The notes below the pieces were generated by a model. That model searched no databases, was not told the origin of the DNA, and worked only from the letters and a program-made list of their open reading frames with translations. This document shows positions 1 through 64,000 of a DNA stretch of 64,000 nucleotides, piece after piece (the stretch's first letter is position 1; each line of letters starts with the position of its first letter). A program made the translations under genes and the position numbers. Source of the stretch: a virus. Where the stretch lies: the IMG/VR virus record IMGVR_UViG_3300028024_000105, positions 32,811-96,810 of that record; one strand, written 5' to 3'.

Positions 1-1
1 G

Positions 2-385
2 ACGAACTACTTCTTCACCGCCTGCAAGAACTGGGGCATCAACTACCTGAACAAGGAGCTGAAGACCATCGACCGGATGATGCCCATCGACGACCTGAAG
101 CTGGAGCCGGTCTACGAGGCGCGGTCGCACAAGGAGCAGCTCATTCAGGAGATCCGCGAGGAGTGCCTGGAGTTCATCCGCAGGCGCTTCACGAAGAAGC
201 ACGCCCAGCACGTGGCCGAGCGGTTCATGGAGGCCATTCTGCGCGGCGAGCGCCCCAGTTTCAACACGGGCAAGGTCGAGCGGTTCGCGCGCAGCCAGCG
301 ACAGCCAGCGAAAGACACTTACAGCATCGTCTTAATCAAGCTCCGCGAGCTGGTCTCCGAGCACATAGAAGAATTGACCGACTAG
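2..385 (+). CDS. 5'-truncated putative phage sigma-70-family / sigma-like transcription factor
   Basis: The frame is open from nt 2: TNYFFTACKNWGINYLNKE resembles sigma region 2.3-2.4 (F..Y....N...YL); C-terminal helical segment. The start lies outside the window. Confidence 0.45.
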   Translation, partial: TNYFFTACKNWGINYLNKELKTIDRMMPIDDLKLEPVYEARSHKEQLIQEIREECLEFIRRRFTKKHAQHVAERFMEAILRGERPSFNTGKVERFARSQRQPAKDTYSIVLIKLRELVSEHIEELTD

Positions 386-886
386 ATGTCTCGTACGACA
401 CACGGCCTGACCAAAGATCCGCTTGTACAGCAGCTTTATAGAGTGATTTACCGGGAAGCCAAACGCGACCTGATCAATGCCGCTGCACGCAAAAACTACC
501 ATCGTCGCCGACCTAAGTTTCTGCGCAAGAACAAACTGTACCGACAAAAGCACCCCGTCGAAGTGTTCAATAGACACCGCACACCACGTAATAGATACGT
601 CCGATTTCTGCGAAACGCCGGTCTCAGAGGTCACGTTGTCTCGATATCCTTCGAACACTTCAGAATTCTGATTCAAGAGCCTTGCTTCTATTGTGGTGGC
701 GACCTTCCTCCAACTGGCTGTGGCCTTGATCGCACAAACAGTAATTTGGGCTATACAAAATCCAACGTCGTGCCATGTTGCACAACCTGCAATATCGCGA
801 AACATACCATGAGCCCCGCCCAATACGTTGTGCACTGTCGTCGCGTCGTTTCCAAGAATGTTTCGCTTCAGCGTCTTACGAAGTAA
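386..886 (+). CDS. HNH endonuclease (putative homing endonuclease)
   Basis: PCFYCG...GLDRTNSNLGYTKSNVVPCCTTCNIAKH, a phage HNH/Zn signature; visibly more AT-rich than its neighbours. Confidence 0.85.
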   Translation: MSRTTHGLTKDPLVQQLYRVIYREAKRDLINAAARKNYHRRRPKFLRKNKLYRQKHPVEVFNRHRTPRNRYVRFLRNAGLRGHVVSISFEHFRILIQEPCFYCGGDLPPTGCGLDRTNSNLGYTKSNVVPCCTTCNIAKHTMSPAQYVVHCRRVVSKNVSLQRLTK

Positions 887-1314
887 TGGATAGCATCTTC
901 AGTCAGTATGCACGCCAGCACATCGAGCCCGCCGACTTCCTCGACCTGGTGTCGTATCGGAATCAACAACACAATATTACGAACCTTCGCGCCGTCGTCG
1001 GCGACGAGAAGTACATCCTGCTGCTGGACAAATTCAGTGGTTCATATACCCGCTTTCCTACCCCTCGCAATTCAATGCAGGCCGTGGACGACATCATGCT
1101 TGCCCAGCTCTGGGCAGACCTGAAGGACAAGGCCGGTCAGAAGGGCCTGGTCGAGTGGAACGAAGCGGAGACACGCTTCATCCGGCAGGCCGCCAAGATG
1201 GGCATGGAGTACCAGCAGGCCCATCGCCGCGCCGCGACCGTTCTGAAGGAGCTGATCAAGGCCCGCCAGTGGGCCAACATGCATGACGTCAACCGGGGCG
1301 GCACGCGCCCGTGA
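886..1314 (+). CDS. Mor-like transcription regulator (putative)
   Basis: ATG overlaps the upstream stop (TAATG). VVGDEKYILLLDKFSGSYTRFP resembles the Mor/C family motif 'G.e.a..L...fGG..iyfP'. Confidence 0.4.
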   Translation: MDSIFSQYARQHIEPADFLDLVSYRNQQHNITNLRAVVGDEKYILLLDKFSGSYTRFPTPRNSMQAVDDIMLAQLWADLKDKAGQKGLVEWNEAETRFIRQAAKMGMEYQQAHRRAATVLKELIKARQWANMHDVNRGGTRP

Positions 1315-1868
1315 AGACCCCGCTCCGATCCTTTCTCCGTCCGGACGCCTACGCGCCGTTCTTCAGCTTCGGACGCCGGATAGCATCGCCCGAAGCCTTC
1401 TTCCATGGTCTCAAGTTCCGGCACGGATCGCCATTGCAGAGCGCGGTCATGATGGAGCGCGAGTTGGCGCAGTACCGTGGCCGCCCGTTCGCTCGCCGGA
1501 CCTATATCTTCGCGGGCTTCCACTTCGGCGTCGACACCCTAGAGCACTATCTCCTGCTCAAGACCGTGATGCGCAGCAAGTTGACCCAGCACAAGCAAGA
1601 GCTGCTGTGGTTGATGGACGACACGGTCCTGGAGGACTACGGCCGCCTAGGCGGCTGGCACGGAGACGGCTTCGGAGGTCCCGAGTACGCTCGGATCATC
1701 CGCGAGCTGCGACAGGAGTTCCAGTGCCGTCTCGAGGAGACCGGCTCCATCAACTTCACATCCGCCAGCGAATTCAGCGCCATGACGAACAGGCAGTTCT
1801 TGTTCGGCGACACCCACGGCGTGCGTCCGCACCACAAGAGGCGAGCCCATGAGTCAGTTCAAGGTTGA
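1311..1868 (+). CDS. hypothetical protein
   Basis: 185 aa ORF, GTGA overlap with the upstream gene, phage-like codon bias. Confidence 0.7.
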   Translation: MKTPLRSFLRPDAYAPFFSFGRRIASPEAFFHGLKFRHGSPLQSAVMMERELAQYRGRPFARRTYIFAGFHFGVDTLEHYLLLKTVMRSKLTQHKQELLWLMDDTVLEDYGRLGGWHGDGFGGPEYARIIRELRQEFQCRLEETGSINFTSASEFSAMTNRQFLFGDTHGVRPHHKRRAHESVQG

Positions 1869-2862
1869 GATCGTCCGCGTCGGCAAGATCGGCAAGCACC
1901 CCAACGCCGACACTCTGTCGGTCACGCACGTGTTCGATTTCCCCGTGGTGTTCCGGACCGGAGACTTCATCGAAGGCCAGAAGGCTGTCTACGTGCCCGT
2001 GGACTCGCTCGTGCCCACTGATCGGCCGGAGTTCGAATTCCTGAAGGAAGAAGGCAAGACGCACGCGCGGATCAAGGCCAAGAAGCTGCGCGGCATCTTC
2101 TCGATGGGCATGATCGTCCCGATCTGCGTTGCGACGTTCGGCGAGCGTTGCGCGGAGCTGGGTGACAACGTCGCCGAGCTGCTGGGCGTCACCAAGTACG
2201 AACCCGAAGTCCCGATGCACTGGGGCGGCCAGAACGAGCGCGACCCCGGCTTCATCCCGGTCTACACCGACATCGACCATTACCGCCGGTATCCCGACAT
2301 CCTGCAACCCGGAGAAAACGTCATCGTGACGGAGAAGCTGCACGGCGCCAACGCCCGCTTCACCTTCCACGAGGGACGGCTGTGGGTCGGCTCGCACAAC
2401 TGCATCAAGCGAGACGCGCCCGAAAGCATGTGGTGGAACATGGCCCGGAAGTACCAGCTCGCCGAGCGACTGGCCAAGTTCCCCGGCCATGTCTTCTACG
2501 GCGAGGTCTACGGCCACGTGCAGGACCTGAAGTACGGCTCGAAGGGGCCTGTCGACACCTGGTTGCGGTTCTTCGACGTCTTCAAGTGGAGCACCGGCAG
2601 CTACGCCGACCAAGACGAGACGGCCAACATCATCCTGGGGCTGGGCCTGAACATGGTGCCGCTGCTCTACGTCGGCGGCTGGCAGCCCGAGTTCATCCTC
2701 CCTCTGGCCGACGGATCGACGACGCTCGGAGGCCAGTGCATTCGTGAAGGCATCGTGATCAAGCCCGCCAAAGAGCGGCGAGACGACCGGCTCGGCCGCG
2801 TCATCCTGAAGCACGTCAGCGAAGGATACCTCACGCGGAAATCCGGAACCGAATACCACTAG
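1849..2862 (+). CDS. RNA ligase, DRB0094-like family (N-terminal OB-like domain + nucleotidyltransferase)
   Basis: N-terminal KHPNADTL; motif I TEKLHGAN; FYGEVYG; FFDV; EGIVIKP; ILKHVSEGYL. Confidence 0.9.
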   Translation: MSQFKVEIVRVGKIGKHPNADTLSVTHVFDFPVVFRTGDFIEGQKAVYVPVDSLVPTDRPEFEFLKEEGKTHARIKAKKLRGIFSMGMIVPICVATFGERCAELGDNVAELLGVTKYEPEVPMHWGGQNERDPGFIPVYTDIDHYRRYPDILQPGENVIVTEKLHGANARFTFHEGRLWVGSHNCIKRDAPESMWWNMARKYQLAERLAKFPGHVFYGEVYGHVQDLKYGSKGPVDTWLRFFDVFKWSTGSYADQDETANIILGLGLNMVPLLYVGGWQPEFILPLADGSTTLGGQCIREGIVIKPAKERRDDRLGRVILKHVSEGYLTRKSGTEYH

Positions 2863-2886
2863 ACGCGAGCGTCCTACGGAGAAGAG

Positions 2887-3114
2887 ATGAAGTTGCTGGC
2901 CGTTCTTCTTGCTGTTTTGTTCTGCTTCACGTGCTGGGCCGTCCTCTCGTTCGTGATGGCTGTGCCTTTCATGCTGATCTGGAACTACGCCATCACGCAC
3001 GCGTTTCATGCGCCGGAGCTGGGGTACTGGCACGCCTACTGGCTCTTGATCTTCGGCTCTCTGTTCGTCATCAGGCCCAACACGGAACTCAATCGAGATG
3101 TACGCAAGACTTAA
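2887..3114 (+). CDS. small membrane protein
   Basis: Two hydrophobic segments; CGTCCTAC motif upstream at 2870. Confidence 0.65.
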   Translation: MKLLAVLLAVLFCFTCWAVLSFVMAVPFMLIWNYAITHAFHAPELGYWHAYWLLIFGSLFVIRPNTELNRDVRKT

Positions 3115-3361
3115 GACCTGGGACGGCTTCGAGAAGATCGAGCCGCTCAGTGGAGCACCGCCCCTCACCATTCGGATCAGCAGAAGTCATCGGGAATGCG
3201 GACGTCACCCGAAGTGGACGGTCAAGACCTACACCGAGGAGATCGCGGAGCAGAAGGCGTGCTGCTTCAACGACACGTTCGGTCGCCTGCCCGACCGGGT
3301 CTTCAAGCTGAAGAAGGTCGAGGGCCTGCTCGCCGAATACGAGGAAGAGACCAGAATATGA
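3098..3361 (+). CDS. hypothetical protein
   Basis: ORF in a tightly overlapping gene string. Confidence 0.6.
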   Translation: MYARLKTWDGFEKIEPLSGAPPLTIRISRSHRECGRHPKWTVKTYTEEIAEQKACCFNDTFGRLPDRVFKLKKVEGLLAEYEEETRI

Positions 3362-3615
3362 GACCCCTGATCGAGCTGCCGTCCACGAGCACCATCGCCG
3401 GGCCGAAGATTTACATCAACCCCGATCACATCAGCGCGGTCGAGATCAACGAGCCCAACGTGATCATCCGGCTGTTCGGATACAGCTACGACTACTACGA
3501 CCAGAACAAAGCCAAAGCGCTGGCGGCCCTGATCGAGGCGCGAGTGATCCCCGGCAAGCCCGATGATCTGCCGGAGCCCACCGAGAAACCCATCACCCTG
3601 GAGCTGCGGAAATGA
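3358..3615 (+). CDS. hypothetical protein
   Basis: ATGA overlaps at both ends; start reassigned to MRPLIELP. Confidence 0.6.
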   Translation: MRPLIELPSTSTIAGPKIYINPDHISAVEINEPNVIIRLFGYSYDYYDQNKAKALAALIEARVIPGKPDDLPEPTEKPITLELRK

Positions 3616-4400
3616 AGAAGCTCGACGACGATGTGGTTGGCGTCCTTTCGCGCCTGAGCTACGACGAGAACGACGGAGCGACCGTCGCCTTCATCACGGA
3701 CGGCCAGCTCGACCCCAAGCTCTACAAGAAGCTCAACGAGGTCCTAGTCTCCTTCGGCGGGAAGTGGAACCGGAAGGTCAAGGGCCACATCTTCGCCGAG
3801 AACCCGCACGACAAGATCGACGGTGTCATCCTGTCGGGCGAGTTCGTCGACTCCCACGCGTTCGACTTCTTCGAGACGCCGTTCTCCCTCGCCCAGCGCA
3901 TGGTCGGAGAGGCGGGCATCGCGAACCTGAAGGACGGCGGCCGAGTCCTGGAGCCGTCGGCCGGTCGCGGCTCCATCGCCGACGCCATCATGGCGGTCAT
4001 CCCGGTCCTGAACTCGTGGACGTTCACGATGTGCGAGCTGCGAGAGGACAACCGGAAGGTGCTCGAGGAGAAGGGCTACAAGGTCGGCCCCTACGACTTC
4101 ATGGGGGTATCAGGTCCCGACGACCTGGACAGAGGCGGCTACGACGCCATCGTGATGAATCCCCCGTTCTCGAAGCAGCAGGACATCGAGCACGTGCTGC
4201 ACGCCTACCAGATGCTCCGGCCCGGCGGCAAGCTCGTCGCCATCATGTCGGCCGGAGTCAAGTGGCGCGAGAACAAGCGGGCGCAGGCGTTCCGCGACCG
4301 GCTCAACGAGTGCGGGTACTTCAGCGACCTGCCCCAAGGCACCTTCAAATCGAGCGGCACCATGGTCAACGCGGTCATGGTGACCATGAACAAGGAGTAG
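3612..4400 (+). CDS. N6-adenine (amino) DNA methyltransferase-like protein
   Basis: DFFETP, VLEPSAGRG (motif I), IVMNPPF (motif IV), TFKSSGTMV. Confidence 0.85.
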   Translation: MKKLDDDVVGVLSRLSYDENDGATVAFITDGQLDPKLYKKLNEVLVSFGGKWNRKVKGHIFAENPHDKIDGVILSGEFVDSHAFDFFETPFSLAQRMVGEAGIANLKDGGRVLEPSAGRGSIADAIMAVIPVLNSWTFTMCELREDNRKVLEEKGYKVGPYDFMGVSGPDDLDRGGYDAIVMNPPFSKQQDIEHVLHAYQMLRPGGKLVAIMSAGVKWRENKRAQAFRDRLNECGYFSDLPQGTFKSSGTMVNAVMVTMNKE

Positions 4401-4403
4401 ACG

Positions 4404-4688
4404 ATGTCCGCAGTGAATCATCCCTCCCACTACGGCGGCGACACCACCTACGAAGTCATCAAGGTCATCCGGGCCTGGGGCCTGATGAACAACGCCTGCC
4501 GCTTCAACGCCATCAAGTACATGGCGCGCGCCGGAAAGAAGAACGACGACGTGCTGCAGGAGCTGGAGAAGGCGCGCTTCTACCTGGACTACGAGATCAA
4601 GATGCTCAAGGAAGCACGCGACGCGCAGGCCAAGAAGATCGAGGTCGCGGTCGAGCAGTCGCTGCCCGCGAGCAACGACAATGCGTAG
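4404..4688 (+). CDS. DUF3310-like protein
   Basis: VNHPSHYG...NAIKYMARAGKK...ELEKARFYL. Confidence 0.85.
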   Translation: MSAVNHPSHYGGDTTYEVIKVIRAWGLMNNACRFNAIKYMARAGKKNDDVLQELEKARFYLDYEIKMLKEARDAQAKKIEVAVEQSLPASNDNA

Positions 4689-5130
4689 GCCCAGCGTCTT
4701 CCCGGCCGACATCGGCTGGCGAGTCTGGAAGCCCCATGAGAAGACCCTGCGCTGCTTCCAACTGGAGCACGCACTCTGGTCCCATCGCAACTTCCCGGGC
4801 AGCCGGAAGAATCCGATGCACGGCTTCATGGGGATGGTCGAGGAGCTGGGCGAACTCTCGCACGCCCTACTTAAGAGCGCGCAGGGAATCCGAGGCAGCA
4901 AGGCCGAGCACGAAGCGGCAGCCAAGGACGCGGTCGGCGACATCCTGATCTACATGATGGACTTCTGCACCAAGAAGGGCTGGAGTCTGCAGGACATCCT
5001 CACGGAGACCTGGGCCGAGGTCGGCCAGCGCGACTGGACCAAGCACAAGAAGACCGGCAAAAAGGTCGGCAGGAAAACACCAGCCAAGCGCGCAAAGCGC
5101 CAGTACCCACGGACAAGCATCTGTAGGTGA
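4681..5130 (+). CDS. MazG-like NTP pyrophosphohydrolase
   Basis: GMVEELGELSH...KDAVGDILIY (EExGE / DxxGD). Confidence 0.8.
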   Translation: MRRPSVFPADIGWRVWKPHEKTLRCFQLEHALWSHRNFPGSRKNPMHGFMGMVEELGELSHALLKSAQGIRGSKAEHEAAAKDAVGDILIYMMDFCTKKGWSLQDILTETWAEVGQRDWTKHKKTGKKVGRKTPAKRAKRQYPRTSICR

Positions 5131-5281
5131 TCGGCAATCCAACATACCTGCGCCCCAGCGTCCTACTGGGCATGCACTTCTGAGTGGACGAACTCCGGCA
5201 GGCGGCGCCTGTCGTGGTTGCGATGATCGCGGCGGCCCGCGTGTGCTACTGCTGGCTCCGCGACAAGATCAAGGGGAAGCC

Positions 5282-5497
5282 GTGACCGATCTGTGCTGGC
5301 GCGATGACCTGCAGCTCCTAGAGCTGGCTGCGAAGGCGGTCTGCCTTCCCTGCAGGCAGTTGATGCCACTCAAGAATCAGAACGTCCACGAGGTCGCGCC
5401 CAACGGCATCAGCGTCTTTTGCTCGGCCGCACCGATCAACGAGCTGATGGAGATCCGTATGATCACGGGAGTTCCCGGGGCCTGGTGGTCGTGCTGA
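5282..5497 (+). CDS. hypothetical protein with Cys/His ligands
   Basis: CLPC...H...C; GTGA overlap. Confidence 0.5.
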   Translation: MTDLCWRDDLQLLELAAKAVCLPCRQLMPLKNQNVHEVAPNGISVFCSAAPINELMEIRMITGVPGAWWSC

Positions 5498-5799
5498 ACA
5501 GAATTCGCGCCAGCCAATCCATCCGACAGCCTGCCCTGATCGTGCTGGAGGCTCTGTTGATGGGCATGCCCATCAAGATCGGCAAGGACGAGTACCATCT
5601 CAACGACGGCGTCTTCGGAGTCCGTCGAACCCGCCACACCATCGGCAGGCCCGAGCTGGACGAGGAAGTCTTGCTCCGCGTCGATGTCACCATCCCCGGA
5701 TTCATCCACATGTGTGAGAAGCTCTCGCCGCAGGAGCTGCTCGAGATCGCCGCGAACATCGGCCTGAATCGGGTGAAATCGAATAGGCGCCGAATCTAG
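5491..5799 (+). CDS. hypothetical protein
   Basis: GTG start, phage codon bias. Confidence 0.6.
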   Translation: MLNRIRASQSIRQPALIVLEALLMGMPIKIGKDEYHLNDGVFGVRRTRHTIGRPELDEEVLLRVDVTIPGFIHMCEKLSPQELLEIAANIGLNRVKSNRRRI

Positions 5800-5828
5800 G
5801 AAACGGATAGGCGGCAGGGACGTCTTAT
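5800..5828 (+). promoter_or_regulatory. class I (ECF-type) promoter GAAAC-N16-CGTCTTA
   Basis: Member of a recurring GTAAC-N16-CGTC motif family; overlapped by the palindrome TATCTGC-aca-GCAGATA. Confidence 0.65.
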
Positions 5829-5864
5829 CTGCACAGCAGATACGATCAGAAAGGAAGGCCGCAG

Positions 5865-6041
5865 ATGAATCCGAATCAGAGCGAGAACCTGAAGCAGCAG
5901 CACGAGCGGAACGAGGCCGAGATCGCGCGTGGCGAAGCGGAGTATCGGCGTTCCATCGAGGCCCAGTACGAAGGCGGCGACGGCTTCGCCCCGGCGCATG
6001 ATCCTGAGTGTTGCGACTGCGAAGAGTGCCGTTTTTCGTAA
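5865..6041 (+). CDS. small hypothetical protein (58 aa, C-terminal HDPECCDCEEC)
   Basis: Strong SD (AGAAAGGAAGG); below the ORF-track cutoff, translated by hand. Confidence 0.6.
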   Translation: MNPNQSENLKQQHERNEAEIARGEAEYRRSIEAQYEGGDGFAPAHDPECCDCEECRFS

Positions 6042-6056
6042 GACGGCAAGAACCAT

Positions 6057-6273
6057 GACTCCACTGAGTGGGGAGCCTCTGGTGCTGGGATCGCATCCCA
6101 CCTAGGCCACGGCCGGACTCTGGGTAGCCAATCCTGGGTCCAGATCGCGAGTGGACTGGGCGACAGAGAATAAGCGCCCCCGGGATTGCACGAGTTCTAG
6201 ACTCCCGTGCAAGAGCAAGGGTGACGAAACCCCGCCTGATGGCGGGCGAAAAGGCTCCCCACTCAGTGGATTC
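6057..6273 (+). ncRNA. candidate structured ncRNA, multi-branch with a perfect 19-bp closing stem
   Basis: 6060-6078 TCCACTGAGTGGGGAGCCT is the exact reverse complement of 6252-6270; at least 5 internal hairpins; intergenic. Confidence 0.65.
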
Positions 6274-6301
6274 GACAAGGTAAAGAGAAGGAATACGATC
6301 T

Positions 6302-6478
6302 ATGCCGAAACGCGATGGATTGGTCGATGCCGCCAAAGCTGCGATTGACGAGGTCTTCGGCGACACCAGCGTCAGCAAGGAGCAGACCCTGGATCGGATG
6401 AACGAACTCAGCAACCACATCGAGTCGTCGATTAGCTGCCTGGAGGAAGACATCAAGCGCGAGGCCCGGGACGAGTAG
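6302..6478 (+). CDS. small hypothetical protein (58 aa)
   Basis: SD GAAGGA; MPKRDGLVDAAKAAIDEVFGDTSVSKEQTL... Confidence 0.65.
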   Translation: MPKRDGLVDAAKAAIDEVFGDTSVSKEQTLDRMNELSNHIESSISCLEEDIKREARDE

Positions 6479-6497
6479 ACGTGCGAAGGAGGAGTCG

Positions 6498-6794
6498 ATG
6501 AAGAAGCCCATTATCCGGACCGTCCAAGGCATGCGGATCATCACGTGGCCGCAGACCGACGGCGGCACGCACATCGAGGTCTGCCCGTTCAAGGACGAGG
6601 ACCTGCATTCGGTCACGATCTACCAGCACGCGAGCGTCACGCTGTGGGGCCGCAAGAAGGTCGACAAGGCCGAGGTCAACTGGGGCACCTGGGGCCCGGA
6701 AACGCCCCGGCGCGCTCGGCAGTTCGCGCGGGCCGTGCGGCTGGCCAGCACCATGGCAGACGAGATCAACGCCAAGATGGTGGTGACGACGTGA
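6498..6794 (+). CDS. hypothetical protein
   Basis: SD AAGGAGGAG. Confidence 0.7.
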   Translation: MKKPIIRTVQGMRIITWPQTDGGTHIEVCPFKDEDLHSVTIYQHASVTLWGRKKVDKAEVNWGTWGPETPRRARQFARAVRLASTMADEINAKMVVTT

Positions 6795-7000
6795 ACCGCG
6801 AGCCGGTCCAGTCGTCGAACGTCGTCTCCGTGGGCTACGACGCCCTGGGCGAGATCCTCGAGATCGAGTTCAAAGGCGGCGCCGTCTACCAGTACAAGCA
6901 GGTTCCGCTGCACATGTACGAGCAGCTCAAGGCGTCCGAGTCGGTCGGCTCGTTCATCGCCGGGCAGATCAAGCCGAACTACAACTGCGTGCGGATGTGA
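6791..7000 (+). CDS. KTSC domain protein
   Basis: VQSSNVVSVGYD...LEIEFKGGAVYQYKQVP...Y..L..SESVGSF. Confidence 0.9.
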   Translation: MNREPVQSSNVVSVGYDALGEILEIEFKGGAVYQYKQVPLHMYEQLKASESVGSFIAGQIKPNYNCVRM

Positions 7001-7233
7001 GGAAGCGCCACATCACCGTCACTGTCAGCGGCCCGCCGAGATCGGGCAAGAGCACGGTGGCGGTCACCATCGCGGCCTACCTCAACGCCGTGCCCGGCTG
7101 TCGCGTGAAGTTGGAGGACTCCGACTCGACCGCCGCGCTGGCCACGAAGTACGAGCACGCCCGGCAGATCCTGCGCAACAGCAGCGTGACGATCAAGACC
7201 AAGAACTGGGAGCCCATGCCGGGAGAACGATGA
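6997..7233 (+). CDS. small P-loop-containing protein
   Basis: VSGPPRSGKST Walker A in a 78 aa ORF. Confidence 0.55.
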   Translation: MRKRHITVTVSGPPRSGKSTVAVTIAAYLNAVPGCRVKLEDSDSTAALATKYEHARQILRNSSVTIKTKNWEPMPGER

Positions 7234-7586
7234 AGACCTGCGTCGAGATGCTCTGCGAGAACTACGGCACCTACATGCCGTACACGCACGAGCACGAGCT
7301 GCGCCTGGACCGGCCCAAGCGGATGGAATTCACGGGCCTGTTCGACAGCCAAGGCGCGCCGCTCTATGAGGGCGACATCCTGCTGGAGTACATCAACGAT
7401 TACTTCGGGAACGCTCCGGCCGTGGTACACTGGGCCCCGGACAAGGGAGCCTGGATCAGCTTCGGCGCCTACGACGGGGGCGGCGCCCATTCCAGCCTGA
7501 ATGGAGAGCACTTCAGGCGGCACGAGAAGATCGGGAGCATCGAGACCACCCCGCACTGGTACTTCCCGGCCAAGAAGCGCGCCTAG
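7230..7586 (+). CDS. YopX-family protein
   Basis: FTGLFDSQGAPLYEGDIL...EKIGSIE. Confidence 0.75.
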   Translation: MKTCVEMLCENYGTYMPYTHEHELRLDRPKRMEFTGLFDSQGAPLYEGDILLEYINDYFGNAPAVVHWAPDKGAWISFGAYDGGGAHSSLNGEHFRRHEKIGSIETTPHWYFPAKKRA

Positions 7587-7599
7587 GCATCGGATTCCT

Positions 7600-7628
7600 G
7601 TAACGGGAGAGCAGATAGGCCGTCTCAT
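7600..7628 (+). promoter_or_regulatory. class I promoter GTAAC-N16-CGTCTCA
   Basis: Exact motif with a 16-nt spacer; GCAGATA box inside the spacer. Confidence 0.65.
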
Positions 7629-7653
7629 GAGTATGAACGGAAAGGGATTGACG

Positions 7654-7791
7654 ATGAAGACGACCTTCAAGACCCTGCGGCAGTGGATCGAGTCGAAGTA
7701 CGGCCGGGGCGTGGTGACCGACATCCGGAAGCTGCCGCGCCAGACCCAGCGCTACCTTCGCTCGCAGTGGCAGGAAGAGGGCAACGCATGA
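7654..7791 (+). CDS. small hypothetical protein
   Basis: SD GAAAGGGA; alternative in-frame ATG at 7633. Confidence 0.55.
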   Translation: MKTTFKTLRQWIESKYGRGVVTDIRKLPRQTQRYLRSQWQEEGNA

Positions 7792-8135
7792 GCCACACCC
7801 CCGGCCCCTGGAAGGTCATCAACACGAACGGCTGCAAGGGCATCGGCTACAAGCCGGGCCGGAACCCCAATCCACAGACGCAGTACCGGGAACTCTTCAC
7901 CACGGTGGGGCTCTGCGCGACCGACGAGGCAGAGGCCGAAGACCTGGCCAACGCCCGCCTCTGCGCCGCCGCCCCCGAGCTGCTGCAGTACCTCAAGGGC
8001 ATGATCGAGCGCTTCGAGGAGAAGGCCGGGGAACGCCCGCACAAGTTCTGCGGCTGCACCTACTGCTTCGCCATCGCGGCGGTCGTCAAGGCCGAGAAAG
8101 GCACCCCCATGCCGAAGGTCGAGCGGCCCACATGA
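7788..8135 (+). CDS. conserved phage hypothetical protein
   Basis: MSHTPGPW...ANARLCAAAPELL, a widespread phage early-protein motif. Confidence 0.75.
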   Translation: MSHTPGPWKVINTNGCKGIGYKPGRNPNPQTQYRELFTTVGLCATDEAEAEDLANARLCAAAPELLQYLKGMIERFEEKAGERPHKFCGCTYCFAIAAVVKAEKGTPMPKVERPT

Positions 8136-8479
8136 AGCGCACCGAGACGGACAAGGGACTCTGCAGCCATTACCGGTTCACCGTCGGCGCCTACAAGAAG
8201 TGGTGCACCCGCAAGTCCGTCGTGACCGAGGACGGCCGGGAATGGTGCCGCCAACACGCCCCCAGCAGCTACAAGAAGCGCCGGGACGCCAGCAGTGCGG
8301 AGATCAAGCGGAGGATCATCGGGTACGGACGGGTCGACGAGATCCACCGCGCGCAGGACGCTGTCGTCGAGGCCGCCAAGGCATGGAGGAAGGCGGGAGA
8401 GGAGACCCTAGCCGACGCCGTGGCCAACCTAGTGGAGGCTGTCGAGGTCCTGGAGAAGCTCGAGGACCCGAAGCCGTGA
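8132..8479 (+). CDS. hypothetical protein
   Basis: ATGA overlap; C..C..WCRQH. Confidence 0.65.
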   Translation: MKRTETDKGLCSHYRFTVGAYKKWCTRKSVVTEDGREWCRQHAPSSYKKRRDASSAEIKRRIIGYGRVDEIHRAQDAVVEAAKAWRKAGEETLADAVANLVEAVEVLEKLEDPKP

Positions 8480-8661
8480 ACCGCCGCCGCTTCCTGACCC
8501 TCGCCGCCGGGGCAGCAGCTCTCCCGCTAGTGCCCCTGCCCGCCATCCTACCCACCCCCAACATCTGGATCTGGTCTGGCCTGCAGATCCTCGCACAGCG
8601 GGAACGCGCGATGCGGGAGAACAGAGTGATCATCACGGCCAACCAGCAGCCGAGAGGATAA
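8476..8661 (+). CDS. small protein with a twin-arginine signal-like N-terminus
   Basis: (M)NRRRFLTLAAGAAALPL; GTGA overlap. Confidence 0.55.
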   Translation: MNRRRFLTLAAGAAALPLVPLPAILPTPNIWIWSGLQILAQRERAMRENRVIITANQQPRG

Positions 8662-8844
8662 CCCCTGCCAGCCGGTAAACCCGCAATCCCGAAAACGCCG
8701 TTAGACGCATTGCAGATAGCGGGTATGACCCGGAAGTCATCCCACTAGAATGCGCGCGTCCTAGACCCCTTTGCGGCCTTCCTGGTGCAGATTACGGGGC
8801 GGGGTGCTGGTCGTGCCAAGCCGTTCCGCCCTGTCCAAGAGTGC

Positions 8845-9567
8845 ATGGAAGACGAGAAGGCCGACCAGACGCCCACCGATCCACGGAAGCCCGTCAAGGC
8901 GAAAGACCTTGATTTCGAGGCGCTTGCAGACGAATTGACCCGCACGCCGGAGAAGGTGACCAAGCGCAAGCCCCTAGCGCAGCCCCTTGAAGGTCAGACA
9001 GTTGCAAAGGCCGACACTGGAGAAAAGAAGGGGGAAAAGGAGAGCTTGCCCACAGAGGGGACGCCGGGACGCGGGCAGGCGCCACCTAGGGCGCCCGGCG
9101 CGGACGTTCCCGCCCCCGCCGACCCCCCGCGAGCCCCGATCTTTCACAGCCTGGAGCCGATCCCCGACCATCCCGGGCAGATGCTCGCTGCCTCCGACCG
9201 GCTCACCGAGAAGATCGTCTTCCGGCTCAAGCAGCGCATGATGCAGCTCCTCGACCGCCTGGACGAGCTGTCCCCCTACGACCAGATCAAGCTGGCCCCC
9301 GAGATCCTCGAGATGCTGGCGCAGGCGCAGGACATGGCCCTCACGGCCCACTGGACCAAGAAGCTCGAGAAGGCCATCGCCGAGAAGGCTGCCCTGCTGA
9401 ACCAAGGCAGGGGCGGCCCCATGCTCAAGAAGCTGGGCGCCGTAGCAGCGCAGGTGCAGAAGGCCCAGCACGTGGATGGGCGTACGGTGCAGGGGCGCAA
9501 CAAAGCCCGTGCCCTGGGGCGCCTGGCCCCCGACGACCTACCCGCAGCAGAGGCGTCAGAGGGGTAG
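8845..9567 (+). CDS. late-motif hypothetical protein, possible terminase small subunit
   Basis: GTCCAAG-N5-ATG start; disordered N-terminus plus helical core; the TerS role is inference only. Confidence 0.4.
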   Translation: MEDEKADQTPTDPRKPVKAKDLDFEALADELTRTPEKVTKRKPLAQPLEGQTVAKADTGEKKGEKESLPTEGTPGRGQAPPRAPGADVPAPADPPRAPIFHSLEPIPDHPGQMLAASDRLTEKIVFRLKQRMMQLLDRLDELSPYDQIKLAPEILEMLAQAQDMALTAHWTKKLEKAIAEKAALLNQGRGGPMLKKLGAVAAQVQKAQHVDGRTVQGRNKARALGRLAPDDLPAAEASEG

Positions 9568-9697
9568 GCCCAACTGTCCCTATTCCCCTAGAATGCGGGA
9601 CAGTTCAGCTATCTGCAGAGCTGAAAAGCGCAGGGAAGCAGGACAGTTCACTACCTGCATTGTGCGACGTCCTACCTGCTTCGTCGTATAGCAGGAC

Positions 9698-9817
9698 ATG
9701 AAGCAGGCCACGTGCCCACGATGCGGCAGCACACACACCACGGAGCAGCAGGGCGGGATCATGCACTGCCTCGATTGCGGGGCGCATTGGATTCCGTCCT
9801 GGTCACTGTCCTGGTGA
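9698..9817 (+). CDS. 39 aa Zn-ribbon peptide
   Basis: MKQATCPRCGS...HCLDCGAHW; SD AGGA; CGTCCTAC at 9668. Confidence 0.5.
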   Translation: MKQATCPRCGSTHTTEQQGGIMHCLDCGAHWIPSWSLSW

Positions 9818-9826
9818 CCGGCGCCG

Positions 9827-9863
9827 TGGCACGGGAATTGCCCTAAAGCAAACGGCGTGCCAA
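9827..9863. promoter_or_regulatory. two convergent sigma54 (-24/-12) consensus sites
   Basis: + strand TGGCAC-GGGAA-TTGC (9827-9841); - strand TTGGCAC-GCCGT-TTGCT (9863-9847). Confidence 0.7.
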
Positions 9864-10030
9864 TCGAATCTCGAATCGCGCGAGGGGACGTGGGGGTGGC
9901 TCCGAAACAGCGCGCGGACCCCGGCCGCCACTAGGTGGCGCCCCCAAAAATCGGCCACAACATTCGAGGGGCCCTCTCCGCCCCCCGCCTGCCCGCTATC
10001 TGCATTTCTGACTGTCTATCTGCATTACCG

Positions 10031-10060
10031 GTAACGAATGGCTCTATGCCCCCGTCTTAC
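10031..10060 (+). promoter_or_regulatory. class I promoter GTAAC-N17-CGTCTTAC
   Basis: Motif followed by N4-ATG; two TATCTGCA boxes upstream (9997, 10017). Confidence 0.65.
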
Positions 10061-10064
10061 AGGC

Positions 10065-10268
10065 ATGATGAACACCAAGCCGCCGGTCGGATCGCCCGAG
10101 TGGGACCAGCAGTACACCTTGGGCTGGTCCGCCGGGCTCGATATCCTGCGCCTGGACCGCCGCGCCGCCTTCAACTGGGAGTTCGAGGTCTACCGCGCCA
10201 ACCGGGACCCGTCGGCCTTCGACATGGGCAAAGCTGACGTGATCTCGGAACATCGGGTTGGATTCTAG
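10065..10268 (+). CDS. hypothetical protein
   Basis: ATG 4 nt after the promoter motif. Confidence 0.55.
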   Translation: MMNTKPPVGSPEWDQQYTLGWSAGLDILRLDRRAAFNWEFEVYRANRDPSAFDMGKADVISEHRVGF

Positions 10269-10286
10269 GACAGAAAGGACACGACG

Positions 10287-10709
10287 ATGACGACCGAACA
10301 GGAAGTGACCGACATGATCGCGCGGCAGGTGATCGGCCTGCTGGACTCCACGATGGCGAACCTGCAGACCGCCCGGGAGAGGATCGCGGGCCTGGGCCCA
10401 GTGCTCGCGGTGCATGCACCCGGTGGAGGTCCCGGCCGCCCGTGCTTCTGCAACACCTTCGTCCGGCCGGAGCGCCAAGTCACCAAGCTGGCGGGCATCG
10501 TCGCCGCCAATTACGCGCGCACGGCCGTGCCCCTGGAAGGCACCCTGGAAAGCCTGCACCTGCAGCACCCGGTATATGTTCGCGAGGCCATCCGCAAGGC
10601 GTTCTTCGACGGCGTCCGGGCCGCTTCGGATCTGAGCGCCGCGCGCCAGAAGTGGCCGGACGATCCGCGCCATGGCAAGGGCGGCTATCACGACAACCGG
10701 AGGAAATGA
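10287..10709 (+). CDS. hypothetical protein
   Basis: SD AGAAAGGA. Confidence 0.7.
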   Translation: MTTEQEVTDMIARQVIGLLDSTMANLQTARERIAGLGPVLAVHAPGGGPGRPCFCNTFVRPERQVTKLAGIVAANYARTAVPLEGTLESLHLQHPVYVREAIRKAFFDGVRAASDLSAARQKWPDDPRHGKGGYHDNRRK

Positions 10710-10757
10710 TGTTCGAGAGATCGCGGGTCACGTCACGTACGAAGATGGGAGGATGAA

Positions 10758-11012
10758 GTGAGCGCAGGCTGCATTCCGAACAAGGCCGACCGCAAGGCGG
10801 TGATCTCGCGGGCCGTCGAGCACCTGGAGAAGGCTCTGAAGATCCTCCGCAAGTGTACGGAACCCGACAAGGCCAAGCGCGACGTCGAGGAAGCGTCCGG
10901 GCATGTCTCGCGCGCCCTGGGCGACTTCTACGACGACGGCACGGTCCATGACGACCCGGAGGCGCCCAAGCAGCCGGGCCTGCGCCGTCTCACCGAGCAC
11001 TACTTCAGCTAG
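10758..11012 (+). CDS. hypothetical protein
   Basis: SD GGAGG, GTG start. Confidence 0.6.
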   Translation: MSAGCIPNKADRKAVISRAVEHLEKALKILRKCTEPDKAKRDVEEASGHVSRALGDFYDDGTVHDDPEAPKQPGLRRLTEHYFS

Positions 11013-11245
11013 ACGAGCGCGTAGTGCCCGCCCCCGAGCGCCCGCACGTGCGCGCGAGCGACGAGGAAGACCTTGGGGTTCCGGGGCTTCTCCGGCGTGT
11101 ACTCGGTCTGGCACGGCACGCGGATCTCGACCGAGCGGGCCGGGATGCACGCCTGGGCGGTGTGGATGGTCCACGGCATGCCCGCCGCACCCTTGGAGAT
11201 TTCCCGCTTGTTCACATGAAGCCTGATCTTGCGTCTACGTTCCAT
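11009..11245 (-). CDS. small hypothetical protein (possible paralogue of 13718-13951)
   Basis: CGTCCTAC-N5-ATG start; IRLHVNK...PWTIHT...SVEIRVP..TEYTPEKP. Confidence 0.65.
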   Translation of the reverse strand: MERRRKIRLHVNKREISKGAAGMPWTIHTAQACIPARSVEIRVPCQTEYTPEKPRNPKVFLVARAHVRALGGGHYALV

Positions 11246-11278
11246 GTCCCGTAGGACGCTCGAGAAAATCGCAATTCT

Positions 11279-11307
11279 GTAACAATCATGCAGGTAGAGC
11301 GTCTTAC
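11279..11307 (+). promoter_or_regulatory. class I promoter GTAAC-N16-CGTCTTAC
   Basis: Near-copy of 18687-18715. Confidence 0.7.
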
Positions 11308-11311
11308 CTAC

Positions 11312-11530
11312 ATGAACAGAATGGAGACCAAGATGACGGAGGCCCAAGCCCTCAAGGAAGCCCAGCGGCAGGTCCACGGAGTGCTTGCGATCAAGAAGTA
11401 TTTCCGCCTGCGCTACGACGGCCGGAGCGCCGACCGCCTGAACCCCACGCACCACGTCCGGGTGTTGTCCACCCGCAGCGGGTTCCGACCCTTCACCCTG
11501 TTCATCACGGACACGAAGGTGGCCCGGTGA
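11312..11530 (+). CDS. hypothetical protein
   Basis: ATG 4 nt after the promoter; alternative start 11333. Confidence 0.55.
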   Translation: MNRMETKMTEAQALKEAQRQVHGVLAIKKYFRLRYDGRSADRLNPTHHVRVLSTRSGFRPFTLFITDTKVAR

Positions 11531-11709
11531 TGGCCCGCGAGGACCGCCGGAAGCTGGCGTTCGCCATCCTGTACACGCTGGTTCCCGTCATGCGCCGAGA
11601 CCCGGCCAACTGGGTGAACGCGGCCTACCGCGCACTGCACGAGATCAACTACACGATGGCCGAGACGGAGATCATGGTCCGCGAGTGGAAGAAGTCCTGG
11701 AGGTAGCCA

Positions 11710-11904
11710 ATGACCGACGCCGCCTACACGCGCACTGCCATCGAGGCGATGGCCAACAGCCTGGGCGTGACGCTGACTCCTCCGCAGCACCGCTCGGCCG
11801 CCAAGAAGCTGGGCATCTGGCTGCGGATGCGGCAGGAGCACACGACGGCCGACGTGTTGATCAAGTCCGAGGAGCTGGTCCGTGATCTGCAGGTGAAGTT
11901 GTGA
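11710..11904 (+). CDS. hypothetical protein
   Basis: SD GGAGG. Confidence 0.6.
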   Translation: MTDAAYTRTAIEAMANSLGVTLTPPQHRSAAKKLGIWLRMRQEHTTADVLIKSEELVRDLQVKL

Positions 11905-12225
11905 GCGATTGCAAGCACGAGTACGAGCGCTCGGTCTCGCTGGCGTGGGCCGGTGGGATGATCTGCGTCGTCTACCGATGCATCCACCGCTGCGGCTGGT
12001 GGATTTACGCGCGCTAGAGCGCGGATCGGCGATGCTTCGGCACGTACTCCCAGCCACGAAAGAAGCCGTGGGTGCAGGGTCCACCGAACATGGCCTGGAA
12101 AATCTCGCACATCACCGCCTGGGCGACGCGCTTGCGGGCCTCGTCGGTGATCAGCTCGTCGGCCAGCCCGCCCTCGAGAATCGGCACGCCGTGCAGCTTG
12201 GTGAGGCCGTGTCGCCTAGGTAGCT

Positions 12226-13137
12226 TCACGCCGGAGTCCTCATTCGCCGAGCAAGGCTGACAAACGCGTACGCTGACTGGAGAGGTACGACTCCGTTTCC
12301 GGCGCATCGAATCCGGTCCAGCCAATCGGCCATCCCATCATCCACTCCCAGAACAACGGGTTCTGTCCCAACTGGGAATAGAGAGAGGTCGGAATCGGGT
12401 CGAGGGGGGAATAGGGGTCCGTAGTCTCCCACTCCTCTATCGGAGGGCACGGACAGTCCGCCACATGATCCCCCCGATGGAGCGTGCACAGGAAATCCTC
12501 GCACATCTCGCAGCGCGTCCAAGGCGCGAAGCGCTTGCGGAACGCCCACGCGGCCCTGTCGAGCTGATCGAATTGCGGAACCCCCTCGCGCATGATCGTC
12601 GCCGGGGAGCCCTTCCAGTCGCGTGCGGCCGGAGTCGGCCAGAATGAACAGCCTTTCTCTTCGGTGCGGCGCGCCGACTTCGCGCGCGCTGAAGATTCCC
12701 GCTTCAACTCGGTAACCCAGCTCTCGAAGGTCTCGCCAGACGACGTCGAGCCCGAGGTTGACGTGTCCTGGGACGTTCTCGAAGAAGCACCGGGGGGGGC
12801 GAATCTCCGCGATGATGCGCTTGATGAAGGGCCAGAGATGTCGCTCGTCGTCGGTTCCTTTTCGGTCGCCGATGAGGCTGAACGGCTGGCAGGGGTAGCC
12901 GCCAGAGAGGAGATCCACTCGGTCGCGGTACGGGCGGCCGTCGAAGGTTGAGACATCGTCCCAAACAGGAGCATGATCCAAGACCTGGTCTGCCATCCGG
13001 GCCACGAGAGTGGCTGCAGCGTAGGCTTCCCGCTCAACGTAACCCACGCACCGGTATCGCTCTCCAAGAGCGACTTTGAGTCCGAGTTCGAGGCCACCAA
13101 CCCCGGCACATAGAGCCAGCCCATTCAACATCTCCAC
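12226..13137 (-). CDS. DNA cytosine-C5 methyltransferase (alpha-type chain)
   Basis: LCAGVGG (I), GGYPCQPFS (IV), FFENVPG (VI), GAPHRRERLFI (VIII), RIRCAGNGVVP (X); no motif IX in this frame. Confidence 0.92.
   Translation of the reverse strand: MEMLNGLALCAGVGGLELGLKVALGERYRCVGYVEREAYAAATLVARMADQVLDHAPVWDDVSTFDGRPYRDRVDLLSGGYPCQPFSLIGDRKGTDDERHLWPFIKRIIAEIRPPRCFFENVPGHVNLGLDVVWRDLRELGYRVEAGIFSAREVGAPHRRERLFILADSGRTRLEGLPGDDHARGGSAIRSARQGRVGVPQALRALDALRDVRGFPVHAPSGGSCGGLSVPSDRGVGDYGPLFPPRPDSDLSLFPVGTEPVVLGVDDGMADWLDRIRCAGNGVVPLQSAYAFVSLARRMRTPA
12240..13124 (-). CDS. alternative-frame ORF nested in the C5-MTase gene; probable beta chain carrying TRD/motif IX
   Basis: WPTPAARDWKGS...DQL...QNPLFWEWMMGWPIGWT; the true start is uncertain. 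Confidence 0.65.
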   Translation of the reverse strand: MGWLYVPGLVASNSDSKSLLESDTGAWVTLSGKPTLQPLSWPGWQTRSWIMLLFGTMSQPSTAARTATEWISSLAATPASRSASSATEKEPTTSDISGPSSSASSRRFAPPGASSRTSQDTSTSGSTSSGETFESWVTELKRESSARAKSARRTEEKGCSFWPTPAARDWKGSPATIMREGVPQFDQLDRAAWAFRKRFAPWTRCEMCEDFLCTLHRGDHVADCPCPPIEEWETTDPYSPLDPIPTSLYSQLGQNPLFWEWMMGWPIGWTGFDAPETESYLSSQRTRLSALLGE

Positions 13138-13149
13138 GGCAGCGCCGCT

Positions 13150-13668
13150 CTAGGTCTCGAGGTCGAAGGCGTTGCCGGAGAAGAAGCCCTGGATCTTGCC
13201 GATCAGCGGGCCTTCGTAGGTTCGCAGGTCGACGCCGGACTCCATGAACATCACACGGACTCGCTTCGCCTGCTCGGCCCACTTCGTGTCGGCGCCGACG
13301 TAGCGCTCGTCCCAGCGCTTGTCGACGACCACTTCGTAGATTCCGGCTTGGATGATGGCGCGAGCGCAGTCGGCGCACGGCGTGCCGATGGTGTACATCG
13401 TGCGTCCGCGCGTCTTGATGCCGTTCCGCGCGGCCTGATAGATCGCGTTCCGCTCGGCGTGCTCGTACCAGAGGTACTTCTCCGGCCGCTCGTTCCGCTC
13501 GGGGACGTCGTCGTTGACGTGGACCGGCATGCCGTTGTAGCCGGTCGAGATGATCTCGTGCTCGTAACCGATCAGCACTGCGCCGATGTGCGTGCTCGGG
13601 TCCTTGCTCTTCTGAGCAACGAAGTACGCCAGCGACATCAGGTAGGAGTCCCAGTCGATCTTGTTCAT
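13150..13668 (-). CDS. dCMP deaminase
   Basis: WDSYLM..A...A.KSKDPSTHIGAV, TGYNG, HAERNAI, PCADCARAIIQAGI; start fixed by CGTCCTAC-N5-ATG. Confidence 0.93.
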   Translation of the reverse strand: MNKIDWDSYLMSLAYFVAQKSKDPSTHIGAVLIGYEHEIISTGYNGMPVHVNDDVPERNERPEKYLWYEHAERNAIYQAARNGIKTRGRTMYTIGTPCADCARAIIQAGIYEVVVDKRWDERYVGADTKWAEQAKRVRVMFMESGVDLRTYEGPLIGKIQGFFSGNAFDLET

Positions 13669-13717
13669 GTTCCGTAGGACGCCTGGTCGCGGGAATGTCG
13701 AATCGGTCCAAGCCGGT

Positions 13718-13951
13718 GTGAAGAAGTTCATCGACGTCGATCAGCAGGCCATCGCGCGGCGGGACCCGTGCCCGATCAACGTGCGCGTGGGCGCGCTACA
13801 CCTGCGCGCGTCGTTCGTGGACGTCCTGGGCGCAGTGCAGGCCCGGTGCGACTACGAGCGGCCCTGCTCGTTCGGCGCTCGCGTGTGGGTGGAGACCGAA
13901 GGGCCGGTTGTGTTCTGGGATTCGTCAGGAGAGCCGACGCTTCTTTCCTGA
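13718..13951 (+). CDS. small conserved phage protein
   Basis: GTCCAAG-N5-GTG start; ...PCSFGARVWVETEGPV. Confidence 0.65.
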   Translation: MKKFIDVDQQAIARRDPCPINVRVGALHLRASFVDVLGAVQARCDYERPCSFGARVWVETEGPVVFWDSSGEPTLLS

Positions 13952-13980
13952 AATGCTCGGGACGGCGCGTCCTACGAAAC

Positions 13981-14210
13981 GAGCGAGAAGCCGACGTAAC
14001 CCGGGGCTGCACCTGTACGTAGCTGCGCACCGTACAGCAGGGCCTGCCAATACCGGGGTACATCGCTCAAAGACAGCTCGTCGGGCGCGAACGCGGGCGA
14101 AAACGGCCGTAGCGTGACAGCCGGAGAGACGGCAAAAATTCGCCCTGGTGGTGGCTTTCTGCTGCTTCACCACCTTCGCCGCGTTGGAAGCCGAGCAGCG
14201 TCACGACGCG
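13981..14210 (+). ncRNA. candidate structured ncRNA or long structured leader
   Basis: Starts exactly at the +1 predicted from CGTCCTAC (13968-13975); nested helices GAGCGA/TCGCTC, CTGTACG/CGTACAG, AACGCGG/CCGCGTT, GGTGGTG/CACCACC. Confidence 0.6.
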
Positions 14211-14245
14211 GACAGGGTTGGAATCGTGGAAACGGAGTAGTGGTC

Positions 14246-14440
14246 ATGGGCGTCCCATCAACCGATGCCAAACCACCGTGCAGCGAATGCGGGAAGCCCT
14301 CCATTTCGATGTGTCCGTACTGCAAGCTCTACGTCCATCAGGGTTTCGGCCTACACAACGGCAACTGCAGCGGAAAGCACGAGGCCAAGTGCTCCGGGGC
14401 TCGATGGTCCCGCGATTCCGACCAGTCCAAGCAGGTGTGA
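14246..14440 (+). CDS. small Zn-finger protein
   Basis: CSECG..CPYC...H...C..HE.KC; SD GGAG. Confidence 0.6.
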   Translation: MGVPSTDAKPPCSECGKPSISMCPYCKLYVHQGFGLHNGNCSGKHEAKCSGARWSRDSDQSKQV

Positions 14441-15363
14441 TCCATCTCCAGCGTCCGGACGACTTTCTGAAGGACTACGACGAGTCCAAGCACCCGCGCG
14501 ACGAGCGCGGACGTTGGGCATCGGGCGGCAGCGGAGGGGCATCGAGTCCGGACATCTCGCCTGGCTCGCGCACCCTCCCTTCCGTCATGCGGGAGGCGAG
14601 CGGACACCCCAACAAGGTGGACATCGAGCGCCTGGGCGACGAGACCACGAGCGTCGGCACGGTCTACAAGGCCACCTTCAAGGACGGCAGCAAGGCCGTC
14701 TACAAACCCGAGAAGGGGAACGGCTACACGACCACGGGCTTGGACGAGCAGGACAACGAAGTTCAGGTCAAGCTCCGGCGCGACATGGACACCAGCGTGC
14801 CCCAGTACAAGAAGGAGCTGGCCACGATGGAGATTGACCGGGAACTCGGATTCAACCGAGTGCCGCACGTTGAGGTCGTGGATTACGGCCACGGGCTCGG
14901 GCATGCGCAGGCGTTCATCGAGGGCGAGGTCGCGGCCAATGTCGACTACAACACGGTGTCCAACGACGTGTTGACGGGCGCGAGCATGCAGCAGGTCGCA
15001 GCCCTAGACATGATCACCGGGAACACGGACCGGCACTTCGGAAACTTCATGCTGGGCCGGGACGACGATCAGTGGTACGCCATCGACAACGGTCTGACGT
15101 TCCCCGACAAGAACGGCCAGTTCAACAGCGTGCCGGTCCGGACGTTGGGCAAGGGCGGTGTCTCGATCCACGAGAGCGTGAAGGCGTCGCTCGCGAAGTT
15201 CACGCCGGAGAAGCTCGACGTCATCATGTCGCGCAACGGTATCGGCAAAGCCGCGCGCGAGCAGGCGAAGGCTCGCCTGAACATATTGAAGACCAAGAGT
15301 ACCTGGACGGGCGTGGCGCATGAGATGATCGCCTACAACCCCTCAAATGGAATTGAGTTCTGA
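14437..15363 (+). CDS. PI3/4-kinase-like (HipA-related fold) kinase with N-terminal HPR peptide
   Basis: AVYKP, KKELA, LGFNRVP, AQAFIEG, LDMITGNTDRHFGNFM, AIDNGLTFP; GTCCAAG-N5-GTG start. Confidence 0.85.
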   Translation: MIHLQRPDDFLKDYDESKHPRDERGRWASGGSGGASSPDISPGSRTLPSVMREASGHPNKVDIERLGDETTSVGTVYKATFKDGSKAVYKPEKGNGYTTTGLDEQDNEVQVKLRRDMDTSVPQYKKELATMEIDRELGFNRVPHVEVVDYGHGLGHAQAFIEGEVAANVDYNTVSNDVLTGASMQQVAALDMITGNTDRHFGNFMLGRDDDQWYAIDNGLTFPDKNGQFNSVPVRTLGKGGVSIHESVKASLAKFTPEKLDVIMSRNGIGKAAREQAKARLNILKTKSTWTGVAHEMIAYNPSNGIEF

Positions 15364-15370
15364 GGGCACA

Positions 15371-15625
15371 ATGCTTCGAGGCGTTCGAGTCAAGGTCCTG
15401 GAGTCACGGGGGCAGCGCACCCTCTCCGAGTACATGCTCGCGGGAGACCGCGCAGTCCTGACGTCCGGCAAGCCCATCCCGACCCTTTCGATCTCCGCTG
15501 CCGATGCCGCCCTAGCCCCCGGCCTGGTCGCCCGCGTCTACACGCCCGACGACGGCAAGTGGTTCCTCCGTGCGCTGCTCGTCACCTTCAAATCCGGCTC
15601 TCGGATGCTGGCCGAGCGCTTCTAG
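15371..15625 (+). CDS. hypothetical protein downstream of the kinase
   Basis: SD GAGGG; 84 aa. Confidence 0.6.
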   Translation: MLRGVRVKVLESRGQRTLSEYMLAGDRAVLTSGKPIPTLSISAADAALAPGLVARVYTPDDGKWFLRALLVTFKSGSRMLAERF

Positions 15626-15645
15626 CCCGACCGGTCCAAGGGTAC

Positions 15646-16461
15646 GTGATCCATTTCACGTATCCGGACGGCTACTTCGAGAAGCGGCGCGACCTGACCA
15701 TCGGAAAGGTCGGTTACTGGGACGAACAGCAGCATCCGCGCGCCGAGGACGGCAAGTTCACGGACGGATCTGGCGGCGCCACGTCGAGCGACGGTCCGGG
15801 TATCCCGAGTTCGGCCGCAGGTGCGGCGCTCGTGAGTCGGGCCGGACAGATGCCCAACTACGAGAGCGTCGCCGACTTTGCGGCGGCTCGAGAGTACATG
15901 GGCAAGCTGGGCACGAACCTGCTGGTGCTGAACGGTGCGAATCCCTCAGACGTTCGTGTCGCGATGCAGTCGACACGTGACTTCATTGAGAAGACCGGCC
16001 TGTCGCCCGAGCGTCTGTACGTGACAACCGACCAATTTATGGTCGACCGCTTCGGCGCACCCACGGCAGACTTGGCTCAGGCTCTGTACGATCCGCAGAC
16101 CCGTGCTGTCATGTCGTCGAAGCTGACCGCACTTTCGGCGAAGCCTACTCAGCCCGGCGGATTCACCATCGGCGAGGACGGATTCAACGAGGCGCAGACG
16201 GCTCTGTGGCACGAGTTCGGTCACTCCGTGCACTTCACGGCCCACGTGGGTTCGCCTGGTCGAGTCCCGCCCAATTTCCGAGGGGCGGTAGAATCGCATT
16301 TGGTTGGAACGTTCAAGGCTCAGGGCATGTCAGACTACGGAGTGACCATGCGAGCCGAGTTCGTGGCCGAGTACGTGTCCGGCCGCATGATGGGCCGCAA
16401 GTTCGGACCGGCGGTCCACGAGGCGTATATCCGATACGGTGGCCCGAAGTTGGGAGACTAA
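15646..16461 (+). CDS. zincin-like metallopeptidase with N-terminal HPR peptide
   Basis: WHEFGHSVH (HExxH), then SDYGVTMRAEFVAE; GTCCAAG-N5-GTG start. Confidence 0.8.
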   Translation: MIHFTYPDGYFEKRRDLTIGKVGYWDEQQHPRAEDGKFTDGSGGATSSDGPGIPSSAAGAALVSRAGQMPNYESVADFAAAREYMGKLGTNLLVLNGANPSDVRVAMQSTRDFIEKTGLSPERLYVTTDQFMVDRFGAPTADLAQALYDPQTRAVMSSKLTALSAKPTQPGGFTIGEDGFNEAQTALWHEFGHSVHFTAHVGSPGRVPPNFRGAVESHLVGTFKAQGMSDYGVTMRAEFVAEYVSGRMMGRKFGPAVHEAYIRYGGPKLGD

Positions 16462-16462
16462 G

Positions 16463-16582
16463 ATGACGCCGAACAAGCCGTTGACCCCCGAGCAGGTCCA
16501 GCAGGTCTGGGACAAGATCGAGCAGGCCAAGCCCGATCTGCCCGAGAACTCCAAGGACAAGCCGGACCAGCCCAAGCCATAG
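16463..16582 (+). CDS. 39 aa peptide downstream of the peptidase
   Basis: MTPNKPLTPEQVQQVWDKIEQAKPDLPENSKDKPDQPKP; SD GGAG. Confidence 0.5.
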   Translation: MTPNKPLTPEQVQQVWDKIEQAKPDLPENSKDKPDQPKP

Positions 16583-16604
16583 TCAGCAGACCTTTCTGTT
16601 CTAA

Positions 16605-16642
16605 CCCCGCCGGGAACTTATCGAGACCCGGCGGGGTTTTTT
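16605..16642 (+). terminator. intrinsic terminator with a 12-nt conserved loop
   Basis: CCCCGCCGGG-aacttatcgaga-CCCGGCGGGG-TTTTTT. Confidence 0.85.
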
Positions 16643-16719
16643 ATTTTCTATATTCCGAATCATTCAAGATCCCTTCGACCGCGCGTCCTACGGGACATGA
16701 CGGTAGAAAGGAAAGAGGA

Positions 16720-17571
16720 ATGACCATCGAAGTTCGAACCAAGGCACAATTCGAGGCCGCGCTCAAGATTCCCAACTCCATCATCGACATCCTGGAGGGC
16801 ATCTACGAGCTGGTGACGTACGGAAGCGAGGCTCCGTTCATCCGGCTGTTCGGCAAGGCCGAACTGACCGTCGAGGCGCGGGGATCGTCCCAGCCGCGCG
16901 TCGAGGCGTGGGGATCGTCCCAGCCGCGCGTCGAGGCGTGGGGATCGTCCCAGCCGCGCGTCGTGGCGTGGGAATCGTCCCAGCCGCGCGTCGAGGCGTG
17001 GGGATCGTCCCAGCCGCGCGTCGAGGCGTGGGAATCGTCCCAGCCGCGCGTCGTGGCGTGGGAATCGTCCCAGCCGCGCGTCGAGGCGTCCGGTTTCGTG
17101 CAGCTTTCGCTTCTCGGCAAGATCGTCGCGAAAGCTGCAGCGAAGGTCGCCGTGCTGATCGAGGGTGACGGCCCGAAGGTCACGGGCGGGAAGCAGATCC
17201 GCCGCCAGCTCTTCAAGAACGGGAAGGGATGGTGCGAGTATTACGGAGTCCCGGTCAAGGCAGGGAAGGCCATCGTGTTCAAGGCCCTCGACAAGGACCT
17301 TCGGAGCAGTCACGGTCTCGTCTATCCGGTCGGCGCGACCGTCAAGAGCGACGGCTGGAACAAGAACGAGTGCGATCAGGGACTCCACTTCATCCCTACG
17401 CCCAAGATGGGATACGAGTTCGCGCCGGAGGCCGAGCGGTTCGTCGCGTGTGAAGTCGCCGTGAAGGACATGCTCGTCTTCTCCACCGGCTCGTACCCGA
17501 ACAAGGCGAAGGCTCCGGAGTGCAAGGTCCTCTACGAGTGCAACGACGACGGCGAGGAGATCAAGAAGTAG
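16720..17571 (+). CDS. decapeptide-repeat protein with a C-terminal conserved phage domain
   Basis: 7 copies of V[EV]A[WR][GE]SSQPR; C-terminal VFKA...YPVG...ECDQGLHF. Confidence 0.8.
   Translation: MTIEVRTKAQFEAALKIPNSIIDILEGIYELVTYGSEAPFIRLFGKAELTVEARGSSQPRVEAWGSSQPRVEAWGSSQPRVVAWESSQPRVEAWGSSQPRVEAWESSQPRVVAWESSQPRVEASGFVQLSLLGKIVAKAAAKVAVLIEGDGPKVTGGKQIRRQLFKNGKGWCEYYGVPVKAGKAIVFKALDKDLRSSHGLVYPVGATVKSDGWNKNECDQGLHFIPTPKMGYEFAPEAERFVACEVAVKDMLVFSTGSYPNKAKAPECKVLYECNDDGEEIKK
16870..17088 (+). repeat. 30-bp coding tandem repeat, about 7.3 copies
   Basis: Unit gtcgaggcgtggggatcgtcccagccgcgc with minor variants. Confidence 0.95.
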
Positions 17572-17592
17572 ATCAACGCCCTTTTCTTTCAA

Positions 17593-17630
17593 CCCCGGCG
17601 ATGCATCCAAGTGTCGCCGGGGTTTTTCTT
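17593..17630 (+). terminator. intrinsic terminator
   Basis: CCCCGGCGA...TCGCCGGGG-TTTTTCTT. Confidence 0.85.
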
Positions 17631-17674
17631 TTCCCACCGTTCGAATTGTGTTTCGTCACCGCGTCTGACGGAGC

Positions 17675-18160
17675 ATGCAAGCGACCCTGGACGCGCGGCG
17701 CATCCGGCTGACGGCGCCGCCGAGCCATTCGTCCGAGGGTACACCGCCGGTTCTCCTAGACGGCGTCGTGATTGGTCGAGCCCGGCGAAGCACCAGCCGA
17801 CTGGTGTTCGGGTACGGCCGGTACATCGTGAAGGTCGGCCACCAGAGCAGGAACGAAGTCGAAGTCTGGGATGGGCTTCCCGATGTAGACCGGCCGTACT
17901 TCGCGGCCCCAGTGGCGTGGGGGACCGTTGAAGGCGACGTCGAGCGCCGTTGGTGGGTCGCCCAGCGCGTGCTCCCGATCAAGCGTGCCCTTCAGTGCTA
18001 CAGCCTGGCCGAGTGGCAGACCGCCTGGGAGGAACTCTATCCCGTGCTTCTGCGCAACGACATCCGCGACGTGCTGTTCGACGAGGTCATCGGCATGCCG
18101 CGTCCGCACAACTGGACCATCGTCGATGACGCTCCTGTCGTGTTCGATTACGCTTCGTAG
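17675..18160 (+). CDS. small protein-kinase-like fold protein (putative)
   Basis: SRLVF, IVKV, NEVEVW, WVAQ, DIRDV...HNW...VVFDY; CGTCTGAC-N5-ATG start. Confidence 0.55.
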   Translation: MQATLDARRIRLTAPPSHSSEGTPPVLLDGVVIGRARRSTSRLVFGYGRYIVKVGHQSRNEVEVWDGLPDVDRPYFAAPVAWGTVEGDVERRWWVAQRVLPIKRALQCYSLAEWQTAWEELYPVLLRNDIRDVLFDEVIGMPRPHNWTIVDDAPVVFDYAS

Positions 18161-18172
18161 CCGGAGACCGAA

Positions 18173-18385
18173 ATGATCCACAGCGTGCAGATGCGTCCGT
18201 TGCTGAAAGGCGAAGCCTATCCGCCGGAAACCCGGGACATGAACCGGACGCCGCCGAAGCCCGCGCGATGCGAGGGATGCAAGGCGGTCCACACGCCGCG
18301 CGACCCGCTCTTCAAGGCGACGCCGATGATGGCGCCAGAGTTCATCACGTGCTGGTACTGCTTCCAGATGGGGAAGTCGGGCTAG
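18173..18385 (+). CDS. small Zn-binding protein
   Basis: CEGC...CWYC; SD GGAG. Confidence 0.55.
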   Translation: MIHSVQMRPLLKGEAYPPETRDMNRTPPKPARCEGCKAVHTPRDPLFKATPMMAPEFITCWYCFQMGKSG

Positions 18386-18606
18386 CTGTACTGCTCCGCG
18401 TAGGGCTGCAGAGCCTGGATCACGGTAGGTGGGATGTCGATCTCTTCGGTACCGCTGGTCGTGCCCACTTCGAGGGCGAAGGCGAGGGACGCCGACTCTC
18501 GTCCGCCCGGTGCGAAGACGAACCCCTGGTACTCGCCGGGCTCGCGAGTCGATCCGTCCAGTTCCATCCACCACCCCAAGGGCAGCCTGATCTTCTTGTT
18601 GGCCAT
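18382..18606 (-). CDS. hypothetical protein
   Basis: SD AGAAAGGA; class I promoter on the - strand at 18632-18660. Confidence 0.7.
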   Translation of the reverse strand: MANKKIRLPLGWWMELDGSTREPGEYQGFVFAPGGRESASLAFALEVGTTSGTEEIDIPPTVIQALQPYAEQYS

Positions 18607-18631
18607 CGTCGTGTCCTTTCTGTTCATGTAG

Positions 18632-18715
18632 GTAAGACGCCGAGGGCTCTCGTTCGTTACCGGGAATGCAGATAATCGCATTCCGTGTAACAGTCATGCA
18701 GGTTTGGCGTCTCAC
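18632..18715. promoter_or_regulatory. divergent pair of class I promoters with a central TGCAGATA box
   Basis: - strand GTAAC(18660-18656)-N16-CGTCTTAC; + strand GTAAC(18687)-N16-CGTCTCAC(18708). Confidence 0.7.
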
Positions 18716-18739
18716 TCATGTGAACAGAAAGGAGATCGG

Positions 18740-20188
18740 ATGAACTGGTTCGAGGTCGACAAGAAGGGCCTAGCCAATCTGCTGGGACGCCGGGGCAAGG
18801 CGTTCCTCGTGCACGAGCTGGTCCAGAACGCCTGGGACACGAACGCGACGCGCGTCGACGTGAACCTCGTGTCGCTGCCCGGCCGCAAGCTGGCCCGGCT
18901 GACCGTGGAAGACGACGACCCGGAGGGCTTCAAGGACATCTCGCACGCCTTCACGCTCTTCGCGGAGTCCGCCAAGAAAGGCGACGCCGAGAAGCGTGGG
19001 CGCTTCAACCTTGGCGAGAAGCTCGTCCTCGCGCTCTGCAAAGAGGCGAAGATCACGACGACGACCGGAGGGGTCAAGTTCAGCGACAAGGGGCGCCAAG
19101 TGATCGGCGCCACGACCATGTCCGGTTCCATCTTCGAAGCCCTGATCCCGCTGACCGACGCCGAGTTGGGCGAGATGACCAAGTCGGTCGCGTGTCTGAT
19201 CCCGCCCGCCGGGATCGCCACGTTCTACAACGGCGACGCGCTCCTGGAGCGCATGCCGCTCCACGAGTTCGAGATCACGCTCCCGACGGAGATCGCCAAC
19301 GCCGAGGGCCAGCTCCGGCGGACCGAGCGCAAGACCAAGGTGCAGGTCTTCGATCCGCAGGATGGAGAGCAGGCCAGCATCTACGAGATGGGCATCCCCA
19401 TCGTCGAGACCGAGGACAAGTGGCACTACAACGTGCTGCAGAAGGTCCCGCTCAACATGGATCGGGACAACGTGACGCCGCACTACCTCAAGACGGTGCG
19501 CGCGGCCGTGCTGAACGCCATGCACGAGAAGCTCACGCCCGAGGACGCCAGCACCCCGTGGGTGCGCGAGGGCGCGGCCGACGAGAACGCCACCAAGGAA
19601 GCCACCGAGAAGGTGATGGACCTTCGCTTCGGGAAGAAGCGCGTCATCTTCGACCCCTCCGACCTGGAGGGCAACAAGCTCGCCGTGTCCGAAGGCTACA
19701 CCGTGATTCCGCCCCGGTCCCTGAACAAGGACGAGTGGGACAACGTCCGCAAGCACGACCTAGCAAAGCCCGCCGGGCAGGTCACGCCGTCGCCCAAGCC
19801 CTACTCGCCCGAGGGCGACCCGCTCAAGATCCTGCCCGAGCTGGAGTGGACCGACCCCATGAAGCGGGTGGCCGAGTACGCGCGCTGGCTCGCGCAGGAG
19901 CTGCTGGGGAACAACCGCCTGCACGTGATCATCGCGCGCGAGGCAACGTGGCCTTACGGCGCGACCTACGGCATGGATCAGTTGACCCTCAACCTGGGCC
20001 GACTGGGGCACGACTGGTTCAAGTCGGTCGGCCAGCACACGGATCGCTTGCTGATCCATGAGTTCGGGCACCACTACGCGGCGGACCACCTGTCGAAGGA
20101 ATACTACGATGCCCTGTGCAAGCTCGGCGCGAAGATGACGGCCTTGGCCCTGCAGTACCCGGAGGTCTTCAAGGGTTTCCGGATCTGA
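18740..20188 (+). CDS. GHKL (HSP90/MutL-like) ATPase fused to a C-terminal zincin motif
   Basis: VHELVQNAWD, VEDDDPEG, RGRFNLGEK, GSIF; C-terminal LLIHEFGHH...DHL. Confidence 0.8.
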   Translation: MNWFEVDKKGLANLLGRRGKAFLVHELVQNAWDTNATRVDVNLVSLPGRKLARLTVEDDDPEGFKDISHAFTLFAESAKKGDAEKRGRFNLGEKLVLALCKEAKITTTTGGVKFSDKGRQVIGATTMSGSIFEALIPLTDAELGEMTKSVACLIPPAGIATFYNGDALLERMPLHEFEITLPTEIANAEGQLRRTERKTKVQVFDPQDGEQASIYEMGIPIVETEDKWHYNVLQKVPLNMDRDNVTPHYLKTVRAAVLNAMHEKLTPEDASTPWVREGAADENATKEATEKVMDLRFGKKRVIFDPSDLEGNKLAVSEGYTVIPPRSLNKDEWDNVRKHDLAKPAGQVTPSPKPYSPEGDPLKILPELEWTDPMKRVAEYARWLAQELLGNNRLHVIIAREATWPYGATYGMDQLTLNLGRLGHDWFKSVGQHTDRLLIHEFGHHYAADHLSKEYYDALCKLGAKMTALALQYPEVFKGFRI

Positions 20189-20207
20189 ACTAGCCTTTCT
20201 GTTCTGA

Positions 20208-20250
20208 CCCCCGGCAGGAATTTATCGAGACCTGCCGGGGGTTCTTTTTT
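20208..20250 (+). terminator. intrinsic terminator with a 12-nt conserved loop
   Basis: CCCCCGGCAGG-aatttatcgaga-CCTGCCGGGGG-TTCTTTTTT. Confidence 0.85.
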
Positions 20251-20282
20251 CGACATTCCTGCATCGGCGCGTCCTACGGAGC

Positions 20283-20951
20283 ATGAGGTATCTGCTCGCG
20301 CTGCTGCCCCTGCTGATGCAGGACTGGGGCCATCAGGAACGCAGCGGCCTGGACACGGGGGACCTGGCGGCGGCTCTCGAGGAAGCCGACAAGGAAGTGG
20401 TCGAGGTTCAAAAAGAGGCTCGAGAGCTTCGCATCGAGAACAGAGCGACGTTCGAGCAGCTCGAGATCCTCGTCGCCGAGAACGGCACCCTGAAATGGGA
20501 GCTGGAGCGCGCTGGTAGGCATCGGGTGATCAACGCCCTCGAGCGAGTGCTGCTTCAGAGGCTGATGGAGCCCGTGGATCGGTGGCTCGCGGCCCCCATG
20601 ATCTCGAATGAGCCGCTACCCCTAGTCAAAGAGGGCCAGCGCTGGTACGTGCTGGTCATCCAACCACGGAACGCCCTTCGTTCCGGTCCTCTGTGGGTGA
20701 AGTTCTATCTCGACGCGGCGGAAACCGACGCCCGGTGGTACGCCGAACGTGAATCCCAGTTCATGGCGATGTCCATCCACGCGAAGAGCAAGCGTCGCGG
20801 GCTGATCGACGTCCTCGAGCGCCACCTGGTCCTGTCTCTCGGCGACCCAGAGGCCGTCGAGACCATGATCGACGGCACGCCGCATCTGTATCGACTCGTG
20901 ACCAAGGACAGCGACGTCGACAAGCTGCGGAAAGAAGACCTGATCTACTGA
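20283..20951 (+). CDS. hypothetical protein with a signal-like N-terminus and coiled coil
   Basis: MRYLLALLPLL; CGTCCTAC-N5-ATG. Confidence 0.7.
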   Translation: MRYLLALLPLLMQDWGHQERSGLDTGDLAAALEEADKEVVEVQKEARELRIENRATFEQLEILVAENGTLKWELERAGRHRVINALERVLLQRLMEPVDRWLAAPMISNEPLPLVKEGQRWYVLVIQPRNALRSGPLWVKFYLDAAETDARWYAERESQFMAMSIHAKSKRRGLIDVLERHLVLSLGDPEAVETMIDGTPHLYRLVTKDSDVDKLRKEDLIY

Positions 20952-21081
20952 TGCCTCCACGCCGCCGCAAGACACCGCGCCGGAAGCGGCAGCACTGGGT
21001 GACCGGGTCCGCAATGAACATCGACCGACGGCAGCGCGCTCCGCGCCGCCTGAATGAAATCGACGGAAGACAGAGGTAGTT

Positions 21082-21702
21082 ATGAGTCACGCCTGGTTCG
21101 TCGGCGCCCACGGTGTCGAAGGTGTCTTCGAGGCCATGGACATCATGAAGTGCGATCCCGCCGAGTGCGACGACGAGGGCAAGGATCGCTGGGTTGAGTT
21201 CCTCAAGAAGAATGGCCGCTGGGATGATGCCAAGTGCTCGGCGGAAAAGACGGACTCGGTGTTTCTCGACGGTGGCGGCATGGTCATGATCAAAGAGGCC
21301 AAGGTCGCGTGGGAGGCCAACGGCTGCAAGTTCGAGACATACGCCCGGCAGATCCCGATCCTACTGGGCACGTTCAAGCGGATTCTCGGGCGCCCGGTGC
21401 CCGAGTTCCCGAGCTGCACAGGCTTCGGAGGGTTCTGCCGGAAATATTTCTTCTCCCTGAAGACCGTCACAGACTCCATCCCGATCCTGGAACGGCTCGC
21501 CGTCGAGACGGACGAAGATCGTCTGAAGACCGAGGGCGAGCTGCAGGACGCGCTGAACCGCACGCCGAACGCGACGAGCGTCCGGACATGCAGTTGCGAT
21601 TCCGGACGCCAGTACGCCGACTGCTGCGGCAAGGGCACGGAGTCGCCGGAGCAGAACTCGCTTCGGCGCGGCATCACGATGAATCAGGTGGAGAAGAACT
21701 AG
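21082..21702 (+). CDS. SEC-C motif protein
   Basis: CSCDSGRQYADCCG. Confidence 0.65.
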   Translation: MSHAWFVGAHGVEGVFEAMDIMKCDPAECDDEGKDRWVEFLKKNGRWDDAKCSAEKTDSVFLDGGGMVMIKEAKVAWEANGCKFETYARQIPILLGTFKRILGRPVPEFPSCTGFGGFCRKYFFSLKTVTDSIPILERLAVETDEDRLKTEGELQDALNRTPNATSVRTCSCDSGRQYADCCGKGTESPEQNSLRRGITMNQVEKN

Positions 21703-22073
21703 TGAACGACGCGCAGCAGCTCCTCTCCGATCTCGCAGCCAGTCCGTGCGTGTGCTCGGGTCACGCGGCTCTATGCTTCCCGTGTCGAGCGCGCGCCGCA
21801 GGCATGCCGCTGCGGCCGAGCGTGACCGACATGTACCACAAGGTCGCCCAGCTTCGCGTCCAGCAGAAGCTGAAGGAGCGCCTGGAGAAGCGGGGCAAGC
21901 ACGCGTTCATCTCCACGCATGAAATCTACGGCATCGTCGCCGAGGAGTTCAAGGAGCTGGGCGACGCGCTGCAGGCCAACGACCGGGAGGCGTTCGTGTC
22001 GGAACTGGTCGACATCTGTGTCGGCGCCCTGCACGGGATCGCCAGTCACTACTCGGGGGCCCTGGAGTGGTGA
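21702..22073 (+). CDS. MazG-like protein
   Basis: FISTHEIYGIVAEEFKEL...SELVDIC. Confidence 0.65.
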   Translation: MNDAQQLLSDLAASPCVCSGHAALCFPCRARAAGMPLRPSVTDMYHKVAQLRVQQKLKERLEKRGKHAFISTHEIYGIVAEEFKELGDALQANDREAFVSELVDICVGALHGIASHYSGALEW

Positions 22074-22288
22074 GACGGATACCTCCGGCCGCCTTCGACA
22101 TCATCCGGTGCCCGTCTTGCGGCTGCATGGTCGACTTCACGTTCGCCCTGCGCCCGTGCGCGGACTGCGACAAGAAGCTCTGCCACAACTGTGCGTATCG
22201 GACCAACGACATCGCGGATAAGTCCCGCTGCAAGAAATGCTTCCGTAAACGAATTGCGGTAACGAATCCCGTTAAGCGTCGTCCTTGA
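22067..22288 (+). CDS. Zn-finger protein
   Basis: Four CxxC pairs. Confidence 0.55.
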   Translation: MVRRIPPAAFDIIRCPSCGCMVDFTFALRPCADCDKKLCHNCAYRTNDIADKSRCKKCFRKRIAVTNPVKRRP

Positions 22289-22313
22289 CACCATCTAAGG
22301 GAGGGGGCATTCT
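22285..22313 (+). promoter_or_regulatory. sigma70-like promoter for the lipoprotein-integrase unit
   Basis: TTGACA-N17-CATTCT, next to a class I motif at 22259-22283. Confidence 0.5.
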
Positions 22314-22340
22314 TAGGTAGTGTCAAAGAGGGTCACAGCC

Positions 22341-22700
22341 ATGAAGCGTGCTCTGTTGATTCTGTGCCTGGCCGGATGCGTGCCCCAGCCCGCCGAGCTG
22401 CCGCAGGAAGCTCCCACGATCCGCGCGTCTCACCCCGAGTGGAGCGCGAAGGTCTGCGAGGCTGTCGAGCGCGGCCTGATGTGGGAGGGGATGAACATCG
22501 ACCAGTTCCAGTGCTCGGCCCTGTACGGACAGGGCAACGCTCTGGTCTATCCCGACGGCCCCCATCACCATCGGGCCGCCGACACCGCGAGCGAATCCAA
22601 GAACGGCTACATGCTTAGGTACGAGAAGTCGTACGTCTGGATCACCGGCTTCTTCGACAAGGGCGGCATGATGGTCGACTACCGGAAGACGGCTCGCTGA
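22341..22700 (+). CDS. lipoprotein
   Basis: MKRALLILCLAG-C lipobox. Confidence 0.75.
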   Translation: MKRALLILCLAGCVPQPAELPQEAPTIRASHPEWSAKVCEAVERGLMWEGMNIDQFQCSALYGQGNALVYPDGPHHHRAADTASESKNGYMLRYEKSYVWITGFFDKGGMMVDYRKTAR

Positions 22701-23791
22701 TGGGCTACGTCTACCGGCGCGTCTGGCCGAGTGGCAAGGTCCGTTTCATCATCGCCTACACCGACGTCGACGGCCGCACCAAGCGCCGAGTGACGAAGGC
22801 CGAGTCGAAGCTGGTGGCCAAGCGTCTGCTGTCGGCCGCCGAGAACGACGTCGAGCGCGCGAAGCTGCAGGGCATGCAGTCCCGAGACACCATCGTGACC
22901 CGGCCCGAGGTCGTGACGTTCCGCGCCGCAACGGCCGAGTACGTGAAGCACCACGCGTCTAAGCTGAAGGCGAGCACCAAGGACTCGTACGAGCTGATCC
23001 TGGAGAAGCACCTTCTGCCCTCGTTCGGCTCCAGCGCGCTCCGCGACATCACCATCCGCGACGTCGAGAGGTACATGACGGCGCGCCTGGGCGCCGACAA
23101 CGGGGACGGTGGGAAGATCCAGCCCGCCACCGTCCGCAACGAAGTCCACTGCCTGTCGAGCGTGTTCCGGTACGCCGTCCGCTCGGCCATGGTCCAGCAC
23201 AATCCCGTCCGAGATTCCCAGAAGCCGAGGACCGAGCAGAAGATCCTGCGCTTCCTGGACCCGGCCGAGGAGAAGGAGATCCTCTCGCGCGCGTACTCGC
23301 CCCTGCGCGAGGCCATCGTGACCGCCATCCACTCCGGCATGCGCGAGGGGGAACAGGCCGCGCTGCTCTGGTCTGACGTCCGCATGGACGAACGCAAGAT
23401 CATCGTCCGGCACACCAAGAACGGCCGGGACCGGGCCATCGACATGAGCGACACGCTGTACGAGACGCTCAAGAGCCTGATCCGGTACACCGACTGCCCG
23501 TACGTCTTCGTGAACCCGCGCGCGCACGAGCGGTACGAGCGGTTCAACAACACGGCCTGGAGGAAGGTCTTGCGGGACGCCGACGTGAAGAGCCTGCGCT
23601 GGCACGATCTTCGGCACACGTTCTGCTCGCGGCTCGCGCAGCGCGGCGTCCACCCCAAGACGATCATGGAGCTGTCCGGCCACAGCAGCCTGAGCCAAGT
23701 GGAGCGGTATGCCCACATGACGCCGGACCATCGGGCGGCGGCCGTCAAGGTCCTGGACCAGAAGCCCAAGAGGAAGGCCAAGGCGCAGTGA
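22700..23791 (+). CDS. int: tyrosine integrase
   Basis: HSGMREGE (R), TKNG (K), WHDLRHTF (HxxR), LSGHSS...VERYAH (H,Y); arm-binding and SAM-like N-terminal regions. Confidence 0.95.
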   Translation: MGYVYRRVWPSGKVRFIIAYTDVDGRTKRRVTKAESKLVAKRLLSAAENDVERAKLQGMQSRDTIVTRPEVVTFRAATAEYVKHHASKLKASTKDSYELILEKHLLPSFGSSALRDITIRDVERYMTARLGADNGDGGKIQPATVRNEVHCLSSVFRYAVRSAMVQHNPVRDSQKPRTEQKILRFLDPAEEKEILSRAYSPLREAIVTAIHSGMREGEQAALLWSDVRMDERKIIVRHTKNGRDRAIDMSDTLYETLKSLIRYTDCPYVFVNPRAHERYERFNNTAWRKVLRDADVKSLRWHDLRHTFCSRLAQRGVHPKTIMELSGHSSLSQVERYAHMTPDHRAAAVKVLDQKPKRKAKAQ

Positions 23792-23982
23792 TGGACCGAG
23801 TCGACACCTGGCTTGTGCTTCTCGTGGGCCTGCTGCTCTTCGAGATCCTAGCGGTCCCACCCAACGATCAATCATGGAACTCGGATCGCGTCATCATCGG
23901 GATTGTCATCCTGGGGATGACCATGCTCTGCGCGCTGATGCGGTGGTGGGCGTGGCGCGAAAGAAAGCGCAGGGTACCATGA
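23788..23982 (+). CDS. small two-TM membrane protein
   Basis: Two hydrophobic helices, basic C-terminus. Confidence 0.55.
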   Translation: MMDRVDTWLVLLVGLLLFEILAVPPNDQSWNSDRVIIGIVILGMTMLCALMRWWAWRERKRRVP

Positions 23983-24149
23983 AGAGGCTGAAGAATCGGA
24001 CCTGTCCCTACCACTGCAGGTTCTGCGGTGCCCGGCTACGCCGGGACACGAACGGCCACTATTGCCCATCCCGCAACTGCCAGTGGTCTCTGAACGGCTC
24101 CGGCTGTCCGTGCACGTGCACCTAAGATCCCGTCTCGGTCCAAGAGGAC

Positions 24150-24566
24150 ATGAGCGGTCACATCCTTGGCGACATCTCTTCCCAGAAACTCCCCGAGCGA
24201 TTCAGCGCGAGCTACTTCTTCGAGCGCGACTGTTGGATCGACTGCCGGGTTCCTGAGATGATCACCATCGACCCCACGGCCGAGATCGGCTGGGAGGTCA
24301 AGATGGTCTGCATGTCGCACGACATCAACCCCGGTATGTTCGGCCGCCTGGTCGGACGCCCCATCAAGATCGGCGCAAAAGCCTTCATCGCGGGGTTCGC
24401 GCTGTTGTACAATTGCGAGATCGGCGAAGGTGCCGTCGTCGCCGTGGGCTCGGTGGTGAGAAGCCAGAAGGTCGAGCCCTGGACGGTTGTGGCCGGGAAT
24501 CCGGCCGTGCCCGTGAAGCGCTACGACTGGGGCCTGAAGAAGTGGGTCCCGATCCCGCCCCCGTAG
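24150..24566 (+). CDS. hexapeptide-repeat (LbH) acyl/acetyltransferase
   Basis: CMSHD...PIKIGAKAFIA...EIGEGAVVAVGSVV...VVAGNPA; GTCCAAG-N5-ATG. Confidence 0.88.
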   Translation: MSGHILGDISSQKLPERFSASYFFERDCWIDCRVPEMITIDPTAEIGWEVKMVCMSHDINPGMFGRLVGRPIKIGAKAFIAGFALLYNCEIGEGAVVAVGSVVRSQKVEPWTVVAGNPAVPVKRYDWGLKKWVPIPPP

Positions 24567-24633
24567 GTCAATTGGATAGACCATCCGGTTTCTACCCGGA
24601 TAGTTGCAGGTTCGAGTCCTGCCGGGGGTACCA
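24557..24633 (+). tRNA. tRNA-Arg(UCU)
   Basis: Acceptor GCCCCCG/CGGGGGT, D arm, anticodon stem TCCGG-ttTCTac-CCGGA, T arm GCAGG-TTCGAGT-CCTGC, encoded CCA. Confidence 0.92.
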
Positions 24634-25182
24634 TCAGCTCCTGGGCAGGACCTTCCAATGTGAGAACGGCGGCAGCTCCGCGTCGTCCGGCACGATCACA
24701 CCGTAGGCCGCGACCGGCCGGGGCATCGAGTAGTCCGGCACGATCACTCGGCCGTAATGCTGCAGCTCGGCGGGCTTCGTGAGGTTCTGCCCCAGCGACC
24801 CGGGCATGTCGAGGTTGTTCACGAACACGATGGCTTCGGGCCAGCGCTGCTTGACGATCTCCATCTGCTGGTGGAGCAGACGATCCGCCACCCACACGGT
24901 ATCCATGTAGAACATCGAGGGGCGCGGAGGGTCGATCCTGCGCAGCCACTCCACGGCGTTGGCGGTCTCGAGATGGATGCGCGGGTACCTCTGCTGTCCG
25001 ATCTTCACCGCCTGGTCGTTCAGATCGCAGCCCAAGCCGAAGCTGTCTGGCACGAACTGTGAGAAGTAGCCGACCGTCTCGCCTTCGAGGACGCCGCACT
25101 CGACCCAGCTCTTGATGCCGAACCGGCCGATCAGCCAACCGGCGAGGCACATGCGATGGAAATTTTCTTGATGCGTGGCCAT
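24634..25182 (-). CDS. class I SAM-dependent methyltransferase-like protein
   Basis: WVECGVLEGET...GCDLN...NAVEWL...MFYMD. Confidence 0.65.
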   Translation of the reverse strand: MATHQENFHRMCLAGWLIGRFGIKSWVECGVLEGETVGYFSQFVPDSFGLGCDLNDQAVKIGQQRYPRIHLETANAVEWLRRIDPPRPSMFYMDTVWVADRLLHQQMEIVKQRWPEAIVFVNNLDMPGSLGQNLTKPAELQHYGRVIVPDYSMPRPVAAYGVIVPDDAELPPFSHWKVLPRS

Positions 25183-25190
25183 TTTTGCCT

Positions 25191-26081
25191 TCAACTGTAG
25201 GATGGGAGCTTGCACAGATCCTTGCACATCTGGTTCAGGTCACCGGCAAGGTGGCGCCGCCGAGCGGCCCGGTACTTCTCTCCGTTCCAGACTTCGGCCA
25301 GCGTGTTCTCGTGGATGTTGCCCATGACCATCGCCGCGTTGTAGTCGTAGCAGCACGTGACGACGTCTCCGTTGGGGTTGACGTACACGGTCTCCCAGAA
25401 CTCGCGACATCCCAGCTTGTCGGCCTTCAGGACCGGCGTGCCTTCCGCATCGAAAGAGTAGCGGTGGTAGCTCTTGTTCTTCGGCAGCATCTCTCGCTGG
25501 GCCCGCTCGTCGACCAAGTACGGAGGCTTGAAGCCGATGCGGATGCCGAGGGAGTCGGCCATCGCCTGGGCAGCAGGCATCTGGTGTTCGTTGTGGGCGA
25601 AGACGATGAAGGTCCAGATCGTCTTCTTGGGCGCGAGCTTGGCCAGCAACCGCAGGCCGTTCATCGCCTTCTCGATGTCGCCGCGCACCCGGTACTTCTC
25701 GTAGGTGGCCTGATCCATGCCGTCGATGGAGACCGCGATGTCGTCGCAGAGCGCGATGTCCTGGGCCAGCTCTTCGGTCACGAACATGCCGTGCGTAGTG
25801 AACTGCACGGCCGAGAACTCCTTCACCTTCCGGATGATCTGCCCGATCTCCTTGTGGAGCGTCGGCTCGCCCCAGTTGTGGACGTAGGTGTAGCGCACCG
25901 AGTCCTTGGCTTCGCGGCAGACCTTGTCGACCAGATCCATCGGCATGAAGGGGACCTTGGTGGTCTTGGCGCGCGTGACCTGGCCCGCGCCCGTGCGGCA
26001 CGAGGGGCAGCGCAGGTTGCAGACGGACACGGTCTCCAGCACGAGCTGGCGCGGGGCCGGGGCGACTTCCGAGTATTCCAT
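25191..26081 (-). CDS. radical SAM protein with SPASM/twitch domain
   Basis: CNLRCPSC, NWGEPTLH, VSIDG, C..FW...VNPNGDVVTCCYD...MGNI...CKDLC; start fixed by GTCCAAG-N5-ATG. Confidence 0.92.
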   Translation of the reverse strand: MEYSEVAPAPRQLVLETVSVCNLRCPSCRTGAGQVTRAKTTKVPFMPMDLVDKVCREAKDSVRYTYVHNWGEPTLHKEIGQIIRKVKEFSAVQFTTHGMFVTEELAQDIALCDDIAVSIDGMDQATYEKYRVRGDIEKAMNGLRLLAKLAPKKTIWTFIVFAHNEHQMPAAQAMADSLGIRIGFKPPYLVDERAQREMLPKNKSYHRYSFDAEGTPVLKADKLGCREFWETVYVNPNGDVVTCCYDYNAAMVMGNIHENTLAEVWNGEKYRAARRRHLAGDLNQMCKDLCKLPSYS

Positions 26082-26117
26082 ACCACCTTGGACCCTGCGC
26101 CGCTCGGCGGCGCGAAT

Positions 26118-26356
26118 CACTACACCCAGCACTACACCTGGAATCGCGGTTGATGGAGCCGCGCGAAACACTTAGGGAATCAGTGCATTGTGGGCGACAA
26201 CGTCGTCAAGCACTCAATTTCTAATCTTGGCCGACGCCCAGTGTATCGCGTTTTGATCTGTCTTTTCCCAGTGGACGGATGGTACATGGTGGGTCGCTGT
26301 GGGTCCTGAAAGGACGCATTCACTACACCCAGCACTACACCCAGCACTACACCTGG
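26118..26356. repeat. 12-bp direct repeats (2+3 copies) flanking a non-coding core; candidate attP
   Basis: CACTACACCCAG/CACTACACCTGG at 26118, 26130, 26321, 26333, 26345; IHF-consensus AATCAGTGCATTG at 26178. Confidence 0.7.
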
Positions 26357-26369
26357 GCGTCTTTGTAGG

Positions 26370-26576
26370 TCACGGCCTTGCTCCGTATTCGATCTCCGCG
26401 CCGTCCTTCTTCAGCCGAGCCACGAGCGCGTCGGCATCTTTCTTCGACAGGTGCGAGTGGATCTCGTAGACCACGACGGTGATCTTCTTCGAGGACGCCT
26501 GATTCTCTTCTTCTGGAATGCTGATGCCGAGATTGTAGGTGCCGCGCCCGTCGTACAGGTAGGCAACGCTCTTCAT
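26370..26576 (-). CDS. hypothetical protein
   Basis: ATGA overlap within the minus-strand operon. Confidence 0.55.
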   Translation of the reverse strand: MKSVAYLYDGRGTYNLGISIPEEENQASSKKITVVVYEIHSHLSKKDADALVARLKKDGAEIEYGARP

Positions 26577-26791
26577 TTGTGCACCTGCATCATGAGGTTG
26601 TACCGCTCGATGTCCTTGGCTTTCTTGATACTCCAGTTCCGGCCGTACGCCAGAGCAAGGACCCGTTCGCGCTCCTTCAACGACATCCAGAACCAGACCG
26701 CGTTCGTGTTGACTTCGCGCTGCGCCGTCACAAGGATCTCGTCGAACTTCTTCCCGAAGTCGGTACGACGTTTGGAACCGTAAGTGCTCAC
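26573..26791 (-). CDS. hypothetical protein
   Basis: GTG start, overlap-coupled. Confidence 0.55.
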   Translation of the reverse strand: MSTYGSKRRTDFGKKFDEILVTAQREVNTNAVWFWMSLKERERVLALAYGRNWSIKKAKDIERYNLMMQVHK

Positions 26792-26987
26792 GCTCCCACC
26801 GCCTTCTTCGTCTTCTTCCACCACACCTTCAGCCTGGTCTCGTGGCGCCTGCCGTCGCCGTGCTCCCAGCCCGGGATCTCGTCGCTGCAGAGCCCGGTGT
26901 GGCCCGTCTTGCGGCTGCACTGGAGCGAGTTGCCCGCTTCGCCTGGTAGGCCGCCGACCCTGATCTCGGCGTAGCTGCCGCAGCGGG

Positions 26988-27425
26988 TCATTTCTCGTTC
27001 TCCTCGAGCGGCAGCAAGCCCGAAGACATCTGCTCGGGCGTGACTCCGTAGGCTGCGTCGGCGTTGAAGCCGCAGCCCTTCATGATCCCCGGGTTGGTTG
27101 GACGCTCGATCTCCGGCGTGGCGTAGAAGGGGTAGCCGCTGCACATCTTCGGCTTGTCGGCCTGGATCGTGCAGCCCTGCTTGCCGTCGGCCATCACTCC
27201 GAGCATCTTGCACGGGCCGTAGTAGAACCTCATGCCGTAGCCGACGTCGCGTTTGCCGAGGCATCGACCCTCGAGCATCGGGAACAGCATCCAGATATCT
27301 TGCATGATCGTGATTCCCGGCGCTTGGTCGCGCCAAGCGCGGAAGTTGTCTCTCAGCTCGCGCGGACTCGGCGGGATGTGAAGGACCTTGCAGCACATTC
27401 CGCTGCGCTGGCATCCGATGCTCAC
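26988..27425 (-). CDS. YkgJ-like cysteine-cluster protein
   Basis: CQRSGMCC...CKML...CTIQADKPKMCSGYPF. Confidence 0.75.
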   Translation of the reverse strand: MSIGCQRSGMCCKVLHIPPSPRELRDNFRAWRDQAPGITIMQDIWMLFPMLEGRCLGKRDVGYGMRFYYGPCKMLGVMADGKQGCTIQADKPKMCSGYPFYATPEIERPTNPGIMKGCGFNADAAYGVTPEQMSSGLLPLEENEK

Positions 27426-27428
27426 GAC

Positions 27429-27638
27429 CTACTCCTTCTTTGCCGGACTCTGCGCCCATCCGCAGCGCGGGCAATACTGGCGGCCGTTGTCCCAGTCCGC
27501 CCCTTCGACCTTGATGTCGGACTGGCGGATCGCGGACTTGTCGAGGCTGCGGCAGGTGTCGGACGCGTCGATGAAGACGTTGATCTTCATCCGCAGCTTG
27601 CGCTCGCCGCACCTGGGACACCTGGGCTGCACGATCAT
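27429..27638 (-). CDS. Zn-ribbon protein
   Basis: CPRCG...YCPRCGW. Confidence 0.6.
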   Translation of the reverse strand: MIVQPRCPRCGERKLRMKINVFIDASDTCRSLDKSAIRQSDIKVEGADWDNGRQYCPRCGWAQSPAKKE

Positions 27639-28228
27639 GGATTGTCCAGCTTGTCGTACTTGTTCCACGCGACCCATCCGGTCTTCGCGTAGAAGCCCCA
27701 GATCCTCCGCACCGGCCCGCAGATGACGAGCGTCCAGACCGGGCTGCGGCTCACCCACTTGATGGTGTGGCTGTCCTCCGCGCGCTTCCAGTTGAACCAG
27801 CGCCTGCGCTCGGGCTCGGGATCGCCGATGAACGGGCAGGACTGGTGCCCGCAGTGATGCGGCACGTCCTCGACATAGTGGCCGCGCAGGATGATCGACA
27901 GGAAGCTCCACGGGTGATCGTGGAGATCCCGCTGCTGGTCCGGCCGGAAGATCCGGTGGAACTTGACGGAGAACCACGGCGTCGTGATCAGCGACACCCG
28001 GTCGATGTAGACCGTCTTGCCGTCGCTGATCTTCGTCCGGTTCATGAGGCCCCAGCGGCGGCCCTGCCGCTCGGTCTCCAGAGTGAGTTCGTCGCCTTCG
28101 AGCGGACTGCGCGTCACGCTCGCTTTCTGGTATTGGGACAACAGTGTGATCAGAAACGCGATGAGGGTGCCGACGACGACGAATCCTACGCCGAACGCGC
28201 GGGGGTCAATGTCGTAGATACTGAACAT
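27635..28228 (-). CDS. cupin-fold protein with an N-terminal TM helix
   Basis: LHDHPWSFLSIILRGHYVE...DSHTI...WTLVICGP..RIWGF. Confidence 0.75.
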   Translation of the reverse strand: MFSIYDIDPRAFGVGFVVVGTLIAFLITLLSQYQKASVTRSPLEGDELTLETERQGRRWGLMNRTKISDGKTVYIDRVSLITTPWFSVKFHRIFRPDQQRDLHDHPWSFLSIILRGHYVEDVPHHCGHQSCPFIGDPEPERRRWFNWKRAEDSHTIKWVSRSPVWTLVICGPVRRIWGFYAKTGWVAWNKYDKLDNP

Positions 28229-28231
28229 GCT

Positions 28232-28462
28232 CTACTCCTGTGTCCTCAACCACTCCAGCAGGTCGGGCTTGCGGAACATCACGCGGCGCCGACCGATGCG
28301 GACCTTGATCTCGAGAAGTGCGGCACCCAGCGGATCAGTGATTCCGCTCTTGGCGCGCTTCATGGTCTGGCGGACTGCGGCGGGAGAGCGGCCGACGTAC
28401 CTGGCGACTTCGTCGACGGTGATCAGGGGTGCGTCAGCCGGGCTCGTACGCTCTTGTCCCAT
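28232..28462 (-). CDS. excisionase-like winged HTH
   Basis: LITVDEVARYVGRSPAAVRQ...VRIGRRRVMFRKPDLLEWL; CGTCTGAC-N5-ATG. Confidence 0.75.
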   Translation of the reverse strand: MGQERTSPADAPLITVDEVARYVGRSPAAVRQTMKRAKSGITDPLGAALLEIKVRIGRRRVMFRKPDLLEWLRTQE

Positions 28463-29023
28463 GCTCCGTCAGACGCGCGGTCGCAGGAATTATCGACGCC
28501 TGGTGCGGATCAACGTCTTGGTTCGACCCTGCTTCTTGCAGTCGACGCAGGCGAAGCCCACGAGGACGTAGTCGAACGGCTTGGGCTGATGTGTGGTGAC
28601 GAGGAAGTGACAGCAGGAGAAAGGGTGATCGGGATTGCAGCGGTGACGTTCTGGGATCAGCACGAGTAGCGCCACGCTCGCGCGGCACCCGTCCACTCGA
28701 AGCCCATCTTCTCCATCGTCATGCGGTCCGGCAGCGAGAGCCGGTCCGGCCGGATGTCCGTGCCGATGTAGACGCTGTCGTCGGCGACGAAGAGACCGAG
28801 ATCCTGGGAGACGGGGATGTACTTCTGCAGGAGCTGCAGGGCCTGGAGGAAATGGCGGCCTTTCATTCGTCGCTCGCTTTCTCTTTGCGCTTCTCGGTGT
28901 TGTGGGTCCGGTCGTCGCGACACCATCCGCAGGAGCCGCCGGTCCGACAGGCCCGGCAGAACCGCCCGGCCCGCCGGTACGGTTTCCGCTTGTCCTTCCG
29001 CTTGGGGTAATTCTTGTCGAAGC

Positions 29024-29431
29024 TCACGTCGTCTTGGACTCGGTGTCGATGCGCCAGATGGTCTGGATGCCGCCCGAGCCCGGCTTGGTGATGTCCACCT
29101 GGCTGGACCGCACGTGCATGTGGGTCTGGACCGGGAAGTACATGCTCCCGATCTTGCCCTTGCGCGCGGCTGCGTAGAGCAGGCCCTGGGGGCTGTACTC
29201 CACGTGCAGCGCGACTTCCGGCGTGACGGCGGGCTCGGCTGCCCGCATGATGGTCTCGAGGCTGCTCGTCAGCTCGGCCGCGAAGGCGTCGAGCTGCCCC
29301 TCGGTCAGAAGCGGCTTGATCGCGCAGAACGATGCGCGGTAGTAGCTCCCCGCCGAATCCGAGATGTCCTGCTTCGCATTCTTGAGGACGTCTCGCCACC
29401 ACGCAACGGCCGCGCTGATCGCATCGTTCAT
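29024..29431 (-). CDS. hypothetical protein
   Basis: AAVAWW...LHVEYSPQGLL..AA...FP; SD GAGG. Confidence 0.7.
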   Translation of the reverse strand: MNDAISAAVAWWRDVLKNAKQDISDSAGSYYRASFCAIKPLLTEGQLDAFAAELTSSLETIMRAAEPAVTPEVALHVEYSPQGLLYAAARKGKIGSMYFPVQTHMHVRSSQVDITKPGSGGIQTIWRIDTESKTT

Positions 29432-29684
29432 CGCTCTTTCCTCTCCAAAAGATGAATGATCAGGGCAGCGAGAGCGATGCCCGTTGCGAGCACTAGCCAG
29501 AGTTCAAAGCCCAAACGGGCCAATAGCTCCGGCAGGGGAACTGCCCTGACCATGTTCCGTAGGACGTGTTCACGAATGATTTCTGAAACGATTGCCCATT
29601 ACCAACCGTCTATGCATTGGGAGCAGTGCGACCGGGAGAGCAGTTAGGAGTACCGAGCGGCTATCGAGCAAAGCCGTTATGAGG

Positions 29685-29712
29685 TTGCTTCCCGGGCGCG
29701 AGCTGCTATACT
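29685..29712 (+). promoter_or_regulatory. sigma70-like promoter with extended -10
   Basis: TTGCTT-N16-TATACT with TG at -15/-14. Confidence 0.5.
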
Positions 29713-29739
29713 CTCGGAGGGGTAATAGGAGACCGTACC

Positions 29740-30408
29740 ATGGAGCAACGCCTGAAGCAGTGCGTCAAGGTCGAGAAGCCGCTGGTCGGAGGCAAGCTCC
29801 GAGCCAAGAAGGGGTACATCTACTTCTGGACCGAAGACGGGATGCGCTGGTTCCGCCACAACGAGCGGGCCTACCGTAGCATGCGCCAGATCCGGTCTCT
29901 CGAGAACAAGCTGGCCAGACACTTCCCTGAAGTGAAGATCAAGAACCACGTCGACAAGCACGGGGAGCTGCCGGACGGTCTGGACAAGGGCGGCCTGCCG
30001 ATCAAGACCTTCCCCCTGGTGTTCGGTGACGGGCGGCGCCGAGATCACCCCCGCCTGGAGCACCTGCAGAAGAAGATCGGCCAGCTAGAGCGTGAGAAGA
30101 AGGAGCTGCAGGCCATCGTCGCGCTGACCGGCGATGCCGATTTCGTGCCCACCGATTTCGTCACCAATCTAGGCTCCAACCTGGTGCAGGAGTACACTCG
30201 GCCGGACGGGACCAAGACGCTCGGCATGCAGATAGCGGGCGAGCCCGAGATCCGCCTGACCCGAGCACAGTGGCAGAACATGGTCGAGTTTCAAGAGGTC
30301 ATCGTCGACGCGCTCCGGAAGTACGGAGAGCACGTCAAGCGCCGGACCTTGGGATACGACCGGAGCGCGCAGGACGCGCCGTCGGACGTCCACATGCCGA
30401 AGAACTGA
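29740..30408 (+). CDS. hypothetical protein
   Basis: SD AGGAG; 222 aa with a central coiled coil. Confidence 0.7.
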   Translation: MEQRLKQCVKVEKPLVGGKLRAKKGYIYFWTEDGMRWFRHNERAYRSMRQIRSLENKLARHFPEVKIKNHVDKHGELPDGLDKGGLPIKTFPLVFGDGRRRDHPRLEHLQKKIGQLEREKKELQAIVALTGDADFVPTDFVTNLGSNLVQEYTRPDGTKTLGMQIAGEPEIRLTRAQWQNMVEFQEVIVDALRKYGEHVKRRTLGYDRSAQDAPSDVHMPKN

Positions 30409-30493
30409 CCACTATCTGCAGGGCAGTTACAGATTGCCTGTCACACCGATAGGCCACTGCCGTCCTATTCCCGTCACCGAAACGGAGGATGGG

Positions 30494-31165
30494 ATGAAGA
30501 CCTGGGCGCTGCACCGCGAAGACCTGATGACCCGCGAGGAGTGGCTGAAGCTCCGTTCCCACCTGCAGGCCAAGTACGACCTGGCCGTCGCCCGCGACAC
30601 CTGGACGGCGGTTCAGGATCTGGTCATCTGCTTCACCGCCATCTACACGGGCCTGCGCCGGATGGAGCTGGCCGGACTTCGGCTCGGTGACCTGCACCTG
30701 ACGAATGAGAATCCCTTCATCGTGGTCCGCCACGGTAAGGGTGACAAATTCCGCGAGGTCGTGATCTCCCCGAGCACGCGCGCGATGCTGAAGTCCTTCC
30801 TGCGCTCGCAGCACGTGACGCCCGAGGACGCGCCGGATCGCTTCCTGTTCGTCCCGCAGCGCGGCGAGCACTACACCCCGGACGGGATCTACCGGGTCTG
30901 GAAGACGGCCTGCCGCGAAGCGGGCATCCGCGAGGTCTCCATCCACAAGGCCCGGCACCTGTACTGCACCACCCTCTACGCGGTGAAGAAGGACGCCCGG
31001 TTCGTGCAGCGGCAGGCCGGACACACGCGCCTGACCACGACGCAGGTGTACATCGACATCACCGACGTGGACGCCAACGAGAATCTGGTCCTTCTCGATA
31101 AGGCTTTGACGCAGCGTCCTACGGTGCATGAATCTGTCGGAGGCGCTGGCTGCCGCACAGCGTAA
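30494..31165 (+). CDS. tyrosine recombinase, catalytic domain only
   Basis: YTGLRRMEL, HGKGDK, IHKARHLY, AGHTRLTTTQVY; class I-like promoter GTCAC-N16-CGTC at 30440. Confidence 0.9.
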   Translation: MKTWALHREDLMTREEWLKLRSHLQAKYDLAVARDTWTAVQDLVICFTAIYTGLRRMELAGLRLGDLHLTNENPFIVVRHGKGDKFREVVISPSTRAMLKSFLRSQHVTPEDAPDRFLFVPQRGEHYTPDGIYRVWKTACREAGIREVSIHKARHLYCTTLYAVKKDARFVQRQAGHTRLTTTQVYIDITDVDANENLVLLDKALTQRPTVHESVGGAGCRTA

Positions 31166-31862
31166 GTGCTCCTGCGGCAACCGCGTCCACCGTTGTCAAA
31201 CCCGCTGTAGGGCCTGCGCCCAGACTCACGCCAGAAGGCAGGCCCGCCACACCGCGAATCTGATGGCTCGAGGTCTCTGCGGCCGGGGCTGCGGTCGTAC
31301 CTACTACCCTGGGAAGCCCTACTGCGCCGTGTGCATCGACGCCTACATCGCCCGGAACAAGCGCAACCGTCTCCTGGCGCGCGACGCGGGCGTCTGCCGC
31401 GACTGCAGGAAGCCCGCCGAGACCGGCCATCGCAGATGCTCAGTGTGCGCGGAGAAGCATCGGCAGTACAACCTGGATCGCTCCGAGCACCTGAAACTCA
31501 AGGGGCGATGCCGTAGTTGCGGCAAGCCGCGCCACCTGTATTCGAGCAATTTCTGCCTCTCCTGCCATCTTCGGAAGCTGTGCGGCGACCGCCTGGGCAA
31601 CCCGCAGTACGCGCGTCTCATGGCCGCCCGGATGGACGAGCAGAACGGCGTGTGCTACCTCTGCCGCATCACGCCCATCGCCATCGGGGTGAACGCCGAG
31701 CTGGAGCACATGTACCCGATCTCGCGGACCGAGTTCGGGGCCGACAGCCAGAATCCCGAATACTGGCGCTGGGCCTGCCAGCCCTGCAACAGCCGGAAGA
31801 GCGACCTGACGGCCTACGAATTCTGGGCGCTGTACCCGGCCCGCAATCCGGCCATCGCCTAA
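31128..31862 (+). CDS. Cys-rich multi-Zn-finger HNH endonuclease
   Basis: Many CxxC pairs, then CYLC...ELEHMYPISR...WACQPCNSRKSD. Confidence 0.8.
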   Translation: MNLSEALAAAQRKCSCGNRVHRCQTRCRACAQTHARRQARHTANLMARGLCGRGCGRTYYPGKPYCAVCIDAYIARNKRNRLLARDAGVCRDCRKPAETGHRRCSVCAEKHRQYNLDRSEHLKLKGRCRSCGKPRHLYSSNFCLSCHLRKLCGDRLGNPQYARLMAARMDEQNGVCYLCRITPIAIGVNAELEHMYPISRTEFGADSQNPEYWRWACQPCNSRKSDLTAYEFWALYPARNPAIA

Positions 31863-32213
31863 AGGTCGTGGCGCCGCGTCCTACAGAGCGTCGGAGGAAA
31901 TCATGAGCAATCGGCATCCGAGGCGTCGCAACAAGATCAAGCCCTTCCCGATGACGTCGCGCGACGTGATCTGCGCACAGTGCGGTAAGGCCACCAATCG
32001 CAAGAAGACCAAGGCCATCGACCGGGGCGAGGGCAAGGCCACCCCGAGTCGCGTCTGCAGACCCGCCTGCGAGAAGTCATAGAACATGACATTCTTCCAA
32101 CGGGTCTGGTGCCGCCTGTTCGGCCATCGCCTGAACTACTTCGCGTGGCGGTTCCACAACGACACAGTCTGTTGGCGGTGCGGGGTCGATACTACCAGCG
32201 AAAAGGGCAAGAC

Positions 32214-32429
32214 CTAGAGCTTCGGCAGCACCGGCACACCCGACAGTGCCACCACCACCTTCCGGATCGTGTCCTGGGCCGGGACGAACATCTCGCGCTC
32301 CCAGTGCGAGATCGTAGACACCGACACATCGGCTTTCCTGGCGAGCCCGCGCATCGACAGCCCCCGGCGGGTCCTCTCTCGCCGCAGTCTCTTCCCCGTC
32401 ATTCCTTCTGAGTGTATCGGCACAGCCAT
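32214..32429 (-). CDS. XRE/Cro-like HTH regulator
   Basis: GKRLRRERTRRGLSMRGLARKADVSVSTISHWER...P. Confidence 0.88.
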   Translation of the reverse strand: MAVPIHSEGMTGKRLRRERTRRGLSMRGLARKADVSVSTISHWEREMFVPAQDTIRKVVVALSGVPVLPKL

Positions 32430-32457
32430 GGTCGGCCATTATTTATAACGAATCACT

Positions 32458-32486
32458 TTTGAACGACATTGAACACGTGCTATAAT
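32458..32486 (+). promoter_or_regulatory. sigma70-like promoter divergent from the HTH gene
   Basis: TTTGAA-N17-TATAAT with extended TGn. Confidence 0.6.
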
Positions 32487-32696
32487 CCACCGAACGACCG
32501 GGGTGGGAGAAGGCGCTGGGGCAGTTTGGATACATACGACCTTGGATGTCACACGTCACCTGTACTATTTTCAGGCAGACAATAGTGAACGTCGGTCGTC
32601 ATATTTAATGTGGAATGGGTATGGGGCAAGAAACGAGCGTTCGGACCTGGAGGCATCCGGCGTCGTTGATCCGAGGGAGTAAGAGAAGGGTGAGCC

Positions 32697-33074
32697 ATGA
32701 CGGAGAATAGGATTGAACGTCTGCAGAGCATACAACTTCTCCGTGGAGTTCCTGCGCCGGACACGCAGGCCGCGCTGTTCAACGAGATCCACTTCGGCCG
32801 GGGCATCCTGATGCGGACGGATTCCAAGAGGGTCTCGGTTTGGGCCGTAAGGTTCGCGGGAGTCCTGTTCAAGATCGTTGTCGACGCGCAGCGCCATGAG
32901 CTGGCGTCGGTGATCGAGATCGAGGACGAGGATTTGCGCGCGTGCGACTGCGGGCACAAGCATTGTCACAAGTCCTGCAAGGCCGTCACGGTCCTGGACG
33001 AGTCGGCAACGCCGTGCTGCTGTCAGAAGTGCGAGTGTCCGTTGTGCCAGAAGTACGATGCGGTGAAGCTGTAG
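32697..33074 (+). CDS. hypothetical protein with a Cys-rich C-terminus
   Basis: CDCGHKHCHKSC...CCCQKCECPLC. Confidence 0.6.
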   Translation: MTENRIERLQSIQLLRGVPAPDTQAALFNEIHFGRGILMRTDSKRVSVWAVRFAGVLFKIVVDAQRHELASVIEIEDEDLRACDCGHKHCHKSCKAVTVLDESATPCCCQKCECPLCQKYDAVKL

Positions 33075-33148
33075 GGTTCGTGCGACCGGGGTTCTAATCT
33101 TTCGTTCTCTGAACTGCTCGACGGGCGCGCTGTACACGCGCCCGCCTT

Positions 33149-33406
33149 CTATCCCTTCGGCGCCCTTGCGGCGCGGATCTTGGCAATCTCGAGAGACTCT
33201 CTCACGCACTCCGGCACCGGCCGCTCGGACTTGATGCGGTCGATGACCGCCTGAATCGGCGGCGCCTGGGCGCCCAGCACGATGGAGTTGGCCGCGTGCT
33301 CGAACGCCACCTGCAACATGCGCCCGCGCCCGAGGTCCGTGGCGAGGCACAGCTCGGTCAGCGTGTCGTCCGCTTCGTCCTGCACCTGGATGATGCGCTG
33401 TTCCAT
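33149..33406 (-). CDS. hypothetical protein
   Basis: CGTCCTAC-N5-ATG start. Confidence 0.55.
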   Translation of the reverse strand: MEQRIIQVQDEADDTLTELCLATDLGRGRMLQVAFEHAANSIVLGAQAPPIQAVIDRIKSERPVPECVRESLEIAKIRAARAPKG

Positions 33407-33457
33407 GCCTCGTAGGACGTGCACACAAAAAGGTTTTCCCCACACGTCTGACGGATC

Positions 33458-33805
33458 ATGAGCGACGAATACTTCCGCGACTTCACCCGGAAGACGCTGG
33501 AGCGGATGCGCCCGGAGCAAGCACAGCGGGCGAAGAACAAGCCTCTGTGCCTCTGGGGCGGCTACGTCGAGCTGGACAAGTCGTGCTGCTGCCCCTTCGG
33601 CGAGGGGCTCGGGATCGACCCCACCAAGATCGTGGACGACGAGCGCGACCGCATCGACTTCGCCATGTACTCGGCCGCAACCGAGGCCGGATTCCTGGAC
33701 GTGACCGACGAGCAGAAGAACCCTATCTTCGTGAGCGGCCTGTCGCTTCTCAGCGAGCACGAGGTCCGGAAGGCGCTCGAGGTCGCCGCCGCAAGACAAG
33801 AGTGA
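33458..33805 (+). CDS. hypothetical protein
   Basis: CGTCTGAC-N5-ATG start. Confidence 0.65.
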   Translation: MSDEYFRDFTRKTLERMRPEQAQRAKNKPLCLWGGYVELDKSCCCPFGEGLGIDPTKIVDDERDRIDFAMYSAATEAGFLDVTDEQKNPIFVSGLSLLSEHEVRKALEVAAARQE

Positions 33806-33882
33806 ATATCCGGAGCCCCGGAACACAGCTTCGGCTGGCGCTTCCGGGTGCTCCGGACGCGCGATATGAAATGGAGAAGGCC

Positions 33883-34143
33883 ATGAAACTGCGACCCCTG
33901 AACAGCACCGTCATCGTCTGCCGCGAGAAGGAAGAGACCAAGTCGCCCGGCGGCATCCTGCTCCCCGAGCAGGCGCGCGAGGTCCCGAACCGGGGCCGGA
34001 TCGAGGCCGCGCCCAAGGACTGCGAAGTCAAGAAGGGCGACCGGGTCCTCTTCGGGAACTACACGGGCAGCGAGATCAAGGTCGACGGCAAGTCGTACCT
34101 TGTCCTGAACGTGAAGGACCTGCTGGCAGTGGTCGAGGAGTGA
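33883..34143 (+). CDS. groES: co-chaperonin GroES
   Basis: MKLRPL...EETKSPGGILLPEQARE...VKKGDRVLFGNYTGSEIKVDGKSYLVL...DLLAVVE. Confidence 0.93.
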   Translation: MKLRPLNSTVIVCREKEETKSPGGILLPEQAREVPNRGRIEAAPKDCEVKKGDRVLFGNYTGSEIKVDGKSYLVLNVKDLLAVVEE

Positions 34144-34489
34144 GACGCACCGTCTTCATCCAGCGCAGCATCGACGGCAAGATCCTCTACTTCCGGCCCG
34201 CTCCTGACAAGCGCTGGGACTTGATGGTCGACGAGCCCGGCGGCTCGCGGTACACGTTCCAAGAGCTGCAGCCTGGTGAGGGCCGCTTCTTCCACATCAC
34301 ACCGGCCCGCCCGCCGAAGCGCTGACGCGTCCCCTGTCCAAGGGGGTGCATGGATCATCGAATTCGGGCCGCTCTTCGGCTGATCGGCATCATCCTGGCC
34401 ACGTCTCTCCTAGCCGCCCTTGCAGCCACCGCTCTGATCGCATTCTTCTACGAGTGCGCACGCGCGAAGGGCGCTCTGCAGGTGCCCTG

Positions 34490-36229
34490 ATGACGGACAA
34501 GATCCTCACGCCCGAGGAAGAAGACTTCAAGACCGTCTCGTTCTACTTGCAGAACCCGCCGCGCAACAAGCAGGAGCTGTACGCCTTCCTCAAGGCGCTG
34601 ACCGGCGAGGCGATGCCGCACACTGCCTGCTGCCCGAACCACGCCGCCCCGTTCGACTACATCTGGAACTCGTACCGGATGGACCTGCCGGAGTATCGGG
34701 GCAAGGGCTCGCGCAACCTGATCTACGTCGGCCCGCGCGGCGGTCACAAGTCTCTGTCCGTCGCCAAGCTGATCGCCGCCGAGCTGCTCACCAAGCCCCA
34801 GTGCTGGACCGTCGGCATGGGCGCCATCGAGACGCACGCCAAGGACACGTACCAGAACGTCATGCGGTACCTGTCTCACCCGGCCGTCGCGCTGGCCGGG
34901 ATGGTCATGAAGCAGCTCATGGAAGAGACCCTACTGTCGAACGGCTCGAAGTACAATCAGGTCTGCGCCACCTGGGCGGGCACGAACGGGAAGCACCCGC
35001 AGAAGCTCCGCACCGAAGAGAACGACCTGGTCTCCGACCCCGGCGTCATTGATCAGGCCAAGATGATGCCCTCCACCCACCACGGCCTGCGCGCGCACAT
35101 GACCTTCGTGTCCACGCGCAAGTGGGAAGACGGGATCATGGACGGCCTGGTGGAGAACGCCGAGGCGCGCAAGAACGAGGTTCTGGTCTCCTGCTACAAG
35201 GACAGCGCCGAACGCTGCTCCGAGGAACGCCACGGCCCGGCGTCCGACAAGCTCTACGAGGTCGAGGACATCTTCAACGAGGGCAAGACCGTCCAGTTCA
35301 AGGCGTACGCCAACTGCGAGACCTGCCCGCTTCTCCCGTCCTGTCGCGGCGACCTGGCCAAGGCCCACAAGTCCGGAGTCGTCTCCATCGACGACCTGAT
35401 CGCCGAGTGGGTGGACATGGACCGCGAAGTCTGGAAGTGGGAGAAGGAATGCGTCCGGGGGCGCGGCACCGGCAAATACTTCAGCTTCTGGGACAGCGTC
35501 CTGAACTCCGGTCACCACCCCTACCGTCCCGACATCGAGTGGGTCGATCTCTCCTTCGACTTCACGGGCGGCGGTGAGGACCCGACGGCCATCGGATTCT
35601 GGCAGACCGACGGCCTGGTCCCCGGGCGCCCCATGGAGGGCGACGGACCCAACGACTACCAGATCGCGGAGAAGATGTACGACGGTGCCAAGACCGACGA
35701 CTACGTCGCCAAGGACCTGTACGAGTTCATCAACGACAACGGCTACAAGCGCATCCGCTACATGTTCGGCGACTCGGCCGCCATGACTTGGATCAACCAG
35801 TTGAACAACACCGAGCCGCACGGCCACAAGAACTTCTTCAAGATCCGTCCGGTCCGCAAGATCGAGCGCACCGAGGGCTGGAAGCTGTTCCGGCAGCGCA
35901 TTCGAGACAACAGCGGTTGGCGCCACTGCTTCATCGACGCGGCCTGCACCCACACCAAGCGGGAGATCAAGAACGCCCGGCCGAAGAAGTCGGACCCCAA
36001 CGACATCGCCGACGCCTGCTCGGATCACTTCCTGGATCAGGCGCGGTATCGGTTCGTCGAGCTGCGCTACCACGGGATGCGCCAGCCGAACATCCGGATC
36101 ATCGGCGGGAGCCCCGAGGGGACCATCCTCCAGCCCGGCGGCAATTCCGGGGTGGAGCGGTCCAAGAGTAAAGACAGCCTGTATCTCCCGCGCTATCTTC
36201 GCACGGGGGACGACGAAGACGACGACTAG
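34490..36229 (+). CDS. terL: terminase large subunit
   Basis: GPRGGHKS (Walker A variant), FVST coupling motif, SFDFTGGGEDPTAIG, GDSAA, DHFLDQARY; directly upstream of the portal gene. Confidence 0.85.
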   Translation: MTDKILTPEEEDFKTVSFYLQNPPRNKQELYAFLKALTGEAMPHTACCPNHAAPFDYIWNSYRMDLPEYRGKGSRNLIYVGPRGGHKSLSVAKLIAAELLTKPQCWTVGMGAIETHAKDTYQNVMRYLSHPAVALAGMVMKQLMEETLLSNGSKYNQVCATWAGTNGKHPQKLRTEENDLVSDPGVIDQAKMMPSTHHGLRAHMTFVSTRKWEDGIMDGLVENAEARKNEVLVSCYKDSAERCSEERHGPASDKLYEVEDIFNEGKTVQFKAYANCETCPLLPSCRGDLAKAHKSGVVSIDDLIAEWVDMDREVWKWEKECVRGRGTGKYFSFWDSVLNSGHHPYRPDIEWVDLSFDFTGGGEDPTAIGFWQTDGLVPGRPMEGDGPNDYQIAEKMYDGAKTDDYVAKDLYEFINDNGYKRIRYMFGDSAAMTWINQLNNTEPHGHKNFFKIRPVRKIERTEGWKLFRQRIRDNSGWRHCFIDAACTHTKREIKNARPKKSDPNDIADACSDHFLDQARYRFVELRYHGMRQPNIRIIGGSPEGTILQPGGNSGVERSKSKDSLYLPRYLRTGDDEDDD

Positions 36230-36243
36230 GGGCATCCATCGCC

Positions 36244-39162
36244 ATGCGGTACGTGCAGTTCCTGAAGGACCAGTTCCAGAACTTCGTCAACGGGGTGCCG
36301 CGTGAGCAGGTCGAAGAGACCGTCATCGCCCTTCGAACCCCCGTCGCGAAAGCGAAGAAATCCCAGCCGCAGGCTTCCGACGATCCGATCTTCGACGATC
36401 TGCGCACGCCCATGGTGGCAGAGCGCTACACCGAGGCGGACCTTCGGGACTTCCTGAACCTCTACTCCTCGCACACCTGGACGTTCCGCTGTGCCAACAC
36501 CATCGCCACGGCAGCGGCGACGGTCGATTTCGTCTTCAAGAAGGGCAAGGACGAGATCGAGGAAGAGGACCGGAGCGGCTTCCTGAAGCAGCCCAACTTC
36601 TTCCAGACCTGGTACGATCTGTTCGAGACCACCTTCCTGCATCTCGAGCTGGCGGGCAACTCGTTCTGGGAGATCCAGCGGCAGGACAAGGAGATCGTCA
36701 ACATCTTCCCGCTGCGCCCGGACCGTATCACCATCGTGCCGGATGCCAAGAAGCGCGTCCTGCAGTACGAGTACAACGTCAACGGCGAGATCATCCGCTA
36801 CGAGCCCGAAGAGATCCTGCACCTGAAGTACGCTGACGCGAAGGCCGAGTTCTGGGGCATCGCGCCCGCGTCGGCCGCGCGCAATACGATCACGCTGGAT
36901 TTCTACGCCATCGCCTGGAACAAGGACTTCTTCAACCACGGCGCCGAGCCCGGCTTCGTTCTCGAGACCGAGAACACGCTGACGGACATGGCGTTCAACC
37001 GGCTCCAGAAGCTCTGGGGCAAACGCCATCGCGGCAAGCCGCACGAGTTCGCGCTGCTCGAAGAGGGCCTGAAGTACAAGGCCGTCACGTCGAATCACGC
37101 GGACATGCAGTATCTGGAGGGCCGAGACAAGAACGCCGAGGAGATCGGTGGCGCCTACAACGTGCCCCCGTTCTTCCTGGGTCGGGACGGTGGCGGCCCG
37201 CCCAACGAGCAGAAGAAGCGACTCTACCAGACGAACGTCATCCCGAAGCTGACGAAGCTCGGCAAGTTCCTGAACGCCTTCCTGTTCTCGTCTCAGGGTG
37301 TGCGCATCGACTTCCTCACGAAGTCGCTGCCCATGATCATCGAAGACGAGGAGATCAAGGCGCGCATCGCCCAGTCGAACGTCAACCACGGCATCTGGAC
37401 CCAGAACGAGGCGCGCCACATCGAGTGGGGCATGAAGCCCGTGGCCTGGGGCGACACGTGGTGGCAGTCGGTTGGTCTGTTCGACACTCAGAAGCCCGAG
37501 ACCCGTCCGGTGCAGGGTGGCATCGCCGGGGATTTGCCCGGCAATGCAGGTTCCGGCGCTGGCAAGTCGTCCGGATTCAATCATCCTTCGCAGATTCCGG
37601 CTCCTACTTCGAAGGGCTGCACCTTCGAGTCCGATGGAGTGGACTTCGAGAAGGCCGACGAGATCGGCATGGTCCCCATCCTCAAGATGGAGGTCCGTGA
37701 GCCCGACTGGGCCGACAAGCAGGAAGTCGAGGACTGGCAGCAGTTCATGTTCTGGAAGCAGCTCGTCGGACCGGACGAGCTGGAGCTGCGGCGTCAGTTC
37801 CGTGGCTTCTTCAAGGGACAGGGCGAACGCATCCTGCCGCGCATCGCGCATCTGTGGCCGATGCACAAGGCCGAGGAGAGCGGCGACGCCCGCAAGATCG
37901 CCATCGTGGAGATCCTGAAGCTGCTCTTCGACGAACAGCTCGAGGAGAACGTCCTGCGCTCGTTCATGGTTCCCATCGCCGAGAACTCGGTCCGCAAGTA
38001 CGGCCAGAATCTGCTCACCACCAAGAACATCCCGATCCCCTTCCGCATGAGCGACCCGAACGTGCGGAAGTTCATGGAGAAGTACACCGCGTCGCAGGTC
38101 CGCCACATCAGCGAGACCACCCGGCAGATCCTGAAGGACCAGCTCCTGAAGGCAGCCGACGCGGGCGAGCCCATCAAGGCCGTCCTCGCGCGCGTGCGCG
38201 ATGCGTTCGACGGCAATGTCTCGGTGGCCCGCGCCCAGCGCATCGCGCGGACGGAGCTGGTCACCATGTCCAACAACGCCCGCCTGCTCGCGGCCCAGCA
38301 GTCCGGCGTCCTGACCCAGAAGCGGTGGATCTCCGAGAAGCTCCCCACGACCCGGCAGGAGAAGACCGGCGCCAACCACATCAATATGCACGGCATCCAG
38401 ATGGCCATCAACCAGCCGTTCGAGGTCCCCAACCGCAAGGGCGGCGTCGACCTGATGGACGTCCCTGGCGCCAACTCCGGATCGGCCGAGAACGTCTGCA
38501 ACTGCGTCTGCGTCGCCAGCTTCTCCGGCAATCGCGACGCCTTCGCCGACCTGATCGCGCCCCCCGACGAGGTCCCGCCGGACGCCAAAGTGATCGGCAA
38601 GTTGGCCGATCAGATTGCTGCCCTGGAGAAGTGCAACGCCGAGCTGGCCGAGCAGCTTCAGACTCTTCTCGCCGACGCCGAGACGGAGCCGGAACCCGAT
38701 CCCGAACCGCCAGCGCCCCCGGCTCCCCCCGCGCCGAACGTCACGAACGTGACCGTGAACGTGGCGCCGTCGCCCGCGCCCAACATCACCAACCAGATCG
38801 ACGTCAAGCCCTCCGATGTGAAGGCGCCGGACGTGAACGTGGAAGTCGACGTGAATCCGACCCCGATCAACGTGGAGGTCGAGGCACCCGACGTGCACAT
38901 CGACAACCACAATCAGATCGACGTCGAGCCCGCTCCCGTGCAGGTCGACAAGGCCGCCCCGCAGCCGGTGATCGTCAACGTGCCCGCGCCCATCGTCACC
39001 GTTGAGGTCCACCCCGAGATCAAGGCTCCGGACGTGCACGTGGAGGTCAATCCCGAGATCAAGATCCCGGCAACGACCGAGAAGACCACGATCATCCGCG
39101 ACCCGAAGACCCGCGAGATCAAGGGTAGCATCAAGGAAATCACTCCGGAGAACCCGGCGTGA
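36244..39162 (+). CDS. HK97-family portal fused to a MuF-like head morphogenesis domain and a Pro/Val-rich tail
   Basis: Portal: LKQPN, LELAGNSF, PLRPD, EILHLK, GIAP, FFNHGAEPG, LEEGLKY, YNVPP. MuF: RAQRIARTE, KRWIS, NCVC. Confidence 0.9.
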   Translation: MRYVQFLKDQFQNFVNGVPREQVEETVIALRTPVAKAKKSQPQASDDPIFDDLRTPMVAERYTEADLRDFLNLYSSHTWTFRCANTIATAAATVDFVFKKGKDEIEEEDRSGFLKQPNFFQTWYDLFETTFLHLELAGNSFWEIQRQDKEIVNIFPLRPDRITIVPDAKKRVLQYEYNVNGEIIRYEPEEILHLKYADAKAEFWGIAPASAARNTITLDFYAIAWNKDFFNHGAEPGFVLETENTLTDMAFNRLQKLWGKRHRGKPHEFALLEEGLKYKAVTSNHADMQYLEGRDKNAEEIGGAYNVPPFFLGRDGGGPPNEQKKRLYQTNVIPKLTKLGKFLNAFLFSSQGVRIDFLTKSLPMIIEDEEIKARIAQSNVNHGIWTQNEARHIEWGMKPVAWGDTWWQSVGLFDTQKPETRPVQGGIAGDLPGNAGSGAGKSSGFNHPSQIPAPTSKGCTFESDGVDFEKADEIGMVPILKMEVREPDWADKQEVEDWQQFMFWKQLVGPDELELRRQFRGFFKGQGERILPRIAHLWPMHKAEESGDARKIAIVEILKLLFDEQLEENVLRSFMVPIAENSVRKYGQNLLTTKNIPIPFRMSDPNVRKFMEKYTASQVRHISETTRQILKDQLLKAADAGEPIKAVLARVRDAFDGNVSVARAQRIARTELVTMSNNARLLAAQQSGVLTQKRWISEKLPTTRQEKTGANHINMHGIQMAINQPFEVPNRKGGVDLMDVPGANSGSAENVCNCVCVASFSGNRDAFADLIAPPDEVPPDAKVIGKLADQIAALEKCNAELAEQLQTLLADAETEPEPDPEPPAPPAPPAPNVTNVTVNVAPSPAPNITNQIDVKPSDVKAPDVNVEVDVNPTPINVEVEAPDVHIDNHNQIDVEPAPVQVDKAAPQPVIVNVPAPIVTVEVHPEIKAPDVHVEVNPEIKIPATTEKTTIIRDPKTREIKGSIKEITPENPA

Positions 39163-40238
39163 GATCCATCTCCGGCCCGCGTCCTGCCCGCAAGATCCGT
39201 GAGACCAGCGGTCCTACCATCCTGACGCTGGACGACATTCCGGACGGCTACCTGCTCGCCCGCGACGGCTCGCTGGTGGCGGGCGTCGACCCCAGCGGCT
39301 TCGCGCCGGTCGCAGTCATGGCCTGGAAGGAACACGTCCGGGCGGCGACCACCGCCAACGGGACGCTGGCCACCGCCTTCGAGAACGGCGACACCATCGA
39401 CGGAGTCGCCCTCGCCACGGGCGACCGCATTCTGATCAAGAATCAGACGTCTCAGGACGAGAACGGCATCTACGTCGTCGCCGCTTCGGGCGCGCCCACA
39501 CGCGCTACGGACGCCAACACGGCCGCCGAACTGGAGAGCGCCGCCGTCTTCGTCGACGAGGGCACGATCAACAAGAACACGGCCTGGGTGCAGACGACCG
39601 ACAACTTCACCCTGGGCAGCGGCAACGTCGTCTTCGCACAGTTCGACGGCGGTCAGCTCACGGCCGGGGCCGGACTCACTCGCTCGGGCGACACCATCGA
39701 CGTGGGTGCCGGAGACGGCATTCAGGTCAACGCGAACGATGTCACGGTCAAGCTCGACGGGGCTACGCTCACCAAAGGCGCGGGCGGTCTGAAGGTCACC
39801 AACCCCGCCATCGGGGACATCGGATGCGTGGCCGCGCGAGTGGCGAACTTCTCCATTCCCAACAACACCGATACGTCCCTGATCTTCGATACTTCCAAGT
39901 ATGACACCGACTCCATGCTGGATATCGGTGGAGCCCACCCCGAGCGCATCAAGTTTACGACGGCCGGGAAGTATTATTTGCTGGCGCACATGGAAACCCT
40001 GTTCAGCGTCGGCACCGATCTGTGGTGCGACGTCGCACTGAACGGCACCAAGATCAAGCGGTTCACGGCCTACTTTGGCCATGCTGGGATGGCGCTTCTT
40101 TGCGTTTTCGAGCGACAGTTCGCCGCAAACGATTACATCGAGTTCATCTTCTACCAGATCGCGGGCGGCGCGGCCGATCTCGGCGACGAGATGGGAACTG
40201 GCGAAGGTCTCACTGTAGCCGCGAGACGGGTGGCATGA
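39159..40238 (+). CDS. virion fibre/decoration protein
   Basis: VRAATT...IDGV.L..GDRILIKNQ...ENGIYVV...RATDA domain; AGAGL/AGDGI repeats; C1q-like C-terminus. Confidence 0.7.
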   Translation: MRSISGPRPARKIRETSGPTILTLDDIPDGYLLARDGSLVAGVDPSGFAPVAVMAWKEHVRAATTANGTLATAFENGDTIDGVALATGDRILIKNQTSQDENGIYVVAASGAPTRATDANTAAELESAAVFVDEGTINKNTAWVQTTDNFTLGSGNVVFAQFDGGQLTAGAGLTRSGDTIDVGAGDGIQVNANDVTVKLDGATLTKGAGGLKVTNPAIGDIGCVAARVANFSIPNNTDTSLIFDTSKYDTDSMLDIGGAHPERIKFTTAGKYYLLAHMETLFSVGTDLWCDVALNGTKIKRFTAYFGHAGMALLCVFERQFAANDYIEFIFYQIAGGAADLGDEMGTGEGLTVAARRVA

Positions 40239-40612
40239 TGAAACAGCTCGGCCCCATCGACCCGAAGACCTTCGACGGCGCGCAGTTCGGAGCGATTCAT
40301 TCTCTCGTCAGAGGAGAGTTCTTCGCCAAGGAAGTGCAGGGCGAGATGTTCATCTTCGCGCCGGACTCTGTGCCTGACGATGCCCAGCTCGTCTTCGTGC
40401 TGCCAAAGACGGAGCCGAAGAAGCTCGCGGCCGCCATCATCGCCGACAACCTGAACAACGACGTCGAATGGGCGAAGCTGTCGACGGACCAGAAGCTCGA
40501 CCGCCTACGTGCCTCGCTTCTCAAGAGCGCGGCGCTGCAGATCAGCGGGAAAGCGGACCCTGCGGAAATCCAGAAAGCCTTGGTAGCTGAAGCGGAGGTC
40601 GCATCCCCGTGA
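40235..40612 (+). CDS. hypothetical protein
   Basis: ATGA overlap after the fibre gene. Confidence 0.6.
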   Translation: MMKQLGPIDPKTFDGAQFGAIHSLVRGEFFAKEVQGEMFIFAPDSVPDDAQLVFVLPKTEPKKLAAAIIADNLNNDVEWAKLSTDQKLDRLRASLLKSAALQISGKADPAEIQKALVAEAEVASP

Positions 40613-41538
40613 TCGAGATTCATCCGACCGAAGTCGTGGAATATGAGTTCACCGTCCTGGACGATGACGGCGTCCCCGTCACTGGCCTGACCGACGGCGA
40701 CTTCACCAAGACGCTGGTTATCGACGGGACTGGCAGCGGCGGCACCGTTACGATCACGGAAGTCTCGGTCGGCATCTACACCTACTCGTTTGCCGCCGGA
40801 GCCACCGGCCGCTACTACCTGCAGATCACCTGCACCGATCCGAACGTCACGACCGTCTGGGACGAGGACTTCCGATGCGTGATCGGCGACGAAGTCTTCG
40901 TCGGCCGGAACAACGTGATCGTCAGCACGGTGGCGCGCTTCGAGTTCCTGATCCTGGACCGCAACAAGCTCCCGGTCACGGGCATCTCGTCCTTCGGCGA
41001 CAAATTCATCTCCAAGAACGGCGCTGACCAGAGCGTGACGGGCCTCGCCGTCTCCGAGATTGGATCGACCGGAAGATACACCGTCACCTACACCCCGGCC
41101 ACCACGGGCGTCTGGGTCATCATCGTGGGCGACCAGATGCGCGGCTACTGGAAGGCCGTCTTCGATGTGGTGGTCAGCTCCACTCTCACCGCATCCGACA
41201 TCCGGATCGAGATGGACAACAACTCCACCAAGCTCGCGCGCGTCGACGTCGCAGTCTCCACCCGTGCCACGCCCGCCGATGTCCTGGCTGCCGTGGCGAC
41301 CGTGGTGCTCGACCCGGCCACGCTCTCGGCCATCGCCGACGCGCTCCTGGATCGTGCCGACGCCATCGACGGCAAGACGCCGCGCGAGGCACTGCAGATC
41401 ATCGGCGCGACCACGTCCGGTGAGTCCAGCGGTGACCCCGGGACTCCGACGTTCAAGGGTCTCGATGAAGTGACCGACCGCGTGGCCGCCATCGTGGACG
41501 GCGACGGGAACAGAACGTCCGTCACCTACCTCCCGTGA
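40609..41538 (+). CDS. virion protein with two Ig-like repeats
   Basis: Duplicated LD...PVTG...TE...G.YT..F/Y.....G.Y/W. Confidence 0.65.
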   Translation: MIEIHPTEVVEYEFTVLDDDGVPVTGLTDGDFTKTLVIDGTGSGGTVTITEVSVGIYTYSFAAGATGRYYLQITCTDPNVTTVWDEDFRCVIGDEVFVGRNNVIVSTVARFEFLILDRNKLPVTGISSFGDKFISKNGADQSVTGLAVSEIGSTGRYTVTYTPATTGVWVIIVGDQMRGYWKAVFDVVVSSTLTASDIRIEMDNNSTKLARVDVAVSTRATPADVLAAVATVVLDPATLSAIADALLDRADAIDGKTPREALQIIGATTSGESSGDPGTPTFKGLDEVTDRVAAIVDGDGNRTSVTYLP

Positions 41539-41876
41539 CGACCTATCCATATCTGGGCAAGCCTGGCGGCGCAGTGCCGCGCGTCGGCCGCGTCGATCCA
41601 CAGCAGATGGTGGTGCGCCGTGGCAATATGCTCGTCGGCGCAGACATCCCGGTCGGTGTGCTGTCGATTCACTGGAACCAAACGCCGGAAGGCGAGATCG
41701 ACGGCGTCAACGACACGTTCATCCTGCCGACCGAGCCGCAGGTCGAGAACTCCATCATGCTCTTCAAGAACGGCCTACTGCTGGTCCAAGGTAGTGACTA
41801 CGCCGCTGTTCTCGACGCGGTGATTTTTGACACTCCTCCGGAAGTGGGGTCTGTCCTGTTGGTGACGTACCAGTAA
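41535..41876 (+). CDS. small virion beta-domain protein
   Basis: TPEGEIDGVNDTF.L...P......LFKNGLL...GSDY, also found at the C-terminus of 41886-42926. Confidence 0.65.
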   Translation: MTTYPYLGKPGGAVPRVGRVDPQQMVVRRGNMLVGADIPVGVLSIHWNQTPEGEIDGVNDTFILPTEPQVENSIMLFKNGLLLVQGSDYAAVLDAVIFDTPPEVGSVLLVTYQ

Positions 41877-41885
41877 GAGGCAATC

Positions 41886-42926
41886 ATGCCCAGCACGCAG
41901 ATCAACGGCGGCACCCAGATTCAGGACGCCACCGTCACCAACGCCAAGCTGGCGGGCTCCATCACTTCGGCCAAGCTCGTCGACGGCGCCAACTTCGTCA
42001 AGAAGGACGGCTCGGTCACGATGACCGCCGATCTCCCGCTGGGCGGGTTCAAGGCGACCGGCGCGGCCGACGGCATCAACCCCGGCGATTACGTCACCAT
42101 GCGCCAGTTGGACGCGGCCAAGCAGGGCCTGGACGTGAAGGCTTCCGCGCGCGCGGCCACGACCGCCGTGCTACCCGCGTGCACGTACGCGAACGGCGCT
42201 TCGGGCGCAGGCGCGACCCTGACCGGGAACGCCAACGGCGCGCTCGCCGCGCAGGACGGGATCACGCTCGTCCTCAACGACCGGCTGCTGGTCAAGAATC
42301 AGGCGGCCCCGGAACAGAACGGCATCTATGCCGTCACGCAGGTGGGCACGGGCGGGACGCCCTTCATCCTGACGCGCGCGGTGGACGCCGACACGACCGC
42401 CAAGACCACGGGCGGGATGCACGTCTTCGTCGAGGAAGGCACGACCCTGGCCGACACCGGCTGGGTGCTGACCACCGACGGCGCGCTGACCATCGGCACC
42501 ACGGCCCAGAACTTCACCCAGTTCTCGAGCGCCGGGACGATCACGGCTTCCACCGGCCTGACCAAGGTCGGAAGCGACATCCGCGCGGTGGCCGGGAACG
42601 GCATCGACGGCGCTTTCCCCGGCGGCGCGCTCGCCGTCAAGGCGGCCGACACGTCGATCACGGTGGCGTCCGGCGGCATCAGCGTTTCCACGGCGTTCGT
42701 GACGTCTCACAAGGTCACGCGCGAGACCCCGAGCGGCACCATCAACGGCTCGACCACGGTGTTCACGCTGGCCAACACCCCGGTGGCCGGGACCGAGGAA
42801 GTCTTCCTGAACGGCATCCTGCAGGAAGCGGGCGCCGGGAACGACTACACGATCTCCGGAACCTCCATCACCATGCTGGCCGCGCCGCTGACCGGGGACC
42901 GTCTCAAGGTCAACTACTGGAAGTAA
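41886..42926 (+). CDS. virion fibre/decoration protein
   Basis: Shares the RAATT/DRLLVKNQ/NGIY domain with 39159; C-terminal ETPSGTING..TVFTLA.TP...VFLNG..Q..G..NDYT. Confidence 0.75.
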   Translation: MPSTQINGGTQIQDATVTNAKLAGSITSAKLVDGANFVKKDGSVTMTADLPLGGFKATGAADGINPGDYVTMRQLDAAKQGLDVKASARAATTAVLPACTYANGASGAGATLTGNANGALAAQDGITLVLNDRLLVKNQAAPEQNGIYAVTQVGTGGTPFILTRAVDADTTAKTTGGMHVFVEEGTTLADTGWVLTTDGALTIGTTAQNFTQFSSAGTITASTGLTKVGSDIRAVAGNGIDGAFPGGALAVKAADTSITVASGGISVSTAFVTSHKVTRETPSGTINGSTTVFTLANTPVAGTEEVFLNGILQEAGAGNDYTISGTSITMLAAPLTGDRLKVNYWK

Positions 42927-42929
42927 ACG

Positions 42930-43616
42930 ATGCCTCCGACCGTCGTCCGCTCCGGGCAGATCCTGGACGGCAGCCTGACGGACGTCGACGTCGCTGCCGC
43001 CAACAAGGACGGTACGGCCGCAACGCCGTCGCTGCGCACCCTTGGCACGGGAGCCCTGCAGGCGGCAGCCGGGAATGACGCACGTCTCGGACTCAACATC
43101 GACTCGGACGCTCGCGTCTTCCAGTCCCCGCTGGTCACGAACGGCACCTTCCTACTGATCAGCGGGACGGCCTACTTCGTCTACCTAGGCCGGACGCTCC
43201 AGTCCTTCACTCCCAAGTTCGTGGAGTTCTTCATGTCTACGGCCGGGGCCGGAGCCCAGACGGCCGAGATCGGCTTCTTCTCGACGCCGAATGCCCCGGG
43301 CAAGGCCGGGCAGACTCTCACGAAGCTCGCGACGTCCAACGCGCTCGACTCGCTCACCGCCACCCTGACGGTCAAGCGCAACACGTCTGCCCTGGCTATC
43401 GCCATCGCGGCCGGTGTTCACCTGTGGGCGGGCATCCGTGTCGCCATGGCCACGACCCAGCCGACGCTGCGCGGGCTGCAGGACGACTGGGGCGAGGCAC
43501 AGATCCTCGCGCTCGCGGGCGCGGGCACGTTCGCGGCGACCGCCACCTTCGCCGGGGCTGTCCTGGCTGCCGCCACCCAGATCACCTGCCCGGCGCTCCG
43601 AGCCACGATGGATTGA
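42930..43616 (+). CDS. putative virion protein
   Basis: Ala/Gly/Thr-rich; SLRTLGTGALQAAAGNDARL fibre-type motif. Confidence 0.65.
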   Translation: MPPTVVRSGQILDGSLTDVDVAAANKDGTAATPSLRTLGTGALQAAAGNDARLGLNIDSDARVFQSPLVTNGTFLLISGTAYFVYLGRTLQSFTPKFVEFFMSTAGAGAQTAEIGFFSTPNAPGKAGQTLTKLATSNALDSLTATLTVKRNTSALAIAIAAGVHLWAGIRVAMATTQPTLRGLQDDWGEAQILALAGAGTFAATATFAGAVLAAATQITCPALRATMD

Positions 43617-43619
43617 GTC

Positions 43620-43895
43620 GTGAACAGATTCTTCTCGGGCTCGTCCTGGTCCAGCACGATGTTCGGCACGACTCTGTTCCACGGAATCGAGTCCTCCGTT
43701 GAAACAGGTGACGGCCACTTCTGGGGAAGCAAGTTCTGGTCGGGCTCCATGTTCTCGACCACCTTCTTCGCCGGTCGCCGCGTGGCCGCTCCCGTGATCG
43801 CGCCCGGCTGCTCGCCCCAGCGCCAGCGCCTGCCCATCATCGACGACGGCGACAGCGACGAAGAGGAATCGCTGTTCGCACTCGGCGAAATCTGA
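43620..43895 (+). CDS. hypothetical protein with a duplicated aromatic repeat
   Basis: FFSGSSWSSTMFGTTLFHG / FWGSKFWSGSMFSTTFFAG. Confidence 0.55.
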   Translation: MNRFFSGSSWSSTMFGTTLFHGIESSVETGDGHFWGSKFWSGSMFSTTFFAGRRVAAPVIAPGCSPQRQRLPIIDDGDSDEEESLFALGEI

Positions 43896-43992
43896 GGTCG
43901 TTTCGTCGACGACCGGTCCAAGCCTATATCAGTGAAGACATCGAACGCACACGGACACATCAACCACTACTTGCACGCACCCTGCGCGCTCC

Positions 43993-44235
43993 ATGTCCAA
44001 GTCTACGGAGACGCAAATGCTGCAGCCTAAGTTCAAGTACCGCATCCAGTACGGCAACCGGGTGAAGTACGCCAACGTGATCGACTTCAACAGGAACAGC
44101 GGCGTGCTCACGGTCGACGGCATCGTGACCATGATCTACCACCCCGAGCATCTCAAGATCACCAGCACCGAAGAATTGAAGACCGAACCGGACGGCCCGC
44201 AGGAGCGTGCTGCCGTGGGCGGACTCGCATTGTAG
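43993..44235 (+). CDS. hypothetical protein
   Basis: Follows the late motif at 43916. Confidence 0.55.
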   Translation: MSKSTETQMLQPKFKYRIQYGNRVKYANVIDFNRNSGVLTVDGIVTMIYHPEHLKITSTEELKTEPDGPQERAAVGGLAL

Positions 44236-44244
44236 GAGCATCGG

Positions 44245-44649
44245 ATGAACACCATCGAAGCACCCAAGGAACTCACGTACGGACCGCACGAGGCGAAGGG
44301 TCGCCCCTTCCTGAAAGAGGGGACCTGGCTGTTCCTCATGGTCGGGGCCGACAAGTTCTACGCGAAGGTCAAACCCGAGGACGTCCAGAAGGCGCTCGCG
44401 GGAGAGATGTTCGAGGCACACCACGTCGTGACGGCCAGCATGCAGGGGCAGGGAATGCTCTTGGCGCCGCTCGTCGCGACGGTGGACCCCTGGTACATCA
44501 ACGGCACGCTGATCAGCGGGCTGTCGTTCATGCACCCGACGTCGGCCGCCAAGATGGACGACACGGTCTCGAAGGCGTTCAATCCGCCCACGATCATCAC
44601 CGCAAGAGCAACGGACATCCCCGTGACGGGCAAGATCCATCTGGGCTAG
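44245..44649 (+). CDS. hypothetical protein
   Basis: SD AGGAG. Confidence 0.65.
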   Translation: MNTIEAPKELTYGPHEAKGRPFLKEGTWLFLMVGADKFYAKVKPEDVQKALAGEMFEAHHVVTASMQGQGMLLAPLVATVDPWYINGTLISGLSFMHPTSAAKMDDTVSKAFNPPTIITARATDIPVTGKIHLG

Positions 44650-44652
44650 GCG

Positions 44653-45006
44653 ATGGTCGCGCCGCATTGGGTGGGTGGTCAAGTGGAGCTATTCCTTCGG
44701 TGGAAGGATCTCGAGTTCCCCGCGACCATCGACGCCGATGGGGATCTGCGGTTCCTTTGTCCGTGGTGCATGAACCGGATCGCTCTGCAGCCGCACGCCT
44801 TCAAGATTGAAGGGCAAGAGGTCCGGTCCACCGGCATTGTGACCTGCCGGGTCGACGAGTGCGGAGTCTGGTACGAGATCGTGCACGGGCGCTTCGTGCT
44901 GTGGGAGCCGCTCGGATGCGACATGTGGCTGCGACATCGCCAGTGGTACGCGCCGCAGCTAATTCACCCTGTTTGGAAAACGCGCAATGAGCGACGCAAA
45001 CGCTGA
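44653..45006 (+). CDS. Zn-binding hypothetical protein
   Basis: CPWC...H...C...C. Confidence 0.55.
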   Translation: MVAPHWVGGQVELFLRWKDLEFPATIDADGDLRFLCPWCMNRIALQPHAFKIEGQEVRSTGIVTCRVDECGVWYEIVHGRFVLWEPLGCDMWLRHRQWYAPQLIHPVWKTRNERRKR

Positions 45007-45271
45007 ACCCATCATCGACTTCACGCTCGAGAACACGGCCAAGCGCCGCATGCTCTACCTGAAGCGGCCGACCGGCGCCCCCATCCCTGTGGGGATGAAG
45101 TGGCACTGCGTCTGCGGCGCCGTGAACGTGATGAACGCGAACGAGAACCAGTATTGCACGCAGTGCGGGAGCCGCCTGCGCAATCAGGTGAACGACAACG
45201 CGCAGAACGGATACTTCACCACGGTGGTCGTCACCCACTTCAACCTGGGCGTCCCGCCCCCGCGTCGCTGA
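44987..45271 (+). CDS. Zn-ribbon protein
   Basis: WHCVCG..N...YCTQCG. Confidence 0.6.
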   Translation: MSDANAEPIIDFTLENTAKRRMLYLKRPTGAPIPVGMKWHCVCGAVNVMNANENQYCTQCGSRLRNQVNDNAQNGYFTTVVVTHFNLGVPPPRR

Positions 45272-45309
45272 CGCGGTGTGTTGTCCAAGTAAGTAGGACG
45301 GGACAACAC

Positions 45310-45909
45310 ATGACGACCCCCAAGAAGCCGATGTCGCACGCAGAGCAGTATTGCGTCGACCACATCATGAAGGACAAAGCCGGGAAGGCTTACCCCTTCG
45401 ACCAGTGCCTGATCGACCGCAAGGCCGACGGCTACTCCGACGAGAGCGCGCAGCGCATCTGCGGCGCCATCAAGGCGGGCACGGTCCACAAGAGCGCAGG
45501 CGGCACATTCACCACGGAGAAGCAGGCCGACGGCAGCCTCAGATGGGCCGCCGACTTCGAGTTCGCCAAGAAGGTCGACGAGGAACACCTGGTCTACGGG
45601 ATCGTCTACGAACCCGACGTCATCGACGCTCAGGATGACTCGGCAGGCGCCGCCGACATCGAGAAGGCCGCCCACAATTTCATGATCAACTCCCAGCGAG
45701 TGAAGATCATGCACAAGGAGAACGCCGGGCCGCGCGTCTCCATCGTCGAGTCGTACATCGCGCACGACACCTTCCGTCTGGGCGACCAGATGATTCGAAA
45801 AGGCTCCTGGGTTCTCGTGGTCAAGATCCACGACGAGGCCCTGTGGCAGCAGGTCAAGAAGGGCGACCTGACCGGATTCAGCATGGGCGGAAGAGCGCGC
45901 GCTGCGTAG
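45310..45909 (+). CDS. XkdF-like prohead serine protease
   Basis: LVYGIVYEPD..DAQDD...IEKAAHNFM...MH...IVESYI...GSW...LWQQVKKGDLTGFSMGG. Confidence 0.88.
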   Translation: MTTPKKPMSHAEQYCVDHIMKDKAGKAYPFDQCLIDRKADGYSDESAQRICGAIKAGTVHKSAGGTFTTEKQADGSLRWAADFEFAKKVDEEHLVYGIVYEPDVIDAQDDSAGAADIEKAAHNFMINSQRVKIMHKENAGPRVSIVESYIAHDTFRLGDQMIRKGSWVLVVKIHDEALWQQVKKGDLTGFSMGGRARAA

Positions 45910-45956
45910 TGCGTTTCGAGTTCCGCTGTCCAAGAGAGTGTACGCGAGAGAAACCT

Positions 45957-46382
45957 ATGCGGCTCACCGACATCGAAGTGGAAGAAGTCAGCCTTGTGGA
46001 CAAGGCGGCGAACAAAAAGAAGTTCGCGTTCTATAAGAGCGACACCGCAGAGGAAAAGAAGGCGGCGGAAGAGAAAGCCGCAGCCGAGGCGAAGGCCAAG
46101 AAGGATGCGGAGGACGCGGCAGCCAAGAAGGCCGCCGACGAAGCCGCAGCCGCGAAAGCGAAGGCGGAAGCCGACGCAAAGGCCAAGGCCGAATCGGAAG
46201 CCAAGGCGAAAGCAGAGGCCGACAAGAAGGCGGCGGAAGAGAAAGCCGCAGCCGAGGCGAAGGCCGTTCAGGAAGACGCCGAGAAGAACCGCAAGGCAGC
46301 GGCCGACGAGGCGGAAGCCAAGGAGCTGGCAGAGCTGATCGCCAGTCAGAAGGAAACACTCGACCTGCTCGCGCAGGTCTAA
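45957..46382 (+). CDS. scaffold-like protein with a protease-type N-terminus
   Basis: MRLTDIEVEEVSLVDKAAN...FYKS, then a low-complexity Ala/Glu/Lys coiled coil. Confidence 0.7.
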   Translation: MRLTDIEVEEVSLVDKAANKKKFAFYKSDTAEEKKAAEEKAAAEAKAKKDAEDAAAKKAADEAAAAKAKAEADAKAKAESEAKAKAEADKKAAEEKAAAEAKAVQEDAEKNRKAAADEAEAKELAELIASQKETLDLLAQV

Positions 46383-46485
46383 CGCGCCCCTTTCATCGAC
46401 ACCACATCGAACTAGCCGACCTATCGCCGCACACGTTGTGCTGCACGGCCTTGGAGTCTTCAGCAAGTACAGAACGAGAATTGCC

Positions 46486-47829
46486 ATGGGCAACACGAAG
46501 CTCCGGGCGGACGCGGCGGCCAACAACGAGGCCATCAAGAAAATGATCGCCGACAAGGCGACGCAGGGCATGACCAAAGACCAGTTCGAGAAGGAGCTGG
46601 ACAAGCGCATGGCCGACGAGCGTCAGCGCACGCTCGGCGAGATGCGGAAGGGCCAGTACCACCCCGACCTGGTCCGCAACCCGGACAAGTTCGAGAACCT
46701 CGAGATCCTGATGGAGAAGTCGGATCGGGGCGACGTGGTCGAGTTCCAGAAGTGGAACGACGACATCGTCATCCTGTCCAGCCTCCTGAAGGTGCATCCG
46801 CAGGAGCTGAAGCACTTCAAGAAGTACGCCCCGAAGTTCAAGGGCAACGGCTCGTCCGAGATGGCGAAGGCCATGGCGGCGCAGACCGCGTCGCAGGGCC
46901 TGGAGTGGATTCCGACGGACTTCTCCACCGACCTGTTCGACCAGTACCACCTTCTGACGAAGGTGGCCGACCTGTTCGACGAGGTCAACATGCCGTCGAA
47001 CCCCTACAAGCTGCCGTTCGAAGGCGACGACCCCGACACGGTCCTGGGGCACGAGTACAACGACGGCGACACGTCCGAGATCGCGTCCGATGACGCGGGC
47101 ACGGGCAACAACACGATGACCGCCGTGAAGCTGACGACCCGCGTCAACTTCTCGGAGGAGCTGACGGAGGATTCGATCATCCCCGTCCTGCCCATCATCA
47201 AGAAGAAGATGGTCCGCTCCATGGCCATGGGCGTCGAGAGCGCGCTCCTGAACGGCGACACCACGTCGCCCCATCAGGACGTCGACACCACGTCCGCGAC
47301 CGACGTGCGGAAGGCGTGGAAGGGGCTGCGCAAGCTGTCCCAGACCGCCAACGACACGACCCTGACGGCGGTCCCGGCCATCACGGAGATCCGCGCCATG
47401 CTCGCCAAGATGGGCAAGTACGGCGTGAACCCCTCCGACCTGGTCTGGATCTGCGGCGTGAAGGGCTACCAGAAGCTGAAGGGCATGACCGAGGTCCTGA
47501 CGCAGGACAAGTACGGCCCCAAGGCCACCATCTTCAGCGGCCAGCTCGCGAGCCTCGACGGCATCCCCATCGTGGTCTCGGAGAAGCTCCGCGAAGACCT
47601 GAACGCGTCCGGCGTGCGGGACCTGACGACCCAGACGAAGGGCGTCCTGCTCCTGGCCCACCGGGGCTCGTTCCTGCGCGGCCTGCGCCGCCAGCTCACC
47701 GTCAAGCCCTGGATCGACCCGCGCACCGACGCGCAGTCGCTGATCCAGACGTGGCGCGGCTGCTTCATCGCGATGCGCGACGTCACGGCCGAGCCCATCG
47801 TGGTCAAGGGAGTCAACTGGGCGGTGTAA
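46486..47829 (+). CDS. major capsid protein (HK97 fold)
   Basis: GLEWIPTDFS, FSEELTEDS, ESALLNGD, GLRK, LDGIPIVVS; position after the protease/scaffold; followed by a terminator. Confidence 0.9.
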   Translation: MGNTKLRADAAANNEAIKKMIADKATQGMTKDQFEKELDKRMADERQRTLGEMRKGQYHPDLVRNPDKFENLEILMEKSDRGDVVEFQKWNDDIVILSSLLKVHPQELKHFKKYAPKFKGNGSSEMAKAMAAQTASQGLEWIPTDFSTDLFDQYHLLTKVADLFDEVNMPSNPYKLPFEGDDPDTVLGHEYNDGDTSEIASDDAGTGNNTMTAVKLTTRVNFSEELTEDSIIPVLPIIKKKMVRSMAMGVESALLNGDTTSPHQDVDTTSATDVRKAWKGLRKLSQTANDTTLTAVPAITEIRAMLAKMGKYGVNPSDLVWICGVKGYQKLKGMTEVLTQDKYGPKATIFSGQLASLDGIPIVVSEKLREDLNASGVRDLTTQTKGVLLLAHRGSFLRGLRRQLTVKPWIDPRTDAQSLIQTWRGCFIAMRDVTAEPIVVKGVNWAV

Positions 47830-47857
47830 TCGCCGCCTGACCAGTACACGGCATCCA

Positions 47858-47899
47858 AGGGGTCCGGGGCAGAAGTTGCTCCGGACCCCTTTTCTTTTC
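47858..47899 (+). terminator. intrinsic terminator after the capsid gene
   Basis: GGGGTCCGGGGCA-gaagt-TGCTCCGGACCCC-TTTTCTTTT. Confidence 0.85.
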
Positions 47900-47916
47900 A
47901 TCGAAGGACATCGAGC

Positions 47917-48714
47917 ATGGGAAAGCTCTACGCCTGCCTCAACGTTTATCAGGAAGAGCACCTTCTCCCTGACTGCCTGCGCTCCGTTCGCGAGAACCTC
48001 CCCGAAGCCGAGATCATCCTGATCGACGGCGCCTACGAATCCTGGATTCTGCAGGTCAAGGTTCAGGCCGCCATGGAGTACGCCGAGGGCCACGTCGAGC
48101 TGGCCGAGAGCATGCTCCGGTTCGTCTCCCCGATCTCGACCGACGCCACCATCCAGATCGCCAAGGACTTCAAGGTCGAGCACATCGTGATGCCGCAGAC
48201 GCAGTGCATGTGCGGCGGGAAGAAGACGCCGACCGGCTACTACGAGAAGGGCGCCTACCTGCCCTGGCCGTCGGAATGGCAGAAGCGCGCCCGCTTCTTC
48301 GACTTCGGACGGAACGGGGACTACTACTTCATCGTCGACGCCGACGAGCGGCTGCGTGGCAAGCCCGCGCCCCTGGTCGCCGACCACTACGCCGTGGTCC
48401 TGAAGCGCGACGACGACATCAGCCCCTACCCGGTGCACCGCGTCTTCAAGCACCGGCCCGGGATCAAGATGGAAGGCGCTCACATGGCGGTCTGGGCCAA
48501 CGAGCTGGTGCAGGACCCGGCGACCAAGGCCGACGTGATCAAGCCGGTCCTGATGCGGAAGGACGAGGCACCGATCCTGCAGGGCTGCCACTTCGACCAT
48601 CTCTTCGTCGGCCGCTACAAAGCCGATCAGGTCCGGACCCAAGCCAAGGGGGCGTACTACCGCAGGGGTCTGTCCAAGGAAGAGGAGAAGTTCCGCGCGG
48701 AACACGACATCTAA
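47917..48714 (+). CDS. glycosyltransferase family 2-like protein
   Basis: CLNVYQEEHLLPDCLRSV...IILIDG...STDAT...YFIVDADER (DxD). Confidence 0.85.
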   Translation: MGKLYACLNVYQEEHLLPDCLRSVRENLPEAEIILIDGAYESWILQVKVQAAMEYAEGHVELAESMLRFVSPISTDATIQIAKDFKVEHIVMPQTQCMCGGKKTPTGYYEKGAYLPWPSEWQKRARFFDFGRNGDYYFIVDADERLRGKPAPLVADHYAVVLKRDDDISPYPVHRVFKHRPGIKMEGAHMAVWANELVQDPATKADVIKPVLMRKDEAPILQGCHFDHLFVGRYKADQVRTQAKGAYYRRGLSKEEEKFRAEHDI

Positions 48715-49247
48715 TGCCGCAGATCGAGATCAAGGTATTCGGGACTGAGGACCTGATCGCCAAGATCATGAAGCTGAAAGGCTTCACGGCGAGCCCGGGG
48801 TTTCAGGCACTGATGCATGAGGCAGGCGACGCGTACGTGATGCTCGCGATGCGCGACGTCCCCAAGCAGTCGCGCCTGCTCAAGAAGTCCATCGGCTACA
48901 CCGTCACGGGCGGCGCGCAGAACCCGACCCTTACCGTCGGCGTCGGCAACAACGACGTGAAGTACGCGTCCTACGTGGAGTACGGCACGAACCCGAGCGT
49001 CCGCACCGCGCGCATGAAGCGGTTCATGCACTGGTTTCAGGACGGCAGCGGGAAGACGATCCAGATCCCGACCGGTCTGAAAGGCGTCCCGCAGGGCGCC
49101 ATGTCGGTCTTCGCCCGGTCGGTGAACCACCCCGGCACGCCGCCGCGCCCGTTCTTCTTCAAGCACTTCCCCGTCATCCGCGCCCGCTTCATGCTGGAGC
49201 TGCAGAGGCTCCTGGAGGCGGAACTCAACAGCGGGCCGAAGGCGTAG
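48714..49247 (+). CDS. HK97 gp10-like neck/tail-completion protein
   Basis: P..S..LKKSI...YASYVEYGT...VNHPGTPPRPFF. Confidence 0.8.
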   Translation: MPQIEIKVFGTEDLIAKIMKLKGFTASPGFQALMHEAGDAYVMLAMRDVPKQSRLLKKSIGYTVTGGAQNPTLTVGVGNNDVKYASYVEYGTNPSVRTARMKRFMHWFQDGSGKTIQIPTGLKGVPQGAMSVFARSVNHPGTPPRPFFFKHFPVIRARFMLELQRLLEAELNSGPKA

Positions 49248-49377
49248 GCTCTCGAGAAATCTACCCATCTGACGTGCATGTTCTCGTTTGGAACGGTCCA
49301 AGAGAGTCCAAGCCCAAATTCTAGCCCCGCCTGGTTTCGAGTTTCACTGTCCAAGGTGTTGTAACGAGAGTGATACC

Positions 49378-49965
49378 ATGCCCTTGGATGAAGCCCTTGC
49401 CTGGACCAGCCGCGACGCGGTCAAGGCACACCTGAAGATCACGGCCACGGACCTGGACGACGAGATCGACACCAAGATCAACGAGGCGTCCCGGCTGCTG
49501 CAGAGCTTCATCGGGCATTCGCTCAAGACCGACACCTACACGGAATACTTTGATGGCGACTGCACGAACACACTTCTGGTGAGCAACTACCCCGTCCAGT
49601 CGGTCACGAGCATCCACGACGACACCGCACGGGTCTTCGGCGACGACAAGCTGATCGACTCCGGCGACTACGTGTTCGACTCCAACGAGAACGAGAACGT
49701 CGGCACGATTCGTCTGTTCAAGGGCCACGGCATCTTCTATCGCGGGGTCCAGAACATCAAGGTCGTCTACGTCGCAGGCTTCGACGAGGTTCCGGAAGAT
49801 GCCGAGCTGTCGTGCAAGCAGCTCGTCGCCTGGCTGATGAACCGCGCCGGGACCGAGGGCCAGACGTCGGCGTCGCTCGGCGGCAAGAGCGAGACCTACG
49901 AGATGGACGACATCCCCGAGTACATCAAGCGCGGCGTCCGGCGCTACAGAAAGATCGCCGCATAG
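49378..49965 (+). CDS. head-tail connector (gp6-like)
   Basis: VKAHLKI...PVQSVTSI...NIKVVYVAGF..VPED. Confidence 0.8.
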   Translation: MPLDEALAWTSRDAVKAHLKITATDLDDEIDTKINEASRLLQSFIGHSLKTDTYTEYFDGDCTNTLLVSNYPVQSVTSIHDDTARVFGDDKLIDSGDYVFDSNENENVGTIRLFKGHGIFYRGVQNIKVVYVAGFDEVPEDAELSCKQLVAWLMNRAGTEGQTSASLGGKSETYEMDDIPEYIKRGVRRYRKIAA

Positions 49966-49973
49966 GATACCCA

Positions 49974-50288
49974 ATGGAAGAGTACAGGCTAATTCGGCTT
50001 GCGAAGTTGGGCGCCAATCTCACCCCCGAAGAATGGTCCCAGTGGCGAGTTGTAGTAGAGAAATCGGTAAATGGAATTACGGCCGAGGCTTTGAAACTGC
50101 ATGGTACGGCTCGCCTACCACTGGCAGAGTTCCATAAAGATGGCGTACGACACCCCAATGCCTCAATCGAGTTTTACCCGACTCACGGAGAAATCAGGAA
50201 ATATCGACTTTTCTTGGGTGCGGACTTCACCAACACGATCATCACGCACGCCGAATTTGTAGAAGGCATCCGTCTGACTTTTTTATGA
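49974..50288 (+). CDS. AT-richer hypothetical protein inserted in the neck genes
   Basis: SD AGGA; ATGA overlap with the next gene; deviant codon usage. Confidence 0.6.
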   Translation: MEEYRLIRLAKLGANLTPEEWSQWRVVVEKSVNGITAEALKLHGTARLPLAEFHKDGVRHPNASIEFYPTHGEIRKYRLFLGADFTNTIITHAEFVEGIRLTFL

Positions 50289-50638
50289 GTTTCCGCTCGC
50301 TGCACTTCATGAATCAGAAGGCCACGATCCTCCGGCCCAACCTGTCGGTGGACGTGACAACGATTCGCGACCGCATCCTGGACGGATACGGGACCGTGAA
50401 GGTCAACGTCCCGATCTACCTCGAGCCCGAGGGGAGCGACGTGGTCTTCCACGAGCAGCTTGGCCACCTGGGCGTGAACACCTTCGTCGGCTATCTGCCC
50501 GGCCAGACGAACGTGCTGGTCAACGACGTCCTGCTGATCGAGAGCGAATACTACGAAGTGCGCGGCGTATTGGACTACGGCCGACAGGGATTCCACGTCC
50601 GGGTCGACACCGTCAAGAAGAACTTCCATCGAGCATAA
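50285..50638 (+). CDS. head closure protein (putative)
   Basis: Size, position and beta-rich sequence. Confidence 0.6.
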   Translation: MSFRSLHFMNQKATILRPNLSVDVTTIRDRILDGYGTVKVNVPIYLEPEGSDVVFHEQLGHLGVNTFVGYLPGQTNVLVNDVLLIESEYYEVRGVLDYGRQGFHVRVDTVKKNFHRA

Positions 50639-50641
50639 GCT

Positions 50642-51130
50642 ATGTCGGACATCATCCACCTTCAGGAAATCTGGGACGAGCTGGCGCGTCTGGCCGAGAC
50701 ACTGAAGGTCTCGCTCAGTCTCAAGGGCGTGTATCAGGGCGACTACGCCTTCCAGCCCACGGCCGGGATCTCGAACATGGTCAACGGCCTGTGGATTCAC
50801 CCCACGCCGGAGATGACCAGCGAGCCCGACGACCTACCCCGGCGCCTGATCCAGCGCTACCGCTTCCGCTTCGTCTACGTCCGGCGGATCAACCTGAACG
50901 AGAACCCCACCAAGCAGATCGTGGCCGAGATCAAGGCCCTGATCAACATGTACACGTCCAAGTTCGACCTGCCCGACATCACGAACATGCCCGCGCACGC
51001 GCAGGTCCTCTGGTGCAACATCGCGTCGGTCGACTTCCAGCCGCAGGAAGACGACTTCACCGCCGGGGTGGCGGCCGACCTGAAGGCGGTCGCCTTCCAG
51101 ATGGACTGCTTCGTCCGCACCCGCCGATAA
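50642..51130 (+). CDS. tail terminator (putative)
   Basis: Position immediately before the tail tube gene. Confidence 0.55.
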   Translation: MSDIIHLQEIWDELARLAETLKVSLSLKGVYQGDYAFQPTAGISNMVNGLWIHPTPEMTSEPDDLPRRLIQRYRFRFVYVRRINLNENPTKQIVAEIKALINMYTSKFDLPDITNMPAHAQVLWCNIASVDFQPQEDDFTAGVAADLKAVAFQMDCFVRTRR

Positions 51131-51209
51131 CCCGCCCTGCAGGCTGCAGGCGTTTCGGGGTCGACCGGTCCAAGGGGATGTCTAGACACACTTTGGACCG
51201 GAGTACCAC

Positions 51210-52190
51210 ATGGCGCAGAACGTCGGCCTTGGAATGCGGAGCTTCATCGGATTCGGCAAAGAATCCACGTGGGGCGTCCCCGTCACCCGCACCAACTTCA
51301 TCGAACTGATCTCGGAGAGCATTTCCAAGCAGGTCGGCCGGATCGAGTCCAACAGCATCCTCCGGCGCGGCGTTCGCAACACCCACGTGATCGCCGGGCA
51401 GATCGACGTCGCGGGCGACCTGGTCTTCGACGCCACCTACGGCGGCTGGCTCAAGCTGGCCGAGCAGGCGTTCGGCACCAAGGTCACGTCCCAGCCGGAC
51501 ATCACCAACGCGCCGTCGGCCTACCAGCACGTGTTCACCATCGCCGACACTCCTCCGGCCGGTCTGACGGTCGAGGTCTTCCGCGACTCCTCGCAGTTCG
51601 TCACGGAGCCCAACAAGAGCTTCGTCTATCGTGGCATGAAGGTCTCCAGCCTGGAGCTTTCGTGCGGCACGGACGAAATCCTGCGCGTCGCGTGCAACAT
51701 GATCGGCACCGACGAGACGCGCCAGTCCAAGTCGAGCGAGTCCTACTCCTCGAGTCGCGTGGCGGTCTACCATCAGGGCGTCGTGAAGTGGAACACGACC
51801 GACATCGAGGTCGGCCAGTTCTCCATCCGGATCGACAACGGCCTGGGCGCGCGGCCCAAGCTGGGGAGCCAGTACAGCCGCGAGCCGGTGCCCGAGAACA
51901 AGCTGGCCGTCACCGGGTCGTTCGAGATGGAGTTCGCGTCGTGGGAGCAGTACGACGACTTCTCGAACACGACCGAGCGGCAGTTCGAGGTCGAGTTCCT
52001 GGGCTCGCTGCTGGGCGGCACGATCTACGAGCAGATCAAGCTCGTGTGCCCGGTCTCCCTGCTCGACAACGTCCGCGTGCTCCTCGACAAGCCCGGCCGC
52101 GTCATGATCGGCGCCGACTTCAAGGCGTACCGGACCGACGTGGCCAACGAGGTCACGATGACCGTGCGCAACGCGGAATCCAGCGTGTAA
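51210..52190 (+). CDS. major tail tube protein
   Basis: GKESTWG.P...IELISESI...AYQHVFT...YRGMKVSSLELS...VTGSFE; followed by a terminator-like hairpin. Confidence 0.85.
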   Translation: MAQNVGLGMRSFIGFGKESTWGVPVTRTNFIELISESISKQVGRIESNSILRRGVRNTHVIAGQIDVAGDLVFDATYGGWLKLAEQAFGTKVTSQPDITNAPSAYQHVFTIADTPPAGLTVEVFRDSSQFVTEPNKSFVYRGMKVSSLELSCGTDEILRVACNMIGTDETRQSKSSESYSSSRVAVYHQGVVKWNTTDIEVGQFSIRIDNGLGARPKLGSQYSREPVPENKLAVTGSFEMEFASWEQYDDFSNTTERQFEVEFLGSLLGGTIYEQIKLVCPVSLLDNVRVLLDKPGRVMIGADFKAYRTDVANEVTMTVRNAESSV

Positions 52191-52199
52191 TCCCGCCAG

Positions 52200-52238
52200 C
52201 CCCTAGCGCTCACCCGGGCGCTAGGGGCTTGTGCTTTT
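52200..52238 (+). terminator. terminator-like hairpin after the tail tube gene
   Basis: GCCCCTAGCGCTC-accc-GGGCGCTAGGGGC-TTGTGCTTTT. Confidence 0.65.
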
Positions 52239-52256
52239 GATGTGTGTGAGGATGCG

Positions 52257-52673
52257 ATGACCGAGACCAAGAAAGAAACCCCCACTTCCGAGCTTGCCGA
52301 AATGAGCGGCAAGTCCCTCGACAAAGTCACCGTCGAAGACGCCACCGGCAAGAAATGGGATCTCCTCCCCCTGGACATGACCGACATCATGGACTACGAG
52401 CGCCTGGTCGGGCAGTCCCTCTTCGACGCGGACATGCGCACCGTGAAGATCCGCGAAATCCTCTGCCTGCTCTACCTCTCGCTCCGCAAGACCGGCCTGT
52501 CCAAGGCCGACATCGAGGCCGAGAAGTGGGTCTGGCCGAACGAGCGCGCCTGCATGCGGCTTTTCAGCGGCGAAGTGATCATGAAGACGCCGGAAATCTT
52601 CGCGGCGCTGCTGCGGATCTCCGGTCTGAGCAAGGAGAAGAACGAGAAGGACCCTCACCCGGCGGACCAGTAA
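52257..52673 (+). CDS. tail assembly chaperone (G-like)
   Basis: Between the tail tube and tape measure genes. Confidence 0.75.
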   Translation: MTETKKETPTSELAEMSGKSLDKVTVEDATGKKWDLLPLDMTDIMDYERLVGQSLFDADMRTVKIREILCLLYLSLRKTGLSKADIEAEKWVWPNERACMRLFSGEVIMKTPEIFAALLRISGLSKEKNEKDPHPADQ

Positions 52674-52891
52674 GGCACGGCCGCCGCTCCCTGCGCGGCA
52701 GCCAAATCGACTGGTTCGCCTTGTACACCGCCATGCGGAAGCTGGGCGTCTGCAGCACCCTCAACGAATTCAAGCACTTGACCATCGGACAGATGCGCTT
52801 CTTCCTGCGCAAGCAGGACGAGGCAGAAGCGCGCACCGCTAAGTCCAAGGAATTGAACGACAAGTTGAAGGCACAGCGGAAGCGGATGTAG
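52649..52891 (+). CDS. T-like extension of the tail chaperone in the -1 frame (probable frameshift product)
   Basis: IDWFALYTAMRKLG...EFKHLTIGQMRFF; the -1 frame is open across the G stop. Confidence 0.6.
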   Translation, partial: GPSPGGPVRHGRRSLRGSQIDWFALYTAMRKLGVCSTLNEFKHLTIGQMRFFLRKQDEAEARTAKSKELNDKLKAQRKRM

Positions 52892-52895
52892 GCGA

Positions 52896-55325
52896 ATGCA
52901 GACGGGCAGTGGCGAGACGACCCTGACGGCGGTCCTTCGACTGCGCGACGAGATGTCGCCGCAGCTCGAGAAATCCAAGTCCGCCCTGGCCGGGATGCCC
53001 GTCGGCTTCGACATCCTCAAGAAGGCTGCCACCAAGGCGATGGCCATCATCACCGGCAGCCTGATCCTCATGACCAAGTCGGTCATGAGCACCGCCGACG
53101 AACTCGACAAGATGAACCGCCAGACCGGCGTGTCCGTCGAGACGCTCCAGAAGCTGGCGTTCGTCGCCGCCGAGTCGGGCGCAAGCCTGCAGGACATCGG
53201 ATCGGGCATGAAGTTCCTGGGTCGCAGTCTCGCTGCAGCGAAGAACGGCGGGCAGGAAGCCATCGAAGCATTCCGCCTTCTCGGCGTCGGCATCGAAGAA
53301 CTGAAGGCGCCGGGCATGACCACCGAGAAGCTGTTCATGCGCATCGCCGACTCGATGCAGTTCCTGAGCGACGAGCAGCGGCAGGAAGTCTTCAAGGTCA
53401 TGGGCAGGGGCGCGGCTGATTTGATCCCGCTCCTGTCTCAGGGCTCCGCAGCCATCACGGCCCTGGGCGACGCCGCCAAGGAGACCGGCGCCATCATGTC
53501 CGGCGAGGCCGTGAAGGCGCTCGACTCCTTCGGCGACCAGCTCACTGGCATGGGGATGGCCCTGAAGGGCATGTGGGGCGAGCTGCTCGCATCGCAGACC
53601 GTCTCCCTGCCGAAGATCATCGAGGGCTTCGGCGTCTTCATGGTCGCCATCAGCGACGTGAAGGGCAAGTTCGTGCTGGCGTTCAAGACCGTCCAGAACG
53701 CGCTGACCTTCGCGGCGGTCGTCATCAAAGCCACCTTCAACGCCATCGTCGACACCATCCAGATTTCGATGGCCAAGGCGGTCGACGCAATTCGTACGCC
53801 GCTCATGCTCCTCGCGCGCGGGCTCAACAAGGCCGGTCTCATGGCCGACGAGACGCTCGCCAAGATGCAGGTGGCGTTCGACGGCTTCGGGGCTGTCGCG
53901 CAGAAGAGCCTGAAAGATCCGTTCGCCAACCTGGGCGTCACGATCAAGCAGGAATACGCCGTCGCCATGCAGGCGCAGGGCGAGTTCGTCGACGAGATGA
54001 AGGCCGACTACAAGGCCGCCGTCGACTCCGTGGACATCTTCACCGGCCGCCTGAAACAGGCCGCAGCCCTGCAGACCGACATGGGCCGCGACAAGGCCGT
54101 CAAGCAGGCCAAGACCAAGAGCGACCCTCTCGACGAAATCCTCGCCATGGCCAAGGCGTTGAACATCGTCACCACCGAGCAGAAGAAGCTCAACCAGATG
54201 GCGGACGACTTCGCCAAGAAGAGCGGCATCCGGCTGAACGCCGAGCAGATGAAGATGCTCGCGGACGCGGCGGCCAAGGGCGACGCCGCCGTCCAGCAGC
54301 TCTTCGAGGACATCACCAAGGCGACTGAGGCGGACCCGCTCAAGGGCATGCAGCTCGCGCTGTGGGACCTGACCCAGCGCACCTACAGCTTCCGCGACGC
54401 CTGGGGCAAAATCTTCGAGGATCTGCGCTCGGGCTTCAGCGAGACCTTCGCCAACGCCATCGACGGAACCGAGAAGTTCGGCGACGGCTTCAAGAAGGTC
54501 ATGAAGGACCTGAAGCGGAACCTGATCAAGATGTTCACCGACTTCGCCACCAACCAGCTCTTCGGAGCGGCGGGCGGTCTGTTCGGGAGCGTCTTCGGCG
54601 CGTCCAGCCCTGCCGCCCCCGGGACGGGTGTGGGGCAGCCGGGCACGACTCCGGGCATGAGCGGTATGGGCGGGCAGATCGGCGGCCTGGCCAGCGGCAT
54701 CGGCAGCGCGCTCGGCATGAGCGGAGGCACGTTCGGGGCCGTCGCCGGACTCGGCGCGGCAGGCGCCGCGCTCACCGTGTCGGGCGTCTCGAACGGGAAC
54801 GTCACGCAGGGGACCATGGGGGGAGCCCTAGCGGGCATGGCCACAGGCGCGGTCATTGGATCGGTGATTCCCGGCATCGGCACAGTTATTGGTGGGGTTG
54901 TTGGTGCCATCGTTGGCGGCCTTGCTGGATTCCTGGGCAGCTCCGCGAAGAAGAAAAAGAAGGCGCGCGAAGCGGCGCGGAAAGCGGCAGCAGCGCTGGC
55001 GGCCTACAACGAGGCTCTGTCCAAAGCCCGGGTCGTCCTGAAGGGCGACATTCGGAACAAGCTGGGCGGCGGTCTCGCGACCGAAGAGGCGGCGGCGGAC
55101 ATCGGACATCTTTTCAGCGAGGATCTCAGTGCGGACGAGATCATGAAGTTCGGAGACCCGGCCGCCATCGCAGCCAAGGAAGCCGCCGTCGATCGGCAGA
55201 ACAACATCAATGCCCCGATCACGGTGAATGCCACCATCACGGGATCGTATGACGCGCAGAGACTTGCCGAAGACCTGTCATACCACCTGCAGAATCAGAT
55301 GGGCGGCGCGGCGGGCGGTCTATAA
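52896..55325 (+). CDS. tape measure protein
   Basis: 809 aa Ala/Gly-rich helical protein; ADELDKMNRQTGVSVETLQKL..AA; Gly-rich TM-like segments. Confidence 0.92.
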   Translation: MQTGSGETTLTAVLRLRDEMSPQLEKSKSALAGMPVGFDILKKAATKAMAIITGSLILMTKSVMSTADELDKMNRQTGVSVETLQKLAFVAAESGASLQDIGSGMKFLGRSLAAAKNGGQEAIEAFRLLGVGIEELKAPGMTTEKLFMRIADSMQFLSDEQRQEVFKVMGRGAADLIPLLSQGSAAITALGDAAKETGAIMSGEAVKALDSFGDQLTGMGMALKGMWGELLASQTVSLPKIIEGFGVFMVAISDVKGKFVLAFKTVQNALTFAAVVIKATFNAIVDTIQISMAKAVDAIRTPLMLLARGLNKAGLMADETLAKMQVAFDGFGAVAQKSLKDPFANLGVTIKQEYAVAMQAQGEFVDEMKADYKAAVDSVDIFTGRLKQAAALQTDMGRDKAVKQAKTKSDPLDEILAMAKALNIVTTEQKKLNQMADDFAKKSGIRLNAEQMKMLADAAAKGDAAVQQLFEDITKATEADPLKGMQLALWDLTQRTYSFRDAWGKIFEDLRSGFSETFANAIDGTEKFGDGFKKVMKDLKRNLIKMFTDFATNQLFGAAGGLFGSVFGASSPAAPGTGVGQPGTTPGMSGMGGQIGGLASGIGSALGMSGGTFGAVAGLGAAGAALTVSGVSNGNVTQGTMGGALAGMATGAVIGSVIPGIGTVIGGVVGAIVGGLAGFLGSSAKKKKKAREAARKAAAALAAYNEALSKARVVLKGDIRNKLGGGLATEEAAADIGHLFSEDLSADEIMKFGDPAAIAAKEAAVDRQNNINAPITVNATITGSYDAQRLAEDLSYHLQNQMGGAAGGL

Positions 55326-55352
55326 AGGATTTCTTGGCGCGTCCTACTGGTC

Positions 55353-56204
55353 ATGCGCCAGCATAGGCTCCCACCAAGTCCCCTACCTGAAAACTGGCAA
55401 CACTTTAGTGCTTCCAAGAAGCACAGACTAAGTGTATTGGCCGCAGGTCTCTGCGGCTCCTGCTACAAGAATCCATTCGTAGCTGGTAAAACAAAGTGTC
55501 AACCATGCCTAGACAAACAAAAAGGTGAGCACAAACTATTACTTGAAAGTAGTGTTTGCACCACATGTAAAGAGCCATGGAACGGACCGCAGAATAAGTG
55601 CGACCCTTGTCGAAAGGAAATATCAATTCAAGGCCATCTGGCTCGACGCAAGAATGCCAAAAGGAAATCCTGCCTTAGTTGCGGCGCACCAAGAGATTGT
55701 GAAGGACGCATATGTGCTAAGTGCTTGAACGACTCGAACGACAGAAGGCGGGCAATTCGTGAACGCCGGAAGATCGACGGGTGTTGCGCAGATTGTGATC
55801 GAAAGAGCGTTGGAAACAGCGGCTTCTGCCGCTACCACTTCTTTTATTTCTACGCCGCTAAACTCGGCGATGTCACGAAGGCAGACGACCTAGAGCAGAT
55901 GTGGGAACATCAGGCTGGTAAATGTGAAATCTGTCCTCACCGCATGATTCTGGCAGTCGACATAAATCTTTGCCATTATAAAGATCGTGATCGGTATCCC
56001 GAATTGGCCAATGATCTTACGAATCTCTTTTGGGGTCATGCCTATTGCAACCGAAGTCAAAGTAACAAAACTCTTCCTGAATACTTTCAGCACTGCATCG
56101 AGGTCGTCGAAACAGCTCGCCTGAGAGGTCATTTAGATTCGTCGGGATTGGTCCAAGAGTCTGTATGGCCACTCCCTACATCGCATTTGACGGTGTCCAG
56201 CTAG
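55353..56204 (+). CDS. Cys-rich multi-Zn-finger HNH-like protein
   Basis: Many CxxC pairs; QAGKCEIC...LCH...NL.W.H.YCNRSQ; AT-richer; CGTCCTAC-N5-ATG. Confidence 0.7.
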   Translation: MRQHRLPPSPLPENWQHFSASKKHRLSVLAAGLCGSCYKNPFVAGKTKCQPCLDKQKGEHKLLLESSVCTTCKEPWNGPQNKCDPCRKEISIQGHLARRKNAKRKSCLSCGAPRDCEGRICAKCLNDSNDRRRAIRERRKIDGCCADCDRKSVGNSGFCRYHFFYFYAAKLGDVTKADDLEQMWEHQAGKCEICPHRMILAVDINLCHYKDRDRYPELANDLTNLFWGHAYCNRSQSNKTLPEYFQHCIEVVETARLRGHLDSSGLVQESVWPLPTSHLTVSS

Positions 56205-56941
56205 ACGATTACTTCGCCACCTGGCAGGAGCAGGCGAACTCCCGCATCAACGCGGTGACCGTGCCCCGGCGCCACGGCGCGCTGATCACGGACTCCGTGG
56301 TCGAGGACCCCCGCATCATCGGCGTGACCGGCCGGATGCAGAACGACGATCCGGAGGACCTGCGCGACATCATCGACCAGTTGTCCGAACTGTTCCAGCG
56401 CCGCAACAAGCGGCTCCAGCTCTGGAGTGACCGCTTCATCACGGCCTACAAGTCTCAGTTCGGGTTCGCCTACGTTCCCGGCTCCGGCATGCGTGCCGCA
56501 GACTTCAGCCTGCAGTTCTTCTGTCCCGATCCGTTCTGGTACGACACAACCCCCGACGCCGTCGACTTCGACCTGGCGCAGACGGATCTCGCGCTCGACA
56601 TCACGAACAACAAGTACCGGCGCGAGATCACGGTCACGAACGACGGAGACGTCTACGTCTACCCGACCATCACGGTCACGCCCGGCGGGACGCCGCTGAC
56701 CACCATCGTGGCACGCAACATCACGTCGGGTCGTATGTTCACCTATCTCGGCACCGTCGCGGTGGGCACGGCGCTCGTGGTCAACATGGCCGCCTTCACG
56801 GTGGAGAACAACGGCATCGAGGACCTGCAGAACTTCTCCAACAGCGACTTCTGGGCTCTCCAGCCCGGCGACAATGTGATCCAGATCGAGGGGACGGCGC
56901 CCGCCAACTACGACTTCGCCTTCACGAAGCGGTTCCCGTAA
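56165..56941 (+). CDS. distal tail protein (Dit-like)
   Basis: VPRRHGA...PRII.VTG...F.CPDPFWY...NDGDV..YP...LQPGDN.I. Confidence 0.85.
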   Translation: MATPYIAFDGVQLDDYFATWQEQANSRINAVTVPRRHGALITDSVVEDPRIIGVTGRMQNDDPEDLRDIIDQLSELFQRRNKRLQLWSDRFITAYKSQFGFAYVPGSGMRAADFSLQFFCPDPFWYDTTPDAVDFDLAQTDLALDITNNKYRREITVTNDGDVYVYPTITVTPGGTPLTTIVARNITSGRMFTYLGTVAVGTALVVNMAAFTVENNGIEDLQNFSNSDFWALQPGDNVIQIEGTAPANYDFAFTKRFP

Positions 56942-57615
56942 TGATCCGGCAGGAGCTGGATTTTCCCAAGGGGCTCATTCCCGCACGCCCACGCCTGCGC
57001 GGGCAGGCGCGCATGATGGTCGTCGACCGCAAGACCGGCGCCCGGCAGCACCGCAGCATCCTGGAGCTGCCCGAGTTCCTCCTGGGAGACGAGGTCTGGG
57101 CCAACCGTTCGCTGGCCGAGGGGTTCGATCCGGAGCTGCAACCGGTCTATGCTTCCGCACCCGGTTCCCACGCCAGCCCTACCGCCGGGCTTCCGATCCC
57201 GCGCGAGCTGGTCGACCGGCTCAACGTTCGCACGCTGACTCTGCACATCGGCAGTCCAAGAGAGCAGGACGACATTCTCAAGGGATACCAGACCGGTCTG
57301 GGTTGGCGGGAGTGGTACCAAATCCCCCAAGCCCCGGCCGGTCGAATTGCAGCCATCGGGACGACGGTGGTGAAAGCCTTCGAGACCTGGGCGCGGACCG
57401 GAGAGCTGACCGGCTGGAGCCGACTCTTCATCCAGCCCCCGTTCGAGTTCAAAGTGATCGGGAAGATGTTGACGAACTGGCACTTCCCGGGCGAGCCGCT
57501 GCTCGCGCTGACCTGTGCATTCGGTGGTGTTGATGTGATTCGTGAGGCGTACGAGGCGGCCGTCGCGGAAGGATACCTCTTCTCCGACTACGGCGACCGG
57601 CTCCTGATCATCTAA
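56941..57615 (+). CDS. queA: truncated QueA-like protein (SAM:tRNA ribosyltransferase-isomerase family)
   Basis: ARMMVVDR, QPVYA..PGS.ASPTAGL, LTLHIG, EWY, AIGTTVV.A.E, LFI.P, LTNWH.P, AF.G, AY..AV..GY.F..YGD. Confidence 0.85.
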   Translation: MIRQELDFPKGLIPARPRLRGQARMMVVDRKTGARQHRSILELPEFLLGDEVWANRSLAEGFDPELQPVYASAPGSHASPTAGLPIPRELVDRLNVRTLTLHIGSPREQDDILKGYQTGLGWREWYQIPQAPAGRIAAIGTTVVKAFETWARTGELTGWSRLFIQPPFEFKVIGKMLTNWHFPGEPLLALTCAFGGVDVIREAYEAAVAEGYLFSDYGDRLLII

Positions 57616-60600
57616 TGAGTTGCGTTGGAAGCGCCCCGACCTTCTCGGACATCTCGTCCTGGACACTGTCGCATGACGGCTCCGGATGCGAGAACACCGC
57701 CACCATCCACGTCGACGCCCCTTGCGGCTCCAGCCTCTACACCATCAAGCTGACCCGCACCCAGAACGCCGTCGACACGGACGTGTACTCGGCCACCATC
57801 CCCGACGGCCCGCTCTCCGCATACCAGTTCCAGTACATCGACACCCCGCCCTGCGGCCGGGGCACGATCACCTACCATTGGACCATTCTGTGCGACGGCG
57901 CGGTCCAGAGCACGAGCTACACCAAGTCCGCCGATCAGGGTGGCCCACCCACGCTGTCGCCCGACACGATGGCGCACGACGGCGGCACCTGCGAGAACAC
58001 GCTCCAGCTTCGCGTCATCATGCCCTGCGGCGAGTGCGGCGGGACGGTCAAGCTGTATCGCACTCAGGGCAGCGAACCGACGATGACGGCGGGTGAGGTC
58101 ATCTACTCGAACACCGTCCCCGACGGTCCGTCCGACACGACCTACAACTACGCCGAGACGCCGCCCTGCATTCGCGGCACGTACTACTACCGGTGGCAGG
58201 TCGTCCTGCCCGCCGGAACCTACAACGGCGGACTGCATCAGGCTGACTCCGGCGGCCCGGCGGTCATCACCTTCCACGATGCGCAGGTCGACGCCGACTG
58301 CAACATCACGGCACGGATGCAGCTCTCGAAGCCCTGCGGCGAGTGCGCGGGCACCTGGAAGCTGTTCCGGAAGCTGAACTCGGCCAGCAGCTTCGACGCC
58401 AGCGAGGAGATCGCGAGCGGTGAAGTCCCGGCCGGGCCGCTGATCGGCTTCACCGTCACGCATACGGAGCACCCGGGCAACGGCCACTGGTACTACGCTT
58501 GGCGCGTCTACAACGACACGGGCGGTATCGACGACGAGTTCAGCAGCGACCTGGCCACCACCGAGTGCATCCCGTTCTACACCCCGACGCCCATCTCCCT
58601 GCCAGAGGATGCGTTCGAAAAGCAGATCGTCCTCGTTCAGGTCACCGGCACCCCCGGGGGCGGACTGGTGTACACCGACAGGAAGATCATGAATCTGGCC
58701 GAGCAGCGGCTGGAGTGGTGGTACCACAAGAACGGTGGGTGCGCCGGGTTCCGCCTGCTCACCCATGAGCTTCTCGACGACGAGTTCTTCGACGACACGC
58801 TCGACGAGTCGTGGGAGATCCACGTCCGTATCAAGCTCGGCGGCGAGGACACCTACACGACCTGGTATCGGGGCGTCATCCGATCCATCAAACATCAGGA
58901 GCAGGGCGTCGACGAGTACGCCGACATTCACGGCTACGGCTACGTCGAGATGCTCAACAACATTCAGGTGCAGCGGATCTACCGGGCCGGGCTCACGGTC
59001 AAGCAGGTAGTCGACGATATCATCGCCCAAGACGTCCGGCCGTATACCCGCATCGTCCGGCCGAACGATCTGGACCCCACCAACGGCGACAGCGGCGTGG
59101 TGGCATCCAACTACATCCTCAAGTCCGACGTGCACTTCGAGTGCTCGGCTCTCCGGGCCATCAAGTTTCTGGCAGAGATTCAGGGCAACCGCGAGTACGG
59201 CGTGGATGCGCAGCGCCGCTTCTACTTCCGCCTGAACTCCAGCACCGTCGGCGCCAACTTCTTCCTGGCCAAGGACGTCGTCGACCGCGTGGCAGGCGGC
59301 AAGTCGTTCGGGCAGACCAACAGCCTGAAGGTGGCTGGCAAGTCGTTCGGTGCTCGCGACTTCCTCAAGATCCGAGAAGACGTCACGGACGTGACCAGCT
59401 TCGGCCGCCGTGAGACCCCCGTCGAAGTCCCCTGGGTGACCGGAGACGGTGACGCGTCCGCGTGGGCCGACAACATCATCGCGGTCAACAAGACCAAGCA
59501 GGACTGGGCGGTCATCACCAAGAAGACCGTCACGTCCCGGCTGGAGAACTCCCACCCGCTCCCGCGCGTCACCGTCTACGGCGGTGACGTGTCGAACGAC
59601 GTCAAGACCTACGACATCGCCAAGATCCAGTACATCGAAGGCGGCACCCGGGCACCGCAGGAGATCCGTGAGAAAGGTGTCCCCAAGCAGCAGATGGACA
59701 CGGACCAGCCCCTGAAGGCGATGTACTATCTGGGCCGATACCCCAACGACCTGATCGACGAGCTGAAGGAGCGCGTCTACGACCAGATCGACGCGCTCAA
59801 GGGCCGCCACAAGCAGTTCCGCTATCCGAACGACATCACCAACGAGCTGATCAACATCTCGGGCAAGATCCCGGGCGAGATCAAGTTCTACCACAAGGTT
59901 CCGGACGTCACGAACATCGACGTCACCAACAGCCCCACCGACCTGTCCGACCCCACCAACCCGCGCGGTGTGCTGGTGGCCTGGATCGGAGGCCAATGGG
60001 TGCAACTCTCTCCCCGCCGCATCTTCCACACTCTGAGCGGCGTGCGCGGACAGTTCATCGGCGAGATCGTCTCGCTGATCACGGACACCACCAACTTCCA
60101 GATCGGAGCAATCTACTGGTGGACCGGCGCATCCTGGTCCCCCGTCGGTTCCGGCTCGGGCGCGGGCAACATCATGGAGGGCGCCCGCGTCCAGAAGACG
60201 TCGAACACCACGATCTCGCCCGGCGGGACGACGCTCTCGTACGACTTCGTGATCGCCAACGACAACGCCGTCTTCTCCTCCGGCACGCCCACGCTCCTGA
60301 CGGCCAAGACGACCGGCTACTACAACATCTCGGCCGACGTGCTCTGGGGCAAGGGACTGAACGGCACCTATCGGGAGATCCGCATCAAACTGACGTCCGG
60401 CGTGAACGTCAAGATCGTCGCGAAGGACCGCAAGGATGACTTCGTCCACAATGTGAAGCGGACCAACCACGTCGAGACCACGCTGCTCATGCTCGCGGGC
60501 GACTACATCGAGCTGATCGCCGACACGGACGCTCTGGACGGTGGCAACGTCGTCGAGTATTCGGAAGAGGTCTCGCCGGTCTTCTCCATGGCGCTCGTGT

Positions 60601-62012
60601 CCGGCGGCGGCATCACGAGCAGCTCCATCGGCACGCCGAGTGGCCCGGCGGGTGGCGACCTGGCAGGCTCCTACCCTGACCCGATCTGCAATAGCAACAT
60701 CGCCCGGACGTCTCAGATCATCGACGTGACGGCCCCGCTCTTCGAGCGTGACGGACACAACACGCTGGCCTACGACCTGTACTTCGACATCACCAACTTC
60801 CGGGGCTCCGGGGCCAACGCCAAGCGTGGCGTGGTTCCCTCGCCCGGAACTCCTGCCCGCATCGGACGCTTCCTTTGTGAAGACGTCACGAACCCATGGC
60901 AGTATCCCACGGCCATCCCGATTGGGTTCTTCGGCGACGGATCGGACGGGGATCTCGACATCTCCGGCAGCGGCGACACCACTCTGTCGTCTGGAGACAG
61001 TTTCAAGAACTACCGCAACGTCAATCTGGGCGCGAACACGCTGTACGTCCACGCCGACGACTTCGCCGCCATGATCTGCATCAGCGGGACGCTGACTTCC
61101 AACGGCGGACGCATCGCGCTCCTGCATCGCAACGGCACGGCTGGAGGCAACGGCCTGTTCGGCGGCGGCAACGGCGGGGCAGGCGGCGGCGACTCCGGCA
61201 TCCTGGTTGTTCGGGCGAAGTACCGCGCGGGGGCCATCACGCTGTTCGCGGCGGGGGCGGCGGGCGGCAACGGCACAAACGCTTCGGCGCGCTCGGGTAA
61301 CGGCGGCGGCGGGAGCGGCTTGCCCGGCGTCATCTCGCAGGCGCGAGTCAAAGGCTACGCCATCACGGTCGTGTCCGCCAAGATCCACGCCGTCAGCCCG
61401 GCAACGAATGGCGGCGACGGCGGCGTCGGAATGACCGCCGCGCAGAAGCGGGTCTTCAAGGATGTGGCTTCCTGGCTGCTCGGAGAGTCCGGTTTCCCGA
61501 CCTTCGCCAGTAGCGACCGCAGCATCTACTGGACCGAAACGGTCTCGGCAGCCTCTGGCGACGGGGGCGGTGGGGACCTGGCAGGCAAGGACGGCATGCC
61601 CGGCGCCGGAGGCGGCGGATGGTTCGTCAACGGCGGGCGGGGCGGTCATGCAGGAGTAGTCGGCACGGGTGGCAACGACGCACAGGGCGGTCCGGGCGGT
61701 GGCGGTGGCTCGGGAGGCGTTGTGGTGTTCGTATCCCTGTCGGATGGCAGTGGCGTCACTATCGACGTGCGCGGAGGCAACGGTGGATCGGCCGGGAACG
61801 CGTCCGGCGGCGGCTGTGGAGGTTCGGGTGGCGGCGGCGGGGGCTCGGGCGGACGGTCCTATTCGATCACTCGCGGCGTGACAGTTCCGACGCATATGGT
61901 GACCGGCGGCACGCCCGGCGCTCCTGGCCTTCCTGCGGGCGACGGCGGCGCAGCGGCTGCAGCAATTGCGGGCACCGATGGTATTGCAAGCAGCCTTCTA
62001 ATGAACGAGTAA
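57615..62012 (+). CDS. large tail tip/hub protein with N-terminal repeats and a Gly-rich C-terminus
   Basis: Hub-like core (GGCAGF, YRGVI, EYGVDAQRRFYF, SFGRRE); FFGDGSDG, then GGGGSGG repeats. Confidence 0.75.
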   Translation: MSCVGSAPTFSDISSWTLSHDGSGCENTATIHVDAPCGSSLYTIKLTRTQNAVDTDVYSATIPDGPLSAYQFQYIDTPPCGRGTITYHWTILCDGAVQSTSYTKSADQGGPPTLSPDTMAHDGGTCENTLQLRVIMPCGECGGTVKLYRTQGSEPTMTAGEVIYSNTVPDGPSDTTYNYAETPPCIRGTYYYRWQVVLPAGTYNGGLHQADSGGPAVITFHDAQVDADCNITARMQLSKPCGECAGTWKLFRKLNSASSFDASEEIASGEVPAGPLIGFTVTHTEHPGNGHWYYAWRVYNDTGGIDDEFSSDLATTECIPFYTPTPISLPEDAFEKQIVLVQVTGTPGGGLVYTDRKIMNLAEQRLEWWYHKNGGCAGFRLLTHELLDDEFFDDTLDESWEIHVRIKLGGEDTYTTWYRGVIRSIKHQEQGVDEYADIHGYGYVEMLNNIQVQRIYRAGLTVKQVVDDIIAQDVRPYTRIVRPNDLDPTNGDSGVVASNYILKSDVHFECSALRAIKFLAEIQGNREYGVDAQRRFYFRLNSSTVGANFFLAKDVVDRVAGGKSFGQTNSLKVAGKSFGARDFLKIREDVTDVTSFGRRETPVEVPWVTGDGDASAWADNIIAVNKTKQDWAVITKKTVTSRLENSHPLPRVTVYGGDVSNDVKTYDIAKIQYIEGGTRAPQEIREKGVPKQQMDTDQPLKAMYYLGRYPNDLIDELKERVYDQIDALKGRHKQFRYPNDITNELINISGKIPGEIKFYHKVPDVTNIDVTNSPTDLSDPTNPRGVLVAWIGGQWVQLSPRRIFHTLSGVRGQFIGEIVSLITDTTNFQIGAIYWWTGASWSPVGSGSGAGNIMEGARVQKTSNTTISPGGTTLSYDFVIANDNAVFSSGTPTLLTAKTTGYYNISADVLWGKGLNGTYREIRIKLTSGVNVKIVAKDRKDDFVHNVKRTNHVETTLLMLAGDYIELIADTDALDGGNVVEYSEEVSPVFSMALVSGGGITSSSIGTPSGPAGGDLAGSYPDPICNSNIARTSQIIDVTAPLFERDGHNTLAYDLYFDITNFRGSGANAKRGVVPSPGTPARIGRFLCEDVTNPWQYPTAIPIGFFGDGSDGDLDISGSGDTTLSSGDSFKNYRNVNLGANTLYVHADDFAAMICISGTLTSNGGRIALLHRNGTAGGNGLFGGGNGGAGGGDSGILVVRAKYRAGAITLFAAGAAGGNGTNASARSGNGGGGSGLPGVISQARVKGYAITVVSAKIHAVSPATNGGDGGVGMTAAQKRVFKDVASWLLGESGFPTFASSDRSIYWTETVSAASGDGGGGDLAGKDGMPGAGGGGWFVNGGRGGHAGVVGTGGNDAQGGPGGGGGSGGVVVFVSLSDGSGVTIDVRGGNGGSAGNASGGGCGGSGGGGGGSGGRSYSITRGVTVPTHMVTGGTPGAPGLPAGDGGAAAAAIAGTDGIASSLLMNE

Positions 62013-62021
62013 GGTGTAGAA

Positions 62022-63674
62022 GTGTATTGGCCGCAGCAAGACATCACGTCGAGTCCGACCACGGTCCTGGATACGGATCGCGTCTTCTGGTGCGACGCGA
62101 CCACGGGTGATCAGGTCCTCAACCTGCCCAGCGTGACTGGGAAGGCCGCACTTTACTTCGTCTTCAAGAAGATCGACGCAACCACTCACACCGTGACGAT
62201 CAACCCGCCAGCCGGGAAGACAATCGACGGCATGTCGAGCTATGTCCTGACGGCTCAGAACCAGATCATCGGCGTGACGGCCGACACCCACGGCAATTAC
62301 AAACTCGTTGACGGCAACAGCTCGGGAACCGCCGTCGGGCGCGGGACGCGGGTCAACGAGAAGACTGACGGCACGACCGGCGCCGGATCGCTCGCGGCTG
62401 TCGCGGGCATGACCGAGGTCGTCGAACTGAGCGTCGCGGGCACAGTTATTGTCAGCGTCAGCGGCTCGTGGCACTACACCGGCCAGCCGACGGCCGCCGT
62501 GATCGGCATGGAGATCGACGGCACGCAGTATTACTGGACGGTCAACAATTCGCTCGTCGGCGCGGGCTCCGACAATTTCCAAGACGCCGCTGGTTCCCAC
62601 ACGATGGGAATCTTCCTGAACGCCGGGTCACACACGATCAAGTTCCTGGCCGCCGCGACGAACATGTATCTGAACGGTAGTCCGGAGACTCCGGCATCCC
62701 TCGTCATCACGTACCCGACCGTGACGACCTTCGGCGGTGGCTCTCCGACCAGTGATCCGACCCACGACCTGTCGGGCGTCTGGTCCGACACTCTGGTCGT
62801 CGGCCTGCAGGGCGACCCGCTACCCACGAAGGTGGCTCGGAAGTACCTGCGGCGGAACGACGCGAACAGCGGCTGGGAGCTGTCCGATCCCACCTTCGCG
62901 GTGTTCAAGAACTCGTCCCTGGTCGGCATCCATCGGCGCATCAACATTCTGGACGCCACGAACATCATCACGTACGTGACGGAGGACATCACCAACGACT
63001 GGGTCAACATCAAGATCGAGTCGTCGGGCGGCGGGGGAGGCGGCTCGGACGATCCTCTTGGGAAAGCCTTCTTCGTCCACAACGGCCTGATGCCCGCCAA
63101 TACCTTCAAGGAAGAACTCTACGACTACCCGGCTACCGACTTCGCGAATCTGAACGGCGGCACCAAATCGGTCTCCATGTCGCGTGCGCGCTTCACCCCC
63201 GGCGGCAGCAACGTCGCAAACTGGGGATGGGACATTGGTTCGTCGAAATCTCAGATTCTGTTCATCATGGGCATGATGCGCGGGAGGCAGAATCAGACGA
63301 GCATGTTCATTACGAACACGCTTCCTGCGGCAGCCCAGATCGAAGATGCCTACAATTTCGATCTGGAACCCGGCGTCCCCGATATCGCCCTGCTCAAACG
63401 CGCGTCGGGCTCCTGGTCTGGACTTGGCAGCGAGGCGAAACTTGTCCCGACCAACAGCGATGCCGGGATGTCGTTTGGGATGGCTCTCTACTACGACGAC
63501 ACCACGAATCACCTGATTTGCTTCCTCCGTCTCGGAGGCGAATGGTTCCCGATCATCGACACCACCGACTCCACCTTCACCACGATGCGATATTGCGGCA
63601 TCTTCAACGATTCCTCCACTGGGGCGGGATCGGTCGTGTGGTCCGGCGTCCCGATGGCTATCTACACCGACTAA
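62022..63674 (+). CDS. tail fibre / receptor-binding protein
   Basis: CDATTG...LNLPS...FKKIDAT.H.VTI.P..G.TIDG; beta-rich C-terminal domain. Confidence 0.7.
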   Translation: MYWPQQDITSSPTTVLDTDRVFWCDATTGDQVLNLPSVTGKAALYFVFKKIDATTHTVTINPPAGKTIDGMSSYVLTAQNQIIGVTADTHGNYKLVDGNSSGTAVGRGTRVNEKTDGTTGAGSLAAVAGMTEVVELSVAGTVIVSVSGSWHYTGQPTAAVIGMEIDGTQYYWTVNNSLVGAGSDNFQDAAGSHTMGIFLNAGSHTIKFLAAATNMYLNGSPETPASLVITYPTVTTFGGGSPTSDPTHDLSGVWSDTLVVGLQGDPLPTKVARKYLRRNDANSGWELSDPTFAVFKNSSLVGIHRRINILDATNIITYVTEDITNDWVNIKIESSGGGGGGSDDPLGKAFFVHNGLMPANTFKEELYDYPATDFANLNGGTKSVSMSRARFTPGGSNVANWGWDIGSSKSQILFIMGMMRGRQNQTSMFITNTLPAAAQIEDAYNFDLEPGVPDIALLKRASGSWSGLGSEAKLVPTNSDAGMSFGMALYYDDTTNHLICFLRLGGEWFPIIDTTDSTFTTMRYCGIFNDSSTGAGSVVWSGVPMAIYTD

Positions 63675-63710
63675 GTTCTGTCCAAGGCAGTGTCATCGAA
63701 AGGCATCGAC

Positions 63711-64000
63711 ATGTCATCTCCCGTTCGACTTCACATCGGCTGCGGCACCGTCTACCTGACGGATTGGATCAACGTGGATCTGCCATCGCCCAACTGCTTC
63801 CTCGCGTCCGAACGGCCGGACCTGGTGGAGCGCTACCGGGCCACGGCGGACGACTACTACGCCCGCCACAAGAAGACCATCGCGGACCTGCGCAAGGGGC
63901 CGCTCGACCAGTCCTACGTCTGCGACCGCTACGGCTCGTACAACTTCCTGCCGGTGGTGCCCGGCACCGTCGACGAGATGTTGGCCCGCCACTCCTTCGA
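63711..64000 (+). CDS. SAM-dependent methyltransferase-like protein, 3'-truncated
   Basis: MSSPVRLHIGCGTVYLTDWINVD...GTVDEMLARHSF; late motif at 63680; translated by hand. Confidence 0.75.
   Translation, partial: MSSPVRLHIGCGTVYLTDWINVDLPSPNCFLASERPDLVERYRATADDYYARHKKTIADLRKGPLDQSYVCDRYGSYNFLPVVPGTVDEMLARHSF

Follow-up and report, generated by a model that had tools for sequence, protein, structure and literature searches.

The sequence under study belongs to a 96.8-kb record of an uncultured soil phage (63% GC), which was detected in a single soil metagenome run and is estimated by CheckV to be 73% complete. The window, a 64-kb stretch that was analysed as a whole, corresponds to bases 32811-96810 of this record, and coordinates refer to the window unless they are marked as genome coordinates. 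Within it, two short ORFs are separated by a non-coding gap that holds a small element bounded by an inverted repeat (Table 1). The element lies flush between the stop codon of the upstream ORF and the ribosome-binding site of the next one and overlaps neither, with a spacing of 15 nt from the stop codon and of 28 nt to the downstream ATG, the ribosome-binding site falling within the latter. The neighbouring genes are all on the + strand and show clear codon periodicity. Upstream of the element they encode an RNA ligase (PF09414, E 8e-25, 3.2 kb away), a methyltransferase, a DUF3310 protein and a MazG-like protein, while the downstream genes give products of 58 and 98 aa and, further on the same side, a KTSC-domain protein is encoded. 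Both adjoining genes are ORFans, and no DNA-binding domain was detected in the neighbours.

Table 1. Positions of the element, its flanking ORFs and the related features discussed in the text (window coordinates)
Feature	Position	Strand	Remarks
Non-coding gap, 260 nt	6042..6301	+	separates ORF 5865-6041 from ORF 6302-6478
Upstream ORF, 58 codons	5865-6041	+	purine-rich ribosome-binding site
Downstream ORF, 58 codons	6302-6478	+	purine-rich ribosome-binding site
Left arm	6057..6078	+	perfect core 6060-6078; + strand reads TCCACTGAGTGGGGAGCCT
Right arm	6252..6273	+	perfect core 6252-6270
Interior between arms	6079..6251	+	173 nt, five short hairpins, non-coding
Nearest good upstream CGTCCTAC promoter-like copy	5159..5166	+	putative start of the transcript holding both arms
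CGTC(C/T)TAC examples	872, 2870, 5159, 10053, 11300, 16684, 20270, 31115	+	
CGTC(C/T)TAC examples	11258, 13681, 18639, 29566, 33419	-	
Tyrosine integrase, 363 aa	22700-23791		
Candidate recombinase, 243 aa	30434-31165		catalytic domain only; weakly similar to Xer and Fim-type invertases

The composition of the gap is that of non-coding DNA. Its GC content is flat across the three codon positions (about 0.6/0.6/0.6), as compared with a GC3 of 0.75-0.96 and a GC2 of 0.33-0.47 in the flanking ORFs, and this absence of codon periodicity agrees with the preliminary description, which had recognized no credible ORF here. No small ORF with a plausible ribosome-binding site is present within the gap, and a long minus-strand ORF that runs through it (5377-6456) was dismissed as a GC-rich antisense artefact.

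The arms that bound the element form an unusually long inverted repeat. The 19-bp pairing of 6060-6078 with 6252-6270, by which the element was originally recognized, is exact, the two segments being perfect reverse complements, and the repeat extends outwards to 6057-6273, where 21 of 22 positions are paired and a single mismatch (C6059 versus T6271) is accommodated. The closing stem consists of 19 Watson-Crick pairs without a G-U pair and has abrupt ends. No other local perfect inverted repeat in the 64-kb window is as long. In 60 first-order Markov simulations of 64 kb, with arms at most 600 nt apart, the longest perfect repeat measured 11-15 bp, and since even the maximum of 15 bp falls short of the 19 bp observed, the closing repeat is not a product of chance; it is real and non-random. 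The arm sequence is found once on each side and has no further occurrence in the 96.8-kb genome, which contains no other local inverted repeat of this type; its remaining long inverted repeats represent one promoter-plus-leader sequence copied on opposite strands, kilobases apart. Each arm additionally carries a small dyad (CCACT-N-AGTGG), and the two dyad centres are 198 bp or about 19 helical turns apart, as counted from the coordinates. The dyad itself is not significant, as 6% of random 22-mers drawn from the genome have a run of at least 5 and the hairpin-energy p value is 0.086.

The element had been portrayed in the preliminary description as a multi-branched structured RNA. All five internal hairpins on which this portrayal drew (6086-6100, 6115-6141, 6158-6179, 6186-6212 and 6231-6246) are present, and the structured RNA that they were taken to compose found no support, the interior folding no better than shuffled sequence. 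As a 231-nt element the locus has a fold z of -4.5 on both strands, and the gap (6042-6301) has the most negative fold z among genome gaps of up to 480 nt. When the arms are left out, the z of the remaining 173 nt is -1.0 on the + strand, where 32 of 200 shuffles fold equally well, and +0.19 on the - strand. Because the interior falls to chance level once the arms are removed, the strong fold z of the element and of the gap is owed to the arms alone. The internal hairpins are no more than 63% GC sequence yields by chance, and the interior bears no sign of selection for structure. The arm helix is retained in the minimum-energy and centroid folds, whether these are computed for the 231-nt element or for the 651-nt mRNA context. 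Weak hints of a preferred strand come from the stem 6115-6120/6136-6141, which includes a U-G pair on the + strand that would be an A-C mismatch on the - strand, and from the slightly better fold of the interior on the + strand.

No known RNA family was recognized at the element. Its initial reading as a sequence with no tRNA, tmRNA, SRP RNA or hammerhead core was borne out by ARAGORN and Rfam, which placed none of these at the element and found no ribozyme. The comparison with Rfam that the preliminary description had proposed gave no match at the element at the gathering threshold (Rfam 15), and at E values of up to 10 the region 5800-6500 gave only three chance-level matches of no more than 15.5 bits; within the window, Rfam matches are limited to a tRNA at 24557 and a CyVA-1 motif at 14142. 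Individual candidates were rejected as well. At 6236-6251, CUGAUG...GAAA recalls a hammerhead, but stem II is missing and Rfam gives no match. For a Y RNA (YrlA), ARAGORN reported nothing at 6057-6273, and a TROVE domain is absent from the 96.8-kb record, of which the estimated completeness is 73%. For a retron msr/msd the inverted repeat is present, but the record contains no RVT_1 match.

These results bear directly on the idea that the element is a trans-acting small RNA, excised by way of the closing stem, whose interior is the active part and serves as a decoy, a sponge or an RNA-ligase substrate, perhaps in circularised form. The phage RNA ligase gene upstream would be in keeping with such a role, as would the two tRNAs and the CyVA-1 RNA motif in the genome. 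ATP-dependent ligases join 5'-phosphate and 3'-hydroxyl ends, as left by RNase III, and ends of that type would thus be suited to the phage enzyme. However, the interior that would have to act in trans folds at chance level and resembles no Rfam family even at the relaxed E value, the element has neither a promoter nor a terminator of its own, and no antisense match of at least 14 nt to the rest of the phage genome was found; a Ro/TROVE or reverse transcriptase partner is lacking from the record, and no homologues were obtained. We regard a trans-acting RNA as improbable at this locus, and consider very doubtful the existence of an excised phage RNA, about 190-215 nt long, that acts as a decoy or sponge or is circularised by the Rnl-type RNA ligase and that would constitute a new phage RNA class.

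The transcript in which the arms would lie can be tentatively delimited with the help of a recurrent motif. CGTC(C/T)TAC (recurrent CGTCCTAC) occurs in about 30 genome copies, where roughly 6 are expected; most copies are located 5 nt before an ATG and have a TTCNAAAT-like element 13 nt upstream. The motif has the appearance of a promoter specific to this phage, serving mRNAs that are leaderless or nearly so. Given the promoter-like copy at 5159 and the absence of any terminator-like site within 5300-7000, both arms are probably contained in one + strand polycistronic transcript. A minus-strand CGTCTTAC at 6045-6038 was judged to be a chance occurrence, having neither the upstream element nor a start codon, and a search with the promoter-plus-start 16-mer returned three chance matches only. 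Outside the window, on its upstream side, a CGTCCTAC motif and its ATG are enclosed at genome 7440-7530 by an inverted repeat of 13 bp (AATGTCGTACGCG/CGCGTACGACATT), a candidate operator or leader hairpin; the entire 468-nt gap at genome 7190-7657 has a fold z of -4.2.

We tentatively propose that the element acts as an RNA duplex within an early + strand mRNA and that this duplex is cut by RNase III, separating the cistrons, a reading that is plausible while falling short of probable. When co-transcribed, the arms at 6057-6078 and 6252-6273 would pair into the perfect 19-bp helix, with 21 of 22 positions paired overall, and this double-stranded RNA, about two helical turns long, would be a substrate for host RNase III. 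Cleavage would sever the message between the 58-codon gene at 5865-6041 and the genes from 6302 onwards, leaving 5'-phosphate and 3'-hydroxyl ends and releasing a fragment of about 190 nt, and the likely outcome would be an altered stability or translation of the flanking cistrons. On this view the interior need not fold by itself. What the sequence shows is a non-random repeat in a non-coding gap, among genes that all lie on one strand; that the two arms are co-transcribed, pair in the cell and are cleaved by RNase III, and that any regulation follows, is inferred.

A perfect helix of 19-22 bp within one transcript is a standard bacterial RNase III substrate, and the length that the enzyme calls for (about two turns, some 20 bp or more) is reached here by the 19 perfect pairs and the 2 that follow the mismatch. 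The far-above-chance repeat and the persistence of its helix in the folds of both the element and the 651-nt context are consistent with a duplex in the mRNA, as are the + strand neighbours on either side of a non-coding gap, the motif at 5159 with no terminator-like site in the interval covered, the flush intergenic position and the hints in favour of the + strand. In its layout the element resembles the RNase III stalks of the 16S and 23S rRNA flanks and the RNase III sites of the T7 early mRNA, in which two complementary stretches, far apart in the same transcript, pair over about 20 bp and cleavage separates neighbouring RNAs, in an intergenic position of an early operon as proposed for the element. 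The likeness is incomplete: in T7 the sites are hairpins that form locally and contain internal loops, whereas the helix of the element is perfect, and the rRNA stalks enclose a functional RNA, whereas the element encloses 173 nt without detectable fold or function and its cleavage is a prediction.

A documented precedent for such a duplex in a co-transcript is provided by the Correia elements of Neisseria, in which a co-transcribed hairpin is bound or cleaved by RNase III and the expression of the adjacent gene is altered (PMC2649163). Like the present element, these are small non-coding intergenic units with bounding inverted repeats. Correia elements are, however, multi-copy, have 26-bp repeats, a TA duplication and an IHF site, and can create promoters. 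The phage element is single-copy, has no duplication and contains no IHF, sigma-54 or DnaA site in its interior, which places it outside the CREE class.

Several features fit less well with an RNase III-sensitive duplex. A stem that is selected for RNA pairing alone usually contains some G-U pairs or bulges, and the 19 Watson-Crick pairs and abrupt ends of the closing stem fit an identity at the DNA level at least equally well. The repeat is the sole such local one in 96.8 kb, so that the phage makes no general use of RNase III stalks. The fold energy is equal on both strands, and the element has no homologue. The record (96.8 kb, at the completeness given above) contains neither an RNase III gene nor a serine recombinase.

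The perfect identity of the arms and their abrupt ends are typical of recombination sites, and they raise the possibility that the arms are paired DNA sites, either inverted recombination sites between which a tyrosine recombinase flips the 173-bp segment or two operators for a DNA-looping repressor. An invertible segment had also been named as an alternative in the preliminary description. Two tyrosine recombinases are encoded by the phage (the 363-aa integrase and the 243-aa enzyme of Table 1), and each arm has its CCACT-N-AGTGG dyad, at the 198-bp spacing given above. In common with invertons such as fimS, which is acted on by FimB/FimE, the locus shows short perfect inverted repeats around a segment of 100-300 bp and a small tyrosine recombinase elsewhere in the genome. 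Other details fit this assignment less well. The dyad does not rise above the background of the genome, and with a centre of 1 nt it departs from tyrosine recombinase cores, whose spacer measures 6-8 bp. The 243-aa recombinase is 24 kb distant, neither recombinase gene has a sequence resembling the arms in its vicinity, and a serine invertase is missing from the record. Inside the segment, no sigma-70-like, CGTCYTAC or GTCCAAG promoter and no terminator was detected in either orientation, and the ORFan neighbours have no detectable DNA-binding domain. One assembled contig, from the probable source run, spans the region in one orientation and without variants, an observation to be read with the proviso that assemblies cannot reveal minor forms. 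We view a pair of DNA sites as a possibility on the unlikely side.

Two further observations concern the recombinase genes. A palindrome of 16-22 bp is located at 31950-31971, about 800 nt downstream of the 243-aa recombinase. The tRNA-Arg(TCT) gene at 24557-24633 is about 770 nt from the 363-aa integrase, and this proximity suggests that the phage is temperate and that its attachment site is linked to the tRNA gene.

The preliminary description had also proposed a homologue search, which was carried out and returned no relative of the element in phage records, IMG/VR, metagenome contigs or GTDB contigs. A distant blastn search of the element against phage records was likewise without a relative. 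A 17-nt word from the arm is absent from IMG/VR and matches 13 metagenome and 12 GTDB contigs; each of these 25 contigs contains a single arm, and they show no wider similarity to the element and a scattered taxonomy. The 13-nt palindromic core word is present in only 1-2 copies per genome in the five genomes searched, all of which match the arm word. In three unrelated metagenome contigs (L010, L013 and L014), copies of a palindrome, GGTTCCCCACTAAGTGGGGAACC, are spaced 70-90 nt apart in a CATAGCACAGC-like microsatellite (for example L014:2420-2700). This repetition and an Ilumatobacter palindrome were considered as leads to a repeat family; as the core word occurs just once or twice in each of the five genomes checked, both were set aside as chance.

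The distribution of copies is of importance for a third possibility, that the element is a functionless or selfish foldback insertion, either a host-derived MITE-like remnant or a template-switching repeat too young to have decayed. The general form of the element is compatible with such an origin, as inverted repeats of 19-22 bp terminate a small non-coding body that lies between genes and shares the GC content of the genome; the perfect arms imply youth, and ORFan-rich surroundings are expected in a fast-turnover early region. As in the MITEs surveyed in PMC11602168, its terminal repeats exceed 15 bp and its size lies within 50-800 bp. The hallmarks of transposition are lacking, in that no target-site duplication (2-10 bp in MITEs) is seen at any sensible boundary, the flanks reading ...ACCAT(GAC) and (TTC)GACAAG..., and the multiple copies that characterize MITEs were not found: there is no second copy in the phage, no two-armed copy among the 13 metagenome and 12 genome matches, and a core word with only one or two occurrences in each of the five genomes matching the arm word. 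No serine recombinase was found either, although MITEs rely on host enzymes. MITEs are rare in viruses, having been reported in only 0.01% of viral sequences (PMC11602168), and a useless gap of 260 nt would be costly for a densely packed phage. An insertion of this kind seems to us a possibility on the unlikely side, on a par with paired DNA sites.

The surroundings of the element are as isolated as the element itself. The neighbour proteins have no relatives in IMG/VR and none by tblastn against phages; the 98-aa protein and a 126-aa neighbour match only themselves among 5.8 billion proteins, and the 58-aa neighbour has no usable match in the protein atlas. Among the upstream gene products, the RNA ligase has one relative of 33% identity in IMG/VR, encoded by a phage of 41% GC, and the methyltransferase has relatives of 43% in the same collection; no comparable repeat lies near the gene in either case. 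Closer methyltransferases (78% for P0004 and 69% for P0005) are encoded on contigs of 1.2 and 2.9 kb. The element is best described as an intergenic, inverted-repeat-bounded orphan without relatives, most likely an RNase III-sensitive mRNA stem. Taken together, the readings as an unremarkable mRNA-processing stem or as a DNA site make up the probable range of explanations.

The main value of this analysis is corrective: the attractive multi-branched fold is no more than 63% GC sequence yields by chance, and the closing repeat alone needs to be explained. If the RNase III-sensitive stem is real, it would be a further case of early gene expression being shaped in a phage by an RNase III stem of long range, here in a lineage without cultured or sequenced relatives, which would be useful rather than surprising. 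Greater interest would attach to the element only on demonstration that the segment inverts or that it gives rise to a discrete RNA, stable or circular.

Some other features of the genome were recorded in the course of the analysis. A single 972-aa ORF (36244-39162) encodes a portal protein (PF04860) fused to a Mu F-like domain (PF04233); in the collections that were searched, neither this portal protein nor the 627-aa protein encoded upstream has a relative. A tRNA-Ala(TGC) gene at genome 16521-16594 is the sole canonical tRNA identified in that region by Rfam and ARAGORN. The CyVA-1 RNA motif (RF02965) occupies 14142-14218 on the + strand, scoring 49.4 bits where the gathering threshold is 41.4, and ends exactly at the start of an ORF (14218-15363) whose product has a PI3/PI4-kinase-like domain.

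Follow-up and report, generated by a model that had tools for sequence, protein, structure and literature searches.

Phages inject enzymes together with their DNA. Capsid-targeting peptides are established for T4 (the capsid targeting sequence, CTS) and for the Dar proteins of P1. The T4 sequence is carried by the internal proteins IPI-III and Alt, is cut by the gp21 prohead protease at L/I-x-E, and is needed for packaging. To our knowledge, little is known about cargo selection outside T4 and P1. Polyvalent proteins carry kinases, metallopeptidases, ADP-ribosyltransferases (ARTs), GNATs, zeta toxin, PBECR and LPD domains, are linked to MuF or portal proteins, and are proposed to be delivered with the DNA (Iyer, Burroughs, Anand, de Souza and Aravind 2017, PMC5512222). 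The MuF polymorphic toxins of temperate phages carry variable toxic or enzymatic domains on a head-morphogenesis anchor, with small immunity genes after them (Jamet et al. 2017, PMC5576092). Two adjacent phage genes, each encoding one enzyme behind a common N-terminal leader, had been put forward as an undescribed system. Such an idea is not of a new kind: capsid-targeting peptides, MuF toxins and polyvalent proteins are all established.

Two adjacent genes with a shared leader

The genes are located in an uncultured phage record of 96,810 bp (96.8 kb), of which a stretch of 64,000 nt (the window) was analyzed. Coordinates are those of the window, and all features given with coordinate ranges are on the plus strand. 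The record contains portal-MuF, protease, capsid and tape-measure genes. Its portal is at most 26% identical to that of any cultured phage, and no cultured-phage relatives of the region or of the kinase were found with megablast and tblastn. The portal-MuF fusion (972 aa, 36244..39162) is the only MuF protein of the record; it is itself untagged and is a candidate cargo anchor. An XkdF-type (S78_2) head maturation protease is encoded at 45310..45909. The gene pair is located approximately 20 kb upstream of the head module, amid nucleotide-metabolism and accessory genes, with genes for a dCMP deaminase, a C5 methyltransferase and a GHKL ATPase nearby.

Both genes were found where the original prediction had placed them, and both begin, as it had claimed, with GTCCAAG, five nucleotides and a GTG start codon. 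The first gene (14437..15363, 308 aa) encodes a PI3/PI4-kinase-like protein and has its heptamer at 14425..14431. The second gene (15646..16461, 271 aa) encodes an HExxH, zincin-like protein, and its heptamer (15634..15640) lies inside a 20-nt intergenic gap. The likeness of the upstream DNA of the two genes begins 14 nt before the end of the heptamer (CCGACCrGTCCAAG) and resumes at GTGATCCAT. Earlier in-frame starts were rejected for both genes: the GC3 of the kinase frame is 0.54 upstream of the start versus 0.87 within the gene, and the second gene, if extended upstream in frame, would run into an ORF whose GC3 is 0.84. Upstream in-frame extensions are unlikely. A possible 64-aa Cys-rich ORF (CxxC-x8-CxxC, 14248..14440) has a stop codon that overlaps the kinase start as GTGA. 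Its GC3 is only 0.55-0.69 and a family search gave no match; its coding status is uncertain. The heptamer is enriched (30 occurrences versus 8.5 expected, 27 of them on the plus strand) and stands before the terminase, protease, scaffold, connector and tail genes. GTCCAAG-N5-start is also present ahead of accessory genes (8833, 24138 and 26093-), so the heptamer need not mean 'structural'.

Each gene is trailed by a small ORF, of 84 aa behind the kinase gene (15371..15625) and of 39 aa behind the zincin-like gene (16463..16582). Both had been part of the original prediction, as putative inhibitors or chaperones, and both look coding, with GC3 values of 0.84 and 0.95, respectively. Neither was assigned to a family or had relatives in any locus compared, and the 84-aa ORF gave only weak beta-sandwich structural look-alikes, none of them usable. 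A strong intrinsic terminator (16605..16644) closes the gene block.

The shared N-terminal peptide on two unrelated enzymes is real. The N-termini of the two proteins align with 24 identities in 72 positions (BLASTP, E 1e-6 for the pair) and the enzyme parts are unrelated in the same comparison; the motif HPR..G.[FW] occurs in these two proteins only, in the window and in the entire record. The leader has three parts. A pre-segment specific to this phage (MIH..PD..) is followed by a core of 14 residues with the consensus [WFY]-D-E-x-x-H-P-R-x-x-x-G-[RK]-[FW], here called the tag, and a Gly/Ser linker. In the kinase the pre-segment MIHLQRPDDFLKD (14437..14475), otherwise found only on the neighbouring gene, is followed by the core YDESKHPRDERGRW (14476..14517) and by the Gly/Ser-rich linker (14518..14568). 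In the HExxH protein the pre-segment MIHFTYPDGYFEKRRDLTIGKVGY (15646..15717) has an 11-residue insertion relative to the kinase, and the core is WDEQQHPRAEDGKF (15718..15759). In both genes the core is followed by a Gly/Ser-rich linker and then by the folded domain. The cores score 56 bits (kinase) and 54 bits (HExxH protein) against the tag profile, which was built with both genes included; independent support is provided by the logo from 427 other instances. The leader alone matched no family in Pfam, NCBIfam or PDB, and gave only faint matches in PHROG (one portal family and two unknowns). In the libraries and literature that could be searched, nothing was found that describes the tag, be it a domain entry, a solved structure or a paper.

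The identification of the first enzyme as a kinase is borne out by sequence and by a structure model. The protein matches PF00454 (E 7e-7) with 29.8 bits versus a curated cut-off of 27.1, and the catalytic motifs KP, DRHxxN and IDNG of the PI3/PI4-kinase superfamily are intact; in an alignment of kinase relatives AVYKP, GNTDRHFGN and IDNG are invariant. An AlphaFold model (pTM 0.72) found its best match in human type II PI4-kinase, with PI4KII-alpha and PI4KII-beta on top; residues 1-43, including the linker, are predicted to be disordered ahead of a well-folded domain. In fold and catalytic motifs the protein is like the type II PI4-kinases (PF00454) and the SCO1664-like bacterial family TIGR03843, but it is only about 18-20% identical to them, is phage-encoded and carries the tag. 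Three relatives of near length were found. The closest full-length relatives (P0003-P0005) have other N-termini and no tag.

The peptidase assignment of the second enzyme is tentative. The metal-binding motif HEFGH is present at 16210..16224, but the zincin fold is unconfirmed, with no match in Pfam, PHROG or NCBIfam and an unusable structure model (pLDDT 34). Look-alikes retrieved with ESM belong to metalloprotease, M90 and ATLF-like clusters. Neither a relative of near length nor, in a search for them, longer carriers of the domain were found. Relatives have a conserved EF[VI]AE about 45 residues downstream of HExxH, and such domains (HExxH...S.Y..T..EF[VI]AE) occur in tagged polyvalent proteins.

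Distribution of the tag in phage proteins

The profile search across phage proteomes that had been proposed as a check was run with the leader core. It retrieved 3,615 representative protein clusters at E≤1e-3 (425 at E≤1e-10), with varied enzyme domains behind the tag. The best-scoring matches are giant polyvalent proteins, in which the tag occurs up to 20 times per chain. In the best 150 proteins, tags are a median of 274 aa apart. Of 143 proteins, 56 have their first tag no more than 60 residues from the N-terminus, and only two have their last tag no more than 100 residues from the C-terminus. By this spacing, the N-terminal positions and the near-absence at C-termini, the tag is a prefix of modules. 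The logo reads W/F/Y, D, E, x, x, H, P, R, D/G, E/D, x, G, R/K, F/W, and is followed by a Gly-rich stretch. The predicted modularity of the leader holds for the 14-residue core, which prefixes interchangeable enzyme domains, but not for the 12-24 residues before it, which are phage-specific.

The connection of the modular tag with the phage head, also part of the original prediction, is borne out by its carriers and their neighbours. Tagged proteins include portal, MuF, S78_2 and Mu-type prohead protease domains, ADP-ribosyltransferases, zeta toxin, GNAT, Acb1, NUDIX, PBECR1 and LPD1/3. The tag can directly follow the NCRC motif of MuF, and lone tagged genes of other phages adjoin portal, MuF, scaffold or Neck1 genes. 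Of the 21 phage records that bear the tag, 14 also have MuF; among the near-complete records the share is six of seven. Weak tblastn matches to cultured phages point to Faecalibacterium phage FP_Brigit and Xanthomonas phage PhiXhv-5 (tag in the annotated portal) and to the Pseudomonas phages Orisa and Orimi as possible carriers. One protein (P0123) is a fusion of portal, ART and PI3/4K-like kinase with four tags; in another (P0106) the tag stands immediately ahead of a PI3/4K-like kinase of the same class as the window kinase. An HExxH domain related to that of the window is found in about one quarter of the tagged proteins examined, often at the C-terminus. By sequence, thousands of phage proteins have the tag as the standard start of a module, and tagged modules of both enzyme classes are found on proteins anchored by portal or MuF.

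Two narrower proposals were rejected. S78_2 is present in only four of the 21 tag-bearing records, and a tie of the tag to XkdF-type proteases was discarded. Pre-segments in other proteins are of 2-70 unconserved residues, and some proteins begin at the core itself; neither a conserved pre-tag signal nor the clipping of the leader after a conserved F-x-K site, as had been suggested, is supported.

Head cargo as a proposed role, and other explanations

As the tag opens enzyme modules that are strung onto portal or MuF proteins, the two genes are free-standing versions of such modules, and probably head cargo. In each gene a single enzyme domain, a type-II-PI4K-like kinase in one and an HExxH zincin-like domain in the other, is preceded by a short phage-specific pre-segment, the 14-residue tag and a flexible Gly/Ser linker. 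The tag would act as a disordered short linear motif that marks its module for uptake by the procapsid, close to the portal/MuF complex. The two enzymes would be made late, carried within the head and released with the DNA into the next host, where they may act on host targets, while the downstream small ORFs might, speculatively, restrain them in the producing cell. Taken as a whole, this explanation, with free-standing cargo modules that are marked for the procapsid and enzymes that are injected, is the best available and is given about an even chance. It is favoured by the head-linked carriers and neighbours of the tag and by the share of tag-bearing records with MuF, as well as by the GTCCAAG heptamer, which the two genes have in common with structural genes. 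Against it stand the distance of the genes from the head module and their accessory neighbours, the lack of the tag in the closest full-length kinase relatives, and the unconfirmed zincin fold. Targeting as such is further called into question by the repeated occurrence of the tag within portal or MuF fusions, which would hardly seem to need such a signal. A phage-specific receptor is disfavoured, since the tag is near-invariant across phages with differing portal and protease families. In its broadest form, the tag could be a near-universal, transferable address label, which some conserved feature of the portal/MuF vertex or of the procapsid interior recognizes in tailed phages of many bacterial phyla, and which suffices to bring any protein into the head for injection, here in trans; this is possible though doubtful.

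Somewhat unlikely, but the strongest of the alternatives, is that the tag is mainly a processing junction, with a protease cutting at or next to each tag and freeing the modules. Candidates for the cutter are the prohead protease and, in cis or in trans, the HExxH zincins that co-occur with the tag. In the two lone genes the tag would then be a pro-peptide junction, and the neighbouring zincin could trim both the kinase and itself. The position of tags at domain boundaries with domain-sized spacing would fit such a role, as would W-D-E|S, with E at P1 after an aromatic residue, which we take to resemble the Glu-specific sites of T4-type and phiKZ-type head proteases. Few modules are commoner in tagged proteins than the related HExxH domain, which is often the last one, and in the window a zincin-like gene follows the kinase gene in a single terminator-bounded block. 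Autoprocessing of polyvalent proteins by metallopeptidases has been proposed (Iyer et al. 2017, PMC5512222). However, no zincin is recognisable in about three in four of the tagged proteins that were examined, and the prohead protease families vary among tag-bearing phages, as the few records with S78_2 illustrate. A near-invariant core of 14 residues also far exceeds a typical cleavage site, and proteins that start 2-4 residues ahead of the core have almost nothing to remove.

It is clearly unlikely that the tag is an inter-domain delimiter without a targeting role, a shuffling junction or linker comparable to the conserved pre-toxin motifs of polymorphic toxins, and that the enzymes are intracellular host-takeover proteins which never enter the virion. 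The location of the genes outside the head module, beside the deaminase, methyltransferase and ATPase genes, would agree with this, as would the extremely modular use of the tag and its changing neighbours; a cassette that was duplicated or exchanged could account for the DNA shared just upstream of both starts. Conservation at the protein level across compositionally very different phages, however, points to a function of the protein, and the strong link to portal, MuF and protease fusions and to head-module neighbours is unexpected for a neutral linker. That the tag binds something universal, either packaged DNA or a conserved host factor encountered once ejection has taken place (chaperone, protease or envelope machinery), and serves ejection or activation rather than loading, is very unlikely: the near-invariance of the core despite differing portal and protease families does suggest a conserved partner, and basic and aromatic residues (H-P-R, G-R/K-F/W) do lie beside a flexible linker, but the motif was found in no solved structure in a PDB search, and the head-gene neighbourhood is explained no better than by loading.

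Comparison with known systems

The tag is a concrete, testable candidate for the cargo selection or processing signal of thousands of head-linked multi-enzyme proteins. With the tag on two separately encoded single-enzyme proteins, the window pair is the cleanest arrangement for testing action in trans. If the tag does act in trans, it could serve to recognize cargo enzymes from their sequence and to direct proteins of choice into capsids.

Like the T4 CTS, the tag is a short N-terminal peptide on unrelated proteins. The T4 proteins are loaded into the prohead and injected, as the tagged proteins would be. The two peptides have no sequence resemblance, L/I-x-E is absent from both leaders, and the tag is also internal and repeated; the protease of the window phage is of the XkdF type (S78_2).

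MuF toxins carry an N-terminal MuF domain (PF04233), which is absent from the window genes; the MuF domain of this phage is part of the portal fusion, 20 kb from them. The cognate immunity gene of a MuF toxin lies directly downstream, and the window genes are trailed by the coding-looking 84-aa and 39-aa ORFs without a family. The tag is not mentioned by Jamet et al. (PMC5576092). MuF and the tag do co-occur in two thirds of the tag-bearing records.

The HPR tag is absent from the text of the paper on polyvalent proteins (PMC5512222). Polyvalent proteins need at least two effector or catalytic domains per polypeptide, whereas the window genes have one recognisable domain each, homologous to a module of such proteins, and the kinase class described there is of a truncated Ser/Thr/Tyr type, whereas the window kinase is PI3/PI4-kinase-like. 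The window genes share with them an origin in phages or conjugative elements and domains of the conflict repertoire. Tagged and polyvalent proteins have the same effectors, are linked to MuF or portal, and are proposed to be delivered together with the DNA; it is exactly such proteins that the tag punctuates.

The phage and its gene block

The source record, an IMG/VR entry, derives from an uncultured phage and is linear, 96,810 bp long and, by estimate, about 73% complete; the window corresponds to its positions 32811-96810. No nucleotide match to cultured phages was found, and portal identity to any cultured phage is at most 26%; judged by its sequence, the phage is remote from every cultured phage. 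It encodes a portal-MuF fusion of 972 aa (36244-39162), an XkdF-type S78_2 head protease (45310-45909), a scaffold-like protein (45957-46382), the major capsid protein (46438-47829) and a tape measure protein (52896-55325). At its C-terminal end, the portal-MuF protein carries some 180 residues of repetitive sequence rich in Pro, Val and Asn (...VNVEVDVNPTPINVEVEAPDVH...).

The two enzymes are encoded on the + strand in a block that opens with a doubtful Cys-rich ORF of 64 aa (14248-14440) and continues with the kinase gene (14437-15363), an 84-aa ORF between the two enzyme genes (15371-15625), the HExxH gene (15646-16461) and, as last ORF, one of 39 aa (16463-16582); a strong terminator (16605-16644) closes it. 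Third-position GC favours coding status for both enzymes and for the 84-aa and 39-aa ORFs, and disfavours longer upstream starts for either enzyme gene. Low GC3 makes coding of the first ORF doubtful; its product is possibly zinc-ribbon-like (CSECG...CPYC), and its stop overlaps the kinase GTG as GTGA. Directly upstream, on the opposite (-) strand, are a C5 cytosine methyltransferase and a dCMP deaminase (12226-13137 and 13150-13731). A DUF7666/phrog_15773 protein with about seven tandem copies of the 10-residue repeat SSQPRVEAWG is encoded at 16720-17571. The accessory region holds a second HExxH protein (18704-20188), untagged, in which an N-terminal GHKL-type ATPase region (PF13589) is joined to an HEFGHH motif at the C-terminus.

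The two enzymes and their shared start

As the original prediction held, both enzyme genes start at a GTG placed exactly 5 nt past GTCCAAG, and their products begin alike: the N-termini align with an E-value of 1e-6, while the remaining parts of the proteins are unrelated. The likeness extends to the DNA, where CCGACCrGTCCAAG is followed by a five-base break and resumes from GTGATCCAT. HPR..G.[FW] occurs twice in the window, once in each of this pair, and nowhere else in the whole record. Ahead of the core, both carry a pre-segment of 12-24 residues (MIH[LF]..PD..).

By sequence and structure model, the assignment of the first protein as a kinase is sound, and the enzyme is PI3/PI4-kinase-like. 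Its Pfam score lies over the cut-off, its few relatives keep the catalytic Lys, DRHxxN and IDNG motifs, and the model (pTM 0.72) finds its best fold match in human type II PI4-kinases; in this model, residues 1-43 are disordered ahead of the confident domain. The second protein had been called a peptidase. HEFGH is indeed present at 16210-16224, but searches of Pfam, PHROGs and NCBIfam returned no family match and the zincin fold is putative, the structure model being poor (pLDDT 34). Look-alikes retrieved with a protein language model belong to small 'metalloprotease', M90 and lethal-factor-like clusters, and are leads only.

Distribution and layout of the tag

Viral contigs were searched with back-translated patterns taken from the two leaders. 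The motif [YW]DE[SQ][KQ]HPR...G.[FW], with a Gly-rich stretch behind it, is encoded in 37 of them. Small proteins have it at the N-terminus and large ones between domains, and many proteins contain it several times. A tag profile of 38 columns, built from 36 instances and searched against 1.84 billion representative proteins, matched 3,615 proteins with E<=1e-3, of which 425 had E<=1e-10. The top matches are giant proteins in which as many as 20 stretches match, as in one of 7,334 residues. Among the best 150 proteins, successive motifs are separated by a median of 274 residues, in 56 of 143 the first motif falls among the N-terminal 60 residues, and in only two does the last one fall among the C-terminal 100; the module unit is therefore read as tag, linker and domain, in that order. 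A logo of 427 instances reads [KA]-[DE]-[WFY]-D-E-[S]-[KQ]-H-P-R-[DG]-[ED]-x-G-[RK]-[FW]-x-x-G-G-G, with H-P-R and the acidic pair fixed by instance selection and the remaining positions free.

The Pfam families of tagged proteins include portal families, MuF, and XkdF-type and Mu-type head proteases. ADP-ribosyltransferases are the commonest, and zeta toxin, GNATs, AAA_33, Acb1, NUDIX, M90, PBECR1 and LPD1/3 also occur; phage polyvalent proteins and MuF toxins have this same repertoire. Counterparts of both window enzymes exist as tagged modules elsewhere. In the protein P0106 the tag stands immediately ahead of a PI3/PI4-kinase-like domain, and a single protein of 2,038 aa (P0123) has an ADP-ribosyltransferase and a PI3/PI4-kinase-like domain covalently joined to a portal (Phage_portal_3), with four tags. 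The HExxH domain of the tagged window protein, with its conserved tail S.Y..T..EF[VI]AE..G..G, matches modules of three tagged proteins (L031, P0041 and P0061). Iteration of a profile, in which some drift is possible, recruited HExxH domains in 41 of about 190 sequences compared, frequently as the last module and at times in several copies. The HExxH...EF[VI]AE family is large and common in tagged polyvalent proteins (P0086, P0090, P0041, P0061, L031 and others), with up to three copies per protein, often C-terminal; the members tested had no Pfam match.

The leader had been proposed as a modular tag on interchangeable enzymes. This holds for the core, which prefixes modules widely, but not for the pre-segment, which is common to the two tagged window genes only and is replaced in other tagged proteins by 2-70 unconserved residues. 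Sequence comparison shows the window pair to be unfused forms of tag-prefixed modules that other phages join to portal or MuF.

Expression, possible role and relation to known systems

GTCCAAG occurs 30 times in the window (among other sites at 34336, 43916, 45283, 45928, 49296-49355, 51168, 56151 and 63680) against 8.5 expected (3.5-fold), 27 times on the + strand. It occupies gaps ahead of terminase, protease, scaffold, connector, tail and distal-tail genes, frequently with GTTTCG about 10 nt upstream. Seven copies have a start codon exactly 5 nt on (8833, 13706, 14425, 15634, 24138, 26093(-) and 29039(-)); both tagged enzyme genes are among them, and the spacing suggests a phage-specific promoter giving leaderless or short-leader mRNAs. 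The distribution fits a promoter-like element shared with morphogenesis genes, in which case the two enzymes would be made at head-assembly time; however, the heptamer precedes accessory genes too. A further GTCCAAG within the kinase gene (14484-14490) supplies the codons GA-G TCC AAG for E-S-K of the tag, and is probably a coincidence.

Stand-alone tagged genes of other phages adjoin portal, MuF, scaffold, Neck1 or Alt-like ART genes. MuF is present in 14 of 21 tag-bearing records and in six of the seven near-complete ones, frequencies that have no matched baseline. No one prohead protease family accompanies the tag, since S78_2 was found in just 4 of the 21. We infer that the two window enzymes are head cargo. 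The tag may bring its module into the procapsid, may mark where modules separate, or may do both. Separation is a serious alternative to loading: the tag recurs within proteins that are already anchored, a related zincin family is among the commonest co-modules, and in the window the putative zincin gene comes after the kinase gene within one block. Loading is nevertheless placed first, because separately encoded proteins, which have no junction to cut, retain the tag, and because some proteins begin essentially at the core (MA-YDESKHPR or MAN-WDESKHPR). The tag is near-invariant even between phages whose portal families differ, which suggests that it has a conserved partner or reflects an intrinsic property.

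The original prediction had put the pair forward as a candidate for an undescribed system. No entry for the tag was found in Pfam, NCBIfam or PDB, nor any mention in the most relevant literature searched, which is not proof that it is undescribed. The concept, in contrast, is already known from the T4 capsid targeting sequence, P1 Dar proteins, MuF toxins and polyvalent proteins. Strictly taken, the two tagged window genes belong to none of these: unlike polyvalent proteins they have a single domain each, unlike MuF toxins they are without a MuF domain, and their leaders are without the L/I-x-E site of the T4 sequence. The window adds a case in which two genes, each with a single module, have an extended leader and an upstream element in common.

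What the first reader, a model, noticed from the sequence alone, without database searches (positions are those of the whole stretch)
16697..20250. mRNAs whose 3' end is complementary to their own ribosome-binding site
Seen: in unit 18720-20250 the leader GAACAGAAAGG (18722-18732, containing the SD) is the exact complement of CCTTTCTGTTC (20194-20204), just before the terminator. In unit 16697-17630 the leader GGT-A-GAAAGGAAAG (16702-16715) pairs with CTTTTCTTTC-A-ACC (17581-17594; 13 of 14, one G-U), using a different sequence. A third CCTTTCTGTTC (16591) ends the late kinase/peptidase unit, has no partner that I could find in cis, but matches class I leaders at 18722, 18625(-) and partly 10270 and 11314. 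Inference: finished transcripts close into a loop that hides the SD, limiting translation to a co-transcriptional pulse; the late copy could silence early mRNAs in trans.
Basis: partly seen in the sequence, partly recalled or inferred. Interest (0 to 1): 0.78.

Follow-up and report, generated by a model that had tools for sequence, protein, structure and literature searches.

The report
Phage mRNA tails mirror their leaders
In an uncultured soil phage, the bases just before three transcription terminators mirror ribosome-binding leaders, and for one gene the finished mRNA should fold end to end over its own start site. This control is proven in only two bacterial genes, and here it also appears, with a different matching sequence, in an unrelated phage.

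Summary
The window lies in a 96.8-kb phage genome with no close relative.

- **Terminators:** only five strong intrinsic terminators exist. Three (16605, 17593, 20206) are each preceded within 0-3 nt by CCTTT(T)CT(G/T)TTC.
- **Unit 18722-20250 (GHKL-ATPase/HExxH gene):** the tract is the exact complement of the predicted 5'-terminal 11 nt, including the SD. Whole-transcript folding gives this 5'-3' helix p>=0.99 and extends it over AUG and stop. Its own leader is the best partner among 128 phage leaders.
- **Independent support:** a 51%-identical homologue in another phage contig (L029) has a different SD leader, CGGAGTGAAAGG, and its exact complement abutting an unrelated terminator. A third lineage (L001) has a 27-nt inverted repeat flanking the gene. 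That is three loci of 105, against 0.17 expected.
- **Unit 16697-17630:** the pairing is real but not beyond chance on its own.
- **Copy at 16591:** it has no cis partner. Trans silencing and the 'co-transcriptional pulse' remain untested.

Closest known cases are the icaR and hbs 5'/3'-UTR pairings and anti-SD reporter data. Earlier unchecked notes of this scan describe similar leader/trailer mirrors in other phages.

The parts
18687..18715 (+).
   Evidence: The same GTAAC-N16/17-CGTCTyAC architecture precedes the GAAC(A/G)GAAAGG-type leaders at 7621, 11300, 18639(-) and genome 15045. A looser GAAAC form precedes the leader at 5821. The start site is inferred, not shown.
18722..18741 (+). Unit 3 leader: GAACAGAAAGG (18722-18732, holds SD AGAAAGGAG) through AU of the start codon; predicted 5' end of the mRNA
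   Evidence: Each base 18722-18732 pairs with 20204-20194 at p 0.99-1.0. Bases 18736-18741 pair with 20188-20183 at p about 0.8.
18740..20188 (+). GHKL-type ATPase (HATPase_c_3) with C-terminal HExxH motif, 482 aa; function unknown, mostly viral family
20183..20204 (+). Unit 3 trailer: stop codon region plus anti-leader tract CCTTTCTGTTC (20194-20204)
20206..20250 (+). Terminator T3: 13-bp GC-rich stem, loop AATTTATCGAGAC, then CTTTTTT
   Evidence: -27.7 kcal/mol.
16591..16601 (+). T1 anti-leader tract CCTTTCTGTTC, 9 nt after the stop of ORF 16439-16582; no cis partner found
16605..16650 (+). Terminator T1: stem CCCCGCCGGG/CCCGGCGGGG, loop AACTTATCGAGAC, T tract
   Evidence: -23.2 kcal/mol. 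One search shows two compensatory stem changes relative to T3.
16684..16719 (+). Class A promoter -10-like CGTCCTAC (16684-16691) and unit 2 leader (16697-16719) with SD tract GAAAGGAAAG (16706-16715)
16720..17571 (+). Unit 2 gene, 283 aa, DUF7666 C-terminal domain, seven 30-nt tandem repeats
17579..17590 (+). T2 trailer CCCTTTTCTTTC, pairs with 16706-16718
   Evidence: p about 0.99 for 10 bp. Statistically weak.
17591..17633 (+). Terminator T2
   Evidence: -23.5 kcal/mol.
18615..18625 (-). Identical leader GAACAGAAAGG of the divergent minus-strand class B unit (gene 18606..18382)
10268..10278 (+). Related leader GGACAGAAAGG (gene 10287-10709); the best upstream partner of the T1 tract (13 bp with one G-U), but 6.3 kb away across minus-strand genes

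Best explanation
The region 16.5-20.3 kb holds three copies of a terminator-promoter cassette. Each cassette has a CU-rich tract resembling the 3' tail of Gram-positive-type 16S rRNA (an anti-ribosome-binding-site tract). A GC-rich terminator hairpin follows 0-3 nt later, then a U tract, then a promoter-like site for the next unit.

In the single-gene ATPase unit, the tract and the last codons are complementary to the first ~20 nt of the mRNA, from the predicted start site through the SD to the AUG. Once RNA polymerase has made the 3' end, the tract can pair with the leader whenever no ribosome sits on it. This closes the mRNA into a panhandle that abuts the terminator hairpin and hides both the SD and the start codon. 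Full-length mRNAs would then be translated less, and probably decay faster or be cut as double-stranded RNA. Most protein would be made while the mRNA is still being transcribed.

- **Shown here:** the complementarity, its position, the predicted folding, and an independent homologous unit with a different but matching leader/trailer pair.
- **Inferred:** the transcription start, pairing in vivo, and the direction and size of the effect.
- **Unit 2:** may work the same way with weaker pairing.
For: 1. The 11/11 complement covers the SD and ends 1 nt before the terminator stem.
2. The partition function of the whole 1528-nt transcript gives p 0.99-1.0 for all 11 pairs. It extends the helix to 18736-41/20183-88.
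3. The trailer's best partner among 128 phage leaders is its own: -23.6 against -19.7 kcal/mol for the next.
4. L029 is 51% identical in protein and has an unrelated terminator and a sigma-70-like downstream promoter. Its SD leader CGGAGTGAAAGG has its exact complement CCTTTCACTCCG, whose last base is the first base of the terminator stem. Pairing probability is about 1.0.
5. Among 105 non-redundant homologue loci, three reach a leader/trailer inverted-repeat score of 11 or more (window 11, L029 12, L001 24). The expectation from 10,920 non-cognate pairs is 0.17.
6. The three lineages are about 51% identical to each other and have no closer relatives in the set.
7. An anti-SD-like tract precedes only 5 of 75 terminator-like hairpins in unrelated loci, and is absent from 2 of the 5 strong terminators in this genome.
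8. CCTCC is depleted on coding sense strands of this phage (48 against 133 expected). This fits the published selection against anti-SD-like sequences.
9. Published experiments show that anti-RBS 8-mers far downstream, including in a 3' UTR, pair with the RBS in vivo, lower translation and speed decay (PMC12697547). icaR does this naturally (PMC3868564).
Against: - There is no transcript data; start site and 3' end are predictions.
- T1 carries the same tract without a cis partner and is a copy of the T3 cassette. The tract could therefore travel with the cassette. Its 12/12 identity is not significantly more than the stems' divergence would give (about 20%, P about 0.07).
- Unit 2's pairing is within chance by duplex energy.
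- Only 2-3 of 105 homologue loci show the feature. Of 11 loci with a terminator after the gene, most show none.
- Thermodynamic folding ignores ribosomes and co-transcriptional folding.
- In hbs a 5'/3' pairing stabilises the mRNA rather than silencing it (PMC5737220), so the sign of the effect is open.
Confidence: 0.5

Rival explanations
1. Cassette by-product. The CU tract belongs to a repeated terminator-promoter cassette, like the PeSL cassettes of T4-type phages, and serves the cassette itself. It might aid termination or 3'-end stability, bind a protein, or act as a short homology for module shuffling. Its match to class B leaders would then have no regulatory role.
For: - Three cassettes align over tract, hairpin, T tract and downstream promoter.
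- T1 has the tract with no cis partner.
- T1 and T3 share a conserved loop that the pairing model does not explain.
- PeSL-type cassettes are documented (PMC2839356, PMC4122927).
Against: - It does not explain L029, where a different leader has its own exact complement on an unrelated terminator.
- It does not explain why the match stops exactly at the predicted start of the transcript.
- The two structural-module terminators work without the tract.
Confidence: 0.2
2. Trans-acting anti-leader. Stable 3' fragments (tract plus terminator hairpin) released from the T1 and T3 units act like 3'UTR-derived small RNAs. They pair with all class B leaders and switch that promoter class's translation down as these units accumulate.
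For: - The 12-nt T1/T3 core pairs with four leaders (genome 15079, 10268, 18606(-), 18740) at about -17.5 kcal/mol. The next leaders reach -14.0 and -13.8, the rest -11.1 or weaker, and the median of 128 leaders is -6.4.
- T1 keeps the exact tract without a cis target.
- A seed directly 5' of a terminator hairpin is the usual layout of 3'UTR-derived sRNAs (general knowledge).
Against: - No processed fragment, timing or expression data exist.
- T1's tract is partly taken up by a small local hairpin.
- T1's conservation is explained equally well by recent cassette duplication.
- L029 shows only the cis pair in the 4.4 kb held.
Confidence: 0.15
3. Protective or recycling closed loop. Pairing of the very 5' end with the 3' region shields the 5' end from 5'-end-dependent RNases. 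In addition, a ribosome stopping at UGA (20186-88) covers the tract and frees the SD beside it, so termination feeds re-initiation. The effect would be positive, not negative.
For: - The helix starts at the predicted first nucleotide and brings the stop and start codons together.
- The hbs 5'/3' pairing protects against RNase Y (PMC5737220).
Against: - In L029 the leader lies inside an upstream ORF (1256-1504), not at a 5' end. End protection therefore cannot be the common function.
- Anti-RBS sequences were repressive in the only systematic test (PMC12697547).
Confidence: 0.1
4. DNA-level inverted repeat. The repeat would be an operator pair for a looping regulator, or the ends of a mobile gene cassette. 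Otherwise it is plain coincidence.
For: - The ATPase gene has a patchy distribution across many phages.
- L001 has a 27-nt inverted repeat flanking the gene, present only twice in that 32-kb genome.
- 11-mers recur by chance within 5 kb.
Against: - The repeats differ completely between lineages.
- No transposase or target duplication is seen.
- In two lineages one arm is the SD and the other abuts a terminator, which points to RNA.
- The position-constrained chance is low.
Confidence: 0.05

Closest known systems
icaR mRNA 5'UTR-3'UTR pairing, Staphylococcus aureus (PMC3868564)
   Same: An anti-SD motif in the 3' UTR pairs with the SD of the same mRNA. In icaR this blocks the initiation complex and creates an RNase III substrate.
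   Different: - In icaR the UCCCCUG motif lies within a long 3' UTR. Here the tract lies 5-10 nt after the stop codon and 0-3 nt before the terminator stem.
- Here the tract reaches the predicted 5' terminal base.
- Here it belongs to a cassette repeated three times, and it is in a phage.
- Nothing has been tested experimentally here.
hbs mRNA 5'/3'-UTR interaction, Bacillus subtilis (PMC5737220)
   Same: A 14-bp long-range pairing joins the two UTRs of one mRNA.
   Different: In hbs the pairing modulates RNase Y cleavage in the leader and protects the mRNA; it does not sequester the SD.
Long-range anti-SD effect in reporter libraries (Gill et al. 2025 preprint, PMC12697547)
   Same: Pyrimidine-rich anti-RBS sequences hundreds of nt downstream, also in a 3' UTR, pair with the RBS in vivo, lower translation and promote decay. 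Such sequences are depleted from genes. This phage also shows CCTCC depletion.
   Different: Those were synthetic 8-mers in B. subtilis, with position-dependent effects. Here a natural 11-19 bp helix is retained at terminators.
PeSL promoter-terminator cassettes of T4-type phages (PMC2839356, PMC4122927)
   Same: Repeated composite terminator stem-loop plus promoter motifs bound small variable gene units.
   Different: From what I read (titles and abstract openings), PeSLs are described as recombination substrates. I did not check whether an anti-leader tract has been reported for them. Shuffling was not tested here.
Lambda sib retroregulation of int (general knowledge, not checked in a paper here)
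   Same: A phage 3' element downstream of a gene lowers that gene's expression after transcription passes it.
   Different: sib acts through a local RNase III hairpin and 3' decay, not by pairing with the ribosome-binding site.

Membership tests
icaR-type 5'-3' UTR SD/anti-SD pairing | The 3' UTR holds a motif complementary to the SD region of the same mRNA | tested here: met
   Unit 3: 11/11 plus 8 further pairs. Unit 2: 10 bp with one G-U plus 2.
icaR-type 5'-3' UTR SD/anti-SD pairing | Leader and trailer lie on one transcript (mapped 5' and 3' ends) | not testable with these tools
   The start site is inferred from promoter-like motifs and the 3' end from terminator prediction. No RNA run holds the phage.
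icaR-type 5'-3' UTR SD/anti-SD pairing | Pairing blocks initiation or triggers RNase III, shown by mutation and compensation | not testable with these tools
   Only thermodynamic prediction is available.
icaR-type 5'-3' UTR SD/anti-SD pairing | Pairing is kept by covariation in homologous units | tested here: inconclusive
   One clear compensatory case (L029) and one long flanking repeat (L001) among 105 loci, which is enriched over non-cognate pairs. Most homologues lack it, and the L171 cluster does not covary.
Intrinsic (Rho-independent) terminators | A GC-rich hairpin followed directly by a U tract at a gene end | tested here: met
   T1 -23.2, T2 -23.5 and T3 -27.7 kcal/mol, each with T4-6.
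PeSL-like mobile regulatory cassettes | A repeated composite terminator plus promoter motif flanks small variable units | tested here: met
   Three alignable cassettes, each followed by CGTC(CT/TG)AC-N5-ATG.
PeSL-like mobile regulatory cassettes | Cassettes mark insertion, deletion or replacement breakpoints between related phages | not testable with these tools
   No close relative was found in any collection.
3'UTR-derived regulatory small RNA | A stable processed 3' fragment with a seed 5' of the terminator acts in trans | not testable with these tools
   Only the seed-like complementarity to class B leaders is seen.

The most novel reading that the evidence does not exclude
Phages build an 'anti-leader' into mobile terminator-promoter cassettes. 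Every unit that ends in such a cassette closes its own mRNA if it carries the shared leader. It also releases a 3' fragment that pairs with all mRNAs of that leader class. This would be a genome-wide RNA timer for one promoter class. It would have arisen repeatedly, with different leader/mirror pairs, in unrelated phages.
Probability: 0.15. Interest if true: 0.78.

Novelty: new variant of a known kind. Interest (0 to 1): 0.57.

Why it matters
Natural 5'-3' UTR pairing that hides a ribosome-binding site is proven for very few bacterial mRNAs. My searches of the held library found no phage case.

Here the device is compact: 11-19 bp directly on the terminator. It is tied to a repeated regulatory cassette. 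It recurs with a compensating sequence around the same gene family in an unrelated phage, which makes it directly testable with simple reporters.

If real, three things follow:
- It gives phages, and gene-expression designers, a self-limiting, protein-free way to cap the output of each transcript.
- 3' ends of phage genes should be read together with their leaders when genomes are annotated.
- It may explain why some small accessory ('moron'-like) units carry their own terminator.

Tried and rejected
- **RNA evidence:** no RNA holder is listed. The only run holding the stretch is the soil metagenome that is probably its source.
- **Close relatives:** none found by megablast, by tblastn with the 627-aa protein next to the portal gene, by the portal protein in IMG/VR, or by a cassette pattern in IMG/VR.
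- **Chance pattern hits:** the class B leader pattern gave one hit inside an unrelated provirus. The L029 leader 17-mer gave five unrelated hits.
- **Unit 2 homologues:** eight loci, none with a terminator, so uninformative.
- **L171/L177/L186:** the SD is complementary to the terminator's 5' arm, but a substitution in L177 is not compensated. I treat this as chance.
- **12-nt complement of the 5865 leader at 8772:** no terminator follows it, and such matches are as common upstream as downstream.
- **Duplex energy over 80-nt trailers:** too noisy, because GC-rich hairpins pair with anything.
- **T1 against T3:** this does not prove constraint on the tract (0 of 12 differences against about 20% in the stems, P about 0.07).
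- **Read-through pairing:** T1's tract does not pair with unit 2's SD in the local fold.
- **Rfam:** no known RNA family at the cassettes.
- **Sigma factor:** no clear phage sigma factor. Only a 17-bit region-4 hit was found, and the record is estimated 73% complete.
- **L029 record:** the rest of it could not be searched.


Full report
**Context**

The window is bases 32811-96810 of a single 96.8-kb contig, 63% G+C. It is a tailed-phage genome. It has a portal gene at 36244-39162 and a major head protein gene at 46438-47829. It came from a soil metagenome.

It has no close relative anywhere I could search:
- no megablast hit, and no tblastn hit for the 627-aa protein next to the portal gene, in GenBank phages;
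- no portal relative in IMG/VR;
- the best homologue of the gene inside the finding is 61% identical among 5.8 billion proteins.

**The observation**

CCTTTCTGTTC and its complement occur four times exactly and seven times with one mismatch, against 0.87 expected. On the sense strand of the genes concerned the copies fall into two groups.

*Leaders.* GAAC(A/G)GAAAGG-type leaders lie just downstream of a promoter-like GTAAC-N16/17-CGTCTyAC. These are at 7621, 11300 and 18708 on the plus strand, 18639 on the minus strand, and one copy outside the window at genome 15045. A looser form lies at 5821. A related leader, GGACAGAAAGG, precedes gene 10287.

*Mirror copies.* Two copies in the mirror orientation lie at 16591 and 20194, each just before a terminator.

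A second promoter-like class, CGTC(CT/TG)AC, sits five bases before an ATG that has no SD. This implies leaderless mRNAs. It lets one infer, by analogy, that class B transcripts start within 0-3 nt of the G at 18722. That start is an inference.

**Terminators**

A hairpin-plus-T-tract scan of the whole genome gives only five strong, intergenic, canonical terminators.
- Three lie at 16605, 17593 and 20206. Each is preceded within 0-3 nt by CCTTT(T)CT(G/T)TTC.
- The two in the structural module (47857, 52194) have no such tract.

The three tract-bearing terminators align as one cassette: tract, hairpin, T tract, then a class A promoter-like site. T1 and T3 share the tract (12/12) and the loop (12/13). 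Their stems differ by two compensatory double changes.

In about 300 kb of unrelated phage loci, only 5 of 75 terminator-like hairpins have any anti-SD-like word in the 18 nt before them. The tract is therefore neither a general property of terminators nor needed by this phage's own terminators.

**Does the RNA fold that way?**

| Unit | Transcript folded | Main helix | Probability | Extension |
|---|---|---|---|---|
| 3 | 18722-20249 | 18722-32 with 20194-204 (11 bp) | 0.99-1.0 | 18733-34/20190-91 and 18736-41/20183-88 |
| 2 | 16697-17630 | 16706-15 with 17581-90 (10 bp, one G-U) | about 0.99 | two more pairs |

All values are from the partition function of the whole predicted transcript. In unit 3 the SD, the AU of the start codon and the stop codon all lie in one interrupted 19-bp helix that ends 1 nt from the terminator stem.

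**Is it more than chance?**

- A bare 11-mer complement of a leader somewhere within 5 kb is not unusual. It occurs for 5 of 128 genes downstream and 8 of 128 upstream, the latter serving as control.
- Position makes unit 3 unusual. Its leader/trailer duplex (-23.6 kcal/mol) is in the top 0.04% of all genome 25-mers. Among 128 phage leaders its own is the best partner of the T3 trailer; the next reaches -19.7.
- Unit 2 is weak. Its -14.5 kcal/mol is in the top 4%. Its own leader ties for first with the 14-nt tract but not with the 24-nt trailer.
- T1 has no cis partner. Its best upstream match is the leader at 10262, 6.3 kb away across minus-strand genes.

**Homologous units elsewhere**

The gene in unit 3 encodes a GHKL-type ATPase with a C-terminal HExxH motif. 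The family is large, mostly viral, and of unknown function. I collected its loci from IMG/VR, JGI metagenomes and GTDB genomes. After removing duplicates, 105 loci had a complete gene and both flanks.

For each locus I scored the best inverted repeat between -70..+3 of the start and -10..+80 of the stop. I compared cognate pairs with all 10,920 non-cognate leader/trailer pairs. Scores of 11 or more occur in 0.165% of non-cognate pairs, so 0.17 loci are expected. Three are observed.

1. **The window** scores 11.
2. **L029** scores 12. This is a 55% G+C contig whose protein is 51% identical.
   - The SD leader CGGAGTGAAAGG lies at -24..-13.
   - Its exact complement CCTTTCACTCCG lies 27 nt after the stop. 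Its last base is the first base of an unrelated terminator hairpin followed by ATTTTTT.
   - Folding gives p about 1.0.
   - The SD core GAAAGG is shared with the window. The flanking bases differ (GAACA against CGGAGT) and the trailer changes with them. This is compensatory covariation in an independent lineage.
   - In L029 the leader lies inside the end of an upstream ORF that overlaps the start. What the two cases share is therefore SD masking, not 5'-end protection.
3. **L001** (the same phage as L062 and L122) scores 24. A 27-nt repeat (26/27) ends exactly at the SD. Its partner lies 36 nt after the stop. It occurs only twice in that 32-kb genome.

The three lineages are about 51% identical to one another, with no closer relatives in the set. 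Excluding the window, because it is the case that prompted the test, two loci at 12 or more are seen against 0.04 expected.

The feature is rare, not universal. Of 11 loci with a terminator after the gene, most show nothing. An apparent match in the L171 cluster fails a covariation check. In a separate scan, the only strong terminators whose preceding 20 nt had a complement of 11 nt or more in the 3.5 kb upstream were again unit 3 and L029, both at this gene's SD.

**Mechanism**

The tract CCUUUCU equals the last seven bases of the Gram-positive-type 16S tail (...CCUCCUUUCU). This is general knowledge; the host is unknown. The tract is therefore an anti-RBS sequence by construction.

- Gill et al. 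(PMC12697547) showed in B. subtilis that anti-RBS 8-mers placed hundreds of bases downstream, including in a 3' UTR, pair with the RBS in vivo, block initiation and speed decay. They also showed that such sequences are depleted from genes.
- This phage shows the same depletion. CCTCC occurs 48 times on coding sense strands, against 133 expected from synonymous-codon shuffles.
- icaR (PMC3868564) is the natural precedent for a 3'-UTR anti-SD that blocks initiation and creates an RNase III site.

My best reading (confidence 0.5) is that the finished ATPase mRNA closes over its own start site and so limits its own translation. Unit 2 possibly does the same more weakly.

The sign of the effect is not certain, because the hbs 5'/3' pairing is protective (PMC5737220).

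The 'co-transcriptional pulse' follows logically if the pairing is inhibitory, but nothing here measures it.

**Rival explanations**

- **Cassette by-product (0.2).** The tract may simply travel with a duplicated terminator-promoter cassette of the PeSL kind (PMC2839356, PMC4122927). T1, which lacks a cis partner, fits this. The T1/T3 comparison cannot exclude it (0/12 changes in the tract against about 20% in the stems, P about 0.07). L029 argues against it as the whole story.
- **Trans-acting anti-leader (0.15).** The T1/T3 core is selective for GAAC(A/G)GAAAGG-type leaders. Four reach about -17.5 kcal/mol, the next two -14.0 and -13.8, the rest -11.1 or weaker, against a median of -6.4. There is no evidence for a stable fragment or for timing.
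- **Positive closed loop (0.1)** and **DNA-level repeat or coincidence (0.05)** are less likely, for the reasons given in the Rival explanations section.

**Earlier notes of this scan**

Unchecked AI notes describe the same layout on other DNA:
- mirror images of a shared early leader just before terminators in a giant phage (e1-5367696);
- a leader/trailer bracket around a DUF932-like gene in a marine phage (e1-5703430);
- an archaeal case (e1-5223874).

They are leads, not evidence. They do suggest that the wide survey proposed under next steps is worth doing.

**Verdict**

- The cis-closure reading is supported for one unit by folding and by independent covariation. It is weak for the second unit and open for the third copy.
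- This is a new variant of a known kind of control (icaR-type). It is compact, sits on the terminator, is borne by a repeated cassette and occurs in phages. It is directly testable with reporters.

Noticed in passing
window 14142-14218 (+): Rfam CyVA-1 RNA (RF02965) scores 49.4 bits against a gathering score of 41.4, E 3e-9. It lies in the non-coding stretch between a class A promoter-like site (13966) and the kinase unit.
   Followed up: no
window 16697-16723 (+): Unit 2 begins with a possible leaderless mini-ORF of eight codons (ATG ACG GTA GAA AGG AAA GAG GAA TGA). It covers the SD and overlaps the main ATG as ATGA. Ribosomes on it would open the leader/trailer helix.
   Followed up: no
window 18604-18631 (-), 11308-11337 (+), 7629-7658 (+): Three class B leaders have an ATG at the predicted start site, in frame with the SD-led ATG 21 nt downstream (MNRKDTTM.., MNRMETKM.., MNGKGLTM..). 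GAAC(A/G)GAAAGG may therefore be both coding (leaderless start) and SD. In unit 3 the same position reads ATG TGA.
   Followed up: partly
window 16575-16740 (+): In a read-through RNA from unit 1, the unit 2 SD region pairs with the promoter-region bases 16659-16680 (local fold z -4.1). Only transcripts started at the class A promoter would then leave the SD free. This resembles the sigma-dependent isoform effect described in PMC8208050.
   Followed up: no
window 16605-16636 and 20206-20243: Terminators T1 and T3 keep a 13-nt loop (AAYTTATCGAGAC, 12/13 identical) while their stems differ by two compensatory changes. The loop's conservation is unexplained.
   Followed up: partly
L001 5935-5961 and 7477-7503 (IMGVR_UViG_3300030329_001258): A 27-nt inverted repeat (26/27) flanks the homologous ATPase gene and ends exactly at its SD. 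It occurs only twice in that 32-kb phage. It could be a long-range RNase III processing stem.
   Followed up: partly
whole genome, coding sense strands: CCTCC is strongly depleted (48 against 133 expected from synonymous-codon shuffles), and so is CTCCTT (5 against 12.7). This fits selection against anti-SD-like words.
   Followed up: partly
window 16880-17090 (+): Seven tandem 30-nt repeats (10-aa units) lie inside the DUF7666 gene of unit 2.
   Followed up: no
protein P0081 (homologue of 18740-20188): One homologue of the GHKL-ATPase/HExxH protein is 753 aa and carries a LAGLIDADG_3 domain, probably an intein. That would suggest the protein matters to its phage.
   Followed up: no
window 28349-28420 (-): The only sigma-factor-like signal in the genome is a 17-bit Sigma70_r4_2 match in a 76-aa ORF. 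The factor that reads the two CGTC-type promoter classes is unidentified, and the record is estimated 73% complete.
   Followed up: no
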